Positions 1 to 64,000 of a stretch of DNA of 64,000 bases are shown piece after piece (positions within the stretch are counted from its first letter, which is position 1; each line of letters starts with the position of its first letter). Source of the stretch: Escherichia coli. Its GTDB lineage: Bacteria > Pseudomonadota > Gammaproteobacteria > Enterobacterales > Enterobacteriaceae. The notes under the pieces were generated by a model. The model had not been told where the DNA came from. It searched no databases and worked only from the letters and a program-made list of their open reading frames with translations. Where the stretch lies: NCBI RefSeq assembly GCF_003334385.1, contig NZ_QOWN01000001.1; one strand, written 5' to 3'. Both the position numbers and the translations under genes were made by a program.

Positions 1-1290
<1,290 letters not shown>

Positions 1291-1311
1291 TGGCGCTAAC
1301 CATGCGAGCGT

Positions 1312-1411
1312 GCCTGATGCGCTACGCTTATCAGGCCTACGAAAATCTTGCAATGTATTGAATTTTCATGATTTTGTAGGCCGGATAAGGCGTTCACGCC
1401 GCATCCGGCAA
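1312..1411. repeat. REP/BIME-type palindromic repeats
   Basis: Two inverted REP-like units (gcctgatgcgctacgcttatcaggcctac and gtaggccggataaggcgttcacgccgcatccggc) typical of E. coli intergenic BIMEs. Confidence 0.7.
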
Positions 1412-1422
1412 GAAGCTATAAG

Positions 1423-1456
1423 AAAAGGGCGGAGATCATCTCCGCCCTTTTTATTT
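1423..1456 (+). terminator. Rho-independent terminator downstream of gyrB
   Basis: GC-rich hairpin gggcggagatcatctccgccc followed by a T-run (tttttattt). Confidence 0.75.
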
Positions 1457-1529
1457 CTGCAATCCGCAATTATCATCCCGCAAATCTATACTTTTTGGGT
1501 CAACACGTAACGCTTTACAGGTGATTATC

Positions 1530-1928
1530 ATGGGGCTTTTTGATGAAGTTGTCGGTGCCTTTCTGAAAGGCGATGCGGGGAAATATCAGGCTATTTTAAG
1601 TTGGGTTGAGGAGCAGGGCGGCATTCAGGTGCTGCTGGAAAAACTGCAAAGTGGCGGCTTAGGGGCCATTCTCTCAACCTGGCTGAGTAATCAACAGGGC
1701 AATCAATCGGTTAGTGGCGAGCAACTGGAATCGGCGCTCGGCACAAATGCGGTGTCCGATCTCGGGCAAAAACTTGGCGTGGATACCAGTACAGCTTCCA
1801 GTTTACTGGCAGAACAATTGCCGAAGATTATTGATGCGCTCTCACCGCAAGGTGAAGTGTCACCACAAGCCAATAACGATCTGCTTTCCGCAGGCATGGA
1901 ACTGCTGAAAGGGAAACTCTTCCGCTAA
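1530..1928 (+). CDS. yidB: Uncharacterised protein YidB (DUF937)
   Basis: ORF 1521-1928; start moved to MGLFDEVVG (132 aa), matching recalled YidB; conserved position after gyrB. Confidence 0.85.
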   Translation: MGLFDEVVGAFLKGDAGKYQAILSWVEEQGGIQVLLEKLQSGGLGAILSTWLSNQQGNQSVSGEQLESALGTNAVSDLGQKLGVDTSTASSLLAEQLPKIIDALSPQGEVSPQANNDLLSAGMELLKGKLFR

Positions 1929-2042
1929 GCAAAAAGGGAGCACGCAACGCGCGTTGCATCCCCCTTTTCCCTCGGGTGTTGTACTGATTTTTGAGCGGAA
2001 TCGCGTTAGCATGGGTCAGGAACCAATCTACCTGGGGAACTC

Positions 2043-2855
2043 ATGGCTATTAAACTCATTGCTATCGATATGGATGGCACCCTTCTGCTGCCCGATCACA
2101 CCATTTCACCCGCCGTTAAAAATGCGATTGCCGCAGCTCGCGCCCGTGGCGTGAATGTCGTGCTAACGACGGGTCGCCCGTATGCAGGTGTGCACAACTA
2201 CCTGAAAGAGCTGCATATGGAACAGCCGGGCGACTACTGCATTACTTATAACGGCGCGCTGGTACAGAAGGCCGCTGATGGTAGCACCGTGGCGCAAACT
2301 GCTCTCAGCTATGACGACTATCGTTTCCTGGAAAAACTCTCTCGCGAAGTCGGTTCTCATTTCCACGCCCTGGACCGCACCACGCTGTACACCGCCAACC
2401 GTGATATCAGCTACTACACGGTGCATGAATCCTTCGTTGCCACCATTCCGCTGGTGTTCTGCGAAGCGGAGAAAATGGACCCCAATACCCAGTTCCTGAA
2501 AGTGATGATGATTGATGAACCCGCCATCCTCGACCAGGCTATCGCGCGTATTCCGCAGGAAGTGAAAGAGAAATATACCGTGCTGAAAAGTGCGCCGTAC
2601 TTCCTCGAAATCCTCGATAAACGCGTTAACAAAGGTACGGGGGTGAAATCACTGGCCGACGTGTTAGGTATTAAACCGGAAGAAATCATGGCGATTGGCG
2701 ATCAGGAAAACGATATCGCAATGATTGAATATGCAGGCGTCGGTGTGGCGATGGATAACGCTATTCCTTCAGTGAAAGAAGTGGCGAACTTTGTCACCAA
2801 ATCTAACCTTGAAGATGGCGTGGCGTTTGCTATTGAGAAGTATGTGCTGAATTAA
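2043..2855 (+). CDS. yidA: HAD-superfamily sugar phosphatase (Cof-type)
   Basis: 270 aa; HAD motifs (IAIDMDGTLL N-terminal DxD, C-terminal GDQENDIAM); synteny. Confidence 0.9.
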   Translation: MAIKLIAIDMDGTLLLPDHTISPAVKNAIAAARARGVNVVLTTGRPYAGVHNYLKELHMEQPGDYCITYNGALVQKAADGSTVAQTALSYDDYRFLEKLSREVGSHFHALDRTTLYTANRDISYYTVHESFVATIPLVFCEAEKMDPNTQFLKVMMIDEPAILDQAIARIPQEVKEKYTVLKSAPYFLEILDKRVNKGTGVKSLADVLGIKPEEIMAIGDQENDIAMIEYAGVGVAMDNAIPSVKEVANFVTKSNLEDGVAFAIEKYVLN

Positions 2856-2900
2856 TCTGTGGGCGGGCAAACAGCATAAACGCGTTTGCCCGCTTACTGA

Positions 2901-3557
2901 TTATTGGTTTACTGCATATACAACCAGAAATTGCAGCGGTGCAGTAATGATGTCCAGCGTAACAGTCACTGGCAGTAATGCTGCGGAAACACCATCCGGA
3001 ATGCCTCTGGGTGAATAGTATTCATAAAATCGCACTTTAAATGGATGGTAGAACGCCATCACCTTTGAGTAATCCATGTTTTTATTTTTCTCATGGATTG
3101 TGCCTTTTAGGTTTTCCAGTGACCTGGTACAGTGTTGAACACCACAGGCAAAACCATAATGCGTTGCCAGTGCCTTTTCTTCTTCGTTATTCCAGTAGTA
3201 GTAAAGCGATATTGTGCCGGTAAATTTCTTTTTCCCCGCATTTAAAACAAATCTTGCGTCATCGGCAACCTGAATATTGTGCCGGTTAAGTGCTGGATCA
3301 TTGAGCATCTTAACGATGTCATCGGCACCATCAGTGATAAGGTAATCCAGCGATTCCCCTACAAAAACATAGCCTTTTGTTCCATTACTATCTTTTGCCT
3401 GCGATAGCCCAGTGATGGTGTCTGACTGCGATTGATACTTTCCTGAACTACCCTTTGCGGTATGGGAAACCAGAGCATACGAGATACAGCCTGAAAGCAT
3501 CAGCGCCAGTGGGAATAAACCGGCAGCCTTAAAAAATCCCTTAAAATTCAACTTCAT
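2901..3557 (-). CDS. yidX: Lipoprotein YidX
   Basis: ORF 2901-3674; likely start at MKLNFKGFF (218 aa) with a lipobox (LSGC); synteny. Confidence 0.8.
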
Positions 3558-3693
3558 GATTAATCCTTTAAACGAGTAGCTAAGCCGTTGAAAGCATACT
3601 CTTCTTTCCCTCCTGTTTAGCGCCTGATATCCCTTTTCAGATTTCTGCCCGACGCATGTCATTTTTTTATGCATTGTTCTTTTTGTGATCTAA

Positions 3694-3726
3694 ATTGTAG
3701 TACAACAATATAAGTTTGTACTACAT
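3694..3726. promoter_or_regulatory. dgo operator: inverted repeat TTGTAGTACAA-N9-TTGTACTACA (probable DgoR binding sites)
   Basis: Near-perfect inverted repeat directly upstream of dgoR; a third half-site (ggtactacaaa) lies at 3760-3770. GntR/FadR-family operators are typically such palindromes. Confidence 0.6.
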
Positions 3727-3834
3727 TACACGCACGGCAAACGCGAACGTCATCACGCTGGTACTACAAAGTTGCCGCGTTATGCATCGATCGGGGTAAA
3801 GTAGAGAAGAACATACAGAGCACAAGGACTCTCC

Positions 3835-4524
3835 ATGACTCTCAATAAAACCGATCGCATTGTCATTACGCTGGGTAAACAGATCGTTCACGGCAAATAC
3901 GTGCCAGGCTCGCCGCTTCCGGCTGAGGCGGAACTCTGTGAGGAGTTTGCAACCTCGCGCAACATCATCCGTGAGGTGTTCCGTTCGCTGATGGCGAAGC
4001 GGCTGATTGAAATGAAACGTTATCGCGGGGCGTTTGTGGCACCGCGTAACCAGTGGAATTACCTCGACACTGACGTACTGCAATGGGTGCTGGAAAATGA
4101 CTACGACCCACGGCTTATCAGTGCCATGAGCGAAGTGCGAAATCTGGTGGAACCGGCGATTGCCCGTTGGGCAGCAGAGCGCGCGACTTCCAGCGATCTG
4201 GCGCAGATTGAATCGGCGCTGAACGAGATGATTGCCAACAATCAGGACCGCGAAGCGTTTAACGAAGCGGATATTCGCTACCACGAGGCGGTGCTGCAGT
4301 CGGTGCATAACCCGGTGTTACAGCAACTTAGCATTGCGATCAGTTCGCTGCAGCGGGCGGTTTTTGAACGAACCTGGATGGGCGATGAGGCCAACATGCC
4401 GCAAACGCTCCAGGAACATAAGGCGCTGTTCGATGCGATACGACATCAGGACGGCGATGCGGCAGAGCAGGCGGCGCTTACCATGATCGCCAGCTCGACA
4501 CGAAGGTTAAAGGAAATCACATGA
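3835..4524 (+). CDS. dgoR: GntR/FadR-family transcriptional repressor of the galactonate operon
   Basis: 229 aa with an N-terminal GntR HTH; first gene of the dgoRKADT cluster. Confidence 0.9.
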   Translation: MTLNKTDRIVITLGKQIVHGKYVPGSPLPAEAELCEEFATSRNIIREVFRSLMAKRLIEMKRYRGAFVAPRNQWNYLDTDVLQWVLENDYDPRLISAMSEVRNLVEPAIARWAAERATSSDLAQIESALNEMIANNQDREAFNEADIRYHEAVLQSVHNPVLQQLSIAISSLQRAVFERTWMGDEANMPQTLQEHKALFDAIRHQDGDAAEQAALTMIASSTRRLKEIT

Positions 4525-5399
4525 CAGCTCGCTACATCGCAATTGACTGGGGATCGACCAATCTGCGCGCCTGGCTTTATCAGGGCGACCACTGCCTGGA
4601 GAGCAGGCAATCAGAAGCAGGCGTCACGCGCCTGAACGGAAAATCTCCGGCTGCGGTGTTAGCAGAAGTCACGACCGACTGGCGTGAAGAGAAAACGCCA
4701 GTGGTAATGGCAGGAATGGTTGGCAGCAACGTCGGCTGGAAAGTTGCACCGTATTTATCTGTTCCTGCCTGTTTTTCGTCTATTGGCGAACAATTAACGT
4801 CAGTTGGCGACAATATCTGGATTATTCCCGGATTATGTGTCTCTCATGACGATAACCACAATGTGATGCGCGGCGAAGAAACACAATTGATCGGCGCGCG
4901 AGCTCTGGCTCCTTCCTCTCTTTATGTCATGCCCGGAACCCATTGCAAATGGGTGCAGGCCGATAGCCAGCAAATCAACGATTTTCGCACCGTGATGACC
5001 GGTGAATTACATCATTTACTGTTAAATCACTCATTGATTGGCGCAGGTTTGCCGCCGCAGGAAAACTCTGCCGATGCCTTCACAGCTGGCCTTGAGCGTG
5101 GTCTTAATACGCCCGCCATATTGCCGCAGCTTTTTGAAGTTCGCGCCTCGCATGTGCTGGGAACACTTCCCCGCGAACAGGTCAGCGAATTTCTCTCTGG
5201 TTTGTTGATTGGCGCAGAGGTCGCCAGTATGCGCGACTATGTGGCCCATCAACACGCCATCACCCTTGTCGCCGGAACATCGCTGACCGCGCGCTACCAG
5301 CAAGCCTTTCAGGCGATGGGTTGCGACGTGACGGCGGTGGCGGGCGACACGGCATTTCAGGCTGGTATAAGGAGCATCGCTCATGCAGTGGCAAACTAA
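4521..5399 (+). CDS. dgoK: 2-dehydro-3-deoxygalactonokinase
   Basis: 292 aa; overlapping start/stop with neighbours, operon context. Confidence 0.9.
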   Translation: MTARYIAIDWGSTNLRAWLYQGDHCLESRQSEAGVTRLNGKSPAAVLAEVTTDWREEKTPVVMAGMVGSNVGWKVAPYLSVPACFSSIGEQLTSVGDNIWIIPGLCVSHDDNHNVMRGEETQLIGARALAPSSLYVMPGTHCKWVQADSQQINDFRTVMTGELHHLLLNHSLIGAGLPPQENSADAFTAGLERGLNTPAILPQLFEVRASHVLGTLPREQVSEFLSGLLIGAEVASMRDYVAHQHAITLVAGTSLTARYQQAFQAMGCDVTAVAGDTAFQAGIRSIAHAVAN

Positions 5400-6000
5400 A
5401 CTCCCGCTGATCGCCATTTTGCGCGGTATTACGCCCGACGAGGCGCTGGCGCATGTTGGCGCGGTGATTGACGCCGGGTTCGACGCGGTTGAAATCCCGC
5501 TGAATTCCCCACAATGGGAGCAAAGCATTCCCGCCATCGTTGATGCGTACGGCGACAAGGCGTTGATTGGCGCAGGTACGGTACTGAAACCTGAACAGGT
5601 CGATGCGCTCGCCAGGATGGGCTGTCAGCTCATCGTTACGCCCAATATCCATAGTGAAGTGATCCGCCGTGCGGTGGGCTACGGCATGACCGTCTGCCCC
5701 GGCTGCGCGACGGCGACCGAAGCCTTTACCGCGCTCGAAGCGGGCGCGCAGGCGCTGAAAATATTTCCGTCATCGGCTTTTGGTCCGCAATACATCAAAG
5801 CGTTAAAAGCGGTATTGCCATCGGACATCGCAGTCTTTGCCGTTGGCGGCGTGACGCCAGAAAACCTGGCGCAGTGGATAGACGCAGGTTGTGCAGGGGC
5901 GGGCTTAGGCAGCGATCTCTATCGCGCCGGGCAATCCGTAGAGCGCACCGCGCAGCAGGCAGCAGCATTTGTTAAGGCGTATCGAGAGGCAGTGCAATGA
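5383..6000 (+). CDS. dgoA: 2-dehydro-3-deoxy-6-phosphogalactonate aldolase
   Basis: 205 aa, KDPG-aldolase-like; operon context. Confidence 0.9.
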
Positions 6001-7145
6001 AAATCACCAAAATTACCACGTATCGTTTACCTCCCCGCTGGATGTTCCTGAAAATTGAAACCGATGAAGGCGTGGTCGGTTGGGGCGAGCCCGTGATCGA
6101 AGGCCGCGCCCGTACGGTGGAAGCGGCAGTTCACGAGCTGGGTGACTATTTGATTGGTCAGGATCCATCGCGCATCAATGACTTATGGCAAGTGATGTAT
6201 CGCGCCGGATTCTATCGCGGCGGTCCGATCCTGATGAGCGCCATCGCCGGGATTGACCAGGCGTTATGGGATATCAAAGGTAAAGTGCTGAATGCGCCGG
6301 TCTGGCAACTGATGGGCGGCCTGGTTCGCGACAAAATTAAAGCCTACAGTTGGGTTGGCGGCGATCGTCCGGCGGATGTTATCGACGGCATTAAAACGCT
6401 ACGCGAAATCGGCTTCGATACCTTCAAACTGAACGGTTGTGAAGAACTGGGGCTAATTGATAACTCCCGCGCGGTAGATGCGGCGGTTAACACCGTGGCA
6501 CAAATTCGTGAAGCTTTTGGCAATCAGATTGAGTTTGGTCTTGATTTCCACGGTCGCGTCAGCGCGCCGATGGCGAAAGTGCTGATTAAAGAACTGGAGC
6601 CGTATCGCCCGCTGTTTATTGAGGAGCCGGTGCTGGCGGAACAAGCCGAATACTACCCGAAACTGGCGGCACAAACGCATATTCCACTGGCGGCGGGTGA
6701 ACGCATGTTCTCACGCTTCGATTTTAAACGCGTGCTGGAGGCAGGTGGTATTTCGATTCTGCAACCGGATCTCTCCCACGCGGGCGGTATTACCGAATGC
6801 TACAAAATCGCCGGAATGGCAGAAGCCTATGACGTGACCCTTGCGCCGCACTGTCCGCTCGGACCGATTGCACTGGCGGCTTGCCTGCATATCGACTTTG
6901 TTTCCTATAACGCCGTACTTCAGGAACAAAGTATGGGAATTCATTACAACAAAGGCGCGGAGTTACTCGACTTTGTGAAAAACAAAGAAGACTTCAGCAT
7001 GGTCGGCGGCTTCTTTAAACCGTTAACGAAACCGGGCTTAGGCGTGGAAATCGACGAAGCTAAAGTGATTGAGTTCAGTAAAAATGCCCCGGACTGGCGT
7101 AATCCGCTCTGGCGTCATGAAGATAACAGCGTAGCAGAGTGGTAA
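5997..7145 (+). CDS. dgoD: D-galactonate dehydratase (enolase superfamily)
   Basis: 382 aa; enolase-superfamily signature, operon context. Confidence 0.92.
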
Positions 7146-7264
7146 TTCCTGCCACGTAAGCCCCTCATCGGGCACTAAAACAGCAATACAAAAATATAAC
7201 CCTCTGTAAATTACAGGGCATGGTGAGCGGCTTCGCTATGCCCAAAATCTGGAGAAAGCTCGCT

Positions 7265-8557
7265 ATGGATATTCCCGTTAATGCAGCAAAGCCGGGGCGT
7301 CGGCGTTATCTGACGCTGGTGATGATCTTTATTACGGTAGTCATTTGTTATGTCGACCGCGCCAACCTGGCCGTGGCTTCCGCCCATATTCAGGAAGAGT
7401 TCGGCATTACCAAAGCGGAAATGGGCTATGTATTTTCGGCCTTCGCCTGGCTTTATACGCTATGTCAGATCCCCGGCGGTTGGTTTTTAGATCGCGTAGG
7501 TTCTCGCGTGACTTATTTTATTGCGATATTTGGCTGGTCAGTGGCGACTTTATTCCAGGGCTTTGCCACGGGCTTAATGTCATTAATTGGTCTGCGCGCG
7601 ATAACCGGTATTTTCGAAGCGCCTGCTTTCCCGACCAATAACCGGATGGTGACCAGCTGGTTCCCGGAACATGAACGCGCTTCTGCCGTTGGTTTTTATA
7701 CGTCTGGTCAGTTTGTCGGTCTGGCGTTTCTGACGCCGCTGCTGATCTGGATTCAGGAGATGTTGAGCTGGCACTGGGTGTTCATTGTCACTGGTGGTAT
7801 CGGCATTATCTGGTCGCTGATTTGGTTTAAGGTTTATCAGCCGCCGCGCCTGACCAAAGGTATCAGCAAAGCTGAACTGGATTACATTCGTGATGGCGGC
7901 GGTCTGGTGGATGGTGATGCGCCGGTGAAGAAAGAGGCGCGTCAGCCGTTAACAGCCAAAGACTGGAAACTGGTGTTCCATCGTAAACTGATCGGCGTTT
8001 ATCTTGGGCAATTTGCGGTGGCTTCTACACTGTGGTTTTTCTTAACCTGGTTCCCGAACTATTTAACCCAGGAAAAAGGAATCACGGCGCTGAAAGCAGG
8101 CTTTATGACCACGGTGCCATTCCTCGCGGCGTTTGTCGGCGTCCTGCTCTCTGGCTGGGTAGCGGATCTGCTGGTACGTAAGGGCTTTTCACTGGGCTTT
8201 GCGCGTAAAACGCCGATTATCTGCGGCTTGCTGATCTCCACCTGCATTATGGGCGCTAACTACACTAACGATCCGATGATGATTATGTGCCTGATGGCGC
8301 TGGCATTCTTCGGTAACGGTTTTGCTTCGATTACCTGGTCGCTGGTTTCTTCTCTGGCACCGATGCGCCTGATTGGTTTAACCGGCGGCGTGTTTAACTT
8401 CGCCGGTGGTCTGGGCGGCATCACCGTTCCGCTGGTGGTGGGGTACCTGGCGCAGGGTTACGGTTTCGCACCTGCACTGGTTTATATCTCCGCCGTCGCG
8501 TTGATTGGCGCGCTCTCTTATATCCTGCTGGTGGGCGATGTGAAGCGCGTTGGCTAA
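7265..8557 (+). CDS. dgoT: D-galactonate:H+ symporter (MFS)
   Basis: ORF 7220-8557; start moved to MDIPVNAAK (430 aa); multi-pass MFS transporter. Confidence 0.88.
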
Positions 8558-9618
8558 TCCTTCAACTGTGGAATATGTGCCACACCACTGCGCATAATCC
8601 ACTTTCTTAAAGCCGGTGCGGTCAGGCATCGGCTTTTTACTATCTTGCCGAAGAGTTTTAAACGCAGTTTGCGGGTGGCGCGCCAGTAAGCGGTATTGAG
8701 CTTCTCTGGCTGCTTCAGTAACACCGAACGCAGAATGTCTGTGCTATCCAGCGCATAGCTAATCCCCTCCAGCGAGCTGGCGCTGATAAATCCCGCCGCT
8801 TCACCAATCAGAAAGGCGTTGTCCTTACCGCAGACAAAATCCTGCCAGCGCGAGGGAAACAGCACCGTGCATTTTTCGCTTTTCACCGTCTTACCAAACT
8901 GGAACTGAAAGGCGCTCATTTTCTCTTTCAGCGTCGTGAAACGCGTCTGACCGTCTTTCATTGGATAGGCACCGCCAAAGATAAAATAACCGTCTTTGCT
9001 GATACTCCATGAATAACAGTTAGTTATCGAATTATCAAAGATGCAGGAGTAGAACGGCACCGGATGTTTCTCCGCGAACCACTGCTGGATAGCGACATAT
9101 TTACGGATTTGATGATCCGGGTAGAGATGTCGCCGCACCATCGAGTTTGCGCCATCGGCACCGACCAGATAGCGGGCGGTAATATGTTGCTCCCAGCCGT
9201 CTGCACGAAAAATGACATGCCATTTATCATCCTCACGCCAGATTTTTCGGCACAGGCTGTCGTGATAAACCTCAACGCTGGCGGGGATCAGCGATTTCAT
9301 CCACAAGTCGAAAGCATGGCGATTAATATTGATATAGCTTCGCTGGTAGTTACGCGTGAGCGATGCGGCGACGTCGACGGTTTTGACGCTGAAAATCTGC
9401 GGATTAGCGATCACATCGACAGGAAGCGTCAGCCCATCGCGAATAAAAGATCGCTGCGCGTCCGGTGCCAGCAGACCGCCGCAGGGTTTGCTGAAACCTT
9501 CAGTACCACACTGGTGCTTTTTATCCAGCGCGATCACCTGCATTTTGCCTGCTAACTTTCGTGCCAACGCCGATCCTGCCGGGCCGAGGCCAATAATCGC
9601 CACGTCGAAATGTTCCAT
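8554..9618 (-). CDS. cbrA: FAD-binding flavoprotein CbrA (colicin E2 tolerance)
   Basis: ORF 8554-9639; start at [15 protein letters not shown] (Rossmann GxGxxG), 354 aa; synteny. Confidence 0.85.
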
Positions 9619-9685
9619 CTTTTCACTCACATTCATCACGATGGCAAAAGACTATTGTCTGAAAGTGAAGTCCTTGTGAAGTATG

Positions 9686-10933
9686 ATGGCGGGACCCGTT
9701 TTGTATCAGGACCGCGCCATGAAACAGATAACCTTTGCTCCCCGTAATCACCTGCTCACCAATACCAATACCTGGACGCCCGACAGCCAGTGGCTGGTAT
9801 TTGACGTGCGTCCTTCTGGCGCGTCGTTTACCGGCGAGACCATTGAGCGTGTGAATATCCATACCGGCGAGGTCGAGGTTATCTATCGCGCGTCACAGGG
9901 CGCACACGTCGGCGTGGTGACCGTTCATCCGAAGTCAGAGAAATATGTTTTCATCCACGGCCCGGAAAATCCTGATGAAACATGGCATTACGACTTCCAT
10001 CATCGGCGCGGAGTGATTGTTGAAGGCGGCAAGATGAGTAACCTTGATGCGATGGATATTACCGCGCCGTATACGCCAGGAGTGCTGCGCGGCGGCAGCC
10101 ATGTGCATGTCTTTAGCCCGAACGGTGAAAGGGTGAGCTTTACCTATAACGACCATGTAATGCATGAACTCGATCCGGCGCTGGATTTGCGAAACGTCGG
10201 TGTTGCTGCGCCGTTTGGCCCGGTCAACGTACAAAAGCAGCATCCGCGTGAATACAGCGGTAGCCACTGGTGCGTGCTGGTGAGCAAAACCACGCCCACG
10301 CCACAGCCTGGCAGTGATGAAATCAATCGTGCTTATGAAGAAGGATGGGTAGGAAATCACGCGCTGGCATTTATTGGCGACACACTTTCGCCAAAGGGCG
10401 AGAAAGTGCCGGAGCTGTTTATCGTTGAGTTACCGCAAGATGAAGCTGGCTGGAAAGCGGCAGGTGATGCGCCGTTAAGCGGAACGGAAACAACCCTGCC
10501 CGCGCCACCGCGTGGCGTCGTGCAGCGACGTTTAACCTTTACCCACCATCGGGCTTATCCGGGGTTAGTCAACGTCCCGCGCCACTGGGTGCGCTGTAAT
10601 CCGCAGGGTACACAAATCGCGTTTTTAATGCGAGATGATAACGGCATTGTGCAACTGTGGCTTATCTCGCCACAGGGCGGCGAGCCGCGCCAGTTAACCC
10701 ATAACAAAACGGATATTCAGTCTGCATTTAACTGGCATCCGTCAGGAGAATGGTTGGGCTTTGTGCTGGATAATCGAATTGCTTGTGCCCATGCGCAAAG
10801 CGGCGAGGTTGAGTATTTAACCGAACACCACGCCAATTCACCTTCTGCGGACGCCGTGGTCTTCTCGCCGGATGGTCAGTGGCTGGCGTGGATGGAAGGC
10901 GGCCAGCTGTGGATCACCGAAACTGATCGCTAA
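9686..10933 (+). CDS. yidR: Uncharacterised protein YidR (DUF3748, beta-propeller-like)
   Basis: ORF 9683-10933 (about 415 aa); synteny between cbrA and yidQ. Confidence 0.8.
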   Translation: MAGPVLYQDRAMKQITFAPRNHLLTNTNTWTPDSQWLVFDVRPSGASFTGETIERVNIHTGEVEVIYRASQGAHVGVVTVHPKSEKYVFIHGPENPDETWHYDFHHRRGVIVEGGKMSNLDAMDITAPYTPGVLRGGSHVHVFSPNGERVSFTYNDHVMHELDPALDLRNVGVAAPFGPVNVQKQHPREYSGSHWCVLVSKTTPTPQPGSDEINRAYEEGWVGNHALAFIGDTLSPKGEKVPELFIVELPQDEAGWKAAGDAPLSGTETTLPAPPRGVVQRRLTFTHHRAYPGLVNVPRHWVRCNPQGTQIAFLMRDDNGIVQLWLISPQGGEPRQLTHNKTDIQSAFNWHPSGEWLGFVLDNRIACAHAQSGEVEYLTEHHANSPSADAVVFSPDGQWLAWMEGGQLWITETDR

Positions 10934-10934
10934 A

Positions 10935-11267
10935 TCAGTTATCAGGCATTCTGGCCGGTGGAATAACCGCATTGGTGGCTTGCGCGTTGGCTTCGCTTTT
11001 TTCAACGCGCGAGCGCACCGAGCTGTCTTTGCGGAACACATCCCACGGCAGTAAAAGCGTGTCCATCACAGCGGTAAACGGCATATCGAGAATCGCCAGC
11101 GACTTAGTGCCCCAGTTGGTTTCATCGTCGCCAATCATGGTTGCGCTGGCGCGGGTGCCGGGATACGTTCCTTCTTTCCCTCCGGTATGGGACATCACGC
11201 TGGAGCATCCTCCGAGTAATGTCATTCCGCTGCATATCATGAACGCTAACAACACATTTCTTATCAT
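10935..11267 (-). CDS. yidQ: Lipoprotein YidQ (DUF1375)
   Basis: ORF 10935-11342; likely start MIRNVLLAFMICSGMTLLGGCSS (lipobox), 110 aa. Confidence 0.8.
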   Translation of the reverse strand: MIRNVLLAFMICSGMTLLGGCSSVMSHTGGKEGTYPGTRASATMIGDDETNWGTKSLAILDMPFTAVMDTLLLPWDVFRKDSSVRSRVEKSEANAQATNAVIPPARMPDN

Positions 11268-11441
11268 AATAAATTCATCTGTTGATCGTGGGTGTTGGCC
11301 TGATGAGTTATAGCGATCCCTTGCTGAAAATAACATCATCATTACGTCGCACTGTGGCGGCTATCGCACTTTAACGTTTCGTGCTGCCCCCTCAGTCTAT
11401 GCAATAGACCATAAACTGCAAAAAAAAGTCCGCTGATAAGG

Positions 11442-11471
11442 CTTGAAAAGTTCATTTCCAGACCCATTTTT
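11442..11471 (+). promoter_or_regulatory. Sigma-32 heat-shock promoter of ibpA
   Basis: cTTGAAAa -35 and gaCCCATtTt -10 with about 14-bp spacing match the sigma-32 consensus (CTTGAAA / CCCCATNT); the long 5' UTR that follows is consistent with the known ibpA RNA thermometer. Confidence 0.7.
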
Positions 11472-11572
11472 ACATCGTAGCCGATGAGGACGCGCCTGAT
11501 GGGTGTTCTGGCTACCTGACCTGTCCATTGTGGAAGGTCTTACATTCTCGCTGATTTCAGGAGCTATTGATT

Positions 11573-11986
11573 ATGCGTAACTTTGATTTATCCCCGCTTT
11601 ACCGTTCTGCTATTGGATTTGACCGTTTGTTTAACCACTTAGAAAACAACCAGAGCCAGAGTAATGGCGGCTACCCTCCGTATAACGTTGAACTGGTAGA
11701 CGAAAACCATTACCGCATTGCTATCGCTGTGGCTGGTTTTGCTGAGAGCGAACTGGAAATTACCGCCCAGGATAATCTGCTGGTGGTGAAAGGTGCTCAC
11801 GCCGACGAACAAAAAGAGCGCACCTATCTGTACCAGGGCATCGCTGAACGCAACTTTGAACGCAAATTCCAGTTAGCTGAGAACATTCATGTTCGTGGTG
11901 CTAACCTGGTAAATGGTTTGCTGTATATCGATCTCGAACGCGTGATTCCGGAAGCGAAAAAACCGCGCCGTATCGAAATCAACTAA
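11573..11986 (+). CDS. ibpA: Small heat-shock protein IbpA (alpha-crystallin family)
   Basis: ORF 11567-11986; start [12 protein letters not shown], 137 aa. Confidence 0.95.
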
Positions 11987-12097
11987 TTCCCTAAGGCCGC
12001 CTGGCGCGGCCTGACATCTCCATGCTCGCCGTCAGGGAGCATATGCGAATCTTCGGATTTGCAGGTACTTACTCGCTTCTTAGAAGGAGAAATGACT

Positions 12098-12526
12098 ATG
12101 CGTAACTTCGATTTATCCCCACTGATGCGTCAATGGATCGGTTTTGACAAACTGGCCAACGCACTGCAAAACGCCGGTGAAAGCCAGAGCTTCCCGCCGT
12201 ACAACATTGAGAAAAGCGACGATAACCACTACCGCATTACCCTTGCGCTGGCAGGTTTCCGTCAGGAAGATTTAGAGATTCAACTGGAAGGTACGCGCCT
12301 GAGCGTAAAAGGCACGCCGGAGCAGCCAAAAGAAGAGAAAAAATGGCTGCATCAAGGGCTTATGAATCAGCCATTTAGCCTGAGCTTTACGCTGGCTGAA
12401 AATATGGAAGTCTCTGGCGCAACCTTCGTAAACGGTTTACTGCATATTGATTTAATTCGTAATGAGCCTGAACCCATCGCAGCGCAGCGTATCGCTATCA
12501 GCGAACGTCCCGCGTTAAATAGCTAA
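12098..12526 (+). CDS. ibpB: Small heat-shock protein IbpB
   Basis: ORF 12059-12526; start [12 protein letters not shown], 142 aa; paralogue of ibpA immediately downstream. Confidence 0.95.
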
Positions 12527-12539
12527 CTAGCTATTCTCT

Positions 12540-12570
12540 TTGCCCCGCCATTCTGGTGGGGCTTTTTTTG
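12540..12570 (+). terminator. Probable Rho-independent terminator after ibpB
   Basis: Hairpin gccccgccattctggtggggc followed by ttttttt. Confidence 0.6.
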
Positions 12571-12721
12571 TCTTACTTACTCAACAATGCGTTAAATTTC
12601 GACTGTTTAAGATATTTCGGCACGTTCTTTCCCGTGATAATGTGCGCTATAAGGCAAATCTGCTTCACCGATTCAGCCATAATCCGTAGCAATTAAAATG
12701 TTATCTCAAGAGAAATGGACG

Positions 12722-14383
12722 ATGAGTGATATAGCATTAACGGTCAGTATTCTGGCTTTGGTGGCAGTCGTCGGTTTGTTTATCGGCAACGTCAAATTTC
12801 GCGGCATAGGATTAGGTATTGGCGGCGTGCTGTTTGGTGGGATCATCGTCGGCCATTTTGTTTCTCAGGCGGGGATGACATTAAGTAGCGATATGCTGCA
12901 TGTTATTCAGGAATTTGGCCTGATCCTGTTCGTTTATACTATCGGGATTCAGGTAGGGCCGGGCTTCTTTGCCTCATTGCGCGTCTCCGGATTACGCCTC
13001 AACCTGTTTGCTGTTCTGATCGTCATCATCGGTGGTCTGGTTACCGCCATCCTGCATAAACTGTTTGATATTCCACTGCCGGTAGTGCTGGGGATTTTCT
13101 CCGGTGCGGTTACCAATACGCCAGCGCTGGGGGCAGGGCAGCAGATTTTGCGCGACCTGGGTACACCAATGGAAATGGTCGATCAGATGGGGATGAGTTA
13201 CGCGATGGCGTATCCATTCGGCATTTGCGGGATTTTGTTCACCATGTGGATGTTGCGGGTTATTTTCCGCGTCAATGTCGAGACAGAAGCTCAGCAGCAC
13301 GAGTCTTCACGCACCAATGGCGGCGCGCTGATCAAGACTATCAATATTCGCGTTGAGAACCCTAACCTGCATGATTTAGCCATTAAAGATGTACCGATTC
13401 TCAACGGCGACAAAATTATCTGCTCGCGTCTGAAACGCGAAGAAACCCTAAAAGTTCCTTCGCCAGATACCATTATCCAACTGGGCGATTTGCTGCATCT
13501 GGTGGGTCAGCCAGCGGATTTACATAATGCGCAACTGGTGATTGGTCAGGAGGTCGATACTTCGCTGTCCACGAAAGGCACTGATTTGCGCGTCGAGCGT
13601 GTGGTGGTCACCAATGAAAACGTGCTCGGAAAACGTATTCGCGACCTGCACTTTAAAGAACGCTATGACGTTGTTATCTCGCGCCTGAACCGTGCCGGGG
13701 TCGAACTGGTCGCCAGTGGCGATATCAGCCTGCAGTTCGGCGATATCCTCAATCTGGTGGGGCGTCCGTCCGCAATTGATGCCGTTGCCAATGTGCTGGG
13801 GAATGCGCAGCAAAAACTGCAACAGGTTCAGATGCTGCCAGTGTTTATTGGCATCGGGCTAGGCGTATTGTTAGGTTCTATTCCCGTCTTTGTGCCAGGA
13901 TTCCCGGCCGCGTTGAAACTGGGGCTGGCGGGCGGACCGCTGATTATGGCGTTGATCCTCGGGCGTATCGGCAGTATCGGCAAGCTGTACTGGTTTATGC
14001 CGCCAAGCGCCAACCTCGCGCTGCGGGAGCTGGGGATCGTGCTGTTCCTCTCGGTCGTTGGTCTGAAATCTGGTGGGGATTTTGTGAATACCCTGGTCAA
14101 TGGCGAAGGGCTAAGCTGGATTGGTTATGGTGCCCTGATCACCGCCGTTCCGCTGATTACTGTTGGCATTCTGGCGCGGATGTTAGCCAAAATGAATTAC
14201 CTGACCATGTGCGGGATGCTGGCAGGTTCCATGACCGATCCTCCGGCGCTGGCGTTTGCTAATAATCTTCATCCAACCAGCGGTGCGGCGGCGCTCTCTT
14301 ACGCCACTGTCTATCCGTTGGTAATGTTCCTGCGCATTATCACCCCCCAATTACTGGCGGTGCTCTTCTGGAGTATCGGTTAA
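12722..14383 (+). CDS. yidE: Putative transporter YidE (AAE family, two TrkA-C domains)
   Basis: ORF 12698-14383; start [11 protein letters not shown] (553 aa); duplicated membrane domains with central RCK_C. Confidence 0.88.
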
Positions 14384-15096
14384 CTCTTTTCCGGGTGGAG
14401 TCGCCGTAAATGGTACTCCACCTGGTATTCGCTGGCATTTCTGAACATCACTGAATAATTCAAAAACTCCCCGCTCTCGCTATATGACAACGAGGTGATC
14501 CGCAGCAGTGGCGTGTGTTCCGCTACCTTCATTTGCCGCGCCAGCAGTCTATCGGCGAGCACTGGCGTCAGGCTTTCATAATTACCGCCAATCAAAATCC
14601 CGCACTCTTGTTCAATATATTCAAACTTCGACCCTTCCAGATGTTGCAGCGAAAGATTACGGAACAGTTTTACCGGCATATAGCTGTCTTCCAGCATCAG
14701 CGGTTTCCCTTCCACAAAACGAACGCGACGGGAGAAGTAGATCTGCTCGTTGATTTGAATCCGTAACTGGCTGGCAATGGCCGGAGGCGCAGGCATGATT
14801 TCAAAAATCAGCACCTGGCTGGTGACCGTTTTTCCCTGCCGTTTTAACACCTCCACCAGCCCGGTCAGACTGGCGGTTTGATGCAGTACATCTTTGCGCA
14901 CCAGGTAAGTGCCACTACCGTGGCGGCGGACCACCAGCCCCCACGCTACCAGCAGGTCAATGGCTTTACGGATGGTCATCCGCGATACCGCAAACTCTTC
15001 CGCCAGCTTTTTTTCACCGGGAAGAAGGCTGTTTAGCGTGAAATCTGCGGAGTTAAGTCGAATTCTTAACCGCTCCGCAATGCTTTTGTAGATCAT
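14380..15096 (-). CDS. yidP: GntR-family transcriptional regulator (UTRA domain)
   Basis: ORF 14380-15255; likely start [10 protein letters not shown] (238 aa); convergent with yidE, stops overlapping. Confidence 0.85.
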
Positions 15097-15391
15097 CTCT
15101 AGATCTCTTTTTTGCCTGCAAGCCCGGGTAATGCGCACACAAGTTCTGCTTAATCGATTGAAAAAACATCTTTTTTTTAAAGATGTGTTCGATGCTGTGT
15201 ACCTGTGCTCACAGAGGTCTACTTTTTCGCGAAAACGTAGATCTCTACCGCCCAACGAAAAGCATGAAAGCGATCACGAATCCCATTGGGTCGTCATGTT
15301 CTGCCGATCGCATCTTCCTATCCTCGCTCCAGGCCTGCCGCATAACCAATCAGGCTTCCTACTTACAGAATTGAGAAAAGAGGATGTGGAA

Positions 15392-18712
<3,321 letters not shown>

Positions 18713-18878
18713 TTTAATATCCCTCCGGCGAATTATGCTCACAACCTGAACTTAACAGAAAACAATCCGTTCAGGGATACGACGTTTGTATTTTAAGAAT
18801 CTGACTGCCTGACCCGACGCATTTTACCTCTCCCTATATTCATGCGTCCGGGACATAAACATAAATAAGGGCTATGAG

Positions 18879-20594
18879 ATGAATTCGTTACAAATCTTGA
18901 GTTTTGTCGGTTTTACGCTGCTGGTGGCGGTGATCACCTGGTGGAAGGTCCGCAAAACAGATACCGGATCGCAACAAGGCTATTTTCTTGCCGGACGTTC
19001 ACTAAAAGCGCCGGTTATTGCCGCTTCGTTAATGCTAACCAACCTTTCCACGGAACAACTGGTCGGCCTTTCCGGGCAGGCCTACAAAAGCGGCATGTCG
19101 GTGATGGGCTGGGAAGTGACTTCAGCGGTGACGCTGATCTTCCTCGCGCTAATCTTTTTACCGCGCTATCTGAAGCGCGGCATTGCCACCATCCCCGATT
19201 TTCTGGAGGAACGTTATGATAAAACGACGCGTATTATCATCGACTTCTGCTTCCTAATTGCCACCGGCGTCTGCTTTCTGCCGATTGTTCTCTACTCCGG
19301 CGCGTTGGCGCTCAACAGCCTGTTTCACGTCGGGGAATCGCTACAGATTTCTCACGGTGCGGCTATCTGGCTACTGGTAATTTTGCTTGGTCTGGCGGGA
19401 ATTTTGTATGCGGTGATCGGCGGACTGCGCGCAATGGCAGTGGCGGACTCCATCAACGGTATTGGGCTGGTTATCGGCGGGTTGATGGTGCCGGTATTTG
19501 GCCTGATCGCGATGGGCAAGGGCAGCTTTATGCAGGGCATTGAGCAACTCACCACCGTTCACGCCGAGAAATTAAACTCAATCGGTGGCCCGACCGATCC
19601 CTTGCCGATTGGCGCGGCATTTACCGGTTTGATTCTGGTGAACACCTTTTACTGGTGTACAAATCAGGGCATCGTGCAACGCACGCTGGCGTCAAAAAGC
19701 CTGGCGGAAGGGCAAAAGGGGGCGCTGTTAACGGCGGTGCTGAAAATGCTCGACCCGCTGGTACTGGTGCTGCCAGGGTTGATTGCGTTTCATCTGTATC
19801 AGGATTTACCGAAAGCCGACATGGCCTACCCGACGCTGGTCAATAACGTTCTGCCAGTGCCAATGGTGGGTTTCTTCGGCGCGGTGTTATTTGGTGCGGT
19901 GATCAGTACCTTCAACGGCTTTCTGAATAGCGCCAGTACGTTATTCAGTATGGGTATTTACCGTCGCATCATTAACCAGAATGCCGAGCCGCAGCAGCTG
20001 GTCACCGTCGGGCGCAAATTTGGTTTCTTTATCGCTATCGTTTCGGTGCTGGTCGCGCCGTGGATCGCCAACGCGCCGCAGGGGCTGTATAGCTGGATGA
20101 AACAGCTCAACGGCATTTACAACGTGCCGCTGGTTACCATCATCATTATGGGCTTTTTCTTCCCGCGCATCCCGGCGCTGGCGGCAAAAGTAGCGATGGG
20201 GATTGGCATAATCAGCTACATCACCATCAACTATCTGGTGAAGTTCGACTTCCATTTCCTCTATGTGCTGGCCTGTACGTTCTGCATCAACGTGGTCGTG
20301 ATGCTGGTGATCGGTTTTATCAAACCGCGCGCCACGCCGTTCACCTTCAAAGATGCGTTTGCGGTGGACATGAAACCGTGGAAAAACGTCAAGATCGCGT
20401 CAATTGGCATCCTGTTCGCGATGATTGGCGTCTATGCCGGGCTGGCTGAATTCGGCGGCTACGGTACGCGCTGGTTAGCGATGATCAGTTATTTCATTGC
20501 CGCCGTAGTGATTGTCTACCTGATTTTTGACAGCTGGCGGCATCGTCACGACCCAGCCGTAACCTTTACTCCCGACGGGAAGGATAGCCTATGA
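18879..20594 (+). CDS. yidK: Sodium:solute symporter family transporter
   Basis: 571 aa multi-pass membrane protein, SSS-family signature; synteny. Confidence 0.88.
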   Translation: MNSLQILSFVGFTLLVAVITWWKVRKTDTGSQQGYFLAGRSLKAPVIAASLMLTNLSTEQLVGLSGQAYKSGMSVMGWEVTSAVTLIFLALIFLPRYLKRGIATIPDFLEERYDKTTRIIIDFCFLIATGVCFLPIVLYSGALALNSLFHVGESLQISHGAAIWLLVILLGLAGILYAVIGGLRAMAVADSINGIGLVIGGLMVPVFGLIAMGKGSFMQGIEQLTTVHAEKLNSIGGPTDPLPIGAAFTGLILVNTFYWCTNQGIVQRTLASKSLAEGQKGALLTAVLKMLDPLVLVLPGLIAFHLYQDLPKADMAYPTLVNNVLPVPMVGFFGAVLFGAVISTFNGFLNSASTLFSMGIYRRIINQNAEPQQLVTVGRKFGFFIAIVSVLVAPWIANAPQGLYSWMKQLNGIYNVPLVTIIIMGFFFPRIPALAAKVAMGIGIISYITINYLVKFDFHFLYVLACTFCINVVVMLVIGFIKPRATPFTFKDAFAVDMKPWKNVKIASIGILFAMIGVYAGLAEFGGYGTRWLAMISYFIAAVVIVYLIFDSWRHRHDPAVTFTPDGKDSL

Positions 20595-22084
20595 AACGCC
20601 CCAATTTTCTGTTCGTCATGACCGATACCCAGGCCACCAATATGGTCGGTTGCTATAGCGGTAAACCGCTGAATACGCAAAATATTGATAGTCTGGCGGC
20701 GGAAGGTATTCGCTTTAATTCCGCCTACACCTGTTCACCGGTTTGTACGCCTGCACGGGCCGGACTATTTACCGGTATCTACGCTAACCAGTCCGGCCCG
20801 TGGACCAACAACGTCGCGCCAGGCAAAAACATCTCCACTATGGGGCGCTACTTTAAGGATGCCGGCTATCACACCTGTTACATCGGCAAATGGCATCTCG
20901 ACGGTCATGACTATTTCGGCACTGGCGAGTGTCCGCCGGAGTGGGACGCTGATTACTGGTTCGATGGGGCGAACTATCTTAGCGAACTGACGGAAAAAGA
21001 GATTAGCCTGTGGCGCAATGGCCTAAACAGCGTCGAAGATTTACAGGCGAACCATATCGACGAAACCTTCACCTGGGCGCATCGTATCAGCAATCGGGCG
21101 GTGGATTTTCTGCAACAGCCTGCGCGCGCAGACGAGCCTTTCCTGATGGTGGTTTCGTATGATGAGCCGCATCACCCGTTCACCTGTCCGGTGGAGTATT
21201 TAGAGAAATACGCTGATTTTTACTACGAGCTGGGCGAGAAAGCACAGGATGACCTGGCTAACAAACCGGAACATCACCGCTTATGGGCGCAGGCGATGCC
21301 ATCGCCAGTCGGTGATGACGGGCTTTATCACCATCCGCTCTATTTTGCCTGTAATGACTTTGTTGATGACCAAATCGGACGGGTCATCAATGCCTTAACG
21401 CCAGAGCAACGTGAAAATACGTGGGTTATTTATACCTCCGATCACGGCGAAATGATGGGCGCACATAAGCTGATCAGTAAAGGGGCGGCGATGTATGACG
21501 ACATCACCCGCATTCCGCTGATCATCCGTTCGCCGCAAGGGGAGCGGCGACAGGTCGATACGCCAGTCAGTCATATCGATTTACTGCCGACAATGATGGC
21601 GCTGGCAGATATTGAAAAACCAGAGATTCTGCCGGGGGAAAATATCCTTGCCGTGAAAGAGCCACGCGGCGTGATGGTGGAATTTAACCGCTACGAGATT
21701 GAGCATGACAGCTTTGGCGGTTTTATTCCGGTGCGTTGCTGGGTGACGGATGACTTTAAACTGGTACTCAACCTCTTCACCAGTGATGAACTTTACGATC
21801 GCCGTAATGACCCAAATGAAATGCATAACCTGATCGATGATATCCGTTTTGCAGACGTTCGCAGCAAAATGCATGACGCCTTATTGGATTACATGGACAA
21901 AATTCGCGATCCGTTCCGCAGTTACCAATGGAGTCTGCGTCCGTGGCGTAAAGATGCACGGCCGCGCTGGATGGGGGCGTTTCGTCCACGTCCACAAGAT
22001 GGCTATTCGCCAGTTGTACGCGACTATGACACCGGCCTACCGACACAAGGGGTGAAGGTGGAGGAGAAAAAACAGAAGTTCTGA
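20591..22084 (+). CDS. yidJ: Sulfatase (alkaline-phosphatase superfamily)
   Basis: 497 aa; sulfatase active-site motif CSPVCTPARAGLFTG (formylglycine site). Confidence 0.9.
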   Translation: MKRPNFLFVMTDTQATNMVGCYSGKPLNTQNIDSLAAEGIRFNSAYTCSPVCTPARAGLFTGIYANQSGPWTNNVAPGKNISTMGRYFKDAGYHTCYIGKWHLDGHDYFGTGECPPEWDADYWFDGANYLSELTEKEISLWRNGLNSVEDLQANHIDETFTWAHRISNRAVDFLQQPARADEPFLMVVSYDEPHHPFTCPVEYLEKYADFYYELGEKAQDDLANKPEHHRLWAQAMPSPVGDDGLYHHPLYFACNDFVDDQIGRVINALTPEQRENTWVIYTSDHGEMMGAHKLISKGAAMYDDITRIPLIIRSPQGERRQVDTPVSHIDLLPTMMALADIEKPEILPGENILAVKEPRGVMVEFNRYEIEHDSFGGFIPVRCWVTDDFKLVLNLFTSDELYDRRNDPNEMHNLIDDIRFADVRSKMHDALLDYMDKIRDPFRSYQWSLRPWRKDARPRWMGAFRPRPQDGYSPVVRDYDTGLPTQGVKVEEKKQKF

Positions 22085-22130
22085 CGATAATGCCCGCTGA
22101 TGATCACCCGGCGGGCATTATTCAGGCTGC

Positions 22131-22580
22131 TTAAACCAGTGAACCGCCGGTCAGGAAGGAAAAGATAAGGAATATCAGCAAAATGCTGCACACGATGCCG
22201 ATACCAAAAAGCAAGGTATGGAAAGCCAGCGTCCCGCCGCCAAAAACCAGCGCGCCGCGAATGCCCCAGCGATTTTCCTTACGCATACCGCCAATAAATG
22301 CGCAAAGTAGCGCAGCAATGGCCAGTGCGATACCGCTTTGATTGAGGATTTTATCGACATCTACGTCCTCTTTTTTCTCCACGGTGGTAATTTTTTCGCC
22401 TTTTATTCCGGCGAGAAGACCTCTTTTAATTTCAGCCGTTTTGTCCGCCACGATGCTTTCAAACGTTGGCGGTGGTGCGGAGAAAGGGCCGAATGAAAAG
22501 TGGATAATCCCCATCATTAAAGCGATGGCACCGAACAGCATGCCCAATGAACTGATTTTATTTTGAGCTATGATACCCAT
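22131..22580 (-). CDS. yidI: Inner membrane protein YidI
   Basis: ORF 22131-22688; likely start MGIIAQNKISSLGM (149 aa); hydrophobic. Confidence 0.8.
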   Translation of the reverse strand: MGIIAQNKISSLGMLFGAIALMMGIIHFSFGPFSAPPPTFESIVADKTAEIKRGLLAGIKGEKITTVEKKEDVDVDKILNQSGIALAIAALLCAFIGGMRKENRWGIRGALVFGGGTLAFHTLLFGIGIVCSILLIFLIFSFLTGGSLV

Positions 22581-22687
22581 CTGACCTCCTTGTAGCGGAT
22601 GGCAAAAGCATATCAGGAAACGGGCGGACGAAATTCTTAAAAAAACCGCTAAAGGTAGAGCGTTAGTGAAATTGCAAAGGAGCAACA

Positions 22688-23035
22688 ATGAAAATTTCCC
22701 GCCTCGGAGAAGCGCCTGATTACCGCTTCTCGCTGGCTAATGAGCGTACTTTTCTGGCGTGGATCCGTACTGCACTAGGATTTCTGGCGGCGGGGGTTGG
22801 GCTTGATCAACTTGCGCCAGATTTCGCCACGCCCGTCATTCGCGAACTGCTGGCGTTGTTGTTGTGTCTGTTTTCCGGCGGGTTAGCGATGTATGGCTAC
22901 TTGCGCTGGTTACGCAATGAAAAAGCGATGCGTCTGAAAGAGGACCTGCCCTACACCAACAGCTTATTAATCATTAGCTTAATATTGATGGTCGTGGCGG
23001 TGATCGTTATGGGACTGGTGTTGTATGCCGGATAG
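22688..23035 (+). CDS. yidH: Inner membrane protein YidH (DUF202)
   Basis: 115 aa small membrane protein; synteny. Confidence 0.85.
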   Translation: MKISRLGEAPDYRFSLANERTFLAWIRTALGFLAAGVGLDQLAPDFATPVIRELLALLLCLFSGGLAMYGYLRWLRNEKAMRLKEDLPYTNSLLIISLILMVVAVIVMGLVLYAG

Positions 23036-23387
23036 CCGCAAAGCCAGACGCATTGCCGACCCAGGACTGCAGCCGGAGCGCACATCACTGGCGTGGTTTC
23101 GTACCATGCTGGGCTACGGCGCGTTGATGGCGTTGGCTATCAAACACAACTGGCACCAGGCGGGCATGTTATTCTGGATTTCGATTGGCATTCTCGCCAT
23201 CGTGGCGCTGATCCTCTGGCACTACACCCGTAATCGCAATTTAATGGATGTCACGAATAGCGATTTTTCCCAATTTCACGTAGTCCGTGACAAATTTTTG
23301 ATCTCCCTCGCGGTGTTATCTCTCGCAATACTGTTTGCTGTAACGCATATACATCAACTTATCGTATTTATTGAGAGAGTCGCATGA
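23025..23387 (+). CDS. yidG: Inner membrane protein YidG
   Basis: 120 aa; overlaps yidH stop, operon-like. Confidence 0.85.
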   Translation: MPDSRKARRIADPGLQPERTSLAWFRTMLGYGALMALAIKHNWHQAGMLFWISIGILAIVALILWHYTRNRNLMDVTNSDFSQFHVVRDKFLISLAVLSLAILFAVTHIHQLIVFIERVA

Positions 23388-23881
23388 CAGGAAGTCAGGT
23401 CATTGATGCTGAAGAGGACAGGCATAAACTGGTTGTAGAGTACAAGGATGCTCTGCAACCTGCCGATTTTTATCACAATTTCAAACAGCGGGGCATCCGC
23501 TCCGTACAGCTCATTCCCTATCTTGAATTTGATGACCGGGGCGATCTGACGGCCGCTTCGGTGACAGCAGAGCTGTGGGGGAAATTTTTAATTGCCCTGT
23601 TCGATTGTTGGGTGCGGGCAGATATCAGTCGTATCTCGATTGAGCTTTTTGACGCCACCTTACAAAAATGGTGTGGCAGCGAAAACCCGCAACCGCGCTG
23701 TGACTGCCAGGCGTGCGACTGGCATCGCCTGTGCCCGCACGCTCGGCAGGAGACGCCAGACAGCGTGCTTTGTGCGGGCTATCAGGCGTTTTATTCTTAC
23801 TCCGCACCGCATATGCGGGTGATGCGTGATCTGATAAAGCAGCATCGTTCTCCCATGGAGCTGATGACGATGCTGCGGTGA
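23384..23881 (+). CDS. yidF: Uncharacterised protein YidF
   Basis: 165 aa, Cys-rich; last gene of yidHGF. Confidence 0.8.
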   Translation: MTGSQVIDAEEDRHKLVVEYKDALQPADFYHNFKQRGIRSVQLIPYLEFDDRGDLTAASVTAELWGKFLIALFDCWVRADISRISIELFDATLQKWCGSENPQPRCDCQACDWHRLCPHARQETPDSVLCAGYQAFYSYSAPHMRVMRDLIKQHRSPMELMTMLR

Positions 23882-23888
23882 CGTGCGC

Positions 23889-25073
23889 TTAAACGGGCTG
23901 CCCCTGATGCGACATCCGCGTCGCCAGCGGCAGCCAGCACAGCACGATCAACAATCCCATTAAGGTCATCAACAACCCCAGGCTGCCCTGACCGGTTTGC
24001 GGCAACATCGCAGAGAGCGACGCCAGCACGCCGGAACCAATGTTTTGCAGACCGCCGACCAGCGCGCCAGCCGTGCCCGCCAGGAAGGGGAACGGCTCCA
24101 TCGCGCCGCTGGTCGCCAGCGGAAACAGCATCCCGGCACCGAAAAAGAACAGCGCGGCGGGAACGAGCAGCGTCCAGACATTCATCACGCCAAACCAGTC
24201 GGGGATCCACATCAGCAAGCCAGCCAGCAGGCAGCAGATAACCGACTGCCACATTAACGTGGAGAAGCGTTTATTGGGACGTCCGGCAAACCATGCGCCA
24301 AAAAACGCTGCCGGAATCGGCAGAATAAACAAAATACTGACCGTCATACTGCTCAGCCCTAACACCGCGCCCATCAGCACGCCGGAGCAGGCTTCAAAGG
24401 CGGCAATCCCGGCCAGACCGCCAATCAGCATCAGCAAATAACAGTTAAAACCGCTGTTACCGAAAAGCGTTTTATAACTGGTAAGCAGGCGCGTGCGCGG
24501 TGCATCGACCGGACGCGTTTCCGGCATCCAGCGGGCCATACTGAAGGTCACACCAGCACAAAGAACCAACAAAAAGAGATAACAGGCGCGCCAGTTCCAC
24601 ATCGTATCCAGCAGACCGCCGATTAGCGGTGCGAGCAACGGACTGACGAGAATCCCCATGTTTAACAGGCTGTTAGCATGGCGCAACTGTGTCCGTTCAT
24701 ATAAATCTCGCGGTAAAGTACGCGCCATTACGCCGCCAACGCCGGTGCCCATCCCCTGCATCGCGCTGGCGGCAATCAACACCGTCAAACTGGAGGTCGT
24801 GACCGCGACCAGCGTTGCCAGCATAAAAATGGACATTCCGACGAGGATCACCGGTCGGCGGCCCACGCGGTCGGAAATCGGGCCATAAAACAGCTGTGAG
24901 ACACCGTAAGTCAGCAGATAAGCGCCCATTACGCTCTGCACCGCCCCTTCACGGACGTTGAGATCGCGCGCCATATCGGCAATAGCTGGAATATAAATGG
25001 TTTGCGCCATCTGACCGACGGCCACGAGTAATACCAACATCAATAACAAATTGACGTTTCTTTGCCTTTTCAT
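23889..25073 (-). CDS. emrD: Multidrug efflux MFS transporter EmrD
   Basis: ORF 23889-25079; start MKRQRNVNLLLML (394 aa); MFS topology. Confidence 0.92.
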   Translation of the reverse strand: MKRQRNVNLLLMLVLLVAVGQMAQTIYIPAIADMARDLNVREGAVQSVMGAYLLTYGVSQLFYGPISDRVGRRPVILVGMSIFMLATLVAVTTSSLTVLIAASAMQGMGTGVGGVMARTLPRDLYERTQLRHANSLLNMGILVSPLLAPLIGGLLDTMWNWRACYLFLLVLCAGVTFSMARWMPETRPVDAPRTRLLTSYKTLFGNSGFNCYLLMLIGGLAGIAAFEACSGVLMGAVLGLSSMTVSILFILPIPAAFFGAWFAGRPNKRFSTLMWQSVICCLLAGLLMWIPDWFGVMNVWTLLVPAALFFFGAGMLFPLATSGAMEPFPFLAGTAGALVGGLQNIGSGVLASLSAMLPQTGQGSLGLLMTLMGLLIVLCWLPLATRMSHQGQPV

Positions 25074-25249
25074 TATCACGGATGCTTTTATAAAAATAAT
25101 TAGAATAAGTCACTACGCATTCCCATAAATGCGGGAGAGGAATCTATCACATTGATGAATGTTAGCCAGATATACGCCAGGAATGGGGAATTGTTTAGCG
25201 GCAGAATATGTAAACAAAAGCGGCAATAAATGTTGCCGGGAGAGATGGT

Positions 25250-25282
25250 AGGGCGGATAAGATGCGTCAGCATCGCATCCGA
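25250..25282. repeat. REP-like palindromic element
   Basis: ggcggataagatgcgtcagcatcgcatccgac resembles the REP consensus. Confidence 0.55.
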
Positions 25283-25302
25283 CACCAACCCGCACGCTAA
25301 AT

Positions 25303-25330
25303 ATAAAAGGGGAGCGGTTTCCCGCTCCCC
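25303..25330 (-). terminator. Rho-independent terminator downstream of tisB
   Basis: Hairpin ggggagcgg-ttt-cccgctcccc; on the minus strand it is followed by a U-run. Confidence 0.7.
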
Positions 25331-25352
25331 TTTGGTGCGACTTGAATCTGAA

Positions 25353-25442
25353 TTACTTCAGGTATTTCAGAACAGCATCAAGCAGTTGCAGTGCTGCAAC
25401 AATGAGTTTGAGGATAAGAATGGCGATATCCACCAGGTTCAT
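25353..25442 (-). CDS. tisB: SOS-induced toxic membrane peptide TisB (type I toxin, 29 aa)
   Basis: Minus-strand translation reads MNLVDIAILILKLIVAALQLLDAVLKYLK; too short for the ORF track; lies between emrD and ivbL as in E. coli. Confidence 0.9.
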   Translation of the reverse strand: MNLVDIAILILKLIVAALQLLDAVLKYLK

Positions 25443-25545
25443 ACGCGTCTCCTGTGGTTCAGGAGCACTGCCAGCTGACGTACCTTTCCGCTGCCTGTTG
25501 CCAGCTGTTGTGCACGCGGTATCTCAAGGAGAAACGTTGTGCTTG

Positions 25546-25566
25546 TTGACATAACACAGTGTGCTC
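25546..25566 (-). promoter_or_regulatory. Probable IstR-1 pairing (standby) site in the tisAB 5' UTR
   Basis: gttgacataacacagtgtgct is 20/21 identical to the 5' end of the putative IstR-1 (25804-25824) on the same DNA strand, so the minus-strand mRNA is complementary to the plus-strand sRNA; about 105 nt upstream of the tisB start. Confidence 0.6.
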
Positions 25567-25678
25567 ACGCGGGGTTAAGGCGCTGACGGCACCACCCGTT
25601 TCAGCCAGGACTTAGTGCGCCGGGTAACGATGCGGCCCCCGCATAACACATTGCGTACAGTGATATTATAGAAGTTTA

Positions 25679-25694
25679 CTGTATAAATAAACAG
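25679..25694. promoter_or_regulatory. LexA box (SOS operator) between divergent tisAB and istR promoters
   Basis: CTGTATAAATAAACAG matches the CTGT-N8-ACAG consensus exactly. Confidence 0.85.
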
Positions 25695-25802
25695 TAATAT
25701 TTGGACAAAACGCAAACTGTGATCGATACTCAACTATGCACTAAATACGTCAAAATTCGTGCCGAAATTGCGCGTTCTGCGCGGAACACGTATACTTTCA
25801 GT

Positions 25803-25877
25803 GTTGACATAATACAGTGTGCTTTGCGGTTACCAGCCGCAGGCGACTGACGAAACCTCGCTCCGGCGGGGTTTTTT
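25803..25877 (+). ncRNA. istR: Small antisense RNA IstR-1 (antitoxin to tisB); 5' end approximate
   Basis: About 75 nt ending in hairpin plus U-run (cctcgctccggcggggtttttt); its 5' segment repeats the tisAB UTR target site; IstR-2 would start further upstream near the LexA box. Confidence 0.6.
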
Positions 25878-26006
25878 GTTATCTGCAATTCAGTACAAAA
25901 CGTGATCAACCCCTCAATTTTCCCTTGCTGAAAAATTTTCCATTGTCTCCCCTGTAAAGCTGTGCTTGTATAAATATTGTTAAACACAAAACCAACAAGG
26001 TCCCCA

Positions 26007-26105
26007 ATGACTACTTCCATGCTCAACGCAAAACTACTACCAACTGCGCCATCCGCCGCAGTGGTCGTCGTGCGTGTGGTGGTGGTCGTCGGCAATGCGC
26101 CGTAG
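26007..26105 (+). CDS. ivbL: ilvB operon leader peptide
   Basis: 32-aa ORF MTTSMLNAKLLPTAPSAAVVVVRVVVVVGNAP with a Val/Leu-rich attenuation tract; missing from the ORF track because of size. Confidence 0.9.
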   Translation: MTTSMLNAKLLPTAPSAAVVVVRVVVVVGNAP

Positions 26106-26129
26106 GGACTGGAACAACACACGATTCCA

Positions 26130-26167
26130 AAACCCCGCCGGCGCAAACCGGGCGGGGTTTTTCGTTT
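26130..26167 (+). terminator. ilvB attenuator terminator
   Basis: Hairpin ccccgccggcgcaaaccgggcgggg followed by tttttcgttt, between leader peptide and ilvB. Confidence 0.8.
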
Positions 26168-26210
26168 AAGCACCTCCCGGAAAGTCGGCCCAGAAGAAAA
26201 GGACTGGAGC

Positions 26211-27899
26211 ATGGCAAGTTCGGGCACAACATCGACGCGTAAGCGCTTTACCGGCGCAGAATTTATCGTTCATTTCCTGGAACAGCAGGGCATTAAGATT
26301 GTGACAGGCATTCCGGGCGGTTCTATCCTGCCTGTTTACGATGCCTTAAGCCAAAGCACGCAAATCCGCCATATTCTGGCCCGTCATGAACAGGGCGCGG
26401 GCTTTATCGCTCAGGGAATGGCGCGCACCGACGGTAAACCGGCGGTCTGTATGGCCTGTAGCGGACCGGGTGCGACTAACCTGGTGACCGCCATTGCCGA
26501 TGCGCGGCTGGACTCCATCCCGCTGATTTGCATCACTGGTCAGGTTCCCGCCTCGATGATCGGCACCGACGCCTTCCAGGAAGTGGACACCTACGGCATC
26601 TCTATCCCCATCACCAAACACAACTATCTGGTCAGACATATCGAAGAACTCCCGCAGGTCATGAGCGATGCCTTCCGCATTGCGCAATCAGGCCGCCCAG
26701 GCCCGGTGTGGATAGACATTCCTAAGGATGTGCAAACGGCAGTTTTTGAGATTGAAACACAGCCCGCTATGGCAGAAAAAGCCGCCGCCCCCGCCTTTAG
26801 CGAAGAAAGCATTCGTGACGCAGCGGCGATGATTAACGCTGCCAAACGCCCGGTGCTTTATCTGGGCGGCGGTGTGATCAATGCGCCCGCACGGGTGCGT
26901 GAACTGGCGGAGAAAGCGCAACTGCCTACCACCATGACTTTAATGGCGCTGGGCATGTTGCCAAAAGCGCATCCGTTGTCGCTGGGTATGCTGGGGATGC
27001 ACGGCGTGCGCAGCACCAACTATATTTTGCAGGAGGCGGATTTGTTGATAGTGCTCGGTGCGCGTTTTGATGACCGGGCGATTGGCAAAACCGAGCAGTT
27101 CTGTCCGAATGCCAAAATCATTCATGTCGATATCGACCGTGCAGAGCTGGGTAAAATCAAGCAGCCGCACGTGGCGATTCAGGCGGATGTTGATGACGTG
27201 CTGGCGCAGTTGATCCCGCTGGTGGAAGCGCAACCGCGTGCAGAGTGGCACCAGTTGGTAGCGGATTTGCAGCGTGAGTTTCCGTGTCCAATCCCGAAAG
27301 CGTGCGATCCGTTAAGCCATTACGGCCTGATCAACGCCGTTGCCGCCTGTGTCGATGACAATGCAATTATCACCACCGACGTTGGTCAGCATCAGATGTG
27401 GACCGCGCAAGCTTATCCGCTCAATCGCCCACGCCAGTGGCTGACCTCCGGTGGGCTGGGCACGATGGGTTTTGGCCTGCCTGCGGCGATTGGCGCTGCG
27501 CTGGCGAACCCGGATCGCAAAGTGTTGTGTTTCTCCGGCGACGGCAGCCTGATGATGAATATTCAGGAGATGGCGACCGCCAGTGAAAATCAGCTGGATG
27601 TCAAAATCATTCTGATGAACAACGAAGCGCTGGGGCTGGTGCATCAGCAACAGAGTCTGTTCTACGAGCAAGGCGTTTTTGCCGCCACCTATCCGGGCAA
27701 AATCAACTTTATGCAGATTGCCGCCGGATTCGGCCTCGAAACCTGTGATTTGAATAACGAAGCCGATCCGCAGGCTTCATTGCAGGAAATCATCAATCGC
27801 CCTGGCCCGGCGCTGATCCATGTGCGCATTGATGCCGAAGAAAAAGTTTACCCGATGGTGCCGCCAGGTGCGGCGAATACTGAAATGGTGGGGGAATAA
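26211..27899 (+). CDS. ilvB: Acetolactate synthase I large subunit
   Basis: 562 aa; TPP-enzyme motifs (GDGSLMMNIQE). Confidence 0.95.
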   Translation: MASSGTTSTRKRFTGAEFIVHFLEQQGIKIVTGIPGGSILPVYDALSQSTQIRHILARHEQGAGFIAQGMARTDGKPAVCMACSGPGATNLVTAIADARLDSIPLICITGQVPASMIGTDAFQEVDTYGISIPITKHNYLVRHIEELPQVMSDAFRIAQSGRPGPVWIDIPKDVQTAVFEIETQPAMAEKAAAPAFSEESIRDAAAMINAAKRPVLYLGGGVINAPARVRELAEKAQLPTTMTLMALGMLPKAHPLSLGMLGMHGVRSTNYILQEADLLIVLGARFDDRAIGKTEQFCPNAKIIHVDIDRAELGKIKQPHVAIQADVDDVLAQLIPLVEAQPRAEWHQLVADLQREFPCPIPKACDPLSHYGLINAVAACVDDNAIITTDVGQHQMWTAQAYPLNRPRQWLTSGGLGTMGFGLPAAIGAALANPDRKVLCFSGDGSLMMNIQEMATASENQLDVKIILMNNEALGLVHQQQSLFYEQGVFAATYPGKINFMQIAAGFGLETCDLNNEADPQASLQEIINRPGPALIHVRIDAEEKVYPMVPPGAANTEMVGE

Positions 27900-27902
27900 G
27901 CC

Positions 27903-28193
27903 ATGCAAAACACAACTTATGACAACGTAATTCTGGAGCTCACCGTTCGCAACCATCCGGGCGTAATGACCCACGTTTGTGGCCTTTTTGCCCGCCGCGC
28001 TTTTAACGTTGAAGGCATTCTTTGTCTGCCGATTCAGGACAGCGACAAAAGCCATATCTGGCTACTGGTCAATGACGACCAGCGTCTGGAGCAGATGATA
28101 AGCCAAATCGATAAGCTGGAAGATGTCGTGAAAGTGCAGCGTAATCAGTCCGATCCGACGATGTTTAACAAGATCGCGGTGTTTTTTCAGTAA
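27903..28193 (+). CDS. ilvN: Acetolactate synthase I small (regulatory) subunit
   Basis: 96 aa ACT domain directly downstream of ilvB. Confidence 0.95.
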
Positions 28194-28216
28194 CCGCTCA
28201 AGGCTTGAACAACATC

Positions 28217-28250
28217 GCGCTTATCGTTAAGGTAAGCGCGTATTTTTTTT
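28217..28250 (+). terminator. Rho-independent terminator after ilvN
   Basis: Hairpin gcgcttatcgttaaggtaagcgc followed by tattttttttt. Confidence 0.7.
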
Positions 28251-28268
28251 ACCCGCCAGGACAAGACC

Positions 28269-28859
28269 ATGATCACCGTTGCCCTTATAGACGATCACCT
28301 CATCGTCCGCTCCGGCTTTGCGCAGCTGCTGGGGCTGGAACCTGATTTGCAGGTAGTTGCCGAGTTTGGTTCGGGGCGCGAGGCGCTGGCGGGGCTGCCG
28401 GGGCGCGGTGTGCAGGTGTGTATTTGCGATATCTCCATGCCCGATATCTCCGGTCTGGAGCTGCTAAGCCAGCTGCCGAAAGGTATGGCGACGATTATGC
28501 TCTCCGTTCACGACAGTCCTGCGCTGGTTGAGCAGGCGCTTAACGCGGGGGCACGCGGCTTTCTTTCCAAACGCTGTAGCCCGGATGAACTCATTGCTGC
28601 GGTGCATACGGTTGCCACGGGCGGCTGTTATCTGACGCCGGATATTGCCATTAAACTGGCATCCGGTCGTCAGGACCCGCTAACCAAACGTGAACGCCAG
28701 GTGGCGGAAAAACTGGCGCAAGGAATGGCGGTGAAAGAGATTGCCGCCGAACTGGGCTTGTCACCGAAAACGGTACACGTCCATCGCGCCAATCTGATGG
28801 AAAAACTGGGCGTCAGTAACGACGTAGAGCTGGCGCGCCGCATGTTTGATGGCTGGTGA
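28269..28859 (+). CDS. uhpA: Response regulator UhpA (NarL/FixJ family)
   Basis: 196 aa; receiver domain plus LuxR-type HTH. Confidence 0.95.
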
Positions 28860-30361
28860 TGAAGACGTTGTTCTCCCGCTTAATTACCGTTATTGCCTGC
28901 TTTTTTATCTTCTCTGCCGCATGGTTTTGCCTGTGGAGTATCAGCCTGCATCTGGTTGAGCGCCCTGATATGGCGGTGCTGTTATTTCCGTTTGGTCTGC
29001 GTCTGGGGCTAATGCTGCAATGCCCGCGCGGATACTGGCCCGTATTGCTGGGCGCGGAGTGGCTGCTGATTTACTGGCTAACGCAGGCGGTCGGTTTAAC
29101 CCATTTTCCGTTATTGATGATCGGTAGTTTACTGACGTTACTGCCCGTAGCGCTGATCTCGCGCTATCGCCATCAGCGTGACTGGCGCACCTTGCTGTTA
29201 CAGGGGGCGGCGTTAACGGCGGCGGCGTTGTTGCAGTCGCTGCCCTGGCTTTGGCACGGCAAAGAGTCGTGGAATGCGCTGTTGCTGACTTTAACTGGCG
29301 GCCTGACGCTGGCCCCGATATGTCTGGTGTTCTGGCACTATCTCGCCAATAACACCTGGCTGCCGCTCGGTCCGTCACTGGTTTCTCAGCCAATCAACTG
29401 GCGCGGGCGACATCTGGTCTGGTACTTGCTGCTGTTTGTTATCAGTCTCTGGCTCCAGTTGGGATTGCCGGACGAACTGTCGCGCTTTACGCCATTCTGT
29501 CTGGCGCTGCCGATTATCGCGCTGGCCTGGCACTATGGTTGGCAAGGGGCGCTGATTGCGACGTTGATGAACGCCATCGCGCTGATCGCCAGTCAAACCT
29601 GGCGCGATCATCCGGTGGATTTATTGCTCTCGCTGCTGGTGCAAAGTCTGACAGGGTTGTTGCTTGGCGCTGGCATCCAGCGGTTGCGTGAACTTAACCA
29701 GTCGCTGCAAAAGGAACTGGCGCGCAATCAGCATCTGGCTGAACGGTTGCTGGAAACCGAAGAGAGCGTGCGCCGTGATGTGGCGCGTGAGCTGCATGAT
29801 GATATCGGTCAGACCATCACTGCTATTCGTACTCAGGCGGGCATTGTTCAGCGGCTGGCGGCAGATAACGCCAGCGTGAAGCAGAGCGGGCAGCTCATCG
29901 AACAACTATCGCTGGGCGTTTACGACGCGGTGCGCCGTTTGTTGGGTCGGTTACGTCCGCGCCAGTTGGATGATCTCACCCTGGAGCAGGCCATCCGCTC
30001 ACTGATGCGGGAAATGGAGCTGGAAGGGCGCGGTATTGTCAGCCATCTCGAATGGCGAATCGATGAATCAGCGTTAAGCGAAAACCAGCGCGTGACGCTG
30101 TTTCGTGTCTGCCAGGAAGGGCTGAACAACATTGTGAAACATGCTGATGCCAGCGCGGTCACCCTGCAAGGCTGGCAGCAGGATGAACGGTTGATGCTGG
30201 TTATTGAAGACGATGGCAGCGGTTTGCCGCCGGGTTCCGGGCAACAAGGTTTTGGCCTCACCGGAATGCGCGAGCGCGTAACGGCGCTGGGTGGCACATT
30301 ACACATTTCCTGTCTGCACGGCACGCGTGTCAGCGTTTCTCTACCTCAACGCTATGTCTAA
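28859..30361 (+). CDS. uhpB: Sensor histidine kinase UhpB
   Basis: ORF 28856-30361; start overlaps the uhpA stop (tgATGa); membrane N-terminus, H-box (ELHDDIGQ) and ATPase domain. Confidence 0.93.
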
Positions 30362-30370
30362 GGTTTGATG

Positions 30371-31690
30371 ATGTTGCCGTTTCTGAAAGCGCCTGCCGAT
30401 GCGCCATTAATGACTGATAAATATGAAATTGATGCCCGCTATCGCTACTGGCGTCGGCATATTCTGCTGACCATCTGGCTGGGTTACGCGCTGTTTTACT
30501 TCACGCGGAAAAGTTTTAACGCCGCCGTACCAGAAATCCTTGCTAACGGCGTGCTCAGCCGTAGCGATATCGGCCTGTTAGCGACCCTGTTTTACATTAC
30601 CTATGGCGTGTCGAAGTTTGTCTCCGGCATTGTCAGCGATCGCTCAAATGCCCGTTATTTTATGGGGATAGGGCTTATCGCCACGGGCATTATCAACATT
30701 CTGTTTGGCTTCTCGACGTCGCTATGGGCGTTTGCCGTGCTCTGGGTGCTGAACGCCTTTTTCCAGGGCTGGGGTTCACCGGTGTGTGCGCGTCTGTTAA
30801 CGGCCTGGTATTCACGTACCGAGCGCGGCGGTTGGTGGGCATTATGGAACACGGCGCATAACGTCGGCGGCGCACTCATTCCCATTGTGATGGCAGCGGC
30901 TGCGCTGCATTACGGCTGGCGTGCCGGGATGATGATTGCTGGTTGTATGGCGATAGTCGTGGGGATTTTTCTCTGCTGGCGGCTACGCGATCGCCCGCAG
31001 GCGTTAGGTTTACCGGCGGTCGGTGAATGGCGACACGACGCGCTGGAAATTGCTCAACAACAAGAAGGGGCAGGGTTGACGCGTAAAGAGATCCTCACCA
31101 AATATGTGTTGCTGAATCCGTATATCTGGCTGCTTTCGTTTTGCTATGTGCTGGTCTATGTGGTCCGGGCGGCGATCAACGACTGGGGCAATTTGTATAT
31201 GTCCGAGACACTGGGCGTCGATCTGGTCACGGCGAATACGGCAGTGACGATGTTTGAACTGGGCGGATTTATCGGTGCGCTGGTAGCCGGTTGGGGCTCG
31301 GACAAATTGTTTAACGGCAACCGAGGGCCGATGAATTTGATTTTCGCCGCCGGAATTTTGCTTTCAGTCGGCTCCCTGTGGCTGATGCCATTTGCCAGCT
31401 ACGTGATGCAGGCAACCTGCTTCTTCACCATTGGTTTTTTTGTCTTTGGCCCACAGATGTTAATCGGTATGGCGGCGGCAGAGTGTTCCCACAAAGAGGC
31501 GGCAGGGGCGGCGACGGGGTTTGTCGGCTTGTTTGCTTATCTGGGGGCGTCGCTTGCTGGTTGGCCGCTGGCGAAAGTACTCGATACCTGGCACTGGAGC
31601 GGATTTTTTGTGGTTATCTCTATCGCCGCCGGGATTTCCGCACTGCTGTTACTGCCCTTTTTGAACGCCCAGACACCGCGCGAAGCGTGA
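30371..31690 (+). CDS. uhpC: Membrane sensor UhpC (MFS, hexose-6-phosphate sensing)
   Basis: ORF 30365-31690; start MLPFLKAPAD (439 aa); paralogous to UhpT. Confidence 0.93.
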   Translation: MLPFLKAPADAPLMTDKYEIDARYRYWRRHILLTIWLGYALFYFTRKSFNAAVPEILANGVLSRSDIGLLATLFYITYGVSKFVSGIVSDRSNARYFMGIGLIATGIINILFGFSTSLWAFAVLWVLNAFFQGWGSPVCARLLTAWYSRTERGGWWALWNTAHNVGGALIPIVMAAAALHYGWRAGMMIAGCMAIVVGIFLCWRLRDRPQALGLPAVGEWRHDALEIAQQQEGAGLTRKEILTKYVLLNPYIWLLSFCYVLVYVVRAAINDWGNLYMSETLGVDLVTANTAVTMFELGGFIGALVAGWGSDKLFNGNRGPMNLIFAAGILLSVGSLWLMPFASYVMQATCFFTIGFFVFGPQMLIGMAAAECSHKEAAGAATGFVGLFAYLGASLAGWPLAKVLDTWHWSGFFVVISIAAGISALLLLPFLNAQTPREA

Positions 31691-31699
31691 TGCATCTCA

Positions 31700-31827
31700 C
31701 CTTTTCACTTCATATCCGGCAAAACTAAGAAATTTTCCAGGTTTTGCCTGGACGCTATCTCAGGCCTGATTTGCTGCTGATTTTTACAATGCATGCCTCA
31801 CGCAGGTATTCATTTCAGGAGTAACCC
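31700..31827 (+). promoter_or_regulatory. uhpT promoter region (UhpA and CRP sites expected)
   Basis: Intergenic uhpC-uhpT region; the known architecture places UhpA sites and a CRP site here. Individual sites were not mapped. Confidence 0.5.
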
Positions 31828-33219
31828 ATGCTGGCTTTCTTAAACCAGGTTCGCAAGCCGACCCTGGACCTTCCGCTCGAAGTGCGGTGCAAAATGTGGT
31901 TCAAACCGTTCATGCAATCCTACCTGGTGGTCTTTATCGGCTACCTGACGATGTACCTGATTCGCAAGAACTTTAACATCGCGCAGAACGATATGATTTC
32001 GACCTACGGGTTGAGCATGACGCAGCTGGGGATGATCGGCCTGGGTTTCTCCATCACTTATGGCGTGGGTAAAACGCTGGTTTCCTACTACGCCGACGGC
32101 AAAAACACCAAACAATTCCTGCCGTTCATGCTGATCCTCTCTGCTATTTGTATGCTGGGCTTCAGTGCCAGTATGGGCAGCGGCTCGGTTAGCCTGTTCC
32201 TGATGATTGCCTTCTACGCCTTAAGCGGCTTTTTCCAGAGTACCGGCGGTTCGTGCAGTTACTCCACCATCACCAAATGGACGCCGCGTCGTAAACGCGG
32301 GACATTCCTCGGTTTCTGGAATATTTCTCACAACCTTGGCGGTGCAGGCGCAGCAGGTGTGGCGCTGTTCGGGGCAAATTACCTGTTCGATGGCCATGTC
32401 ATCGGCATGTTTATCTTCCCGTCGATTATCGCGCTGATTGTCGGTTTTATCGGCCTGCGTTACGGCAGCGACTCCCCGGAATCTTATGGCCTCGGCAAAG
32501 CTGAAGAACTGTTCGGCGAGGAGATCAGCGAAGAGGACAAAGAGACAGAATCTACCGATATGACCAAGTGGCAGATCTTTGTTGAGTATGTGCTGAAAAA
32601 CAAAGTGATCTGGCTGCTGTGCTTCGCCAACATTTTCCTCTATGTGGTACGTATTGGTATCGACCAGTGGTCAACCGTATACGCGTTCCAGGAACTGAAA
32701 CTCTCTAAAGCGGTGGCGATTCAGGGCTTTACGCTGTTTGAAGCTGGTGCGCTGGTCGGTACGCTGCTGTGGGGCTGGCTCTCTGACCTGGCGAACGGTC
32801 GCCGTGGCTTGGTGGCCTGCATCGCGCTGGCGCTGATTATCGCCACGCTCGGTGTGTATCAACATGCCAGTAACGAATATATCTATCTGGCTTCTCTCTT
32901 TGCGTTGGGTTTCCTGGTCTTTGGCCCGCAATTGTTGATTGGTGTGGCTGCTGTTGGCTTTGTACCTAAAAAAGCGATTGGCGCTGCCGATGGTATTAAA
33001 GGCACCTTTGCTTACCTGATTGGTGACAGCTTTGCCAAGTTAGGTCTGGGAATGATTGCCGATGGGACGCCGGTATTCGGCCTTACCGGCTGGGCAGGCA
33101 CCTTCGCCGCGCTGGATATCGCCGCGATTGGTTGTATCTGCCTGATGGCGATAGTGGCGGTAATGGAAGAACGCAAAATCCGCCGCGAGAAAAAAATTCA
33201 GCAGTTGACAGTGGCATAA
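31828..33219 (+). CDS. uhpT: Hexose-6-phosphate:phosphate antiporter UhpT
   Basis: 463 aa MFS transporter. Confidence 0.95.
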
Positions 33220-33235
33220 ACGTAACTGGTGACTT

Positions 33236-33264
33236 TTGCCCGGCATGACGCCGGGCTTTTTTTA
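33236..33264. terminator. Bidirectional terminator between convergent uhpT and ade
   Basis: Hairpin gcccggcatgacgccgggc flanked by T-run (plus strand) and A-run. Confidence 0.75.
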
Positions 33265-35031
33265 TTATTCCGTGACTTCCAGCGTAGTGAAGGCAAACTT
33301 CTCGCCATCAAATAGCCCCTGACTGGTTAGTTTTAGCGCGGGGATCACTGGCAGAGAAAGAAACGCCATCTGAATAAACGGCTCATCGGGTAACGGACCG
33401 CATTCACGGGCGGCGGCTTTCAAGGCGTCAATTTGTTCCGCCAGCGACTGCGCCGTGTCGGTGCTCATCAGCCCGGCAATGGGTAACGGCAGATGACTTT
33501 GTACCTGGCCGTTACGTACCACGCACAGCCCGCCGCCATCCTGAATCACCTGATTGACCGCCAGCGCCATCTCTTCGGCACTGCGACCGATCACCACAAT
33601 ATTATGGCTGTCATGGCTGACCGTCGCAGCCAGCGCACCTTCATTCAGTCCAAAGCCGCCAAGCAAACCACAAGCCGGAGCCAGCCGTTGCCCGTAACGC
33701 TCAAGTACGGCAATAAAGCTCACATCATCGCGATCAAAACCATTTTCGCTGTAGACGCTGGAGTGGGAGTGCGTAATCAATTCGTTATGGATGACGTCAA
33801 TGACCCGATAGCGTTTTCCGGGCGTAAATTGCAGGGCAAAGTCGCTGGCGGAAACTGGCTGGCGGGCAATGGTGTTGCCATATGGCGGAGCGGATTGTGC
33901 CAGTCTCGCCGACTCTTCCGCCTGTAAGGTTTGCGCATCAATCGGCTCGCCTTTCACCAGTACCTGCTGCACCGTGACCTTACGCGCATCGCTCAACAGG
34001 ACGATATCGGCCTGCTTGCCGGGTGCCAGTAAGCCGAGGTGATTCAGACCAAAGTGGCGCGCCGTCGACCAGCTGGCGACGCGATATGCCACATGCAGCG
34101 GCACATTGTGTTGTTCGATCAGGCGGCGAATTAAGGCATCGATGTGTCCTTCATGGGCGATCTCCCACGGGTTACGGTCATCGGTACAGAGCATGCATTG
34201 CGGGCTGTTAAATTCGTTGATCAACGGTGCCAGCGCGTTGAGATTGCGGGCAGCGGACCCTTCGCGGATCATCAACGACATGCCGAGTTGTAATTTCCGG
34301 CGTCCTTCTTCCAGCTGATAACTTTCGTGGCAGTTTTCAATACCCGCAGTAATATAGGCGTTAAGTTCTTTACCACCCAAACCCGGGCAGTGACCGTCCA
34401 GCGTCAGGTGGCGAAATGCATCCAGTTTATCGAGCAGCGCATTCTGCCCGCTAATTACGCCAGGGTAGTCCATCATTTCTGCAAGGCCGGTAACCTGCGG
34501 ATGGTCCCGCCAGGCGAGCATCTGTTCAAGGGTAAAACTGGCACCGTTAACATCGCAGCCTTCCAGGGCGGGTACGCAAGAGCTGACCTGTAAGTACTGG
34601 TTTTGCCTTGCCTGTTCGGCACAGCGGGCAAACCAGGCGAATCCGGCTTCGCCCATCACGTTGACGATTTCATGAGGGTCGCAAATAACGGTCGTCAGGC
34701 CGCGCGGCAGGGTAGCGGTTTCAAAAGTGACCGGCGTCATCATGCTGGATTCAATATGCAGGTGAGCATCAATAAACCCTGGCACCGCCGTTGCGCCGCG
34801 AGCATCAATCCGCTGCAAAGCCGGAGCATCAGTGTATTCTGCGCCAACACCGGCAATGTAACGTCCTTTAATCACAATTGGGCCGGAAATTTCTCCGCCA
34901 TTGATCAGGTCGAGAATAGAGACATTATCAATAATATAATCGGCAACAGCGTCGCCACGGGAAACGGCTAACAATTCCTGGTATTCAGCCCGGCTAATGT
35001 GATGAAATTTATGGTTAATAGAATTATTCAT
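33265..35031 (-). CDS. ade: Adenine deaminase
   Basis: 588 aa amidohydrolase-superfamily protein; synteny. Confidence 0.93.
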
Positions 35032-35205
35032 ATTTTTCTCATTTTGATTTTATCAATTTGATTATTATTTATCATAAAGAAACGTCGCGAGATTATTAAA
35101 GAATATCCATTAATGTGCAATTGAAATGTGATAATTATCACTGAACCGTTGTTGTCATTTGTTTTACAAAAGCAAGGGATTAAATCTCCTCCAATGGACA
35201 AAAAA

Positions 35206-36540
35206 ATGAATAATGACAATACCGATTACGTGAGTAATGAATCAGGGACGCTTTCGCGATTATTTAAACTACCTCAGCATGGGACCACCGTCCGCACAGA
35301 ATTGATTGCGGGGATGACCACTTTTTTAACCATGGTGTACATCGTTTTTGTGAACCCGCAAATCCTCGGCGCGGCACAAATGGACCCGAAAGTGGTGTTT
35401 GTTACCACCTGTTTGATTGCCGGTATCGGCAGTATTGCGATGGGGATATTTGCTAACTTACCCGTGGCGCTGGCTCCGGCAATGGGGCTGAACGCCTTCT
35501 TTGCCTTCGTGGTCGTGGGGGCGATGGGCATCTCCTGGCAGACCGGGATGGGCGCAATATTCTGGGGCGCAGTTGGACTATTTTTGCTCACGCTGTTTCG
35601 TATCCGGTACTGGATGATCTCCAACATTCCCTTAAGTTTACGTATTGGTATCACCAGCGGAATTGGATTATTTATCGCCTTAATGGGATTAAAAAATACT
35701 GGCGTTATTGTCGCCAATAAAGACACGCTGGTGATGATTGGCGATTTAAGTTCTCACGGCGTGTTGTTAGGTATTTTAGGGTTTTTTATTATAACCGTGT
35801 TGTCATCACGTCATTTTCATGCCGCGGTGCTGGTTTCTATTGTGGTGACGTCTTGCTGTGGATTATTTTTCGGTGATGTTCATTTTAGCGGCGTCTATTC
35901 CATTCCGCCTGATATTAGCGGCGTCATTGGTGAAGTAGATTTGAGCGGCGCGTTAACACTTGAACTCGCCGGTATCATTTTCTCCTTTATGCTGATCAAC
36001 CTATTTGATTCATCAGGAACATTAATTGGTGTAACTGATAAAGCGGGCTTAATAGATGGTAACGGTAAATTCCCCAATATGAATAAGGCGCTGTATGTTG
36101 ATAGCGTCAGTTCGGTGGCGGGTGCGTTTATCGGCACCTCGTCTGTTACTGCCTATATTGAAAGTACTTCTGGTGTGGCAGTCGGTGGCCGCACGGGGCT
36201 GACTGCGGTTGTGGTTGGCGTTATGTTCCTGTTGGTTATGTTCTTCTCACCGCTGGTGGCGATAGTTCCTCCTTACGCAACCGCCGGAGCGTTAATCTTT
36301 GTTGGCGTGCTGATGACTTCGAGCCTGGCGCGCGTTAACTGGGATGATTTTACCGAATCGGTGCCTGCGTTTATTACCACGGTGATGATGCCCTTTACTT
36401 TCTCGATCACCGAAGGGATTGCACTCGGCTTTATGTCGTACTGCATCATGAAAGTATGCACCGGGCGCTGGCGCGATCTGAACCTGTGTGTGGTGGTGGT
36501 CGCAGCTCTGTTTGCACTGAAGATTATTCTGGTGGATTAG
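35206..36540 (+). CDS. adeQ: Adenine permease (NCS2/AzgA family)
   Basis: ORF 35128-36540; likely start MNNDNTDYVSNESGT (444 aa); multi-pass transporter. Confidence 0.88.
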   Translation: MNNDNTDYVSNESGTLSRLFKLPQHGTTVRTELIAGMTTFLTMVYIVFVNPQILGAAQMDPKVVFVTTCLIAGIGSIAMGIFANLPVALAPAMGLNAFFAFVVVGAMGISWQTGMGAIFWGAVGLFLLTLFRIRYWMISNIPLSLRIGITSGIGLFIALMGLKNTGVIVANKDTLVMIGDLSSHGVLLGILGFFIITVLSSRHFHAAVLVSIVVTSCCGLFFGDVHFSGVYSIPPDISGVIGEVDLSGALTLELAGIIFSFMLINLFDSSGTLIGVTDKAGLIDGNGKFPNMNKALYVDSVSSVAGAFIGTSSVTAYIESTSGVAVGGRTGLTAVVVGVMFLLVMFFSPLVAIVPPYATAGALIFVGVLMTSSLARVNWDDFTESVPAFITTVMMPFTFSITEGIALGFMSYCIMKVCTGRWRDLNLCVVVVAALFALKIILVD

Positions 36541-36592
36541 TAACTGGCGAGGGTTTCCAGATATCATGAGTTCTGATTACGCAGGAGAACTC

Positions 36593-37045
36593 ATGATCTG
36601 GATAATGCTCGCCACGCTGGCGGTAGTGTTTGTGGTTGGTTTTCGGGTGCTGACATCCGGGGCCAGAAAAGCGATTCGCCGTCTCAGCGATCGGCTGAAC
36701 ATCGATGTCGTACCCGTGGAGTCGATGGTCGATCAAATGGGAAAGTCAGCTGGTGACGAATTTTTACGTTATTTGCATCGTCCGGATGAGTCGCACCTGC
36801 AAAACGCCGCGCAGGTGTTGCTCATCTGGCAAATTGTCATTGTCGATGGTAGCGAACAGAACCTGCTGCAATGGCATCGGATTTTACAAAAAGCTCGCCT
36901 CGCCGCGCCGATTACCGACGCTCAGGTCAGGCTGGCGCTAGGTTTTCTGCGCGAAACCGAACCTGAAATGCAGGATATTAATGCTTTTCAGATGCGCTAT
37001 AACGCGTTCTTTCAGCCTGCCGAGGGCGTTCACTGGTTGCATTGA
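36593..37045 (+). CDS. yicN: Uncharacterised membrane-anchored protein YicN
   Basis: ORF 36566-37045; likely start MIWIMLATLAV (150 aa). Confidence 0.8.
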   Translation: MIWIMLATLAVVFVVGFRVLTSGARKAIRRLSDRLNIDVVPVESMVDQMGKSAGDEFLRYLHRPDESHLQNAAQVLLIWQIVIVDGSEQNLLQWHRILQKARLAAPITDAQVRLALGFLRETEPEMQDINAFQMRYNAFFQPAEGVHWLH

Positions 37046-37053
37046 AACCGTTT

Positions 37054-37118
37054 CGTCTTATCAGCCTACAGACCGCGCCTGACCTGTCGGGTGGATAAGA
37101 CGTTCACGCCGCATCCGG
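37054..37118. repeat. REP/BIME palindromic repeat
   Basis: cgtcttatcagcctacag and ggataagacgttcacgccgcatccgg (inverted REP units); the ORF-track N-terminus of the next gene runs through it. Confidence 0.65.
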
Positions 37119-37255
37119 TAATCTTTGCCCTGTTCCGTTTCGATCTTAACTCCAGCTCAAGCAACACCGTAAAAGTTGCAAAAACGTTAAATGCGTCACA
37201 CATTTCAATGTTAAAGTGGTCGGCTTTTCCCCTGAAACATGCCACGGGTAACACC

Positions 37256-38446
37256 ATGAGTGAATTTATTGCCGAAAACCGCGGCGCGGATGCCATCACC
37301 CGACCGAACTGGTCAGCCGTTTTCTCGGTGGCGTTTTGTGTCGCCTGTCTGATTATCGTTGAGTTTTTGCCCGTCAGTTTGTTGACGCCAATGGCCCAGG
37401 ATTTAGGCATTTCGGAAGGGGTTGCCGGGCAATCGGTGACCGTGACCGCCTTTGTGGCAATGTTTGCCAGTTTGTTTATTACCCAGACAATTCAGGCTAC
37501 TGACCGCCGCTACGTTGTTATTTTGTTTGCCGTTTTGCTGACGCTCTCCTGCTTGCTGGTTTCCTTTGCTAACTCATTCAGTTTGCTTTTAATCGGTCGT
37601 GCCTGTCTGGGGCTGGCGCTGGGCGGGTTCTGGGCGATGTCGGCGTCGCTGACCATGCGTCTGGTGCCGCCGCGTACGGTGCCGAAGGCGCTGTCGGTGA
37701 TCTTCGGCGCGGTTTCTATTGCGCTGGTGATTGCCGCGCCGTTGGGCAGTTTTTTAGGCGAGCTTATCGGTTGGCGCAATGTCTTTAATGCGGCGGCGGT
37801 GATGGGCGTGCTGTGTATTTTCTGGATTATCAAATCATTGCCTTCACTGCCAGGCGAACCCTCGCATCAGAAACAAAATACTTTCCGCTTATTACAACGT
37901 CCGGGTGTGATGGCAGGGATGATCGCCATCTTCATGTCTTTCGCCGGGCAGTTTGCTTTCTTCACGTATATTCGCCCGGTGTATATGAACCTGGCGGGAT
38001 TCGGCGTGGATGGCTTAACGCTGGTGCTGTTGAGTTTTGGTATCGCCAGCTTTATTGGTACGTCGCTTTCGTCGTTCATTCTTAAACGTTCGGTAAAACT
38101 GGCCTTAGCAGGCGCGCCGTTAATACTGGCTGTGAGTGCGTTGGTACTGACGTTGTGGGGAAGCGATAAAATCGTTGCTACCGGCGTGGCGATTATCTGG
38201 GGGCTAACTTTTGCATTGGTTCCCGTCGGCTGGTCAACGTGGATCACCCGCTCGCTGGCCGATCAGGCAGAAAAAGCCGGGTCTATTCAGGTGGCGGTTA
38301 TTCAGCTTGCTAATACCTGTGGCGCGGCAATCGGCGGTTATGCGCTGGATAATATTGGTCTGACTTCGCCGTTGATGTTGTCCGGCACATTGATGTTGCT
38401 GACTGCATTGTTGGTTACTGCAAAGGTGAAAATGAAGAAATCCTGA
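37256..38446 (+). CDS. nepI: Purine ribonucleoside efflux pump NepI (MFS)
   Basis: ORF 37091-38446; real start [10 protein letters not shown] (396 aa); the upstream part of the ORF overlaps a REP element. Confidence 0.88.
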
Positions 38447-38486
38447 TATCAGGTAAAGAAGCGTTGGTCAGTAGTTGTTGCTGTTC

Positions 38487-38780
38487 TTACATATCCGGGC
38501 ATTCTACCTTACCCAACGCTTCCCAATAATTGCTCTGATTATTACGTTCCATCGCCACGATGGCCTCGCGTATATGTTGTTTATTGTTTTCATCTGACAA
38601 CATTAACTTTTCCCACGCTTCATCTGATAATGACGCCTGTGGCGTGCAAATTTTACGTAAATCTTGTAATACCGTGGTTTTCTCTTTTGCGGACTGCAGT
38701 GAGCTAAAAGGCGACTCGGCGTATACGATGCCTGGCATAGCGAAAAAAGTGAAAATAAGCAGTAGTGTCGTTGGTTTCAT
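38487..38780 (-). CDS. yicS: Small secreted protein YicS
   Basis: 97 aa with N-terminal signal peptide. Confidence 0.8.
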   Translation of the reverse strand: MKPTTLLLIFTFFAMPGIVYAESPFSSLQSAKEKTTVLQDLRKICTPQASLSDEAWEKLMLSDENNKQHIREAIVAMERNNQSNYWEALGKVECPDM

Positions 38781-39001
38781 GGATTCAACCTTTTACAAAT
38801 GTGTATCGAATGAAGCATAAGTGTAGTTTGCTTTCATCGCTCTCATCATGCTGTACGAAACGCGCTTGCGTGGTCAGTAAGAAGTGCCAGACTTTATATT
38901 CCACTTTTATTCCTTTTTATTCTTATCGATAGCGTTTCGTTTTTTAAACCGCAGCGACCTTACCGCTATAGTCAGGTAATCATTAATAAAAGGATAAAAA
39001 A

Positions 39002-39820
39002 ATGAAACTGACAACACATCATCTACGGACAGGGGCCGCATTATTGCTGGCCGGAATTCTGCTGGCAGGTTGCGACCAGAGTAGCAGCGATGCAAAACAC
39101 ATTAAAGTTGGCGTTATAAATGGCGCAGAACAAGATGTCGCGGAAGTCGCTAAAAAGGTGGCAAAAGAGAAATATGGCCTCGATGTTGAACTGGTAGGAT
39201 TTAGCGGTTCGTTGCTACCGAACGATGCGACAAATCATGGCGAACTTGATGCGAATGTCTTCCAGCATCGACCCTTTCTTGAACAAGATAATCAGGCGCA
39301 TGGTTATAAACTGGTAGCGGTGGGAAATACGTTTGTCTTCCCTATGGCGGGTTATTCCAAAAAAATCAAAACCGTGGCGCAAATAAAAGAAGGTGCGACA
39401 GTGGCGATCCCCAACGACCCGACCAACCTTGGTCGCGCACTTTTACTGTTGCAAAAAGAGAAGCTAATTACTCTGAAAGAGGGAAAAGGGTTATTACCTA
39501 CCGCGCTGGATATAACCGATAATCCTCGTCATTTGCAGATTATGGAACTCGAGGGGGCGCAGCTCCCGCGCGTACTGGATGATCCCAAAGTTGATGTAGC
39601 GATTATCAGCACCACTTACATTCAGCAGACCGGGCTTTCTCCGGTGCACGACAGCGTATTTATTGAAGATAAGAATTCGCCGTATGTGAATATTTTGGTG
39701 GCACGGGAAGATAATAAGAATGCAGAAAACGTGAAGGAATTTCTGCAATCTTATCAATCACCCGAAGTCGCTAAAGCGGCAGAAACCATTTTTAACGGTG
39801 GCGCGGTGCCTGGCTGGTAA
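39002..39820 (+). CDS. nlpA: Lipoprotein 28 (methionine-binding-like lipoprotein)
   Basis: 272 aa; lipobox LLAGC; MetQ/NlpA family. Confidence 0.92.
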   Translation: MKLTTHHLRTGAALLLAGILLAGCDQSSSDAKHIKVGVINGAEQDVAEVAKKVAKEKYGLDVELVGFSGSLLPNDATNHGELDANVFQHRPFLEQDNQAHGYKLVAVGNTFVFPMAGYSKKIKTVAQIKEGATVAIPNDPTNLGRALLLLQKEKLITLKEGKGLLPTALDITDNPRHLQIMELEGAQLPRVLDDPKVDVAIISTTYIQQTGLSPVHDSVFIEDKNSPYVNILVAREDNKNAENVKEFLQSYQSPEVAKAAETIFNGGAVPGW

Positions 39821-39823
39821 TTC

Positions 39824-40747
39824 TCACTTATGCCGCGCCGGACGATTTATTTTTCTGGCGCGGCGACGGGAATCCATTGAAATCAAAATCACCGATGACA
39901 GAATCAGCAGCGTTCCCAGCCAGTCCGGTAATGTGAACGTGATCCCCAGCAACAGCAAAGAGAGTAGCGCGCTACTTAATGGTTCTGCACAGCTCAAAAT
40001 GCTGGCTTTTGGACCGCCAATTAATTGTGCTCCTTTCAGGTACAGACTAAATGTCAGGGACGTACCAATGACCACCAAATAAAAAAACGCCAGAATCAAA
40101 CTGCCGTTAACGACAAAGTTTGTTCCTTGTCTGGCATAAAAAGGCAACAGAATCAGACCGCCAATCAGCATACTCCAGCCGACGACTGGTAACGTGCCAT
40201 AGCGGGCAATTAGCGTTGAGGGATAGGTGGTATAGAATGCAGCAGCAAATGCCGAGGCAATGCCCCAGAACAACGCGGCAGGAGAGATCGATAATGACGT
40301 CGGATTACCGTGTGTCACCAATAAAAAAGTCCCGACCAGCGATGTCAAAATAGCGCAGAAAACCAGAATGCCCGGGCGCGATTTACGCACCAGTGAGAAC
40401 CAGGCGACGATAATCGTCGGTGAGAGGAATTGCAGCACCGTTGCCGTGGCTGCGTTCGATTTTTCGATGGTTAGCAAAAAAGTGAGCTGTACAGTTAGCG
40501 CGCCAACCACGGAAAAAATCAGCAGGCTAATGGCATCTTTATGATTGTTAATAATAGAAAAGATTTTATCGCCATGAACAAATGACAGCGTCAGTAGAAT
40601 CAAACCGGCGAATATCAAACGCGTCATAGTCAAAAACTGCGACGACATCTGGCTTTGCTCCATGATGTATTGCGCGCAGACCCCTGAACTTCCCCACAAC
40701 ACGGCGGCAATCAGAACGTTCAGCATCCCCTTTCTGGTGGAACCCAT
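39824..40747 (-). CDS. yicL: EamA/DMT-family inner membrane transporter
   Basis: 307 aa, 10-TM DMT fold. Confidence 0.88.
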
Positions 40748-40857
40748 TTTTCCCTCTGCATACTGTTTTGTCGTTTATGTATGCAGGCATGATAGCAAAA
40801 ATGGCGAGGATGGCTCTGTTTGCGCCACGCCGATTTTTCTTAGCCCAGACTGGTGAG

Positions 40858-42042
40858 CTAAATATCTTTAATAAACAGCAGGCAAATCATCGCAATACCC
40901 AACATCCCTATCGCCAGCCAGAACAACGCATGGTAGCTCCAGATTTCAACCATAATTCCGTCAACAGAGCCGGCGATAATCCAGCCGACGCGTGAAGTAT
41001 TTGCATATAACGTTGTCGCAGAGCCTATTTTTTCAGGCATCAAGTCCTGAAAATAAAGCATGCCGATACCACAGAGAATACCAAGGAAGATGGCATTAAG
41101 AATTTGCAATTCCAGCTCAACCGCCGGAGTCGTCGCCATGAGTACGCTGGCGTAAAAACACATTCCACTCACGATAGCAATGAGCATTAATAGTCGCTTG
41201 CCAATACGTTTCATGTAATAGCCTGCGATTAACATCATCGGAATTTCCAGACCGGCAGCGATACCAATCATTTCTCCAGCCAGTTTATCGGTTAGATGCA
41301 GTTCATCAATAATAAATAGCGGCATATTTATCATGTAGAGATTATTCGCCGCCCACATCATTGAACAGACCACAAAAAGTAGCCGCGTATCCCGCTTCCT
41401 GTGGGTGGAGGGTAAAATTTCTACGGGTTGGGTAACGACAGGAATATTTCTTTGTATTGATGGCAAAAACAACCAGACTATCAGTCCGCAAACAACAAAT
41501 GCGATGGCAGCGGTGAGATACATCACTTTAAAACTAAATCCCATTGCCAGTTCATAAGCGAGCGGTGGCCCGATAACCCAGGCAAGCGAGATCTGAGCAC
41601 GTAAAAATGTACTGAACATGACCGTCTCACGGCCTGTTCTGTCGGCGTGTTCACGGGCGAGGGCGAACATTTGCGGGTTTGCGGTGGAAGCAAAACTACT
41701 CAGAAGTACGCCCGTTGAGAGGAGAATGAAGTAGTTGCGATTCCACGCAAAAAGCGTGCAGGCCAGCACTCCAAATAAGCAACATAGCAGAATCAGTAAC
41801 TTACGGTCGCCTTGTTTATCGGAGTGCCTTGCCAGAAATTGACTGACCAGAATTCCCATAATAGCGCTACCGGTGAAGAAAAAACCTACCATTATAGGAC
41901 GGGCTTTCAGTTCATCTGCGAGGAATATACTTAGGGTAGGAGTCTGAAGAGCGCCCGCAATACCCGTCAGAAAGGCGACAAGTAAAAATGCCGCGGCAGT
42001 GAGATCAAGTATTTTTGATGGAGTGGTAGCCGTTTTTTGCAT
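40858..42042 (-). CDS. setC: Sugar efflux transporter SetC (MFS)
   Basis: 394 aa MFS; in E. coli this gene sits immediately downstream of selC. Confidence 0.9.
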   Translation of the reverse strand: MQKTATTPSKILDLTAAAFLLVAFLTGIAGALQTPTLSIFLADELKARPIMVGFFFTGSAIMGILVSQFLARHSDKQGDRKLLILLCCLFGVLACTLFAWNRNYFILLSTGVLLSSFASTANPQMFALAREHADRTGRETVMFSTFLRAQISLAWVIGPPLAYELAMGFSFKVMYLTAAIAFVVCGLIVWLFLPSIQRNIPVVTQPVEILPSTHRKRDTRLLFVVCSMMWAANNLYMINMPLFIIDELHLTDKLAGEMIGIAAGLEIPMMLIAGYYMKRIGKRLLMLIAIVSGMCFYASVLMATTPAVELELQILNAIFLGILCGIGMLYFQDLMPEKIGSATTLYANTSRVGWIIAGSVDGIMVEIWSYHALFWLAIGMLGIAMICLLFIKDI

Positions 42043-42678
42043 TCTTCTGAATCACCGGGCGAAAAAATATAACTGAGTTACAAATAAGTACCAGTCGAAT
42101 GAGTATTGTATTAAGAATTTTTGAGTATCGCTGATACAACCAGAAAGCAATGCTAGCGCAATATTATAGGGCCAGCAATTGAGATTATTAGTAAAAGCAT
42201 GTTAAGAATTAATTACCGAATTTATATATTAATTATAGTAAGGCAATGAGCTATTTTTGATAGTAAAAATAAAACAAGTTGATTTGATATATTAAATGAA
42301 CAAATTAATCTTGATGGCAGTCTGATTATTGGTGAAGTTTATAGTCAGTTTTTTTCGCCAGCGGTTAAAGAAATAGAATAGTCGTATAAAAAAGGGTGTT
42401 CTGGGGCGAGTAAAACAACATCTTCACCTTAATGGCGATACAGTTGGCTGAGAGTCAGCAGGGGGGCAAATCACCTGCAAATAAACACGGCGCATACTGG
42501 CGTGAATATCGCGGATGCGTTCGAGGACAGAAGAACCGACAGGCGGATTCTTCAGCCGCTCATCGTCCATCACAAAACCTTAGACCAGGTATTCCTGAAG
42601 CCGATTGAATATTGAGCAGTAGAAAATATCTGGATTGACAGTATTACAAGGGGTTGGAGAACGTCAGGAGAGGCATTT

Positions 42679-42702
42679 TGGCGGAAGATCACAGGAGTCG
42701 AA
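42679..42702 (-). other. selC: 3'-terminal 24 nt of tRNA-Sec (selC): attachment-site core marking the island boundary; the rest of the tRNA is not in the window
   Basis: tggcggaagatcacaggagtcgaa is the reverse complement of the recalled selC 3' end (TTCGACTCCTGTGATCTTCCGCCA); the sequence then diverges into AT-rich foreign DNA. Confidence 0.8.
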
Positions 42703-42834
42703 TATAAGTATTAATGCATTGATCTTAAATAATTTGTATGTGTTGGATAAATGAGTAACCCCCATAAGAACCCCCAAATGATTTTGCATGAAGGAATGAA
42801 GCTAAAATACATAATTGAATCAATTCTTAGTACT

Positions 42835-43680
42835 CTATTGTGAAGGTAACATTTCCGGATAGTGTCTGGCTATAATATCATTTAGCCGATCAACCAGTTC
42901 TGGTTTCCTGAACGTGATGTGCGCGGAGCCCTTCTTAAAGTATCTGATGCTGAACATTTCATCTTCATAGCACTCTTTACCCTGAACAGACCGGATGTGC
43001 TCATCCAGATGAATAGTGATGTTTTCCCGGTTGTCGGGGATCGGTTTGCCGCTGAACAGATGCAGCATTCTTTACAGGTCGGCAAGTCGATCGGCCTGTG
43101 GGCCGTTGTTCAGATGAAATCCCCATCTGTCCCACCTCACCAGATTGTTGACGATAATTTTACTGCCAAATTTACAGGGTGAATTGTTTTTGTAATTCCA
43201 GCTCAGTCCCCTGAAAACATTAATTACCCCTCGCTCAAACACCTCATCCTTATTCTGGTGCAGTTGTTCAAATGTGCTCAGAATGTTCGCTTCACTGATT
43301 TCCGGAAAATTATCGTACTCCAGTGACCGGTACCATGTATCACGGGCCTGCGCATCCATTAATGACAGCATCCCGGAACGTTGCATCAGGTCACGCCAGA
43401 TTTCGCGGTCAAGGTTGCGGGTGATGGCTTTCATTGCTGTTTCAGGTTTCTCCATGAGCCAGCATCCGCAGCGAAAATTCTGTTTCATCGCCCAGTCCCG
43501 TGCGCTTTTACCACCAATGCTTTTTGTCAGTACTGAGATTTCAGTCAGTTGCCGGATAAGCGTTTCGGTTTGTTGCAGTGCTGCATTCCGTACCGTCACA
43601 ACGTGTCGGATACTGGTGGAGCAGATAACGTCCGTATTCCCGGTGACCACTTCCGGATGGGAGATTGTGATGTTTGACAT
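42835..43680 (-). pseudogene. Conserved island protein (possibly DUF4942 family) interrupted by an in-frame TAA
   Basis: ORFs 43072-43680 and 42835-43068 are in the same frame, separated only by TAA (43072-43074) and one codon; together about 281 codons. Confidence 0.6.
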
Positions 43681-43764
43681 TATCGGTTTCCCTTTTGGTT
43701 TATAAACGAAAACGCCAGCCGTATTCAGGCTGGCGTCAGTGGAATGAAGTCTGGTGAGTAAGGC

Positions 43765-44007
43765 TCACCGGTTCTGTTGCAGAAGCTGCAGTTGGCGCAG
43801 GGTATGGATATCCTCCCTCGCCTGTTCAATGCAGGGCAGCAGTGCTGCCGAATCCGTTTTATCCTCATCGTTGTCAAAGATAATTCCCGATTCGCAGTCG
43901 ATATTGTCCTGCAGCCACGCAATCAGAATATCCAGTGCTGTTTCCGTGGTTAATGATTTCATGTTGTTCCTGGTTACCAGTTGAAAGTGGGTAAACCCGG
44001 CAGGCAT
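43765..44007 (-). CDS. Small hypothetical protein (CP4-type island)
   Basis: 80-aa ORF downstream of the toxin module; acidic and coding-like; no function assignable. Confidence 0.4.
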   Translation of the reverse strand: MPAGFTHFQLVTRNNMKSLTTETALDILIAWLQDNIDCESGIIFDNDEDKTDSAALLPCIEQAREDIHTLRQLQLLQQNR

Positions 44008-44462
44008 TCAGCGCTGGCATCCAGATGAATGAGACTGACGCCATAACGTCGGGTAAGTGTGACAACCAGACAACGGAACGTTTTTGACAGGCCCAGGCGC
44101 TTAAGCCGCAGAACCGGGTATGACCACGCATCGGTACGTAACAGATAGCCGCTGCCTGTAAAATGAATCCATTCTGATTCGCCGTCGTCATTAGTCTGGT
44201 GTGACAGCGAGTACAGCCAGGCGTTGTCCGTTTCCGTGATATGTGCGGTGCTGCAACGTATGCAGGTAAGGGTTGTTAACGGTGGTGGTGTACTGGTTGC
44301 GTGTTGGTCGGATTTATCGACCACGCGGAGTAAATAACCGTTTTCAGAGACCTTGTTAATCAGTTCACTGAGATTAACACCATCGACGTCAACGACAATG
44401 CGCCCCATGTTCAGTGCCTGCACGTTAACGCTGTCGGCTTCCAGCGTCAGGGCCAGTTTCAT
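43974..44462 (-). CDS. Hypothetical protein downstream of CbtA (YeeW-like position)
   Basis: 162 aa; start overlaps the cbtA-like stop (ATGA); positional analogue of yeeW in CP4-44. Confidence 0.5.
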
Positions 44463-44836
44463 TGTTTTGCCTCCGGATGCTTGCCCTGGGTAATGTTATT
44501 TACCATTCTGTAATTGTTCCGGGTCATCAGGCCGGTTGCCCTGCGAGCCCGGAGAATATCAATGCTGTTGATTAACTGCGACGGGGCTCCTGCGCTGAAT
44601 CCCGGCTGGTCGGTACGTACCAGCGCGTATTTTTCAACGAGAAAGTTCACCGCGTCACACAGTGAAATCCCTGCCTCAATATGCTGCTCAATCACACGTT
44701 CATCAGCGAACGGTGTGTCATTCAGCGTGAGGCCATAGTGCTGGTCCAGCAGTCGGGTGAGCAGTGTCTGCCAGATGGTGACGGGAGACGGGCAGCCCGA
44801 TGCCTCCCGTACGTGAGTGTCGGGTAATGTATTCAT
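44459..44836 (-). CDS. CbtA/YeeV/YkfI-family type IV toxin
   Basis: From MNTLPDTH, 125 aa; strong similarity to recalled YeeV ([52 protein letters not shown]). Confidence 0.85.
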
Positions 44837-44882
44837 CTTAAGTTCTCTGTAACAGGTGGTGATAAAGGGGAGATATCCGGGG

Positions 44883-45320
44883 TTATACGGTGATTGCGGG
44901 CGCTGCCGGTGTCGGATAAACAGCCAGATAAACGTAACCACAACTGCCAAGGGTATCGGCTTCGCAGGTCAGCCCTTTCGCATACAGTGTGATGGTATGC
45001 TGATGGCGGGGATTCAGTTCACCGCTGGTGAGCATGAGTTCCAGTTGTTTCATCAGCAGCGGAAAGGCCTGGTCCAGGTGGTATGCATCCGCGTCGCTGA
45101 ACCGGCCTCTGATACCGGCACGGTCGGCAAGGTAATGCAACCGGTTACCCTCCTGCACCAGACGTGCCCCGAAACAGGGCGTCACGGTGCAGGGCAGCCC
45201 CCACCAGGGGCGGTCGTGATTGTCGTCGGGATGCGTTGTCCCGGGCAGTGTGTCTGACACGATAAAGTCCTCACAGAAATCAGTTAAGAATGGTTCGATG
45301 GTGGCGATAATTCGGCTCAT
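44883..45320 (-). CDS. CbeA/YeeU/YafW-family antitoxin
   Basis: Contains [49 protein letters not shown]; the true start may be the internal GTG (VSDTLPG), giving about 124 aa. Confidence 0.85.
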
Positions 45321-45338
45321 CAGAATGCCCTTCCTGAC

Positions 45339-45560
45339 TCAGTTCAGGGTGACGCTCATCAGCCGGACATACGGGCCAAAACTGTCTTTACGGCGTTCTG
45401 CAAACACAGCCAGCACACCGGGAATATCCTGCACTTCACGACCGGTATACGCTTCAGTGCTGCCGTGCCAGCGGTATTTGCCGGTACAGAACGGAAAAAG
45501 ACGGGATGCCGGATGTTGTTGGTGAATACGCATGGCTTCACCACGGGTGATGATTTTCAT
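45339..45560 (-). CDS. DUF987-family protein (YeeT/YkfH-like)
   Basis: 73 aa MKIITRGEAMRIHQQHPASRLFPFCTGKYRWHGS...; canonical position upstream of the TA pair. Confidence 0.8.
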   Translation of the reverse strand: MKIITRGEAMRIHQQHPASRLFPFCTGKYRWHGSTEAYTGREVQDIPGVLAVFAERRKDSFGPYVRLMSVTLN

Positions 45561-45628
45561 AGTGTGATACCTCTGAAGACAGAAGATAAAAGCGAAAACT
45601 GGTATGATGTGGTTGTAACGGTGACGGG

Positions 45629-46105
45629 TTAAAGCAGACCGTGTTCCGCAAAGGAGAAAACCTGGCTGCCACCGACTATCAGATGGTCCGGCACCCGGAT
45701 ATCCACCAGGCCCAGTGCCTGTACCAGACGTTCCGTGATAAGGCGGTCTGCCTTGCTGGGTGTGACTTCACCGGACGGGTGATTGTGTGCCAGCACCACA
45801 GCAGCGGCATTGTGATACAGGGCGCGTTTAATCACTTCCCGGGGATGGACTTCCGTGCGGTTGATGGTGCCGGTGAAGAGGGTTTCACCGGCAATCAGCT
45901 TATTCTGGTTGTTCAGATACAGCACCCGGAATTCTTCACGCTCCAGTCCCGCCATGTTCAGAATCAGCCATTCCCGTGCCGCACGGGTGGAGGTGAAGGC
46001 CACACCGGGTTCATGAAGATGGCGGTCCAGGGTTTTCAGGGCCCGCTGAATGAGGCTGCGCTCGCCGGGCGTCATCTCTCCTGGCAGAAAGGAAAGCTGT
46101 TGCAT
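45629..46105 (-). CDS. RadC-like JAB-domain protein (YeeS/YkfG/YfjY-like)
   Basis: 158 aa with JAMM-like motif (HNHPSGEVTPSKAD). Confidence 0.85.
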   Translation of the reverse strand: MQQLSFLPGEMTPGERSLIQRALKTLDRHLHEPGVAFTSTRAAREWLILNMAGLEREEFRVLYLNNQNKLIAGETLFTGTINRTEVHPREVIKRALYHNAAAVVLAHNHPSGEVTPSKADRLITERLVQALGLVDIRVPDHLIVGGSQVFSFAEHGLL

Positions 46106-46119
46106 TGTTCCAGCCCCTT

Positions 46120-46605
46120 TCAGTCAATGATGCGCATAATGGCGTTGCATTCCGGATGCTGCAGGGCGTAGTCCCGCAGACGGTAATAATGAACCGTCAT
46201 GGCATAACACTCCGTGCGACAGGCATGATGACTGTACGTCATCAGACAGGCAGCAATGCCGGCGGCTTCCGGGCTCATTTCAGCACGGTTACCGTTCATG
46301 GCATTGAACAGTACCCATGTCTCGTCATCATCGTCATCCGGTTCGGGTGCCATAAATGCCCCGCCGTTGTTCAGGGTGTACAGATTCCAGATACCACCGC
46401 AGTAGTCTTCGCAAAGATGGTCCATCCAGCCGAAGACACGGGGTTCCAGGGTCACCCACTGTGGAATGAGGCCAAAATGCTGCGGCCAGAAGCTGATGCG
46501 CTGTTCATGAGGAACGAGAGTGGCAACCAGTTGAGGCTGGTCATTCTCTGAAGCTGTGACTACGGAAGCAGAAAGTGTACAGGTGTTCTGAGAAACAGTT
46601 TTCAT
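46120..46605 (-). CDS. Antirestriction protein (ArdB/KlcA family; YfjX/YafX-like)
   Basis: 161 aa, acidic stretch (EPDDDDDE); conserved position in CP4-type islands. Confidence 0.75.
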   Translation of the reverse strand: MKTVSQNTCTLSASVVTASENDQPQLVATLVPHEQRISFWPQHFGLIPQWVTLEPRVFGWMDHLCEDYCGGIWNLYTLNNGGAFMAPEPDDDDDETWVLFNAMNGNRAEMSPEAAGIAACLMTYSHHACRTECYAMTVHYYRLRDYALQHPECNAIMRIID

Positions 46606-46695
46606 GAGTGAAATCCTTATAAAACAAATAAATGCAGGGTTTTCGGGGAGCAGGGGGTAGGGGAGCCTGAATCACGTCTTCAGGGATGTGCTGCA

Positions 46696-47514
46696 TCAGC
46701 GCATGTTCTCCAGCAGCGTTTCTGTCATTACCCACAATGCGCGATTGAGCTTAATGTCCGTGTCGATGCTGTGAATGGCACGGGTGTGGATACGTTTTCC
46801 TTTAGCGCTGCGACCGGAAATCCCGCCTTTCAGCATATTCTCCTGGATGGTCTGATATGCGCTCCACAGGTCCTTACCGTAATCCTCCCGGCGTCGCGGC
46901 GTCAGAATGTCGGCGGTGGTGACGGGCTGATGTTCGTCACCATAACGGTAAGTCAGTGCCGCCTGTGCCAGCGCCTGGCGTGCCGGTGGCGGCAGAATCA
47001 GCGACTGCATGGCATCACGCTTTTCCTCAATCCGGTCAAACACGCCCACCACCTTGTAAGCCCCTTCAATGACTCTGTCCACCACATTTCCCCGGTGCGG
47101 AACACGCACTTCCCCCAGAGACTGACCACAGACGCATCCGTTCTGGCAGACGAACCTGAAGTAACCCGGCAGCATCTGGTAGCTGGAGGTACCGTCATGG
47201 GAGTTCAGCAGGATGATTTCAGGGACATGTTGTCCGTTTATCTCCCCGTCACGGCGCAGACGCAGCATGTGTTTGGTGTATCCCCGGCGGCCCGGGTCGC
47301 GCACACGGGTCTGGCAGGCGAAGAATGGCTGAAAACCTTCCCGCTGCAGGCTTTCCAGCACTGTGATGGTGGGGATCCAGGTATAGTTCTCGCTTCTGGA
47401 TGTGTGCTTATCTTCCCCGAATACGCTGGGGACGACCTGCATCAGTTCTTCACGAGTTAAGGGACGATCACGGCGTATCTGATTTACATGACCAAAACGA
47501 CTGGCTAATTGCAT
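46696..47514 (-). CDS. DUF932-family protein (YafZ/YfjQ-like)
   Basis: 272 aa; family and position typical of CP4-like elements. Confidence 0.75.
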   Translation of the reverse strand: MQLASRFGHVNQIRRDRPLTREELMQVVPSVFGEDKHTSRSENYTWIPTITVLESLQREGFQPFFACQTRVRDPGRRGYTKHMLRLRRDGEINGQHVPEIILLNSHDGTSSYQMLPGYFRFVCQNGCVCGQSLGEVRVPHRGNVVDRVIEGAYKVVGVFDRIEEKRDAMQSLILPPPARQALAQAALTYRYGDEHQPVTTADILTPRRREDYGKDLWSAYQTIQENMLKGGISGRSAKGKRIHTRAIHSIDTDIKLNRALWVMTETLLENMR

Positions 47515-47603
47515 ACTTTGCTCCTTATGAATGAGTTAGCGGTATAAATGAAAAGGCCGCGTCTCCCGGAGAAGACGCGGCCTGATGGATGAAATGAAGA
47601 CGT

Positions 47604-47837
47604 TTATTGCCTGAGAATTCCCTCACTGGCGAGATATGGATTTAGCTGTTTTCCGGCATCAGGTTCAAAATTCCAGCACCGCCAGCGTAGCTGCCCTTCA
47701 GCATTGTGGATAACCAGCCGGAAATGCGTTCCCTGATCATCTTCAATAAGCACATTGCGGTAAGCTGTTGTGACAGCCATCGCCTGTTCGCGTGAGAAAG
47801 GGCCTTCGGGCAATAAAACAGGGTGACAGTCCGACAT
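47604..47837 (-). CDS. DUF905-family protein (YkfF-like)
   Basis: 77 aa; motif [12 protein letters not shown]...WNFEP. Confidence 0.7.
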
Positions 47838-47842
47838 ACCGG

Positions 47843-48520
47843 CTATTTTCCGATAAATTCAACGCTGGCACCGGTGGCATTACCGTCAGCACCAACCGTG
47901 ACGGTCACTTTGTCGTACGCACGGTCTTCAGGATTGAACACTTCAAACTCAACCTTATTGCCTTTTACTTCGTAAGAGCCAAAATCAGCGGTTTCTGTTG
48001 TTTCCTCGTCATATTCCCGGGCGTATGCCTGCCGGGCAGCCTGCAGGACGGAATCTTTATTAATGGCGGGTGTCTGTTTCGGGGAAAAACCAGCAAGTGA
48101 TGTGACAAATTTCGGACAGACCTTCAGCATATCACCGCGGGTGAATTCCATTCGTACACCAAATGCCTGTAAAACGGACACATCACGCTCTGCTATGGAG
48201 TGAACGGCTTTTTTGACCATTTCCGGCGCCTGTCCGATTTCCACCTCAACAGCCCTGAATCCCGTCTGCTGATTACACATTTGTGATGTGGGGATCAGGT
48301 TACCGTTAATACTGATACGGCTGCCCAGGAGCGTCTGTACACCATTCGGGCATCCCTGCATCAGGCCGGTAATACCAATCGTGCCATTTTTCAGCATTAC
48401 CAGCGCCTGACCATCTTCCGTCATGGTCTGACACCAGCCGTTTTTGACAGCCCAGTTGCCGGCGGAGGCGGAGAATGATGCCACAGTGAATAGCAGGGGA
48501 AAAAGAGCTCTGGTATTCAT
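47843..48520 (-). CDS. Secreted/lipoprotein-like protein (YafY/YfjS-like)
   Basis: ORF 47843-48625; likely start [21 protein letters not shown] (signal peptide), about 225 aa. Confidence 0.6.
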
Positions 48521-48667
48521 GACTGACCTCTGAAATGAACGTACGGTGTTATTGATAATGATGGAAGGTATGCAGTGACTGTTCAGGGAATGACGTAGCC
48601 GTATATTTAGTTTTCTGTTCAACATATTGTCTCCATACCTGTCGGGACGGCTTTGGCAGGCCGGCGA

Positions 48668-64000: not shown

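What the first reader, a model, noticed from the sequence alone, without database searches (positions are those of the whole stretch)
25303..25877. Complete tisB/istR type I toxin-antitoxin locus missed by the ORF track
Between emrD and ivbL the minus strand encodes the 29-aa TisB toxin exactly. A consensus LexA box lies about 240 bp upstream. On the plus strand there is an sRNA-sized unit ending in a terminator whose 5' 21 nt are repeated (20/21) at the expected standby site in the tisAB leader. This matches the published architecture and is a useful internal control that short features can be read from this sequence.
Basis: partly seen in the sequence, partly recalled or inferred. Interest (0 to 1): 0.3.

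Follow-up and report, generated by a model that had tools for sequence, protein, structure and literature searches.

The report
Known tisB/istR-1 toxin-antitoxin locus, confirmed
This stretch is the well-studied E. coli tisB/istR-1 toxin-antitoxin locus, base-for-base identical to the laboratory strain K-12, so it is a correct reading of an already known system and not a discovery.

Summary

- **Identity:** Window 23880-27495 has no mismatch to E. coli K-12 MG1655, the strain in which tisB/istR-1 was characterised.
- **TisB:** The 29-aa ORF at 25353-25442(-) passes both curated TisB equivalog models.
- **IstR:** Rfam istR matches full length (150 bits) at 25748-25877(+).
- **LexA box:** It lies at 25677-25696, 235-254 bp upstream of the tisB ATG.
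- **Antisense pair:** The IstR-1 5' 21-mer (25803-25823) recurs at 25545-25565. That is +94..+114 of the tisAB mRNA, inside the published standby region and about 100 nt upstream of the tisB ribosome-binding site.

Two refinements:
- The single DNA difference is a U·G wobble in the RNA duplex, so all 21 positions pair.
- "TisB exactly" means the K-12 N2 allele, which is the minority form in E. coli.

In 13 loci from Citrobacter, Salmonella, Siccibacter, Franconibacter and others, the repeat pairs at 20-21 of 21 positions. It lies 247-258 nt upstream of istR-1 at the same emrD-ilvB site. One both-sided A·U to G·C change was seen.

Verdict: observation confirmed, interpretation supported, already known, low interest. 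It is useful only as an internal control.

The parts
25306..25333 (-). tisAB intrinsic terminator: 12-bp perfect stem, 4-nt loop, then a T-run
   Evidence: inverted repeat I1, 100% complementary
25353..25442 (-). tisB coding sequence, 29 aa plus stop, K-12 N2 allele; hydrophobic (GRAVY 1.62)
25448..25453 (-). tisB Shine-Dalgarno AGGAGA (+206..+211). Predicted mostly paired: P(unpaired) about 0.2 in the +1, +42 and +106 mRNAs
   Evidence: RBS AGGAGA listed in PMC11264685
25439..25552 (-). tisA ORF (37 aa, AUG at +107). The literature reports no evidence that it is translated; it is only patchily recoverable as an ORF in other genera
   Evidence: (no family); PMC11264685
25545..25565 (-). IstR-1 target in the tisAB leader (+94..+114), overlapping the published single-stranded standby region (+85..+111 = 25574..25548). 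The +106 RNase III end is at 25553
   Evidence: PMC6690012
25582..25609 (-). 5' stem-loop (+50..+64) and pseudoknot stem 2 right arm (+73..+77) of the active +42 mRNA. The +42 processing site is at 25617
   Evidence: mapped from nucleotide identities given in PMC7708055
25658..25670 (-). tisAB promoter -10 TATAAT (25670..25665) and transcription start +1 at 25658 (G; K-12 coordinate 3853337)
   Evidence: -10 TATAAT listed in PMC11264685
25677..25696 (.). LexA box TACTGTATAAATAAACAGTA. It ends 6 nt upstream of the tisAB -10 and 5 nt upstream of the istR-2 -35
25702..25730 (+). istR-2 promoter: -35 TGGACA, 17-nt spacer, -10 GATACT
   Evidence: same hexamers in PMC11264685
25738..25877 (+). IstR-2 (140 nt), the SOS-induced long form
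   Evidence: RefSeq annotation mapped; Rfam istR 25748-25877
25768..25796 (+). istR-1 promoter: -35 TTGCGC, 17-nt spacer, -10 TATACT
   Evidence: same hexamers in PMC11264685
25803..25877 (+). IstR-1 antitoxin sRNA (75 nt from 25803; RefSeq gives 25805). Nt 1-21 are antisense to the tisAB leader, nt 1-12 are predicted unpaired, then an internal hairpin and the terminator hairpin 25852-25875

Best explanation

Sequence-based steps, shown here:
- A LexA box sits between two divergent promoters, ending 6 nt upstream of the tisAB -10.
- The tisAB transcript starts at 25658 and runs leftward to the terminator at 25333-25306. It carries tisB far downstream (AUG at +217) behind a paired ribosome-binding site.
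- istR-1 is transcribed rightward from its own sigma-70-type promoter.
- The first 21 nt of IstR-1 form 21 contiguous pairs (20 Watson-Crick plus one U·G) with +94..+114 of the tisAB mRNA.

Steps taken from the literature on this identical sequence, not tested here:
- LexA represses tisAB until DNA damage occurs.
- The primary +1 mRNA is translationally inert. Removal of 41 nt gives the active +42 mRNA, in which a single-stranded region about 100 nt upstream of the RBS, together with a 5' pseudoknot, acts as an S1-dependent ribosome standby site.
- Constitutive IstR-1 pairs across that region. This blocks standby binding and triggers RNase III cleavage to the inert +106 mRNA.
- When SOS induction makes tisAB mRNA exceed IstR-1, TisB is made. 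[quoted passage not shown]
For: - Identity to MG1655 over 3.6 kb with 0 mismatches, and RefSeq annotation of tisB, IstR-1 and IstR-2 at these places.
- PGAP annotation of tisB in genomes 100% identical to the window.
- TisB equivalog models are passed.
- Rfam istR matches full length at 150.1 bits against a gathering score of 45.
- The LexA box and the 21-mer pair are both unique in the window with 0 expected.
- The 21-bp duplex scores -33.5 kcal/mol.
- The numbering from PMC7708055 fits only +1 = 25658, which lies 7 nt after TATAAT. This places the duplex at +94..+114, the +106 end inside it and the AUG at +217.
- The predicted +1 structure pairs the 5' tail with +84..+105. P(unpaired) for +85..+105 is 0.11 in the +1 mRNA and 0.37 in the +42 mRNA, while the SD/AUG stays at about 0.2.
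- IstR-1 folds with a free 12-nt 5' tail and two hairpins, z = -4.05.
- In 13 of 13 loci from other genera with enough flank, the leader copy lies 247-258 nt upstream and pairs at 20-21 of 21 positions. Position 7 changes on both sides (A·U to G·C) in 6 loci.
- Those loci show the same emrD-tisB-istR-ivbL-ilvB synteny.
- Mechanism comes from PMC6690012, PMC7708055, PMC4147584, PMC5668327 and PMC2826370.
Against: - Nothing in the sequence argues against it.
- No expression, toxicity or cleavage was measured here. The mechanism rests on published work with the identical K-12 sequence.
- The in-silico rise in standby accessibility from +1 to +42 is modest (0.11 to 0.37) and the minimum-free-energy folds ignore the pseudoknot.
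- Cross-genus covariation is thin: one both-sided column, and 6 of 13 loci carry one true mismatch.
- The search pattern fixed 8 of the 21 positions in istR, which limits the variation that could be seen.
- The window as a whole is not MG1655, so the trans-acting background (LexA, RNase III, S1) is assumed, not shown.
Confidence: 0.97

Rival explanations
1. Not a real feature: a chance 29-codon ORF, a chance palindrome and a chance repeat in an intergenic region.
For: Short ORFs are abundant: 30 ORFs of at least 20 aa overlap this 1.6 kb. The bare core CTGT-N8-ACAG is expected 0.64 times per window by chance.
Against: - The full 20-nt LexA consensus and the 21-mer repeat each have 0 expected hits.
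- Curated TisB and istR models are passed by wide margins.
- The architecture recurs in 13 loci from other genera.
- The region is identical to the annotated K-12 locus.
Confidence: 0
2. The locus is present but is a decayed or non-functional allele in this strain, for example with a broken promoter, pairing or peptide.
For: tis/istR is polymorphic in E. coli. About 23% of 5426 complete genomes hold less than 80% of this intergenic region, and some lack tisB and istR entirely. PMC11264685 reports 15% with no match and 3% interrupted.
Against: There are no differences from MG1655 across 23880-27495. All promoter hexamers, the LexA box, the RBS, the ORF, the duplex and both terminators are intact.
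Confidence: 0.01
3. The 21-nt pairing silences tisB only by RNase III-dependent mRNA destruction, or IstR-2 is the operative antitoxin. Competition with standby ribosomes would then not be the operative step.
For: - The +106 cleavage end lies inside the duplex, and tisB mRNA rises in rnc or istR-1 mutants (PMC4147584).
- IstR-2 contains the same 21 nt.
- The predicted accessibility gain of the standby region is modest.
Against: - PMC6690012 shows IstR-1 displacing 30S subunits and protein S1 from the +42 mRNA and blocking in-vitro translation in purified systems.
- In the predicted folds the antisense tail is less open in IstR-2 (0.75) than in IstR-1 (0.97).
Confidence: 0.02

Closest known systems
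tisB/istR-1 (tisAB-istR) of E. coli K-12 MG1655, b4618/b4616
   Same: Everything. The DNA is identical over 3.6 kb, with the same TisB, IstR-1/IstR-2, LexA box, promoters, duplex and terminators.
   Different: Only the surrounding genome differs. Elsewhere the window carries IS3/IS256-family elements matching UPEC-type genomes, so the strain is not MG1655.
Dominant E. coli tis/istR allele (TisB N2S, e.g. L004 and the B lineage)
   Same: Same architecture and the same 21-mer pair. There are no differences at 25545-25565 or 25803-25823 in L004.
   Different: Codon 2 is AGC (Ser) instead of AAC (Asn), T25438C on the + strand. PMC11264685 reports N2S in 85% of loci and finds it more toxic at low induction.
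[quoted passage not shown]
   Same: A small membrane toxin, a long structured 5' UTR, 5' processing to an active mRNA, and a trans-encoded sRNA pairing far upstream of the RBS. dinQ is also LexA-controlled (PMC5668327, PMC7708055).
   Different: The peptides and RNAs are not homologous. dinQ +44 does not use ribosome standby, and AgrB acts by refolding the mRNA to sequester the SD (PMC5668327).
hok/sok
   Same: Type I TA with an inert primary mRNA, processing to an active form, and RNase III cleavage of the toxin mRNA-antitoxin duplex (PMC4147584).
   Different: Sok is cis-encoded and overlapping, and acts through the mok leader ORF. hok mRNA is activated by 3' processing. There is no LexA control and no distant standby site.

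Membership tests
tisB/istR-1 type I toxin-antitoxin locus | A 29-aa hydrophobic TisB peptide matching the curated TisB family | tested here: met
   NF011340 scores 69.6 bits (cut-off 53) and TIGR04459 scores 59.9 bits (cut-off 38), both over 1-29/29. GRAVY is 1.62. The peptide is identical to YP_001165331.1 by coordinate mapping.
tisB/istR-1 type I toxin-antitoxin locus | An IstR sRNA gene (Rfam RF01400) transcribed divergently from tisAB and not overlapping it | tested here: met
   RF01400 scores 150.1 bits against a gathering score of 45, full model, at 25748-25877(+). tisAB +1 is at 25658 on the minus strand, and 79 bp separate it from the IstR-2 start.
tisB/istR-1 type I toxin-antitoxin locus | A LexA box at the tisAB promoter in the shared intergenic region | tested here: met
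   25677-25696 matches 18/20 of the consensus with 0 expected by chance. It ends 6 nt upstream of the -10 TATAAT. CTGT-N8-ACAG is present in 12 of 13 loci from other genera.
tisB/istR-1 type I toxin-antitoxin locus | The 5' 21 nt of IstR-1 are complementary to the tisAB 5' UTR, about 100 nt upstream of the tisB RBS, at the standby region | tested here: met
   There are 21 contiguous pairs (20 Watson-Crick plus one U·G) at -33.5 kcal/mol. The target is +94..+114, against the published +85..+111; the SD is at +206. The pair is conserved at 20-21 of 21 positions in 13 loci.
tisB/istR-1 type I toxin-antitoxin locus | Chromosomal position between emrD and ivbL-ilvBN | tested here: met
   The same synteny holds in Citrobacter, Salmonella, Pseudenterobacter and others.
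tisB/istR-1 type I toxin-antitoxin locus | A structurally sequestered tisB RBS, and an inert +1 mRNA whose 5' tail masks the standby region | tested here: inconclusive
   Predictions agree in direction. SD/AUG P(unpaired) is about 0.2 in all isoforms, and +85..+105 is 0.11 in +1 against 0.37 in +42. These are thermodynamic predictions without the pseudoknot, not probing data.
tisB/istR-1 type I toxin-antitoxin locus | SOS induction of tisAB, TisB toxicity with membrane depolarisation, IstR-1-dependent RNase III cleavage, and S1-dependent standby | not testable with these tools
   These are taken from PMC2826370, PMC4147584, PMC6690012 and PMC7708055. All used MG1655 sequence, which is identical to the window here.

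The most novel reading that the evidence does not exclude
The single difference between istR-1 and its target, a C-to-T change at IstR-1 position 11, was seen only in the two Escherichia sequences among 15 loci. It makes a central U·G wobble two nucleotides from the +106 RNase III end. This could be a lineage-specific tuning of antitoxin strength. More broadly, the two 21-22-nt copies could be paralogous remnants of a leader duplication kept in step across Enterobacteriaceae. My tests found no significant similarity or pairing beyond the 21-mer, so the duplication idea has no support beyond the repeat itself.
Probability: 0.08. Interest if true: 0.2.

Novelty: already known. Interest (0 to 1): 0.04.

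Why it matters
It matters only as a control. It shows that a tool-free reading of raw sequence correctly recovered a 29-codon toxin gene, a LexA operator, a 75-nt sRNA and a 21-nt trans-antisense pairing, all of which length-filtered ORF calling would skip. The biology is established: an SOS-induced membrane toxin, ribosome standby, and persister formation. This window adds nothing new to it. The small additions made here are descriptive:
- The pairing is U·G-complete.
- The pairing and the synteny hold across several enterobacterial genera.
- The tisA ORF is only patchily recoverable in other genera.

Tried and rejected
1. Extended homology between the tisAB leader and istR beyond the 21-mer, suggested by repeat D4 and by AGGCG(A)CTGACG. 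Local alignment scores 17, and 65 of 1000 shuffles do as well. On the upstream side 573 of 1000 do as well. Rejected as not significant.
2. Extended RNA-RNA pairing. duplexfold of full IstR-1 against the +42 mRNA gave -78 kcal/mol. The part outside the 21-mer (-40.3) is reached by 44/500 and 39/500 dinucleotide shuffles. Rejected.
3. The window being K-12 itself. The 3.6 kb around the locus is identical. However, 58400-60600 matches UPEC-type genomes with IS3/IS256 elements, and UPEC132 itself lacks tisB. I did not try to identify the source strain.
4. tisA as a conserved gene. It has no NCBIfam family. tblastn recovers it, often only partially, in 8 of the 14 other-genus loci, and the two truncated loci could not fully show it. 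This agrees with the literature that there is no evidence of translation.
5. A third 12-mer copy at 25642-25653 (D1). It lies at +6..+17 of the primary transcript, in the tail that the +1 fold pairs with the standby region. This is compatible with the published model and was not pursued.
6. Weak sub-threshold Rfam hits in the region (P6, STnc310, BSnc120, RsmY, naRNA4). They are terminator or REP look-alikes well below gathering scores.
7. Pfam could not be run on TisB, because 29 aa is below the tool's 30-aa minimum.
8. Two literature queries failed on term syntax.

Full report
**Observation**

Reading 25000-26200 and listing ORFs of at least 20 aa shows a 29-codon ORF at 25353..25442 on the minus strand, MNLVDIAILILKLIVAALQLLDAVLKYLK. 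A 37-codon ORF (tisA) lies upstream at 25439..25552. Short ORFs are common here: 30 overlap this 1.6 kb. The ORF alone is therefore not evidence. The peptide passes both curated NCBIfam TisB equivalog models over its full length: NF011340 at 69.6 bits (cut-off 53) and TIGR04459 at 59.9 bits (cut-off 38).

The palindrome TACTGTATAAATAAACAGTA lies at 25677-25696. It matches the LexA consensus TACTG(TA)5CAGTA at 18 of 20 positions. It is the only such site in the 64-kb window, with none in 100 shuffles. The bare CTGT-N8-ACAG core alone would not be significant, at 0.64 expected. The box lies 235-254 bp upstream of the tisB ATG.

On the plus strand, Rfam istR (RF01400) matches end to end at 25748-25877 with 150.1 bits against a gathering score of 45. 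The match ends in a 10-bp hairpin plus T-run at 25852-25875.

The 21-mer GTTGACATAATACAGTGTGCT at 25803-25823 recurs once, at 25545-25565, with one difference. No other match with up to 3 mismatches exists and none is expected (repeat D2). All parts of the observation are therefore real, at the stated coordinates, and beyond chance.

**Identity**

A megablast of 25080-26010 finds the region in 5425 of 5426 complete E. coli genomes. Some are 100% identical, and PGAP annotates tisB, ysdE and ivbL there. Aligning the window to MG1655 gives no mismatch and no gap over 23880-27495. The RefSeq features map as follows:
- emrD 23889-25073(-)
- ysdE 25155-25229(+)
- tisB 25353-25442(-)
- IstR-2 25738-25877(+)
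- IstR-1 25805-25877(+)
- ivbL 26007-26105(+)

The locus is thus the very sequence on which the tisB/istR-1 literature is based. The window as a whole is not MG1655. Positions 58400-60600 are 100% identical to UPEC-type genomes and carry IS3- and IS256-family transposases. UPEC132 itself lacks tisB.

**Anatomy**

PMC7708055 gives nucleotide identities at numbered mRNA positions: CC50/51, G54, C55, G57, and C74 A75 G76 C77. Only one start site fits them, window 25658, a G lying 7 nt after the -10 TATAAT at 25670..25665. This places the other features as follows:

| Feature | mRNA position | Window coordinate |
|---|---|---|
| +42 processing site | +42 | 25617 |
| 5' stem-loop | +50..+64 | 25609..25595 |
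| Pseudoknot right arm | +73..+77 | 25586..25582 |
| IstR-1 target | +94..+114 | 25565..25545 |
| +106 RNase III end | +106 | 25553 |
| tisA AUG | +107 | 25552 |
| Shine-Dalgarno AGGAGA | +206..+211 | 25453..25448 |
| tisB AUG | +217 | 25442 |

The target overlaps the published single-stranded standby region +85..+111 (PMC6690012). It lies about 92-100 nt upstream of the RBS, as published.

The LexA box ends 6 nt upstream of the tisAB -10 and 5 nt upstream of the istR-2 -35. The istR-2 promoter is TGGACA-17-GATACT (25702-25730). The istR-1 promoter is TTGCGC-17-TATACT (25768-25796). These are the same hexamers tabulated in PMC11264685.

First, the single DNA difference is T25813 in istR against C25555 in the leader copy. 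It places IstR-1 U11 opposite mRNA G104. The RNA duplex therefore has 21 contiguous pairs, 20 Watson-Crick and one U·G, at -33.5 kcal/mol. This fits the literature's '21 nt of complementarity' (PMC4147584).

Second, RefSeq starts IstR-1 at 25805 (73 nt). A 21-nt antisense tail requires a start at 25803, which lies 7 nt after the -10. The repeat itself extends one base further, to 25802.

Third, the peptide is the K-12 N2 allele. PMC11264685 reports N2S in 85% of E. coli loci. L004 shows exactly that change, T25438C.

**Mechanism**

Sequence and predictions agree with the published model. IstR-1 folds with nt 1-12 free (P(unpaired) 0.97), an internal hairpin and the terminator hairpin. Its energy is -32.5 kcal/mol, z = -4.05. 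In IstR-2 the same tail is predicted to be less open, at 0.75.

In the predicted +1 mRNA the 5' tail pairs with +84..+105. P(unpaired) for +85..+105 is 0.11. Removing 41 nt raises it to 0.37. The SD/AUG stays at about 0.2 in all isoforms. These are modest thermodynamic predictions that ignore the pseudoknot.

The causal steps come from experiments on this identical sequence:
- LexA repression and 1,000-fold induction by ciprofloxacin, and TisB-dependent persisters (PMC2826370).
- The inert +1, active +42 and inert +106 mRNAs, and S1-dependent standby blocked by IstR-1 (PMC6690012).
- A 5' pseudoknot required for standby (PMC7708055).
- RNase III dependence (PMC4147584).
- Two-layer RNA control of toxin expression (PMC5668327).

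**Related loci**

One scan of species-representative genomes with a degenerate istR pattern gave 14 loci. They come from Citrobacter, Salmonella enterica subsp. arizonae and diarizonae, Siccibacter, Franconibacter, Pseudenterobacter and unnamed Enterobacteriaceae. Thirteen have enough upstream DNA to analyse.

In all 13, a leader copy lies 247-258 nt upstream of istR-1 and pairs at 20-21 of 21 positions. Seven are fully paired and six have one true mismatch. Twelve of the 13 have a CTGT-N8-ACAG box 115-126 nt upstream. A 29-aa TisB ORF is present wherever the sequence reaches that far.

Position 7 is A·U in six sequences (the window and five of the scanned loci) and G·C in six loci, a change on both sides. 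Two loci are discordant at that position. The U·G at position 11 is seen only in Escherichia.

There are caveats. The pattern fixed 8 of the 21 positions in istR, the sequences are related, and there is only one both-sided column. This supports, but does not by itself prove, selection for pairing.

The module sits between emrD and ivbL-ilvB in these genera too. The E. coli genomes that lack it are therefore secondary losses. In them, about 25241-25930 is replaced by about 170 bp of unrelated DNA (L003). About 23% of genomes hold less than 80% of the region. PMC11264685 reports 15% with no match and 3% interrupted.

**Ideas tested and dropped**

Similarity or pairing between the leader and istR beyond the 21-mer is not significant: 65/1000, 44/500 and 39/500 shuffles do as well. 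tisA has no family and is only patchily recoverable as an ORF in other genera.

**Verdict**

The feature is already known in full detail. Its value is as an internal control for reading short features. Interest is low.

Noticed in passing
window 25155-25229 (+): ysdE is a 24-aa small ORF (MNVSQIYARNGELFSGRICKQKRQ) that RefSeq annotates between emrD and tisB. It has no NCBIfam family. It is retained even in genomes that lack tisB/istR (L003).
   Followed up: partly
window 25240-25295; L004 664-837: A REP-like palindromic unit lies between ysdE and the tisB terminator, with a weak sub-threshold naRNA4 hit at 25252-25284(-). A common E. coli variant carries about 139 bp of extra sequence here, apparently additional REP copies.
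   Followed up: partly
window ~25241-25930; L003 1662-1820; L019: The whole tis/istR module is a presence/absence polymorphism. In UPEC132-type genomes about 690 bp are replaced by about 170 bp of unrelated sequence, with ysdE and ivbL kept. About 23% of 5426 complete genomes hold less than 80% of the region. Synteny in other genera implies secondary loss.
   Followed up: partly
window 25437-25439 (tisB codon 2): The window carries the K-12-type TisB N2 allele. The dominant E. coli allele is N2S (T25438C on the + strand, seen in L004), which PMC11264685 reports as more toxic at low induction.
   Followed up: yes
window 58400-60600 (ALIL pseudoknot 59205-59321, +): This segment holds an IS3-family transposase with its frameshift pseudoknot, an IS256-family transposase and an ATP-dependent nuclease gene. 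It is 100% identical to UPEC-type genomes, and only 263 genomes hold at least 80% of it. The window's strain is therefore not MG1655 despite the identical tisB region.
   Followed up: partly
window 11507-11579 (+) and 1333-1375 (-): There are two Rfam gathering-level hits elsewhere in the window. One is a ROSE_2 RNA thermometer (100.4 bits), presumably the ibpA 5' UTR. The other is the ES036/CssrF sRNA (44.8 bits).
   Followed up: no
window 25439-25552 (-); loci L005-L018: PMC11264685 reports that more than 99% of E. coli tis/istR loci keep the 37-aa tisA ORF. tblastn recovers it, often only partially, in 8 of the 14 other-genus loci. This suggests the conservation is at the RNA level and not the protein level.
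   Followed up: partly
window 25642-25653 (+6..+17 of the tisAB mRNA): A third, partial copy (CATAACACATTG, 11/12) of the core of the IstR-1/target repeat lies in the 41-nt tail that is removed to make the active +42 mRNA. In the predicted +1 fold this tail pairs with the standby region.
   Followed up: partly
window 25221-25238 (-): A second terminator-like hairpin (CGGCAACATTTATTGCCG plus a T-run) lies on the minus strand downstream of the tisB terminator and upstream of emrD. It overlaps the 3' end of ysdE.
   Followed up: no
L007 (Enterobacteriaceae bacterium RIT714): This is the only one of the 13 analysable other-genus loci without a strict CTGT-N8-ACAG box in the 700 bp upstream of istR-1, although TisB and the 21-mer pair are intact.
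   Followed up: no

What the first reader, a model, noticed from the sequence alone, without database searches (positions are those of the whole stretch)
42043..42678. Long AT-rich spacer between setC and the selC core
About 640 bp without a plausible ORF separates the setC start from the att core. I cannot tell from sequence alone whether this is the ancestral setC-selC intergenic region (possibly holding the setC promoter) or debris from an earlier integration at the same tRNA.
Basis: seen in the sequence. Interest (0 to 1): 0.25.

Follow-up and report, generated by a model that had tools for sequence, protein, structure and literature searches.

The report
Native selC-setC spacer with rhuM relic
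This 636-base stretch is the ordinary E. coli sequence between the selC tRNA gene and setC, base-for-base the same as in strain K-12, and it holds an already annotated dead fragment of a rhuM gene plus the AT-rich, silenced control region of setC, so it is not new.

Summary
Window 42043-42678 is a 636-bp stretch with no intact gene, lying between the setC start codon and a 24-nt copy of the selC 3' end (42679-42702).

It is not debris of the island next to it. It is 100% identical and collinear with the selC-setC intergenic region of K-12 MG1655, which has no island at selC. In 2490 of 5426 complete E. coli genomes, intact selC abuts this same spacer directly. No second, degenerate att core lies inside it.

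The native spacer is composite:
- **Relic, 42439-42600 (- strand):** an internal fragment of a RhuM-family gene, covering residues 121-185 of 345, with an in-frame stop and two deletions. It is already annotated as pseudogene yicT in K-12 and as a rhuM pseudogene by PGAP. About 16% of genomes instead carry selC-intact rhuM-hypothetical gene-yicL, without setC.
- **AT-rich part, 42043-42438 (32% GC):** the upstream region of setC. In K-12, published work describes it as an H-NS-bound "promoter island" and a sigma-S RNA polymerase binding site, and places a very strong Rho-dependent termination zone upstream of setC.

Verdict: ordinary and already known, of low interest.

The parts
40858..42042 (-). 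setC, a sugar efflux transporter gene (394 aa). Its start codon bounds the interval.
   Evidence: ORF list. TIGR00899, E 1e-194. Annotated setC in K-12 and O104:H4.
42043..42438 (-). AT-rich upstream region and leader of setC (31.6% GC). About 42056-42386 corresponds to the published K-12 'promoter island'. C exceeds G on the setC-sense strand throughout.
   Evidence: Composition. 100% identity to K-12. PMC3661553 Table 1 lists the selC/setC promoter island 3834632_331 as H-NS-bound in all studies. Weak but significant homology to the E. albertii setC upstream region.
42163..42168 (-). Perfect TATAAT -10 hexamer on the setC-sense strand with a weak -35, about 114 nt upstream of the ATG. Candidate setC promoter, prediction only.
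   Evidence: Own scan. It coincides with the sigma-S holoenzyme SELEX peak 3834856 in the selC>setC spacer (PMC5493296), after a coordinate conversion that I inferred.
42232..42237 (-). Second perfect TATAAT hexamer on the setC-sense strand. Prediction only.
   Evidence: Own scan.
42439..42600 (-). Relic of a RhuM-family gene (pseudogene yicT/b4653 of K-12). It covers residues 121-185 of a 345-aa protein, with an in-frame stop and 8- and 3-codon deletions, and lacks both ends.
   Evidence: tblastn against intact E. coli RhuM: 63% identity, E 3e-20. Pfam PF13310, E 4e-10, model positions 52-98 of 252. K-12 and PGAP annotations. Frameshifting 1-bp indels in other strains.
42601..42663 (-). 63 nt of unassigned origin between the conserved selC-downstream 15-mer and the rhuM relic.
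   Evidence: No significant similarity to the B2-type locus or to island attL arms. It carries a 15-bp deletion in strain CUVET19-1396.
42664..42678 (-). 15 nt (AAATGCCTCTCCTGA) that follow selC in every locus type examined.
   Evidence: 39-nt 100% match (core plus 15 nt) to the B2-type locus. Alignment A1.
42679..42702 (-). att core: a copy of the last 24 nt of selC. It marks the distal junction of the island that fills 42703 onwards.
   Evidence: Identity with K-12 begins exactly at selC nucleotide 72.
42703..42787 (-). Terminal arm of the adjacent island. It is outside the finding and is listed because a homologous arm sits next to the degenerate att core of the B2-type rhuM islet.
   Evidence: 75% over 124 nt, E 2e-17, to L003 5258-5371.

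Best explanation
The interval is the native selC-setC intergenic region of most E. coli. It is unchanged by the island now inserted at selC, which only moved selC itself more than 21 kb away. It has three layers.

(1) Next to the att core lie 15 conserved nt and 63 nt of unassigned sequence.

(2) A 162-bp internal relic of a RhuM-family gene (yicT) follows. It is left over from an older small element at selC that about one genome in six still carries intact.

(3) About 400 bp of AT-rich DNA forms the upstream region of setC.

The working picture comes from published K-12 experiments on the identical sequence. RNA polymerase, including the sigma-S form, binds the AT-rich part, but H-NS coats it. 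Transcripts heading towards setC, whether read-through from selC or started in the spacer, are C-rich and G-poor and are stopped by Rho. setC is therefore kept nearly silent.

Shown here: the identity, the collinearity, the relic and the absence of a second att core. Taken from the literature: H-NS binding, polymerase binding and the Rho effect. Inferred: the exact promoter position and the order of the deletions.
For: The interval is 100% identical over 720 nt to K-12 from selC nucleotide 72 through the spacer into setC, and K-12 has no island there. 3619 of 5426 genomes hold at least 80% of the spacer. 2490 have selC contiguous with it, for example L008 and L009. The relic is supported by tblastn E 3e-20, Pfam PF13310 E 4e-10 and the yicT and rhuM pseudogene annotations. 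Intact rhuM lies 52 bp after selC in APEC O2-211, and that layout is found in 844 genomes. Published work shows a promoter island with H-NS binding (PMC3661553), sigma-S and RpoH holoenzyme SELEX peaks in the spacer (PMC5493296), and setC RNA up 31.85-fold in Rho N340S, classed 'very strong' (PMC9160355). C exceeds G on the sense strand from 42500 down to 42050, and there are two perfect TATAAT hexamers. The E. albertii setC upstream region is still alignable (score 75 against 34.6 +/- 5.8 in shuffles).
Against: The simple sigma-70 consensus scan finds no site on the setC strand inside the spacer and no excess of sites (2 found, 3.5 expected). No transcription start site was available to me. 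The conversion of published U00096.2 coordinates (offset 1977) is my inference. The published data are for K-12, not this strain, although the sequence is identical. The spacer diverges at about half the rate of setC four-fold sites (3.0-3.3% against 6.2-6.8%). That hints at constraint but rests on about a dozen differences.
Confidence: 0.9

Rival explanations
1. The interval is debris left by an earlier island integration at selC, lying between two att copies and unrelated to the island-free chromosome.
For: It does contain a gene fragment. In B2-type strains, rhuM really is bracketed by an attL-like arm and by an attR-like arm with a degenerate core.
Against: The interval is identical and collinear in K-12 and contiguous with selC in 2490 genomes. 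No degenerate core lies inside it: the best match has 10 of 24 mismatches, and 197 of 500 shuffles do as well or better. The 63 nt next to selC show no significant similarity to island arms (113 of 500 shuffles reach the score).
Confidence: 0.03
2. The whole selC-yicL segment of K-12-type strains (rhuM relic, AT-rich spacer and setC) is a fossil islet. On this view setC and its AT-rich upstream region were acquired at or next to the selC hotspot, and the 'empty' selC site of K-12 is not truly empty. This overlaps with the best explanation rather than excluding it.
For: Only selC and yicL are common to all layouts. K-12-type strains have the relic plus setC. B2-type strains have rhuM plus a 165-aa hypothetical gene at 33% GC and no setC. 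In Salmonella, yicL sits 278 nt from the mgtC start site at the far end of SPI-3. SetC orthologues were found only in E. coli (99%) and E. albertii (about 90%), and the next relatives are SetB at 72-73%. The promoter-island paper marks the locus as associated with a predicted foreign gene. The setC-proximal spacer is 26-32% GC.
Against: setC itself is 46% GC, close to the genome value. No att copy or mobility gene flanks setC. SetC could equally be an old in-genome duplicate of setB. The B2 layout could be the derived one. No outgroup with an intact selC-setC junction was examined: the E. albertii locus is cut by IS1 375 bp upstream of setC.
Confidence: 0.35
3. The spacer hides a functional small gene or a structured RNA.
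For: Several 30-58 codon ORFs exist. The spacer diverges somewhat more slowly than setC four-fold sites.
Against: Rfam gives no hit at E up to 1. The ORFs have no family support other than the rhuM relic, which carries a stop codon and, in other strains, frameshifts. K-12 annotation lists only the pseudogene there.
Confidence: 0.04

Closest known systems
selC-setC intergenic region of E. coli K-12 MG1655 (NC_000913.3 3836317-3836952), with pseudogene yicT (b4653)
   Same: 636 of 636 bases are identical and in the same order, between the same two genes.
   Different: Nothing within the interval differs. In the window an island separates it from selC, leaving only the 24-nt core next to it.
RhuM family (Pfam PF13310), named after rhuM of Salmonella island SPI-3 at selC. 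It matches PADLOC phage-defence candidate PDC-S05.
   Same: The relic matches the family profile (E 4e-10) and aligns with residues 121-185 of intact E. coli RhuM. The intact E. coli protein matches PF13310 at E 6e-118 and PDC-S05 at E 3e-173. Like SPI-3 rhuM, it lies beside selC (for SPI-3).
   Different: Only 162 of about 1038 bp survive. The fragment has a stop codon and two deletions and lacks both ends, so it is a pseudogene and not a working member.
'Promoter islands' of E. coli (Panyukov and Ozoline 2013, PMC3661553)
   Same: The selC/setC spacer of K-12, identical in sequence to this one, is one of the 78 listed islands. It is H-NS-bound in all cited ChIP studies and linked to a predicted foreign gene.
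   Different: I could not run their PlatProm predictor. A plain consensus scan shows no excess of promoter-like sites.
Distal (attR) junctions of selC-integrated islands such as the O104:H4 resistance island
   Same: The junction has the same 24-nt core followed by the same chromosomal flank.
   Different: The interval is the chromosomal side of that junction and not part of the island. The window's island is only about 88-96% identical to the O104:H4 island.

Membership tests
Native E. coli selC-setC backbone spacer | Present, collinear and near-identical in genomes without an island at selC | tested here: met
   100% identity to K-12. selC is contiguous with the spacer in 2490 of 5426 genomes. 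L008 and L009 show the same layout.
Native E. coli selC-setC backbone spacer | Flanked by setC on one side and the selC 3' end on the other | tested here: met
RhuM-family gene (PF13310) | Significant match to the family profile | tested here: met
   E 4e-10, model positions 52-98 of 252. E 3e-20 against intact E. coli RhuM.
RhuM-family gene (PF13310) | Complete open reading frame covering the domain | tested here: not met
   Only residues 121-185 are present, with an in-frame stop and 8- and 3-codon deletions. It is therefore filed as a pseudogene relic.
Island att remnant (second att site) | A degenerate copy of the selC 3'-end core within the interval | tested here: not met
   The best match has 10 of 24 mismatches, within the shuffle range. 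No fuzzy match allowing up to 7 errors was found.
Promoter island / H-NS-silenced upstream region | Listed genomic region with H-NS occupancy and dense predicted start sites | tested here: inconclusive
   The sequence is identical to the listed K-12 region. PlatProm was not available, and the simple scan shows no enrichment.
Rho-dependent termination zone | C-rich, G-poor transcript region, and increased downstream RNA when Rho is impaired | tested here: met
   The composition test was run here: C 14-33% against G 4-23% on the sense strand. The functional part comes from the literature only: 31.85-fold in Rho N340S.

The most novel reading that the evidence does not exclude
The 'empty' selC site of K-12-type E. 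coli may be a fossil island. On this reading the rhuM relic, the AT-rich H-NS/Rho-silenced spacer and setC itself are what remains of one or two old insertions between selC and yicL. setC would then be an acquired, silenced gene rather than core backbone.
Probability: 0.35. Interest if true: 0.25.

Novelty: already known. Interest (0 to 1): 0.08.

Why it matters
It matters little beyond correct annotation. The result fixes the island boundary at the 24-nt core (42679-42702). It shows that everything from 42678 downwards is ordinary chromosome. It also explains the odd composition of the spacer by features already in K-12 annotation and literature: the yicT/rhuM relic, the H-NS-bound promoter island and Rho-dependent silencing of setC. 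The only mildly interesting point is evolutionary. The selC hotspot carries layered remains of earlier elements even in 'island-free' strains.

Tried and rejected
- **Second att core inside the interval:** none. I used an exact and 3-mismatch search, an ungapped scan and a fuzzy search with indels.
- **63 nt next to selC (42601-42663) as a relic of an island attL arm:** rejected. A 14-nt similarity to the O104:H4 attL arm is no better than shuffles (113 of 500). It also shows no similarity to the B2 flank beyond the degenerate attR.
- **RNA families:** no Rfam match at E up to 1.
- **NCBIfam and PHROGs for RhuM and the 165-aa hypothetical protein:** nothing found.
- **Plasmid and phage collections:** only the rhuM fragment matches other species. 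The full-length matches are mislabelled chromosomes or probable contamination.
- **Repeats in the spacer:** only short AT-rich direct repeats and one 30-nt inverted repeat at 70% complementarity, consistent with chance in AT-rich DNA.
- **Intrinsic terminator after selC:** one weak 5-pair hairpin, against 0.5 expected by chance, so not convincing.
- **Literature search on 'yicT':** only unrelated hits. The 1997 SPI-3 paper is not held.
- **The 81%-identical SetC-like protein on a metagenome contig:** it sits between fruB (the setB neighbour) and yicL. It may be an assembly or recombination chimera, so I did not use it as an outgroup.

Full report
**Observation**

setC occupies 40858-42042 on the - strand. 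It is a 394-aa sugar efflux transporter (TIGR00899, E 1e-194). The last 24 nt of selC (TTCGACTCCTGTGATCTTCCGCCA) occur once in the window, at 42679-42702 on the - strand, with no match in 100 shuffles. ARAGORN finds no tRNA gene anywhere in the window.

The interval is 38.1% GC against 49.9% for the window, but the composition is uneven:
- 42043-42438 is 31.6% GC, falling to about 26% in 42100-42400.
- 42439-42600 is 52.5% GC.
- 42601-42678 is 41% GC.

No ORF in the interval has family support apart from a RhuM fragment. Rfam finds nothing at E up to 1.

K-12 MG1655 has no island at selC. There selC ends at 3836316 and setC starts at 3836953, which is also 636 bp, with pseudogene yicT (b4653) annotated in between. 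A local alignment of the window (reverse strand) with K-12 gives 720 of 720 identical bases. The identity starts exactly at selC nucleotide 72, runs through the whole spacer, and continues into setC as far as I supplied sequence.

Across 5426 complete E. coli genomes:
- 4527 match the spacer, and 3619 hold at least 80% of it.
- A 228-nt query spanning selC plus the first 133 nt of the spacer is contiguous in 2490 genomes.
- Two further island-free examples are L008 and L009.

The interval is native chromosome, and the island boundary is the core at 42679-42702. A search for a second, degenerate core inside the interval found nothing. The best ungapped match has 10 of 24 mismatches, 197 of 500 shuffles do as well or better, and there was no fuzzy match allowing up to 7 errors.

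**What the native spacer contains: the rhuM relic**

PGAP annotates a 'rhuM: RhuM family protein' pseudogene under the match in essentially every genome. In frame -1, 42600-42439 aligns with residues 121-185 of an intact 345-aa E. coli RhuM. The alignment is 63% identical (E 3e-20) and shows an in-frame stop (LQEYLV*GF), an 8-codon deletion and a 3-codon deletion. The fragment matches Pfam PF13310 (Virulence_RhuM) at E 4e-10, model positions 52-98 of 252. The intact protein matches the same family at E 6e-118. Other strains carry additional 1-bp frameshifts in the relic, as expected for a decaying pseudogene.

The intact gene is found at the same place in other E. coli. In APEC O2-211 the order is selC, 52 bp, rhuM, a 165-aa hypothetical gene (33% GC), then yicL, with no setC. 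This layout covers at least 80% of the query in 844 of 5426 genomes.

The two layouts share only three pieces:
- the selC 3' end plus 15 nt (100% over 39 nt);
- the rhuM fragment (75% over 154 nt, with a 75-nt core at about 95%);
- the sequence from 29 bp upstream of yicL.

In the rhuM-bearing layout, rhuM is bracketed like a small island:
- The 52 nt after selC resemble the attL arm of the O104:H4 selC island (score 39 against 14.4 +/- 2.2; 0 of 500 shuffles reach it).
- About 110 bp after the rhuM stop lies a degenerate copy of the core, with a 4-bp deletion, followed by AAATGCCTCT. It is preceded by an arm 75% identical over 124 nt (E 2e-17) to the terminal arm of the window's own island at 42703-42787.

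So rhuM at selC is a genuine remnant of an earlier integration, and the K-12-type spacer keeps only 162 bp of it. The literature places rhuM in Salmonella SPI-3, whose insertion site is tRNA-selC (PMC3680342). Intact E. coli RhuM also matches the PADLOC phage-defence candidate PDC-S05 at E 3e-173.

**What the native spacer contains: the AT-rich part**

The AT-rich part is the upstream region of setC. It has no similarity to the rhuM-bearing layout, or to plasmids or phages other than mislabelled records. It is weakly but significantly alignable with the region upstream of E. albertii setC: window 42110-42368, local score 75 against 34.6 +/- 5.8 in 200 shuffles. It therefore travels with setC.

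Published K-12 data apply because the sequence is identical:
- The selC/setC spacer is one of 78 'promoter islands' (entry 3834632_331). It is H-NS-bound in all cited ChIP studies and associated with a predicted foreign gene (PMC3661553).
- Genomic SELEX places a sigma-S holoenzyme peak at 3834856 and an RpoH peak at 3834954 in the selC>setC spacer (PMC5493296).
- setC RNA rises 31.85-fold in the Rho N340S mutant. The authors class this as a very strong Rho-dependent termination zone upstream of setC (PMC9160355).

I converted the old U00096.2 coordinates with an offset of 1977. This is my inference, and it is consistent with all three features falling inside the spacer. On that conversion the promoter island is about window 42056-42386 and the sigma-S peak is about 42162.

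My own scan finds two perfect TATAAT hexamers on the setC-sense strand, at 42168-42163 and 42237-42232, both with weak -35 elements. It also shows C above G on the sense strand from 42500 down to 42050, the composition expected of Rho loading sites. The plain sigma-70 consensus scan finds no qualifying site on that strand and no excess of sites. The promoter position therefore remains a prediction.

**Divergence**

| Strain | setC four-fold sites | AT-rich part | rhuM relic |
|---|---|---|---|
| L007 | 6.8% | 3.0% | 4.3% |
| L008 | 6.2% | 3.3% | 4.4% |
| L009 | 0 of 195 | 2.3% | 3.1% |

The slower divergence of the spacer in L007 and L008 is a weak hint of constraint on the AT-rich part and rests on about a dozen differences. 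In L009, setC is identical at four-fold sites while the spacer differs by 2-3%. That suggests a recombination boundary near the setC start.

**Wider context**

Only selC and yicL are constant among the layouts examined. In Salmonella, yicL lies 278 nt from the mgtC start site at the far end of SPI-3 (PMC3641672). SetC orthologues were found only in E. coli (99%) and E. albertii (about 90%), and the next relatives are SetB at 72-73%. This leaves open that setC and its silenced upstream region are themselves an old acquisition at the selC hotspot. I rate that at about 0.35.

It is not shown, for these reasons:
- setC is 46% GC.
- No att copy or mobility gene flanks setC.
- The E. albertii locus I could read is cut by IS1 375 bp upstream of setC.

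**Verdict**

The caveat is that this native region carries a known rhuM pseudogene relic (yicT) from an older selC element. Everything here is already in genome annotation or the K-12 literature, so the finding is ordinary and scores low.

Noticed in passing
L003 4164-6510 (E. coli APEC O2-211, NZ_CP006834.2): There is an alternative layout of the selC-yicL region: selC, intact 345-aa rhuM, a 165-aa hypothetical gene (33% GC) and then yicL, with no setC. It is found in 844 of 5426 complete genomes. rhuM is bracketed by an attL-like arm and by an attR-like arm with a degenerate core carrying a 4-bp deletion.
   Followed up: partly
L007 about 3119-3138 (strain CUVET19-1396) and L003 5258-5288: The same 4-bp deletion (TTCC) in the distal att core appears in two settings: a K-12-type strain carrying a P4-like primase island at selC, and the rhuM islet of B2-type strains. 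This suggests a shared origin of that degenerate att copy, or an island family whose att site lacks those bases.
   Followed up: no
window 42835-43680 (- strand): The DUF4942 gene at the end of the adjacent island is split into 202-aa and 77-aa ORFs in the same frame by a stop codon. The O104:H4 island has one intact 281-aa gene here. The copy in the window is probably a pseudogene.
   Followed up: partly
window 42757-42780: A tandem pair, AACCCCCATAAG / AACCCCCAAATG, lies in the island's terminal arm. It is conserved in the O104:H4 island arm and in the arm next to the B2-type degenerate att core. It could be a recombinase or accessory-protein binding site.
   Followed up: no
GenBank MG065686.1 and MG065691.1 (Campylobacter phages A18a and A11a): Both phage records contain a 398-bp stretch 100% identical to the E. 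coli setC upstream spacer. This is most likely E. coli DNA contamination or misassembly in those records.
   Followed up: no
L009 (strain RM11911) against window 40858-42678: setC differs at 0 of 195 four-fold sites, but the adjoining spacer differs by 2.3-3.1%. This points to a recombination breakpoint near the setC start.
   Followed up: no
L012 (metagenome contig ERZ650280 NODE_1714): A Set transporter 81% identical to SetC lies between a fruB-like gene (the neighbour of setB in E. coli) and yicL-nlpA-yicS. It is either a setB/setC recombinant locus in a related species or an assembly chimera.
   Followed up: no
L010/L011 (E. albertii) 4928-6000: In E. albertii an IS1 sits 375 bp upstream of setC, and beyond it lie tdh/kbl and the LPS core genes instead of selC. 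The selC side of the locus has therefore been rearranged.
   Followed up: no
window 42703-47800 against L002: The island in the window is only about 88-96% identical to the O104:H4 2011C-3493 selC island, although the spacer is 100% identical. The window therefore comes from a different strain with a related CP4-like island.
   Followed up: partly

What the first reader, a model, noticed from the sequence alone, without database searches (positions are those of the whole stretch)
42679..42702. Island boundary at the 3' core of tRNA-Sec (selC)
Next to setC, only the last 24 nt of selC (including CCA) are present. From 42703 onward the sequence is AT-rich and carries CP4-type, IS and cargo genes. 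This is the signature of a tyrosine-integrase island that integrated into selC, leaving the duplicated att core on the setC side and reconstituting the tRNA at the far end. The island is at least 21 kb and continues past the window, so its integrase, its other att site and its full extent are not visible.
Basis: partly seen in the sequence, partly recalled or inferred. Interest (0 to 1): 0.6.

Follow-up and report, generated by a model that had tools for sequence, protein, structure and literature searches.

The report
Far end of a selC genomic island
The 24 bases are a leftover copy of the end of the selenocysteine tRNA gene (selC), marking one edge of a large virulence-gene island inserted there; this is a common and already published kind of junction in E. 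coli.

Summary

- **The 24-mer.** Window 42679-42702 (minus strand) is an exact, unique copy of the last 24 nt of tRNA-Sec, CCA included. The window contains no tRNA gene.
- **The junction.** Strains with an empty selC site match the window up to exactly 42702. Some are 100.0% identical over the preceding 24.7 kb.
- **The island.** From 42703 the DNA is 99.8% identical to a ~50 kb selC island of strain UPEC132. That island ends with a 394-aa P4/CP4-type tyrosine integrase next to an intact selC, then yicJ.
- **The island terminus.** 42703-42834 is non-coding. It carries a tandem motif (AACCCCCATAAGAACCCCCAAAT) that is invariant across diverged islands and recurs in the integrase-side arm. These are probably integrase arm sites.
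- **Prior publication.** The 24-bp selC repeat and these GGGGG repeats were reported by Saile et al. 2018.
- **Frequency.** 881 of 5,426 complete E. coli genomes carry this junction type.
The island is a GC mosaic, not uniformly AT-rich; the first 7.6 kb of genes are 52% GC. The cargo is collinear with the pheV island of APEC O1, and only the two ends are selC-specific.
- **Not testable.** This genome's own integrase and intact selC lie outside the window.

The parts
40858..42042 (-). setC (sugar efflux transporter), the core gene on the chromosomal side of the junction
   Evidence: 394-aa ORF. Annotated setC at the homologous position in 7FA, AMSCJX03 and KE58.
42439..42600 (-). rhuM pseudogene remnant in the 38% GC spacer between setC and the selC fragment. 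It belongs to the chromosomal flank, not to the island.
   Evidence: RefSeq annotation of the identical sequence in empty-site strains, transferred by offset. Spacer GC is 38.1%.
42679..42702 (-). Orphan copy of the last 24 nt of selC (T-arm 3' half, acceptor 3' strand and CCA). This is the integrase-distal att core of the island.
   Evidence: Exact and unique match. Identical to nt 72-95 of tRNA-Sec in L001 and L004. Empty-site genomes align up to 42702 and no further.
42703..42834 (.). Non-coding island terminus (att arm), 28.8% GC
   Evidence: No ORF of 60 aa or more. GC. Conserved in 881 of 5,426 E. coli genomes as part of the same junction type.
42757..42779 (+). Tandem repeat AACCCCCATAAGAACCCCCAAAT (two ACCCCCA units 12 nt apart); candidate arm-type integrase-binding sites
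   Evidence: Invariant in 7 junctions whose surrounding arm differs at many positions; the same loci showed 86-100% identity over the 211-nt junction query. The ACCCCC hexamer occurs 4 times within 116 nt of the integrase-side arm in UPEC132 and AMSCJX03, out of only 9-10 copies per 50 kb. The same repeats are published for GIselC17584/1 and EPI-I (PMC6174562).
42703..42851 (.). The only selC-island-specific sequence at this end. From 42852 onward the DNA is shared with pheV islands.
   Evidence: APEC O1, S88 and ATCC 11775 pheV-island matches start at query position 203, which is window 42852.
42835..43680 (-). DUF4942 gene inactivated by an internal stop codon at 43069-43071
   Evidence: Translation shows one internal stop. 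Annotated as a pseudogene in UPEC132.
43765..50435 (-). CP4/'yee'-type module: DUF957, DUF5983 (YeeW-like), CbtA toxin, CbeA antitoxin, DUF987 (YeeT), RadC/JAB (YeeS), antirestriction protein, DUF932, DUF905, a hypothetical protein, a WYL-type HTH regulator and a YeeP-like GTPase
   Evidence: RefSeq annotation of the 99.8% identical UPEC132 DNA. Pfam families on identical proteins. RadC, GTPase and WYL hits.
53968..54708 (+). Inovirus Gp2 / YagK-YfjJ family protein, a typical island backbone gene
   Evidence: Annotation; phrog_25019 hit.
55482..57530 (+). ireA, a TonB-dependent siderophore receptor (virulence cargo)
   Evidence: 682-aa ORF. Annotated ireA in UPEC132 and APEC O1 at the homologous position.
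57710..60137 (.). IS256-family pseudogene (57710-58886, minus strand) and an IS3-family element (58924-60137, plus strand) with its frameshift pseudoknot
   Evidence: Annotation. Rfam ALIL pseudoknot at 59205-59321, 120.9 bits.
60296..61756 (+). OLD-family ATP-dependent nuclease whose match lacks the N-terminal ~138 positions of the profile; it lies directly after the IS3 element in 37% GC DNA
   Evidence: PADLOC Old model, E=1e-49, matching profile positions 139-523 of 578.
62730..63962 (+). PAPS-reductase-like protein that begins the ibr module of this island type. The island continues past the end of the window.
   Evidence: Annotated as phosphoadenosine phosphosulfate reductase, followed by a frameshifted IbrB-like gene. 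phrog_2302 hit. PMC11537424 names an ibr module in the homologous GI-pheV; equating this gene with IbrA is my own inference.

Best explanation
Window 42679-42702 is the integrase-distal att copy of a large mosaic genomic or pathogenicity island sitting in the 3' end of selC.

Mechanism: a P4/CP4-type tyrosine integrase recombined a circular island with the chromosomal selC gene. The island's attP carried a copy of the last 24 nt of selC, flanked by arm-type sites. Strand exchange inside the 24-bp identity left two copies of that sequence. One completes selC, so tRNA-Sec stays intact, and the integrase gene follows it. The other is the orphan 24-mer seen here, still joined to the original downstream DNA (rhuM remnant and setC). 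The adjacent 132-bp non-coding island terminus, with its two ACCCCCA units, is the matching att arm.

The visible 21.3 kb of the island carries the CP4/yee module, ireA, IS256 and IS3 elements, a truncated OLD nuclease and the ibr module. It is the distal part of a ~50 kb ireA / pgt / papGII / tia type island. The cargo of that island is shared with the pheV island of APEC O1, and only the two integration ends are selC-specific.

Shown directly: the duplicated core, the exact junction, the conserved arm repeats, and the integrase plus intact selC at the far end in the closest relatives. Inferred: that this genome has the same far end, that the repeats bind the integrase, and that the island could still excise.
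For: - The 24-mer is exact and unique, with 0 expected by chance, and equals the 3' end of annotated tRNA-Sec.
- Empty-site strains align to exactly 42702. KE58 and NCTC9041 are 100.0% identical over 18000-42702, and KE58's site was checked and is empty: tRNA-Sec directly followed by yicJ.
- The island DNA is 99.8% identical to UPEC132, where it ends in TPR gene, integrase, intact selC, yicJ.
- AMSCJX03 has an identical junction and setC flank, and a far-end integrase 391/394 identical.
- The integrase has Arm-DNA-bind_3, Phage_int_M and Phage_integrase domains. It matches NF007246 and solved CP4-like and CPS-53 integrase domains.
- The arm motif is clustered on both arms and invariant across diverged junctions.
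- Literature: a 24-bp selC direct repeat and the same GGGGG repeats (PMC6174562); papGII islands integrated at selC (PMC7686366); the tia/pap/pgt/ireA/ibr/yee module set (PMC11537424).
Against: - The integrase, the second att copy and the intact selC of this genome lie outside the window and were not seen.
- No complete RefSeq E. coli genome combines this setC flank with this cargo; the best coverage is 92%. The far end is therefore inferred from relatives.
- Several cargo genes are decayed: the DUF4942 internal stop, the frameshifted IS256 and the truncated OLD nuclease. The island may no longer be mobile.
- The cargo could have been swapped into an older resident selC island by homologous recombination. 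In that case the junction would pre-date the cargo.
Confidence: 0.9

Rival explanations
1. The junction is old and the cargo is newer. A resident selC island with the same ends, like that of AMSCJX03 or BL21-type strains, had its interior replaced by the ireA/pap cargo. This happened by homologous recombination through the shared CP4/yee module and the integrase-side module, not by a fresh site-specific integration.
For: - The selC-specific end is only 149 bp (42703-42851), and everything beyond it is shared with pheV islands.
- AMSCJX03 has a 100% identical 211-nt junction and a 99.9% identical flank with entirely different cargo.
- The yee module is common to many islands (PMC11537424).
Against: - Strains with a flank 100.0% identical to the window have an empty site, which fits a recent de novo insertion.
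- UPEC132 carries the same terminus plus cargo at 99.8% identity in a different chromosomal background that lacks setC. This suggests the whole island moved as a unit.
Confidence: 0.12
2. The 24-mer is a fossil edge of an immobilised or truncated island. In this genome the far end (integrase and/or the 5' part of selC) has been lost or rearranged, so the fragment no longer acts as an att site.
For: - Cargo decay is visible in the window.
- Related islands show recurrent 3-4 nt deletions inside their orphan att copy (C41(DE3), UPEC132, 729_021014_1_4), so these islands do become fixed.
- No recombination directionality factor gene is annotated next to the integrase in UPEC132.
Against: - In the window the 24-mer is perfect and the arm repeats are intact.
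- Both relatives examined to the far end keep a full-length integrase and an intact selC.
Confidence: 0.25
3. The match is a chance or assembly artefact: a fortuitous 24-nt similarity or a chimeric join, not a biological junction.
For: None found.
Against: - Zero matches are expected by chance.
- The same junction is present in 881 of 5,426 independent complete genomes and in independent GenBank and metagenome assemblies.
Confidence: 0.01

Closest known systems
selC-associated genomic islands with CP4/P4-type integrases (GIselC17584/1, EPI-I/AGI-3, SHI-2, LPA, Tia-PAI, PAI I536, LEE site)
   Same: - Same target: the 3' end of selC, between yicJ and setC/yicL.
- Same 24-bp direct repeat and the same GGGGG-containing repeats near both ends (PMC6174562).
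- Same type of integrase and a TPR gene at the tRNA side in the relatives.
- Mosaic content with IS elements (PMC7545054).
   Different: The cargo differs. Here it is ireA, ibr and an OLD nuclease, plus pgt, papGII and tia in the nearest relative, rather than LEE, aerobactin, hemolysin or carbohydrate genes.
PAI I APEC-O1 / the ireA-pap-pgt-tia type of GI-pheV
   Same: 46.7 kb of the UPEC132 selC island is collinear with the APEC O1 pheV island at 98-99.4% identity. In the window this covers everything from 42852 on. The module list (tia, pap, pgt, ireA, ibr, yee) matches PMC11537424.
   Different: The integration module differs. APEC O1 has a 420-aa pheV integrase and sits beside tRNA-Phe. 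The selC version has a 394-aa integrase, a TPR gene and a 149-bp selC-type terminus.
papGII-containing pathogenicity islands of invasive UPEC (Biggel et al. 2020, PMC7686366)
   Same: That paper reports selC among the tRNA sites used by papGII+ islands, alongside the far more frequent pheV and pheU sites, and lists ireA and tia among their genes. The nearest relative of the window's island carries papG-II.
   Different: The pap operon, if present in this genome, lies beyond the window. The chromosomal background here is K-12-like.
Satellite phage P4 / cryptic prophage CP4-57 integration
   Same: Same integrase architecture and the same logic: attP carries the 3' end of a tRNA gene, so the tRNA is reconstituted after insertion (plus established knowledge of P4-family integrases).
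   Different: PHROGs searches of 10 in-window island proteins returned no phage structural or replication category. The content is virulence, defence and toxin-antitoxin cargo, so this is an island and not a prophage.

Membership tests
tRNA-gene-integrated genomic island (P4/CP4-type tyrosine integrase, selC site) | An island boundary marked by a direct repeat identical to the 3' end of the target tRNA gene | tested here: met
   The 24/24 match is unique in the window and equals nt 72-95 of tRNA-Sec.
tRNA-gene-integrated genomic island (P4/CP4-type tyrosine integrase, selC site) | Synteny with island-free strains breaks exactly at the repeat | tested here: met
   Empty-site genomes match up to 42702 only. 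KE58 is 100.0% identical up to the junction and has selC directly followed by yicJ.
tRNA-gene-integrated genomic island (P4/CP4-type tyrosine integrase, selC site) | A tyrosine integrase gene next to the intact tRNA gene at the other end of the island | not testable with these tools
   This lies outside the window, and the source genome was not found. The feature is met in the closest relatives UPEC132 and AMSCJX03.
tRNA-gene-integrated genomic island (P4/CP4-type tyrosine integrase, selC site) | Repeated arm-type sequences flanking the core on both att arms | tested here: met
   ACCCCC units lie at 42758 and 42770. Four lie within 116 nt of the integrase-side arm in the relatives. The block is invariant in 7 diverged junctions. 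Actual binding by the integrase has not been tested.
tRNA-gene-integrated genomic island (P4/CP4-type tyrosine integrase, selC site) | Composition and gene content differ from the core genome, with mobility genes and variable presence among strains | tested here: met
   GC is 46.5% against 51.8%, in a mosaic pattern. IS256 and IS3 elements are present. The junction type is present in 881 of 5,426 genomes.
tRNA-gene-integrated genomic island (P4/CP4-type tyrosine integrase, selC site) | Integrase-dependent excision to a circular form | not testable with these tools
   This needs PCR or long-read data from the strain.
ireA/pgt/papGII/tia pathogenicity island (PAI I APEC-O1 type) | The ireA, ibr and yee modules in the published order | tested here: met
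   Window 42852-64000 is 99.3% identical to the APEC O1 island. The modules are named in PMC11537424.
ireA/pgt/papGII/tia pathogenicity island (PAI I APEC-O1 type) | The pap (papGII), pgt and tia modules | not testable with these tools
   These lie beyond window position 64000. They are present in UPEC132.
ireA/pgt/papGII/tia pathogenicity island (PAI I APEC-O1 type) | Integration at pheV with a pheV-type intP4 | tested here: not met
   The boundary here is a selC fragment. The relatives use a different 394-aa integrase at selC.
P4-like satellite or cryptic prophage | Phage replication, capsid-modifying or structural genes | tested here: not met
   PHROGs hits for the 10 in-window island proteins searched are of unknown function or moron category only. 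Annotation of the full relative island lists none.

The most novel reading that the evidence does not exclude
The window may catch an ExPEC-type virulence island (ireA, and probably papGII and tia) soon after it entered a K-12-like commensal-type chromosome. Three points fit this reading. The flank is 100.0% identical to strains with an empty site. The orphan 24-bp att copy and the arm repeats are undamaged, whereas several relatives carry 3-4 nt deletions. The flank-plus-cargo combination is absent from 5,426 complete RefSeq genomes. If so, this would be a still-mobile selC version of a pathogenicity island that is usually fixed at pheV.
Probability: 0.15. Interest if true: 0.3.

Novelty: already known. 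Interest (0 to 1): 0.1.

Why it matters
It correctly marks one edge of horizontally acquired DNA, so genes to the right of 42702 (ireA, toxin-antitoxin, OLD nuclease, ibr) should be annotated as island cargo. It also predicts what lies past the end of the window. Beyond that it adds little. selC is a textbook integration hotspot, and the 24-bp repeat and the flanking GGGGG repeats are published. The only mildly useful points are these:

- The island is a clear case of one cargo carried with two alternative integration modules (selC versus pheV).
- This copy has an undamaged att site in a K-12-like chromosomal background.

Tried and rejected
- An Rfam E-value scan of 41500-44000 did not report the 24-nt fragment. 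It is too short for the tRNA-Sec model, and only chance hits appeared.
- Two scans of the species-representative genome collection were run for the junction plus arm pattern and for the arm repeat alone. They gave nothing, or chance hits in Hellea and Cyclobacterium. No evidence of this att arm outside E. coli was obtained.
- I tried to find the source genome so as to read past 64000. No complete RefSeq genome has this flank plus this cargo.
- An exact-protein look-up of the truncated DUF4942 product found 7 places. One of them (OZ039764.1) has setC next to the same island end, but it is only 97.9% identical and has a different upstream core.
- I looked for homology beyond the 24-bp core between the setC-side flank and the integrase-side arm. 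About 13 of the next 23 nt match by my own count from the alignment, followed by noise. This was not pursued.
- The chance or artefact explanation was rejected.
- Schmidt et al. 2001 (PMC100065) could not be read.

Full report
**Observation.** The reverse complement of window 42679-42702 reads TTCGACTCCTGTGATCTTCCGCCA. At up to 3 mismatches this 24-mer occurs once in the 64 kb, against zero expected in 100 dinucleotide-preserving shuffles. In a K-12-like strain (7FA, locus L001), RefSeq and ARAGORN both place tRNA-Sec at L001 4880-4974 on the minus strand. The window's megablast match to that strain stops at L001 4903, so it covers exactly the last 24 nt of the tRNA, CCA included. ARAGORN finds no tRNA anywhere in the window, and Rfam at gathering thresholds finds no tRNA family. 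setC is the 394-aa ORF at 40858-42042 on the minus strand.

**The junction.** Thousands of E. coli genomes with an unoccupied site align with the window through setC, a rhuM pseudogene remnant and the 24-mer, and stop at 42702. Several phylogroup-A-like strains (KE58, NCTC9041 and others) are 100.0% identical to window 18000-42702. In KE58 the tRNA-Sec gene is intact and directly followed by yicJ/yicI. A four-way alignment was made of the K-12-like attB, the window junction and both ends of the UPEC132 island. It shows that identity between the two island-flanking copies is exactly the 24 nt from TTCGA to CCA. Beyond the CCA, only about 13 of the next 23 nt match by my count.

**What lies to the right.** Window 42669-64000 is 99.8% identical to the chromosome of UPEC132 and three similar strains. 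Transferring the RefSeq annotation gives the following:

- a DUF4942 gene with an internal stop at 43069-43071 (confirmed by translation);
- a CP4/'yee' module at 43765-50435: DUF957, DUF5983, CbtA/CbeA, DUF987, RadC, antirestriction protein, DUF932, DUF905, a WYL-type regulator and a YeeP-like GTPase;
- an inovirus-Gp2/YfjJ-like gene;
- ireA at 55482-57530;
- a frameshifted IS256 and an IS3 element, whose frameshift pseudoknot Rfam detects at 59205-59321;
- an OLD-family nuclease whose match lacks the first ~138 profile positions (PADLOC);
- the ibr module, which runs off the end of the window.

The 132-bp terminus is 28.8% GC and 60138-62729 is 36.9%, but the 7.6-kb CP4-like module is 52.0%. 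The in-window island averages 46.5% against 51.8% for the core.

**The far end, seen in relatives.** In UPEC132 the island continues through pgtABCP, a complete papGII operon, tia, a phosphoethanolamine transferase gene and a TPR gene. It then reaches a 394-aa tyrosine recombinase, which lies 299 bp from an intact tRNA-Sec, followed by yicJ and yicI. The total length is about 50 kb.

AMSCJX03 shares the window's setC flank (99.9%) and has a 100% identical 211-nt junction. It carries a 35.6-kb island with quite different cargo (Ag43, an interrupted BREX system, a glycosidase locus). It has the same far end: TPR gene, an integrase 391/394 identical to UPEC132's, and intact selC.

The integrase has the P4/CP4 architecture of Arm-DNA-bind_3, Phage_int_M and Phage_integrase domains. 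It matches NCBIfam NF007246 and the solved domains of CP4-like and CPS-53 integrases. The predicted layout is thus met wherever the whole island can be read: an orphan core on the setC side, and a reconstituted tRNA plus integrase at the yicJ side.

**The att arm.** The 132-bp non-coding terminus (42703-42834) contains AACCCCCATAAGAACCCCCAAAT, two ACCCCCA units 12 nt apart. The hexamer ACCCCC is rare, at 9-11 copies per 50-64 kb on both strands. Four copies nevertheless lie within 116 nt of the integrase-selC intergenic arm in both UPEC132 and AMSCJX03, including another tandem pair with 12-nt spacing. Seven selC junctions were aligned whose loci had shown 86-100% identity over the 211-nt junction query. 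The 23-nt block is invariant among them while the neighbouring arm varies. I read these as arm-type binding sites for the integrase's N-terminal domain, which is inference. They are not new. Saile et al. 2018 list the same two repeats (TTTGGGGGTTCTTATGGGGGT and TTTGGGGGTACTTTAGGGGGT) near the two ends of GIselC17584/1 and of EPI-I. They also state that selC insertions end with a 24-bp direct repeat (PMC6174562).

The same alignment shows that the orphan core is perfect in the window and in three other strains. It carries a 3-nt deletion in C41(DE3) and a 4-nt deletion in UPEC132 and in a poultry isolate.

**Mosaic nature.** From window 42852 onward the sequence is also 99.2-99.3% identical to about a hundred genomes (APEC O1, S88, ATCC 11775 and others). 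In APEC O1, the one of these examined, the segment lies in the pheV island next to the kps capsule genes. A blastn comparison shows 46.7 kb of the UPEC132 selC island (record 43104-89768) to be collinear with the APEC O1 pheV island at 98-99.4% identity. The differences are IS insertions and a gap of about 440 bp at the start of the pap operon. Only the two ends differ. The selC version has the 149-bp terminus and a 3.3-kb TPR-integrase segment. The pheV version has a 420-aa integrase next to tRNA-Phe.

The module set (tia, pap, pgt, ireA, ibr, yee) is described for one class of GI-pheV (PMC11537424). selC is among the documented integration sites for papGII islands, alongside the far more frequent pheV and pheU sites (PMC7686366). 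The island is therefore one cargo carried with an alternative integration module, an arrangement already recognised in the literature.

**Frequency and distribution.** 881 of 5,426 complete E. coli genomes carry this junction type, with at least 80% of a 211-nt query spanning it. BL21-derived C41(DE3) is among them. Scans of one genome per bacterial species found nothing relevant outside E. coli. No complete RefSeq genome has this exact flank plus this cargo. A GenBank assembly (OZ039764.1) has the same setC / 24-mer / island arrangement at 97.9% identity but a different upstream core. The source genome was not identified, so its own integrase and intact selC remain unseen.

**Mechanism and rivals.**

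- **Best explanation (0.9): integration by a P4/CP4-type tyrosine integrase.** The integrase acts between an attP carrying the selC 3' end and the chromosomal selC. This duplicates the 24-bp core and leaves the orphan copy attached to the original downstream DNA.
- **Cargo replacement.** It cannot be decided here whether the present cargo arrived by that event or replaced the interior of an older resident selC island by homologous recombination. The 100% identical empty-site relatives, and the presence of the same terminus plus cargo in a different background (UPEC132, which lacks setC), favour movement of the island as a unit.
- **Loss of mobility.** It is also open whether the island is still mobile. 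The att copy and arm sites are intact, but several cargo genes are decayed.
- **Chance or assembly artefact.** This is excluded.

**Verdict.** The feature is a standard, published kind of boundary at a textbook integration hotspot. Novelty is 'already known' and interest is low.

Noticed in passing
window 42439-42600 (spacer 42043-42678): The 'native' DNA between setC and selC is 38% GC and holds a rhuM pseudogene, including in K-12-like strains with an empty site. Other strains have an intact 'virulence RhuM family protein' gene there. From my own knowledge, rhuM is also a gene of Salmonella SPI-3, which sits at selC. The so-called empty site may therefore itself be the remnant of a much older selC island.
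   Followed up: partly
L003 ~2930-2960 (UPEC132), L011 (C41(DE3)), L015 (729_021014_1_4); the equivalent of window 42683-42687: The orphan selC fragment carries 3- or 4-nt deletions (GGA or GGAA within TGGCGGAAGATC) in several lineages, but is perfect in the window and three other strains. These may be recurrent immobilising lesions of the distal att site.
   Followed up: partly
window 42852-64000; L003/L004 versus L005/L010: The whole cargo (46.7 kb in UPEC132) is collinear with and 98-99.4% identical to the pheV island of APEC O1. Only the integrase/att ends are exchanged between the selC and pheV versions.
   Followed up: yes
window 60296-61756 and 61941-62594: An OLD-family nuclease matches the PADLOC Old model only from profile position 139 on, directly downstream of the IS3 element. 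A 217-aa ORF with no family match follows it, all in 37% GC DNA. This may be an IS-disrupted defence gene pair.
   Followed up: partly
window 48668-49348: The 226-aa 'HTH regulator' of the CP4-like module matches WYL-domain models of PADLOC (E=2e-17).
   Followed up: no
window 43069-43071: A single internal stop codon splits the DUF4942 gene, the first gene of the island. The same truncated 202-aa product occurs in many assemblies, indexed in 128 blocks of the collection.
   Followed up: partly
L003 1998-2495 (UPEC132): UPEC132-type strains lack setC and the rhuM remnant. They have an unrelated 165-aa hypothetical gene between yicL and the selC fragment, and only about 13 nt past the CCA end are shared with the window.
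   Followed up: partly
window 25748-25877, 11507-11579 and 1333-1375: Rfam finds istR (the antitoxin RNA of the tisB locus), a ROSE_2 thermoregulator element and the sRNA ES036 in the core part of the window. These are ordinary core-genome features.
   Followed up: no

What the first reader, a model, noticed from the sequence alone, without database searches (positions are those of the whole stretch)
42835..43680. Island gene split by a single in-frame TAA
The 202-codon and 77-codon minus-strand ORFs share a reading frame and are separated only by TAA (43072-43074) plus one codon, so this is one gene of about 281 codons inactivated, or truncated to its N-terminal 202 aa, by a nonsense mutation. 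It sits next to the CbtA/CbeA module, where such accessory genes commonly decay.
Basis: seen in the sequence. Interest (0 to 1): 0.35.

Follow-up and report, generated by a model that had tools for sequence, protein, structure and literature searches.

The report
Nonsense-mutated DUF4942 island pseudogene
A 281-codon accessory gene of unknown function (DUF4942 family) at the end of an E. coli genomic island has been cut short by one G-to-T base change that made a TAA stop codon; this is ordinary gene decay, and public annotation already flags the identical allele as a pseudogene.

Summary
On the minus strand, a 202-codon ORF (43680-43075) ends at TAA (43074-43072). One codon later (AGA), a 77-codon ORF (43068-42838, stop 42837-42835) follows in the same frame.

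Both pieces belong to one DUF4942 (PF13708) gene. E. coli GN02350 carries the same 1101 bp with a single difference, GAA (Glu203) instead of TAA. So the lesion is one G>T change on the coding strand, at window position 43074.

Homologues in Escherichia, Salmonella, Citrobacter and Serratia are about 280-282 aa and run straight across this position. None ends there.

The stop removes about 39% of the Pfam domain, including the family-invariant His254 and Asn267. In a confident AlphaFold model it also removes three strands and two and a half helices. The downstream ATG has no Shine-Dalgarno sequence.

A sequencing error is unlikely. The identical allele is present in all 12 fetched loci that carry it, and its 202-aa product is on record from 82 contigs. 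RefSeq marks it "internal stop" in UPEC132. It is rare: 2 of 5426 complete E. coli genomes.

The intact family is uncharacterised. It is enriched in the leading regions of conjugative plasmids and is sometimes fused to methyltransferase domains.

Verdict: an ordinary, already annotated pseudogene of low interest.

The parts
42835..43680 (-). Whole DUF4942-family gene (281 codons plus stop), here a pseudogene with an internal TAA.
Evidence: Pfam PF13708 matches the intact allele at E=6e-68, covering aa 87-276 and model positions 1-190 of 190.
43072..43680 (-). N-terminal ORF of 202 codons plus the premature TAA. This is the only product expected at normal levels.
   Evidence: The start has a Shine-Dalgarno-like AAGGG (-5.3 kcal/mol against the anti-SD). 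The exact 202-aa product is on record from 82 contigs.
43072..43074 (-). Premature stop codon TAA at codon 203. The mutated base is at 43074: T on the coding strand, A on the + strand. The parent codon is GAA (Glu).
   Evidence: Alignments with EC958 and GN02350. In GN02350 this is the only difference in 1101 bp.
42835..43068 (-). C-terminal remnant: codons 205-281 plus the natural TAG stop. It opens with the gene's own Met205.
   Evidence: It contains the family-invariant His254 and Asn267. There is no Shine-Dalgarno sequence upstream (-0.9 kcal/mol).
43479..43479 (-). Linked missense variant Asp68Asn (GAT>AAT) relative to the common allele WP_000065751.1. It predates the stop.
   Evidence: The Asn68/Glu203 intact allele exists on 144 contigs and in GN02350.
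43679..43737 (-). A terminator-like hairpin (43737-43711, then a T-rich tail) followed by a promoter-like site (43706-43679), immediately upstream of the gene's ATG.
   Evidence: These are consensus matches only. The counts are not above the shuffled expectation.
43765..44836 (-). Upstream neighbours on the same strand: DUF957 (43765-43962), DUF5983 (43974-44462) and the CbtA-family toxin (44459-44836).
   Evidence: Mapped from the UPEC132 RefSeq annotation. That island stretch is 99.6% identical to the window. ORFs are listed.
44883..45260 (-). CbeA (YeeU-family) antitoxin gene.
   Evidence: mapped to the window; ORF.

Best explanation
This is a single DUF4942-family gene, the last gene of a CP4-type genomic island that abuts setC/yicL. 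One G>T transversion on the coding strand (window 43074) changed codon 203 from GAA (Glu) to the ochre stop TAA and disabled the gene.

Shown:
- The point change itself.
- Its parent allele.
- The full-length architecture of the family.
- The loss of conserved residues.

Inferred:
- Translation from the normal start now ends after 202 residues. UAA is read by both release factors (established knowledge).
- The last 78 residues are missing from the product. They include about 39% of the DUF4942 domain, the invariant His254 and Asn267, half of helix 194-209, helix 221-231, three beta-strands and the C-terminal helix.
- The product is therefore most likely misfolded or inactive.
- The downstream 77-codon ORF is a remnant. 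It has no ribosome-binding site and could be made only by inefficient reinitiation after termination.

The mutation happened once. Every copy of the allele is identical over 846 nt. It has since persisted and been carried into at least three chromosomal backgrounds, which suggests the gene is dispensable once the island is resident.

The function of the intact protein is unknown. By context it is most likely an establishment or anti-defence accessory factor of mobile elements. It is not itself a methyltransferase.
For: - Frame and coordinates.
- Single-base parent allele: GN02350 differs only at 43074 over 1101 bp, and its gene is annotated intact. EC958 and AMSCJX03 also have GAA.
- Family length: the best 120 of 2477 database homologues are mostly 280-282 aa.
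- Conservation: the close-homologue alignment keeps Glu203, and 25 invariant columns lie downstream of it. In the diverse alignment (27-57% identity) W95, D201, H254 and N267 are invariant, so two invariant residues lie beyond the stop.
- Domain: Pfam DUF4942 spans aa 87-276.
- Structure: AlphaFold model with pLDDT 89.3 and pTM 0.82. The stop lies inside helix 194-209, and strands 237-239, 243-247 and 253-257 lie downstream.
- No Shine-Dalgarno sequence before the internal ATG: -0.9 kcal/mol, against -5.3 for the true start.
- Not an assembly artefact: the allele is identical in all 12 fetched loci that carry it, including complete genomes and gut metagenomes. The 202-aa product is on 82 contigs and in 128 index blocks.
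- RefSeq flags UPEC132 FE252_RS01730 as a pseudogene, 'internal stop'.
- Rarity: only 2 of 5426 complete genomes hold the exact 61-mer with TAA.
Against: - No expression, protein or read-level data are available, so loss of function is inferred rather than shown.
- The allele has accumulated no further lesions. It persists in many isolates across more than one background. That fits a recent neutral event, but it does not exclude a tolerated or useful truncated product.
- An ATG lies 3 nt after the stop, so some reinitiation cannot be excluded.
Confidence: 0.93

Rival explanations
1. The truncation is tolerated or functional. Either the 202-aa N-terminal fragment keeps, or gains, an activity, or the ribosome reinitiates at the ATG 3 nt after the stop and the two fragments reassemble as a split protein.
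For: - The stop and the next ATG are only 3 nt apart. Such spacing permits termination-reinitiation in bacteria (established knowledge).
- The allele is widespread and carries no second lesion.
- It sits in at least three backgrounds.
Against: - There is no Shine-Dalgarno sequence (-0.9 kcal/mol, below the gene-wide background mean of -2.8).
- The break falls inside a predicted helix, not in a loop or domain boundary.
- No homologue among thousands is naturally split or ends here.
- Invariant residues lie on both sides of the break.
Confidence: 0.05
2. The TAA is a sequencing or assembly error in this window, and the gene is really intact.
For: A single-base substitution is the kind of difference an error could produce, and read data are not available.
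Against: - Exactly the same base is found in UPEC132, N50 and ten further loci from separate NCBI, ENA and JGI assemblies and metagenomes, all 846/846 identical.
- The 202-aa product has been called on 82 contigs.
- Substitution errors that recur identically across platforms are not expected.
Confidence: 0.015
3. These are two genuine adjacent genes, or a gene with a programmed stop-codon readthrough.
For: Some gene callers report both ORFs as separate proteins.
Against: - Orthologues carry a sense codon here. Of 162 complete-genome records that are at least 99% identical over the region, only 2 have TAA.
- Homologues down to about 30% identity are single proteins of about 260-290 aa that cover both parts.
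- UAA is the least leaky stop codon in E. coli (established knowledge).
- The stop is not conserved, which programmed recoding would require.
Confidence: 0.005

Closest known systems
[not shown]
   Same: - The locus and gene order are the same: antirestriction, RadC/JAB, DUF987, CbeA, CbtA, DUF5983, DUF957, DUF4942, then yicL.
- DNA identity is 99.8-99.9%.
- The L0010/orf56 equivalence is stated in PMC6980539.
   Different: The window copy carries TAA at codon 203, so it encodes only residues 1-202.
RefSeq pseudogene FE252_RS01730 of E. coli UPEC132 (NZ_CP040456.1), 'DUF4942 domain-containing protein, internal stop'.
   Same: It is 100% identical over 1101 bp, including the TAA.
   Different: The chromosomal background differs. 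UPEC132 core genes are about 94% identical to the window, and UPEC132 has a 165-aa hypothetical gene where the window has intact setC.
YdiA/YgfB, the DUF4942 proteins of conjugative-plasmid leading regions.
   Same: - Same Pfam family and length, at 31-38% identity.
- Found in 4272 plasmids, 93% of them predicted conjugative.
- They sit beside oriT/nikA with ArdA and PsiB in an IncI-gamma/K1 plasmid, and with an antirestriction gene and ssb in an IncL/M plasmid.
- They are listed among the largest leading-region-enriched families, ranks 24 and 76, in PMC11541004 supplementary file 3.
- The island copy likewise lies a few genes from an antirestriction (PF03230) gene.
   Different: This copy is chromosomal and on an island rather than a plasmid, it is a distant paralogue, and it is inactivated here. 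No member has a tested function.
Phage and mobile-element DNA methyltransferases with an N-terminal DUF4942 domain (PHROG 6263; representative P0251, 468 aa).
   Same: The DUF4942 domain is shared. PHROG 6263 matches at E=6e-18 over profile positions 83-287 of 548. P0251 has DUF4942 followed by the MTS methyltransferase domain PF05175. Phage hits are annotated as methylases.
   Different: The island protein ends where the methyltransferase domain would begin. No methyltransferase domain is detected in it, and no Rossmann-fold match is found.

Membership tests
Pfam PF13708 (DUF4942) | A significant match to the family HMM over its full length. | tested here: met
   The intact allele, 2 nt different from the window, matches at E=6.1e-68, model positions 1-190 of 190, aa 87-276. 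Both window fragments carry PF13708 hits in public gene calls.
Pfam PF13708 (DUF4942) | A continuous protein of about 260-290 aa that covers both halves of the domain. | tested here: not met
   The window copy is interrupted at codon 203. It is a disrupted member, not an intact one.
Pseudogene by nonsense mutation | An in-frame stop at a position that is a sense codon in orthologues, with homology continuing in the same frame beyond it. | tested here: met
   The codon is GAA in GN02350, EC958 and AMSCJX03. Glu203 is present in 14 of 15 close homologues. A single 281-aa alignment runs across the stop.
Pseudogene by nonsense mutation | A parent allele that differs only by the stop-creating base. 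| tested here: met
   GN02350 has 1 difference in 1101 bp, at window 43074. The exact 281-aa parent protein is on 144 contigs.
Pseudogene by nonsense mutation | Loss of function, or absence of a full-length product. | not testable with these tools
   This is inferred only, from the loss of invariant H254 and N267 and of three strands and two and a half helices.
Class I SAM-dependent DNA methyltransferase (the legacy names 'restriction methylase' and 'restriction endonuclease subunit M') | A Rossmann-type SAM-binding domain detectable by profile or by fold. | tested here: not met
   [not shown]
Leading-region establishment or anti-defence genes of conjugative elements | Enrichment next to oriT, together with antirestriction, ssb and psiB genes. 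| tested here: met
   This holds for the family, not for this copy (PMC11541004 supplementary file 3). PADLOC defence models give no hit.
Leading-region establishment or anti-defence genes of conjugative elements | A demonstrated anti-defence activity. | not testable with these tools
   No experimental report on a DUF4942 function was found. Only 4 papers in the library mention the name, none of them functional.
Programmed stop-codon readthrough or recoding | The stop codon is conserved among orthologues. | tested here: not met
   The exact TAA-bearing 61-mer is in 2 of 5426 complete genomes, and the other near-identical copies have a sense codon.

The most novel reading that the evidence does not exclude
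The truncation may not be neutral decay. The TAA allele could have spread by recombination into several E. coli backgrounds because losing, or shortening, this leading-region-type DUF4942 factor is advantageous once the island is resident. Alternatively, the 202-aa fragment, perhaps with a reinitiated 77-aa fragment, could retain a distinct activity.
Probability: 0.05. Interest if true: 0.35.

Novelty: already known. Interest (0 to 1): 0.08.

Why it matters
It matters little in itself. This is a routine, lineage-restricted pseudogene in a decaying accessory module, and the annotation pipeline already flags it.

It has two minor uses:
- The single-base allele is a clean marker for following recombinational exchange of this island end between E. 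coli lineages.
- It is a natural knock-out of a DUF4942 gene. That family is very common in the leading regions of conjugative plasmids, is uncharacterised, and has no solved structural relative. Isogenic comparison with strains that carry the one-base-different intact allele could help assign a function.

Tried and rejected
- Function by sequence. NCBIfam gave only a sub-threshold chance hit. PADLOC gave no hit. PDB sequence searches with the single protein and with the profile gave nothing meaningful.
- A literature search for L0009/L0010/selC returned irrelevant papers, apart from the SRL-island table already found.
- I looked for tRNA-Sec (selC) as the island's attachment site. There is no tRNA in the window by ARAGORN or Rfam, so the tRNA-proximal end of the island is outside the window or absent.
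- I looked for repeats marking the island boundary in 42000-42900 and found nothing convincing.
- I considered that the window might simply be UPEC132. This is rejected: core genes are only about 94% identical, and setC is intact in the window.
- I considered an independent start for the 77-codon ORF. This is rejected for lack of a Shine-Dalgarno sequence.

Full report
**Observation.**
- An ATG at 43680 opens 202 sense codons that end at TAA (43074-43072).
- One codon (AGA) follows.
- An ATG at 43068 then opens 77 codons in the same frame, ending at TAG (42837-42835).
- The whole stretch is 846 nt, which is 281 codons plus a stop if the TAA is read as a codon.

**What it is.** A megablast of the region against 5426 complete E. 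coli genomes finds it in 3954 of them, annotated "DUF4942 domain-containing protein".
- In EC958 the gene is intact (281 aa, WP_000065751.1) and differs from the window at two bases. These are GAA instead of TAA at codon 203, and GAT instead of AAT at codon 68.
- GN02350 has the Asn68 variant with GAA. It differs from the window at a single base in 1101, the coding-strand G/T at window 43074, and its gene is annotated intact.
- The exact 281-aa parent protein is on record from 144 contigs.
- The lesion is therefore one G>T transversion on the coding strand (C>A on the + strand).

**The family spans the stop.**
- Pfam DUF4942 (PF13708) matches the intact protein over aa 87-276, covering the entire model, at E=6e-68. 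The stop at 203 therefore deletes about 39% of the domain.
- Of 2477 database homologues, the best 120 are mostly 280-282 aa, from Escherichia, Salmonella, Citrobacter and Serratia.
- In an alignment of 15 of them with the window, all but one keep Glu203. The exception is Aec79, whose sequence is locally frameshifted. There are 25 invariant columns downstream of position 203.
- A search of 1.84 billion cluster representatives finds 2202 relatives.
- An alignment of 62 full-length representatives at 27-57% identity has four invariant residues: W95, D201, H254 and N267. Two of them lie beyond the stop.

**Consequences for the protein.**
- An AlphaFold2 model built on that alignment is confident (pLDDT 89.3, pTM 0.82).
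- The stop falls inside helix 194-209.
- Helix 221-231, strands 237-239, 243-247 and 253-257, and helix 260-273 are all downstream. Only the first three strands of the sheet are left.
- The internal ATG (Met205 of the normal protein) has no Shine-Dalgarno complementarity: -0.9 kcal/mol, against -5.3 for the real start and a gene-wide background mean of -2.8.
- From established knowledge, UAA is recognised by both RF1 and RF2 and is the least leaky stop codon in E. coli.
- I infer that a 202-residue fragment is the only product made in quantity, and that it is probably unstable or inactive. This step is not shown.

**Real allele or error?**
- Only 2 of 5426 complete genomes (UPEC132 and N50) hold the exact 61-mer centred on the TAA. 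330 others are 95-99% identical, and all 38 of those listed differ by a single base.
- The exact 202-aa product is nevertheless recorded on 82 contigs from NCBI, JGI and ENA. These include the HVH clinical isolates. The index lists it in 128 blocks.
- All 12 fetched loci that carry the allele are 846/846 identical to the window gene.
- This rules out a private sequencing error and points to a single mutational origin.

**Backgrounds.**
- The window's core genes are 99.6% identical to AMSCJX03, which has the intact gene.
- They are about 94-95% identical to the UPEC132-type carriers, which also lack an intact setC.
- They are about 97% identical to a third carrier, OZ039764.1.
- Mismatch maps show no differences from the two carrier genomes (UPEC132 and OZ039764.1) across 43000-44499, with differences accumulating on both sides.
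- The block bearing the TAA has thus been moved among backgrounds by recombination, or with the island.

**Decay of this module is common.**
- In one ENA assembly the same gene is split by an IS3-family element at gene nt 598-600.
- In Citrobacter freundii CFNIH1 it is split by an IS110-family element at nt 560-562 and has lost its 5' end.
- In EC958 the neighbouring DUF957 gene is frameshifted.
- In GN02350 the YeeU-family antitoxin has an internal stop.

**Context.** The gene is the last one of a CP4-type island.
- On the minus strand the order is DUF932, antirestriction (PF03230), RadC/JAB, DUF987, CbeA, CbtA, DUF5983, DUF957, DUF4942.
- A rhuM fragment, setC and yicL follow.
- Further into the island lie ireA and an IS3 element.
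- No tRNA gene is present in the window.
- The homologous genes are L0010 in the EDL933 LEE-flanking region and orf56 in the Shigella SRL island (PMC6980539).

**What the intact protein may do.** No function is known. Only four papers in the library mention DUF4942, none of them functionally.
- Sequence and fold searches against solved structures find nothing convincing.
- AFDB returns only the family itself.
- Three context clues exist:
  - In some relatives and phage proteins the domain is fused upstream of a SAM-methyltransferase domain. This explains the legacy names "restriction methylase", but the island protein has no such domain.
  - Homologues at 31-38% identity occur in 4272 plasmids, 93% of them conjugative. 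They lie beside oriT/nikA with ardA, psiB and ssb.
- My best guess, with low confidence, is an establishment or anti-defence accessory factor that is useful on entry into a new host and dispensable afterwards. That would fit its repeated inactivation in resident islands.

**Verdict.** The feature is a single-base nonsense pseudogene of a known though uncharacterised family, and public annotation already flags the identical allele. Interest is low.

Noticed in passing
window 42700-44550 (compared with L001, L003, L007): The roughly 1.8-kb block carrying the TAA allele is identical in carrier genomes from two other chromosomal backgrounds, with core identity to the window of about 94-95% and about 97%; the window's own core is 99.6% identical to AMSCJX03, which has the intact gene. 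Mismatches pile up on both sides of the block. This is a mosaic pattern that suggests recombinational spread of the island end.
   Followed up: partly
L011 1128-3234; L013 1216-3234: The same gene has been disrupted independently elsewhere. An IS3-family element is inserted at gene nt 598-600 in an ENA assembly, 7 nt from the TAA site. An IS110-family element is inserted at nt 560-562, with loss of the 5' end, in Citrobacter freundii CFNIH1.
   Followed up: partly
window ~42438-42600 (-): There is a short rhuM-family pseudogene fragment between the DUF4942 gene and setC. It is annotated in the near-identical AMSCJX03 region and corresponds to the 49-aa ORF 42424-42573.
   Followed up: no
window 40858-42042 (-): setC is intact (394 aa) in the window. 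The UPEC132, EC958 and GN02350 type of locus has a 165-aa hypothetical gene between the island end and yicL, and is 831 bp shorter.
   Followed up: partly
window 43679-43737 (-): A 10-bp, GC-rich hairpin with a T-rich tail lies directly after DUF957. A promoter-like site follows just before the DUF4942 ATG. The gene may therefore be transcribed separately from the cbeA-cbtA genes. These are consensus matches only.
   Followed up: no
window 46996-47098 (-): There is a cluster of 13 mismatches to UPEC132 within about 100 bp of the DUF932 gene, in an island stretch that is otherwise 99.6% identical. It looks like a short recombination tract.
   Followed up: no
L018 6968-7816; L019 6944-7804: Plasmid DUF4942 homologues (YdiA/YgfB) sit in leading regions. 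In an IncI-gamma/K1 plasmid the gene lies close to nikA/oriT, separated only by a small mobC-annotated gene, downstream of psiB, psiA and ardA. In an IncL/M plasmid it lies near an antirestriction gene and ssb. The family has no solved structural relative.
   Followed up: partly
window 58924-60137, 55482-57530, 25748-25877, 11507-11579: Other features of the window: an IS3-family element with an ALIL frameshift pseudoknot (59205-59321); the siderophore receptor gene ireA inside the island; the istR sRNA of the tisB locus; and the ROSE_2 thermoregulator, probably the ibpA leader.
   Followed up: no
L020 1520-1912; L002 5844-6036: Different genes of the same module are pseudogenes in other strains. 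The YeeU-family antitoxin has an internal stop in GN02350 while its CbtA toxin gene is annotated intact. DUF957 is frameshifted in EC958.
   Followed up: no
P0046 (Aec79), aligned to window residues ~197-219: The Aec79 protein sequence departs from the family for about 23 residues around the stop site. Over that stretch it matches the window's +1-frame ORF 43001-43135, so the deposited sequence has a compensated double frameshift or a sequencing error.
   Followed up: no

Follow-up and report, generated by a model that had tools for sequence, protein, structure and literature searches.

Does the minus strand of positions 44459-45320 in this 64,000-nt stretch of Escherichia coli DNA (hereafter, the window) encode an intact CbtA/CbeA-type toxin-antitoxin (TA) pair inside a complete CP4-like backbone, and may that pair stabilise the island that carries it, as a sequence-only reading had proposed? 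We identified two intact ORFs in this interval, without internal stops, in agreement with that reading. Based on homology and gene context, they are very probably an intact toxin-antitoxin pair of the type IV family CbtA/CbeA (YeeV/YeeU), namely a CP4-44-type paralogue located within the conserved distal module of a PAI I(APEC-O1)-like ireA island integrated at selC. The completeness of the backbone and the stabilisation of the island fared less well, and the start codon of the antitoxin had to be moved.

Identity and gene layout of the pair

The cbtA-type toxin gene (44459..44836, minus strand) starts at an ATG preceded by what reads as a weak Shine-Dalgarno (SD) sequence, and encodes exactly the 125-aa product that had been proposed, with Cys at position 15 and Phe at position 65 (F65). 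Its protein matches the whole Pfam CbtA_toxin model (PF06755, E 4.5e-62, model positions 1-112 of 112) and is 100% identical to RefSeq WP_001094436.1 ('TA system toxin CbtA family protein') of E. coli ATCC 11775. Directly upstream on the same strand lies the cbeA-type antitoxin gene (44883..45260), also of 125 aa, which starts at a GTG with a strong SD sequence, GAGGA, and a 7-nt spacer. The antitoxin matches Pfam CbeA_antitoxin (PF06154, E 1.1e-54, model positions 1-100 of 101) and is 100% identical to WP_015953067.1 ('cbeA'), likewise of ATCC 11775. The family assignment of the sequence-only reading is borne out by these matches, as is its order of antitoxin before toxin, the two genes being separated by a spacer of 46 nt (44837..44882, minus strand). 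The antitoxin sequence matches the solved structures PDB 2INW (E 7e-84) and 2H28 (YeeU; E 2e-78), and the search of the toxin sequence against solved structures gave no relative (best E = 1). All 125 antitoxin residues align with 2INW, a Shigella flexneri 'putative structural protein' of the YeeU family, including the AAPA-TV tail, with six substitutions.

Both genes evolve under purifying selection, with dN/dS values against the K-12 and AMSCJX03 copies of 0.11-0.26 (toxin) and 0.18-0.20 (antitoxin). A search for a second copy of the pair within the window found none. In NCBIfam, no model matched the toxin, the antitoxin or the DUF5983, DUF957, DUF987, antirestriction, DUF932 and DUF905 proteins of the module, RadC alone being matched. 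The PADLOC-DB 2.0 defence models returned no family for the toxin, the antitoxin or the DUF5983 protein, so their assignment to a known defence system is unsupported.

Among the three K-12 paralogues, the toxin is closest to CbtA of CP4-44 (84.7% identity), followed by YpjF of CP4-57 (65%) and YkfI of CP4-6 (59%); the antitoxin follows the same order, with 91.8% identity to CbeA (CP4-44), 67% to YfjZ (CP4-57) and 63% to YafW (CP4-6). The pair shares with the CP4-44 CbtA/CbeA (YeeV/YeeU) system its Pfam families, the order antitoxin, toxin and DUF5983/YeeW, the upstream RadC-like YeeS and DUF987 YeeT, the SD and GTG of the antitoxin start, and F65 of the toxin. Nevertheless, the N-terminal residues 2-15 of the toxin have diverged, including Cys15 here versus Arg15 in K-12; the antitoxin ends in ...TPAAPAITV instead of ...TPEMKN; the two genes are 46 nt apart, against 88 nt in K-12; a full-length DUF5983 gene (162 aa) is present, whereas K-12 YeeW has 64 aa; and the island lies at selC and, unlike CP4-44, carries neither Ag43 nor YeeR. 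The CP4-6 (YkfI/YafW) and CP4-57 (YpjF/YfjZ) systems resemble the pair in their families, gene order, RadC and DUF987 neighbours, and toxin Cys15 and F65, but their proteins are shorter (105-113 aa) and DUF932 directly follows the GTPase gene there.

Closer relatives are abundant. The region 44300-45700 is 99.9% identical to ATCC 11775, the sole difference in 1401 nt being an intergenic mismatch at 45600. ATCC 11775 differs in that its module adjoins kps capsule genes instead of setC. Proteins identical to WP_001094436.1 and WP_015953067.1 occur in the extraintestinal pathogenic E. coli (ExPEC) islands of ATCC 11775, APEC O1, S88, ST131 and others. Homologous modules are present in ~90% of complete E. 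coli genomes (4936 of 5426), with a median of 3 sites in each and with gene order and neighbours conserved as in CP4-44, CP4-6 and CP4-57; 297 records have a best match of 99% identity or more. A 2023 survey reported a highly variable copy number of CbtA_toxin, up to 8 in ST73, and a DUF5983 partner regularly located downstream (PMC10790755). The pair is thus already known and ordinary, its identical proteins being catalogued in many genomes.

The mechanical ORF of the antitoxin is longer than the gene described above: it begins at an ATG at 45320 and spans 44883..45320, for 145 aa, with an in-frame upstream extension at 45261..45320 (minus strand). The Pfam CbeA domain begins only at residue 38 of this 145-aa form, and RefSeq annotates identical DNA from the GTG at 45260, for 125 aa. 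We aligned the DUF987-antitoxin interval of the window, K-12, AMSCJX03, ATCC 11775 and 18 IMG/VR loci. The sequence RAGGAyTTTATC-GTG-TCA-GAC was invariant in all aligned CbeA-type copies, including five with unrelated upstream DNA, and 16 aligned copies all retain the SD and GTG; the characterised K-12 gene, cbeA, likewise begins at the GTG of this conserved element. The upstream ATG, located 18 nt past the DUF987 stop (window interval 45261-45338), opens a short reading frame that is fused in frame to cbeA here. Among the aligned copies it is in frame, through a 1-nt indel, only in the window, AMSCJX03 and the locus L009. In K-12 and 8 other copies the frame is shifted and closed by stops, so that a separate 16-codon upstream ORF remains (MSRIIATTGPFLADFL in K-12), which ends inside the SD sequence of the cbeA GTG.

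We therefore rejected a 145-aa antitoxin starting at the ATG at 45320 as the conserved gene, its frame being broken in K-12 and 8 copies and replaced by unrelated DNA in the 5 others that keep the SD and GTG. Because the SD and GTG are invariant while the upstream ATG frame is broken or absent elsewhere, the antitoxin gene is, as read from the alignment, 44883..45260, and its 60-nt extension lacks conservation as coding sequence. Of the interval originally given for the pair, the toxin end at 44459 stands, and the right end at 45320, taken from the ATG of the longest ORF, lies 60 nt too far upstream of the conserved GTG at 45260.

The surrounding module and the selC island

All genes discussed in this paragraph lie on the minus strand. 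Upstream of the antitoxin we identified a DUF987 gene (45339..45560; YeeT homologue, 73 aa, identical to WP_000692312.1; phrog_14887, E 1e-37), a RadC-like JAB domain gene (45629..46105; YeeS/LfgB homologue, 158 aa, identical to WP_001186756.1; TIGR00608 radc at 149 bits, cut-off 133.85), an antirestriction protein gene (46120..46605; 161 aa, identical to WP_000860054.1; phrog_10132 anti-restriction, E 4.7e-62) and a DUF932 gene (46696..47514; 272 aa, 4 aa differences from the homologous RefSeq CDS; phrog_12094, E 2e-127). These are preceded by a DUF905 gene (47604..47837; 77 aa), a hypothetical gene (47843..48520), a gene for an HTH-WYL transcriptional regulator (48668..49348; YfjR-like, 226 aa; PADLOC WYL models at E 2e-17 and 1.7e-5, Pfam HTH_11 at 1.2e-4 and WYL at 9.8e-4) and a gene of the GTPase family (49551..50435; YeeP/YkfA/YfjP-like, 294 aa, identical to WP_000010416.1 'GTPase family protein'). 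The minus-strand order is then GTPase, HTH-WYL, hypothetical, DUF905, DUF932, antirestriction, RadC/JAB, DUF987, CbeA, CbtA, DUF5983, DUF957 and DUF4942, which is the CP4-type order of the AMSCJX03, ATCC 11775 and UPEC132 islands. The upstream order from DUF987 to GTPase given by the sequence-only reading was recovered in full, with the addition of the hypothetical gene between DUF905 and the WYL regulator.

In K-12 CP4-57 (locus L006), the homologues of the antirestriction and RadC/JAB genes at 45629-46605 are now named lfgA and lfgB. LfgB is reportedly a protease that cleaves the antitoxin MqsA (PMC10846083), which raises the speculative idea that antitoxins might also be substrates of the RadC-like neighbour.

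Downstream of the toxin, the DUF5983 gene (43974..44462, minus strand) encodes a full-length YeeW homologue of 162 aa, identical to WP_000761714.1, with matches to both Pfam DUF5983_N (1.4e-31) and the C-terminal DUF5983 domain (6.6e-22). The TGA of the toxin overlaps the ATG of DUF5983 as ATGA at 44459-44462, and this overlap suggests that translation of the two genes may be coupled. A 2026 preprint placed AntiFam ANF00264 adjoining or fused with DUF5983 beside cbtA/cbeA, and speculated on a programmed frameshift. The DUF957 gene follows (43765..43962, minus strand; 65 aa, RefSeq annotation of the homologous CDS, 6 aa differences from ATCC 11775). The last member, DUF4942 (42835..43680, minus strand), is a pseudogene: codon 203 (43072-43074) is an in-frame TAA here and GAA in the intact AMSCJX03 and ATCC 11775 copies. 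UPEC132 carries the identical nonsense allele, which NCBI flags as an 'internal stop' pseudogene.

The pair belongs to a same-strand gene run from DUF932 to DUF957. A strong terminator-like hairpin of 13 pairs followed by T lies after DUF905 (47554-47583, minus strand), and a second strong one, of 10 pairs (7 G-C) with a T-rich tail, was found by the consensus scan after DUF957 (43711..43737, minus strand); together they could delimit a DUF932-DUF957 transcription unit. The consensus scan found no sigma-70-like promoter directly upstream of the pair, and our promoter and terminator scans, which use the consensus only, gave in total no more sites than were found in shuffled sequences. For both reasons, we infer the putative operon structure from spacing only.

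The island boundary was located by alignment to K-12. Positions 41900-42702, which run from setC through the final 24 nt of selC, are 100% identical to MG1655, and the distal boundary is marked by an attR-like repeat in which 24 nt of the selC 3' end recur (42679-42702, minus strand). The 803 bp to its left comprise the setC 5' end and a yicT/rhuM remnant. Neither ARAGORN nor Rfam detected selC or another tRNA gene within the window, and no integrase was found there either; the island extends past the right end. Its closest overall relative, the selC island of UPEC132, is 99.8% identical over 42669-64000 and differs by A97T in the toxin and in the replacement of setC. That island spans ~50 kb, contains ireA, pgtABCP, pap (papG-II) and tia, and has a tyrosine integrase next to tRNA-Sec at its end. 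The exact junction of the window together with the full-length island occurred in 0 of the 5426 complete genomes, and the best matches begin at 42669; APEC O1 is among the window matches, at 99.3%. The combination of pap, ireA, tia and pgt corresponds to PAI I of APEC O1, and we identify the island as a PAI I(APEC-O1)-like ireA island at selC.

Its cargo includes the IreA TonB-dependent siderophore receptor (55482-57530, plus strand) and an IbrA-like gene of the PAPS-reductase family (62730-63962, plus strand), whose UPEC132 counterpart is followed by a frameshifted IbrB-like gene; IreA and the IbrA-like protein are typical ExPEC pathogenicity-island content. Between them, at 57870-60137, an IS256-family transposase fragment (a 260-aa ORF; a frameshifted pseudogene in UPEC132) adjoins an IS3-family element, in which Rfam ALIL recognises the IS3 frameshift pseudoknot (59205-59321, 120.9 bits). 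An ORF for an OLD-family ATP-dependent nuclease (60296-61756, plus strand) starts at a TTG ~160 nt past the IS3 element, and its match to the PADLOC Old profile (578 positions) begins no earlier than position 139; the ORF may have been N-terminally truncated by the IS3 insertion. The description of the backbone as complete does not hold, considering the GAA>TAA change in DUF4942, the integrase/selC end beyond the window, and an interior with a frameshifted IS256 fragment, an IS3 element and an OLD-type ORF lacking the first ~138 profile positions.

Residues 15 and 65 and the predicted targets of the toxin

Heller et al. showed in 2017 that K-12 CbtA binds FtsZ and MreB independently (PMC5624674). 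In that work, F65S abolished FtsZ binding in CbtA, YkfI and YpjF; R15C in K-12 CbtA led to the loss of MreB binding, with FtsZ binding and toxicity kept; and the R15C/F65S double mutant was non-toxic. YkfI and YpjF have Cys15, yet they produced lemon-shaped cells; YpjF bound MreB in the two-hybrid assay, and the MreB interaction of both toxins in this assay was unaffected by C15R (PMC5624674). Regarding the antitoxin, the logic of type IV systems involves no toxin-antitoxin contact: CbeA binds FtsZ and MreB (Wen et al. 2017, PMC5371832).

The toxin of the window retains F65, the FtsZ determinant of K-12 CbtA, and has Cys at codon 15 (44792-44794), so the Arg15 that acts as MreB determinant in K-12 CbtA is absent. 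We counted both positions in 80 full-length cluster representatives from our database search: residue 15 is Cys in 54 and Arg in 18, and residue 65 is Phe in 79. Since Cys15 also occurs in YkfI, YpjF and 54 of the 80 representatives, it has no bearing on family membership; as an MreB-binding determinant, Arg15 is specific to K-12 CbtA and not family-wide.

Based on the characterised homologues, the 125-aa toxin would bind FtsZ through the conserved F65 surface, thereby blocking Z-ring assembly, and MreB-dependent elongation may be inhibited as well. The antitoxin, likewise of 125 aa, would offset the toxin by binding and bundling FtsZ and MreB polymers, instead of sequestering the toxin. We have good confidence in the predicted inhibition of FtsZ. 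The inhibition of MreB is uncertain, because position 15 is Cys and R15C removes MreB binding in K-12 CbtA.

In a rival reading, the Cys15 allele would be a toxin of division only, one that binds FtsZ and not MreB and gives rise to filaments instead of lemon-shaped cells. The CbtA-type background of the protein (85% identity to K-12 CbtA), where R15C alone abolishes MreB binding, argues for such a toxin (PMC5624674). Nevertheless, most of the family has Cys15 (54/80 representatives); YkfI and YpjF give lemon-shaped cells with this same residue, and the YpjF-MreB two-hybrid signal is unchanged by C15R (PMC5624674). Additionally, the N-terminal 15 residues differ from those of K-12 CbtA at many positions, a context that may compensate for the change. 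On balance, a division-only toxin seems rather unlikely, and we retain the reading of a predicted FtsZ inhibitor with an uncertain effect on MreB.

A different departure from the K-12 scheme could come from the neighbouring gene. If DUF5983 modulates the toxin, what is called a pair would really be a three-gene system, which K-12, with its truncated YeeW, could not have revealed. We consider it distinctly improbable that either of two proposals holds, namely that the widespread Cys15 CbtA-type allele is a natural FtsZ-only toxin or that DUF5983 is a coupled third component modulating the toxin.

Island stabilisation and the role of the pair

The proposal that the pair may stabilise the island amounts to an addiction module: the toxin would outlast the antitoxin, and cells that lose the island would be killed or arrested. 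Consistent with this role, both genes are intact and evolve under purifying selection, the pair occupies one end of a mobile island delimited by the selC repeat, and stabilisation by TA systems has been documented for other integrated elements (cited in PMC5371832). What is established for the type IV family in K-12 points the other way. It is possible to delete the antitoxin genes, the operon lacks autoregulation, and any one of the three antitoxins suffices to neutralise all three toxins (PMC5371832). With a median of 3 modules per E. coli genome, the antitoxin of another copy would protect the cells that lose the island; moreover, a labile-antitoxin mechanism for CbeA is not reported in the literature cited here. 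Given the deletable, cross-neutralising antitoxins, the lack of autoregulation and the multi-copy distribution, classical addiction, and hence stabilisation of the island by this means, is unlikely.

At the other extreme, the pair could be a silent hitch-hiker, intact only through the recent spread of the island and neither expressed nor functional in its host. The low-level expression of the K-12 paralogues (PMC5371832), the adjacent DUF4942 gene that is already a pseudogene, and the scan, which showed no clear promoter, are all compatible with silence. However, dN/dS is well below 1 in comparisons with copies that differ at 13-39% of synonymous sites, and even diverged copies have kept the SD sequences and the start codons. 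Deletion of toxin or antitoxin genes in K-12 also has phenotypes, namely oxidative-stress resistance and early biofilm formation (PMC5371832). We regard a silent pair as very unlikely. Between these extremes, the biological role of the pair is most likely low-level, stress-linked or neutral, like that reported of the K-12 paralogues, rather than strict addiction.

Taken by itself, the pair matters little: the allele is already catalogued, and its TA family was characterised between 2003 and 2017 and occurs in ~90% of the complete E. coli genomes. What is of use is the set of corrections, namely that the antitoxin starts at the conserved GTG, that the backbone is incomplete, and that stabilisation is a weak proposal for a type IV family that is multi-copy and cross-neutralising. 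If it were true that Cys15 or a coupled DUF5983 alters target choice or regulation, this would open no new field, and it would refine our picture of a module that is very common in ExPEC islands.
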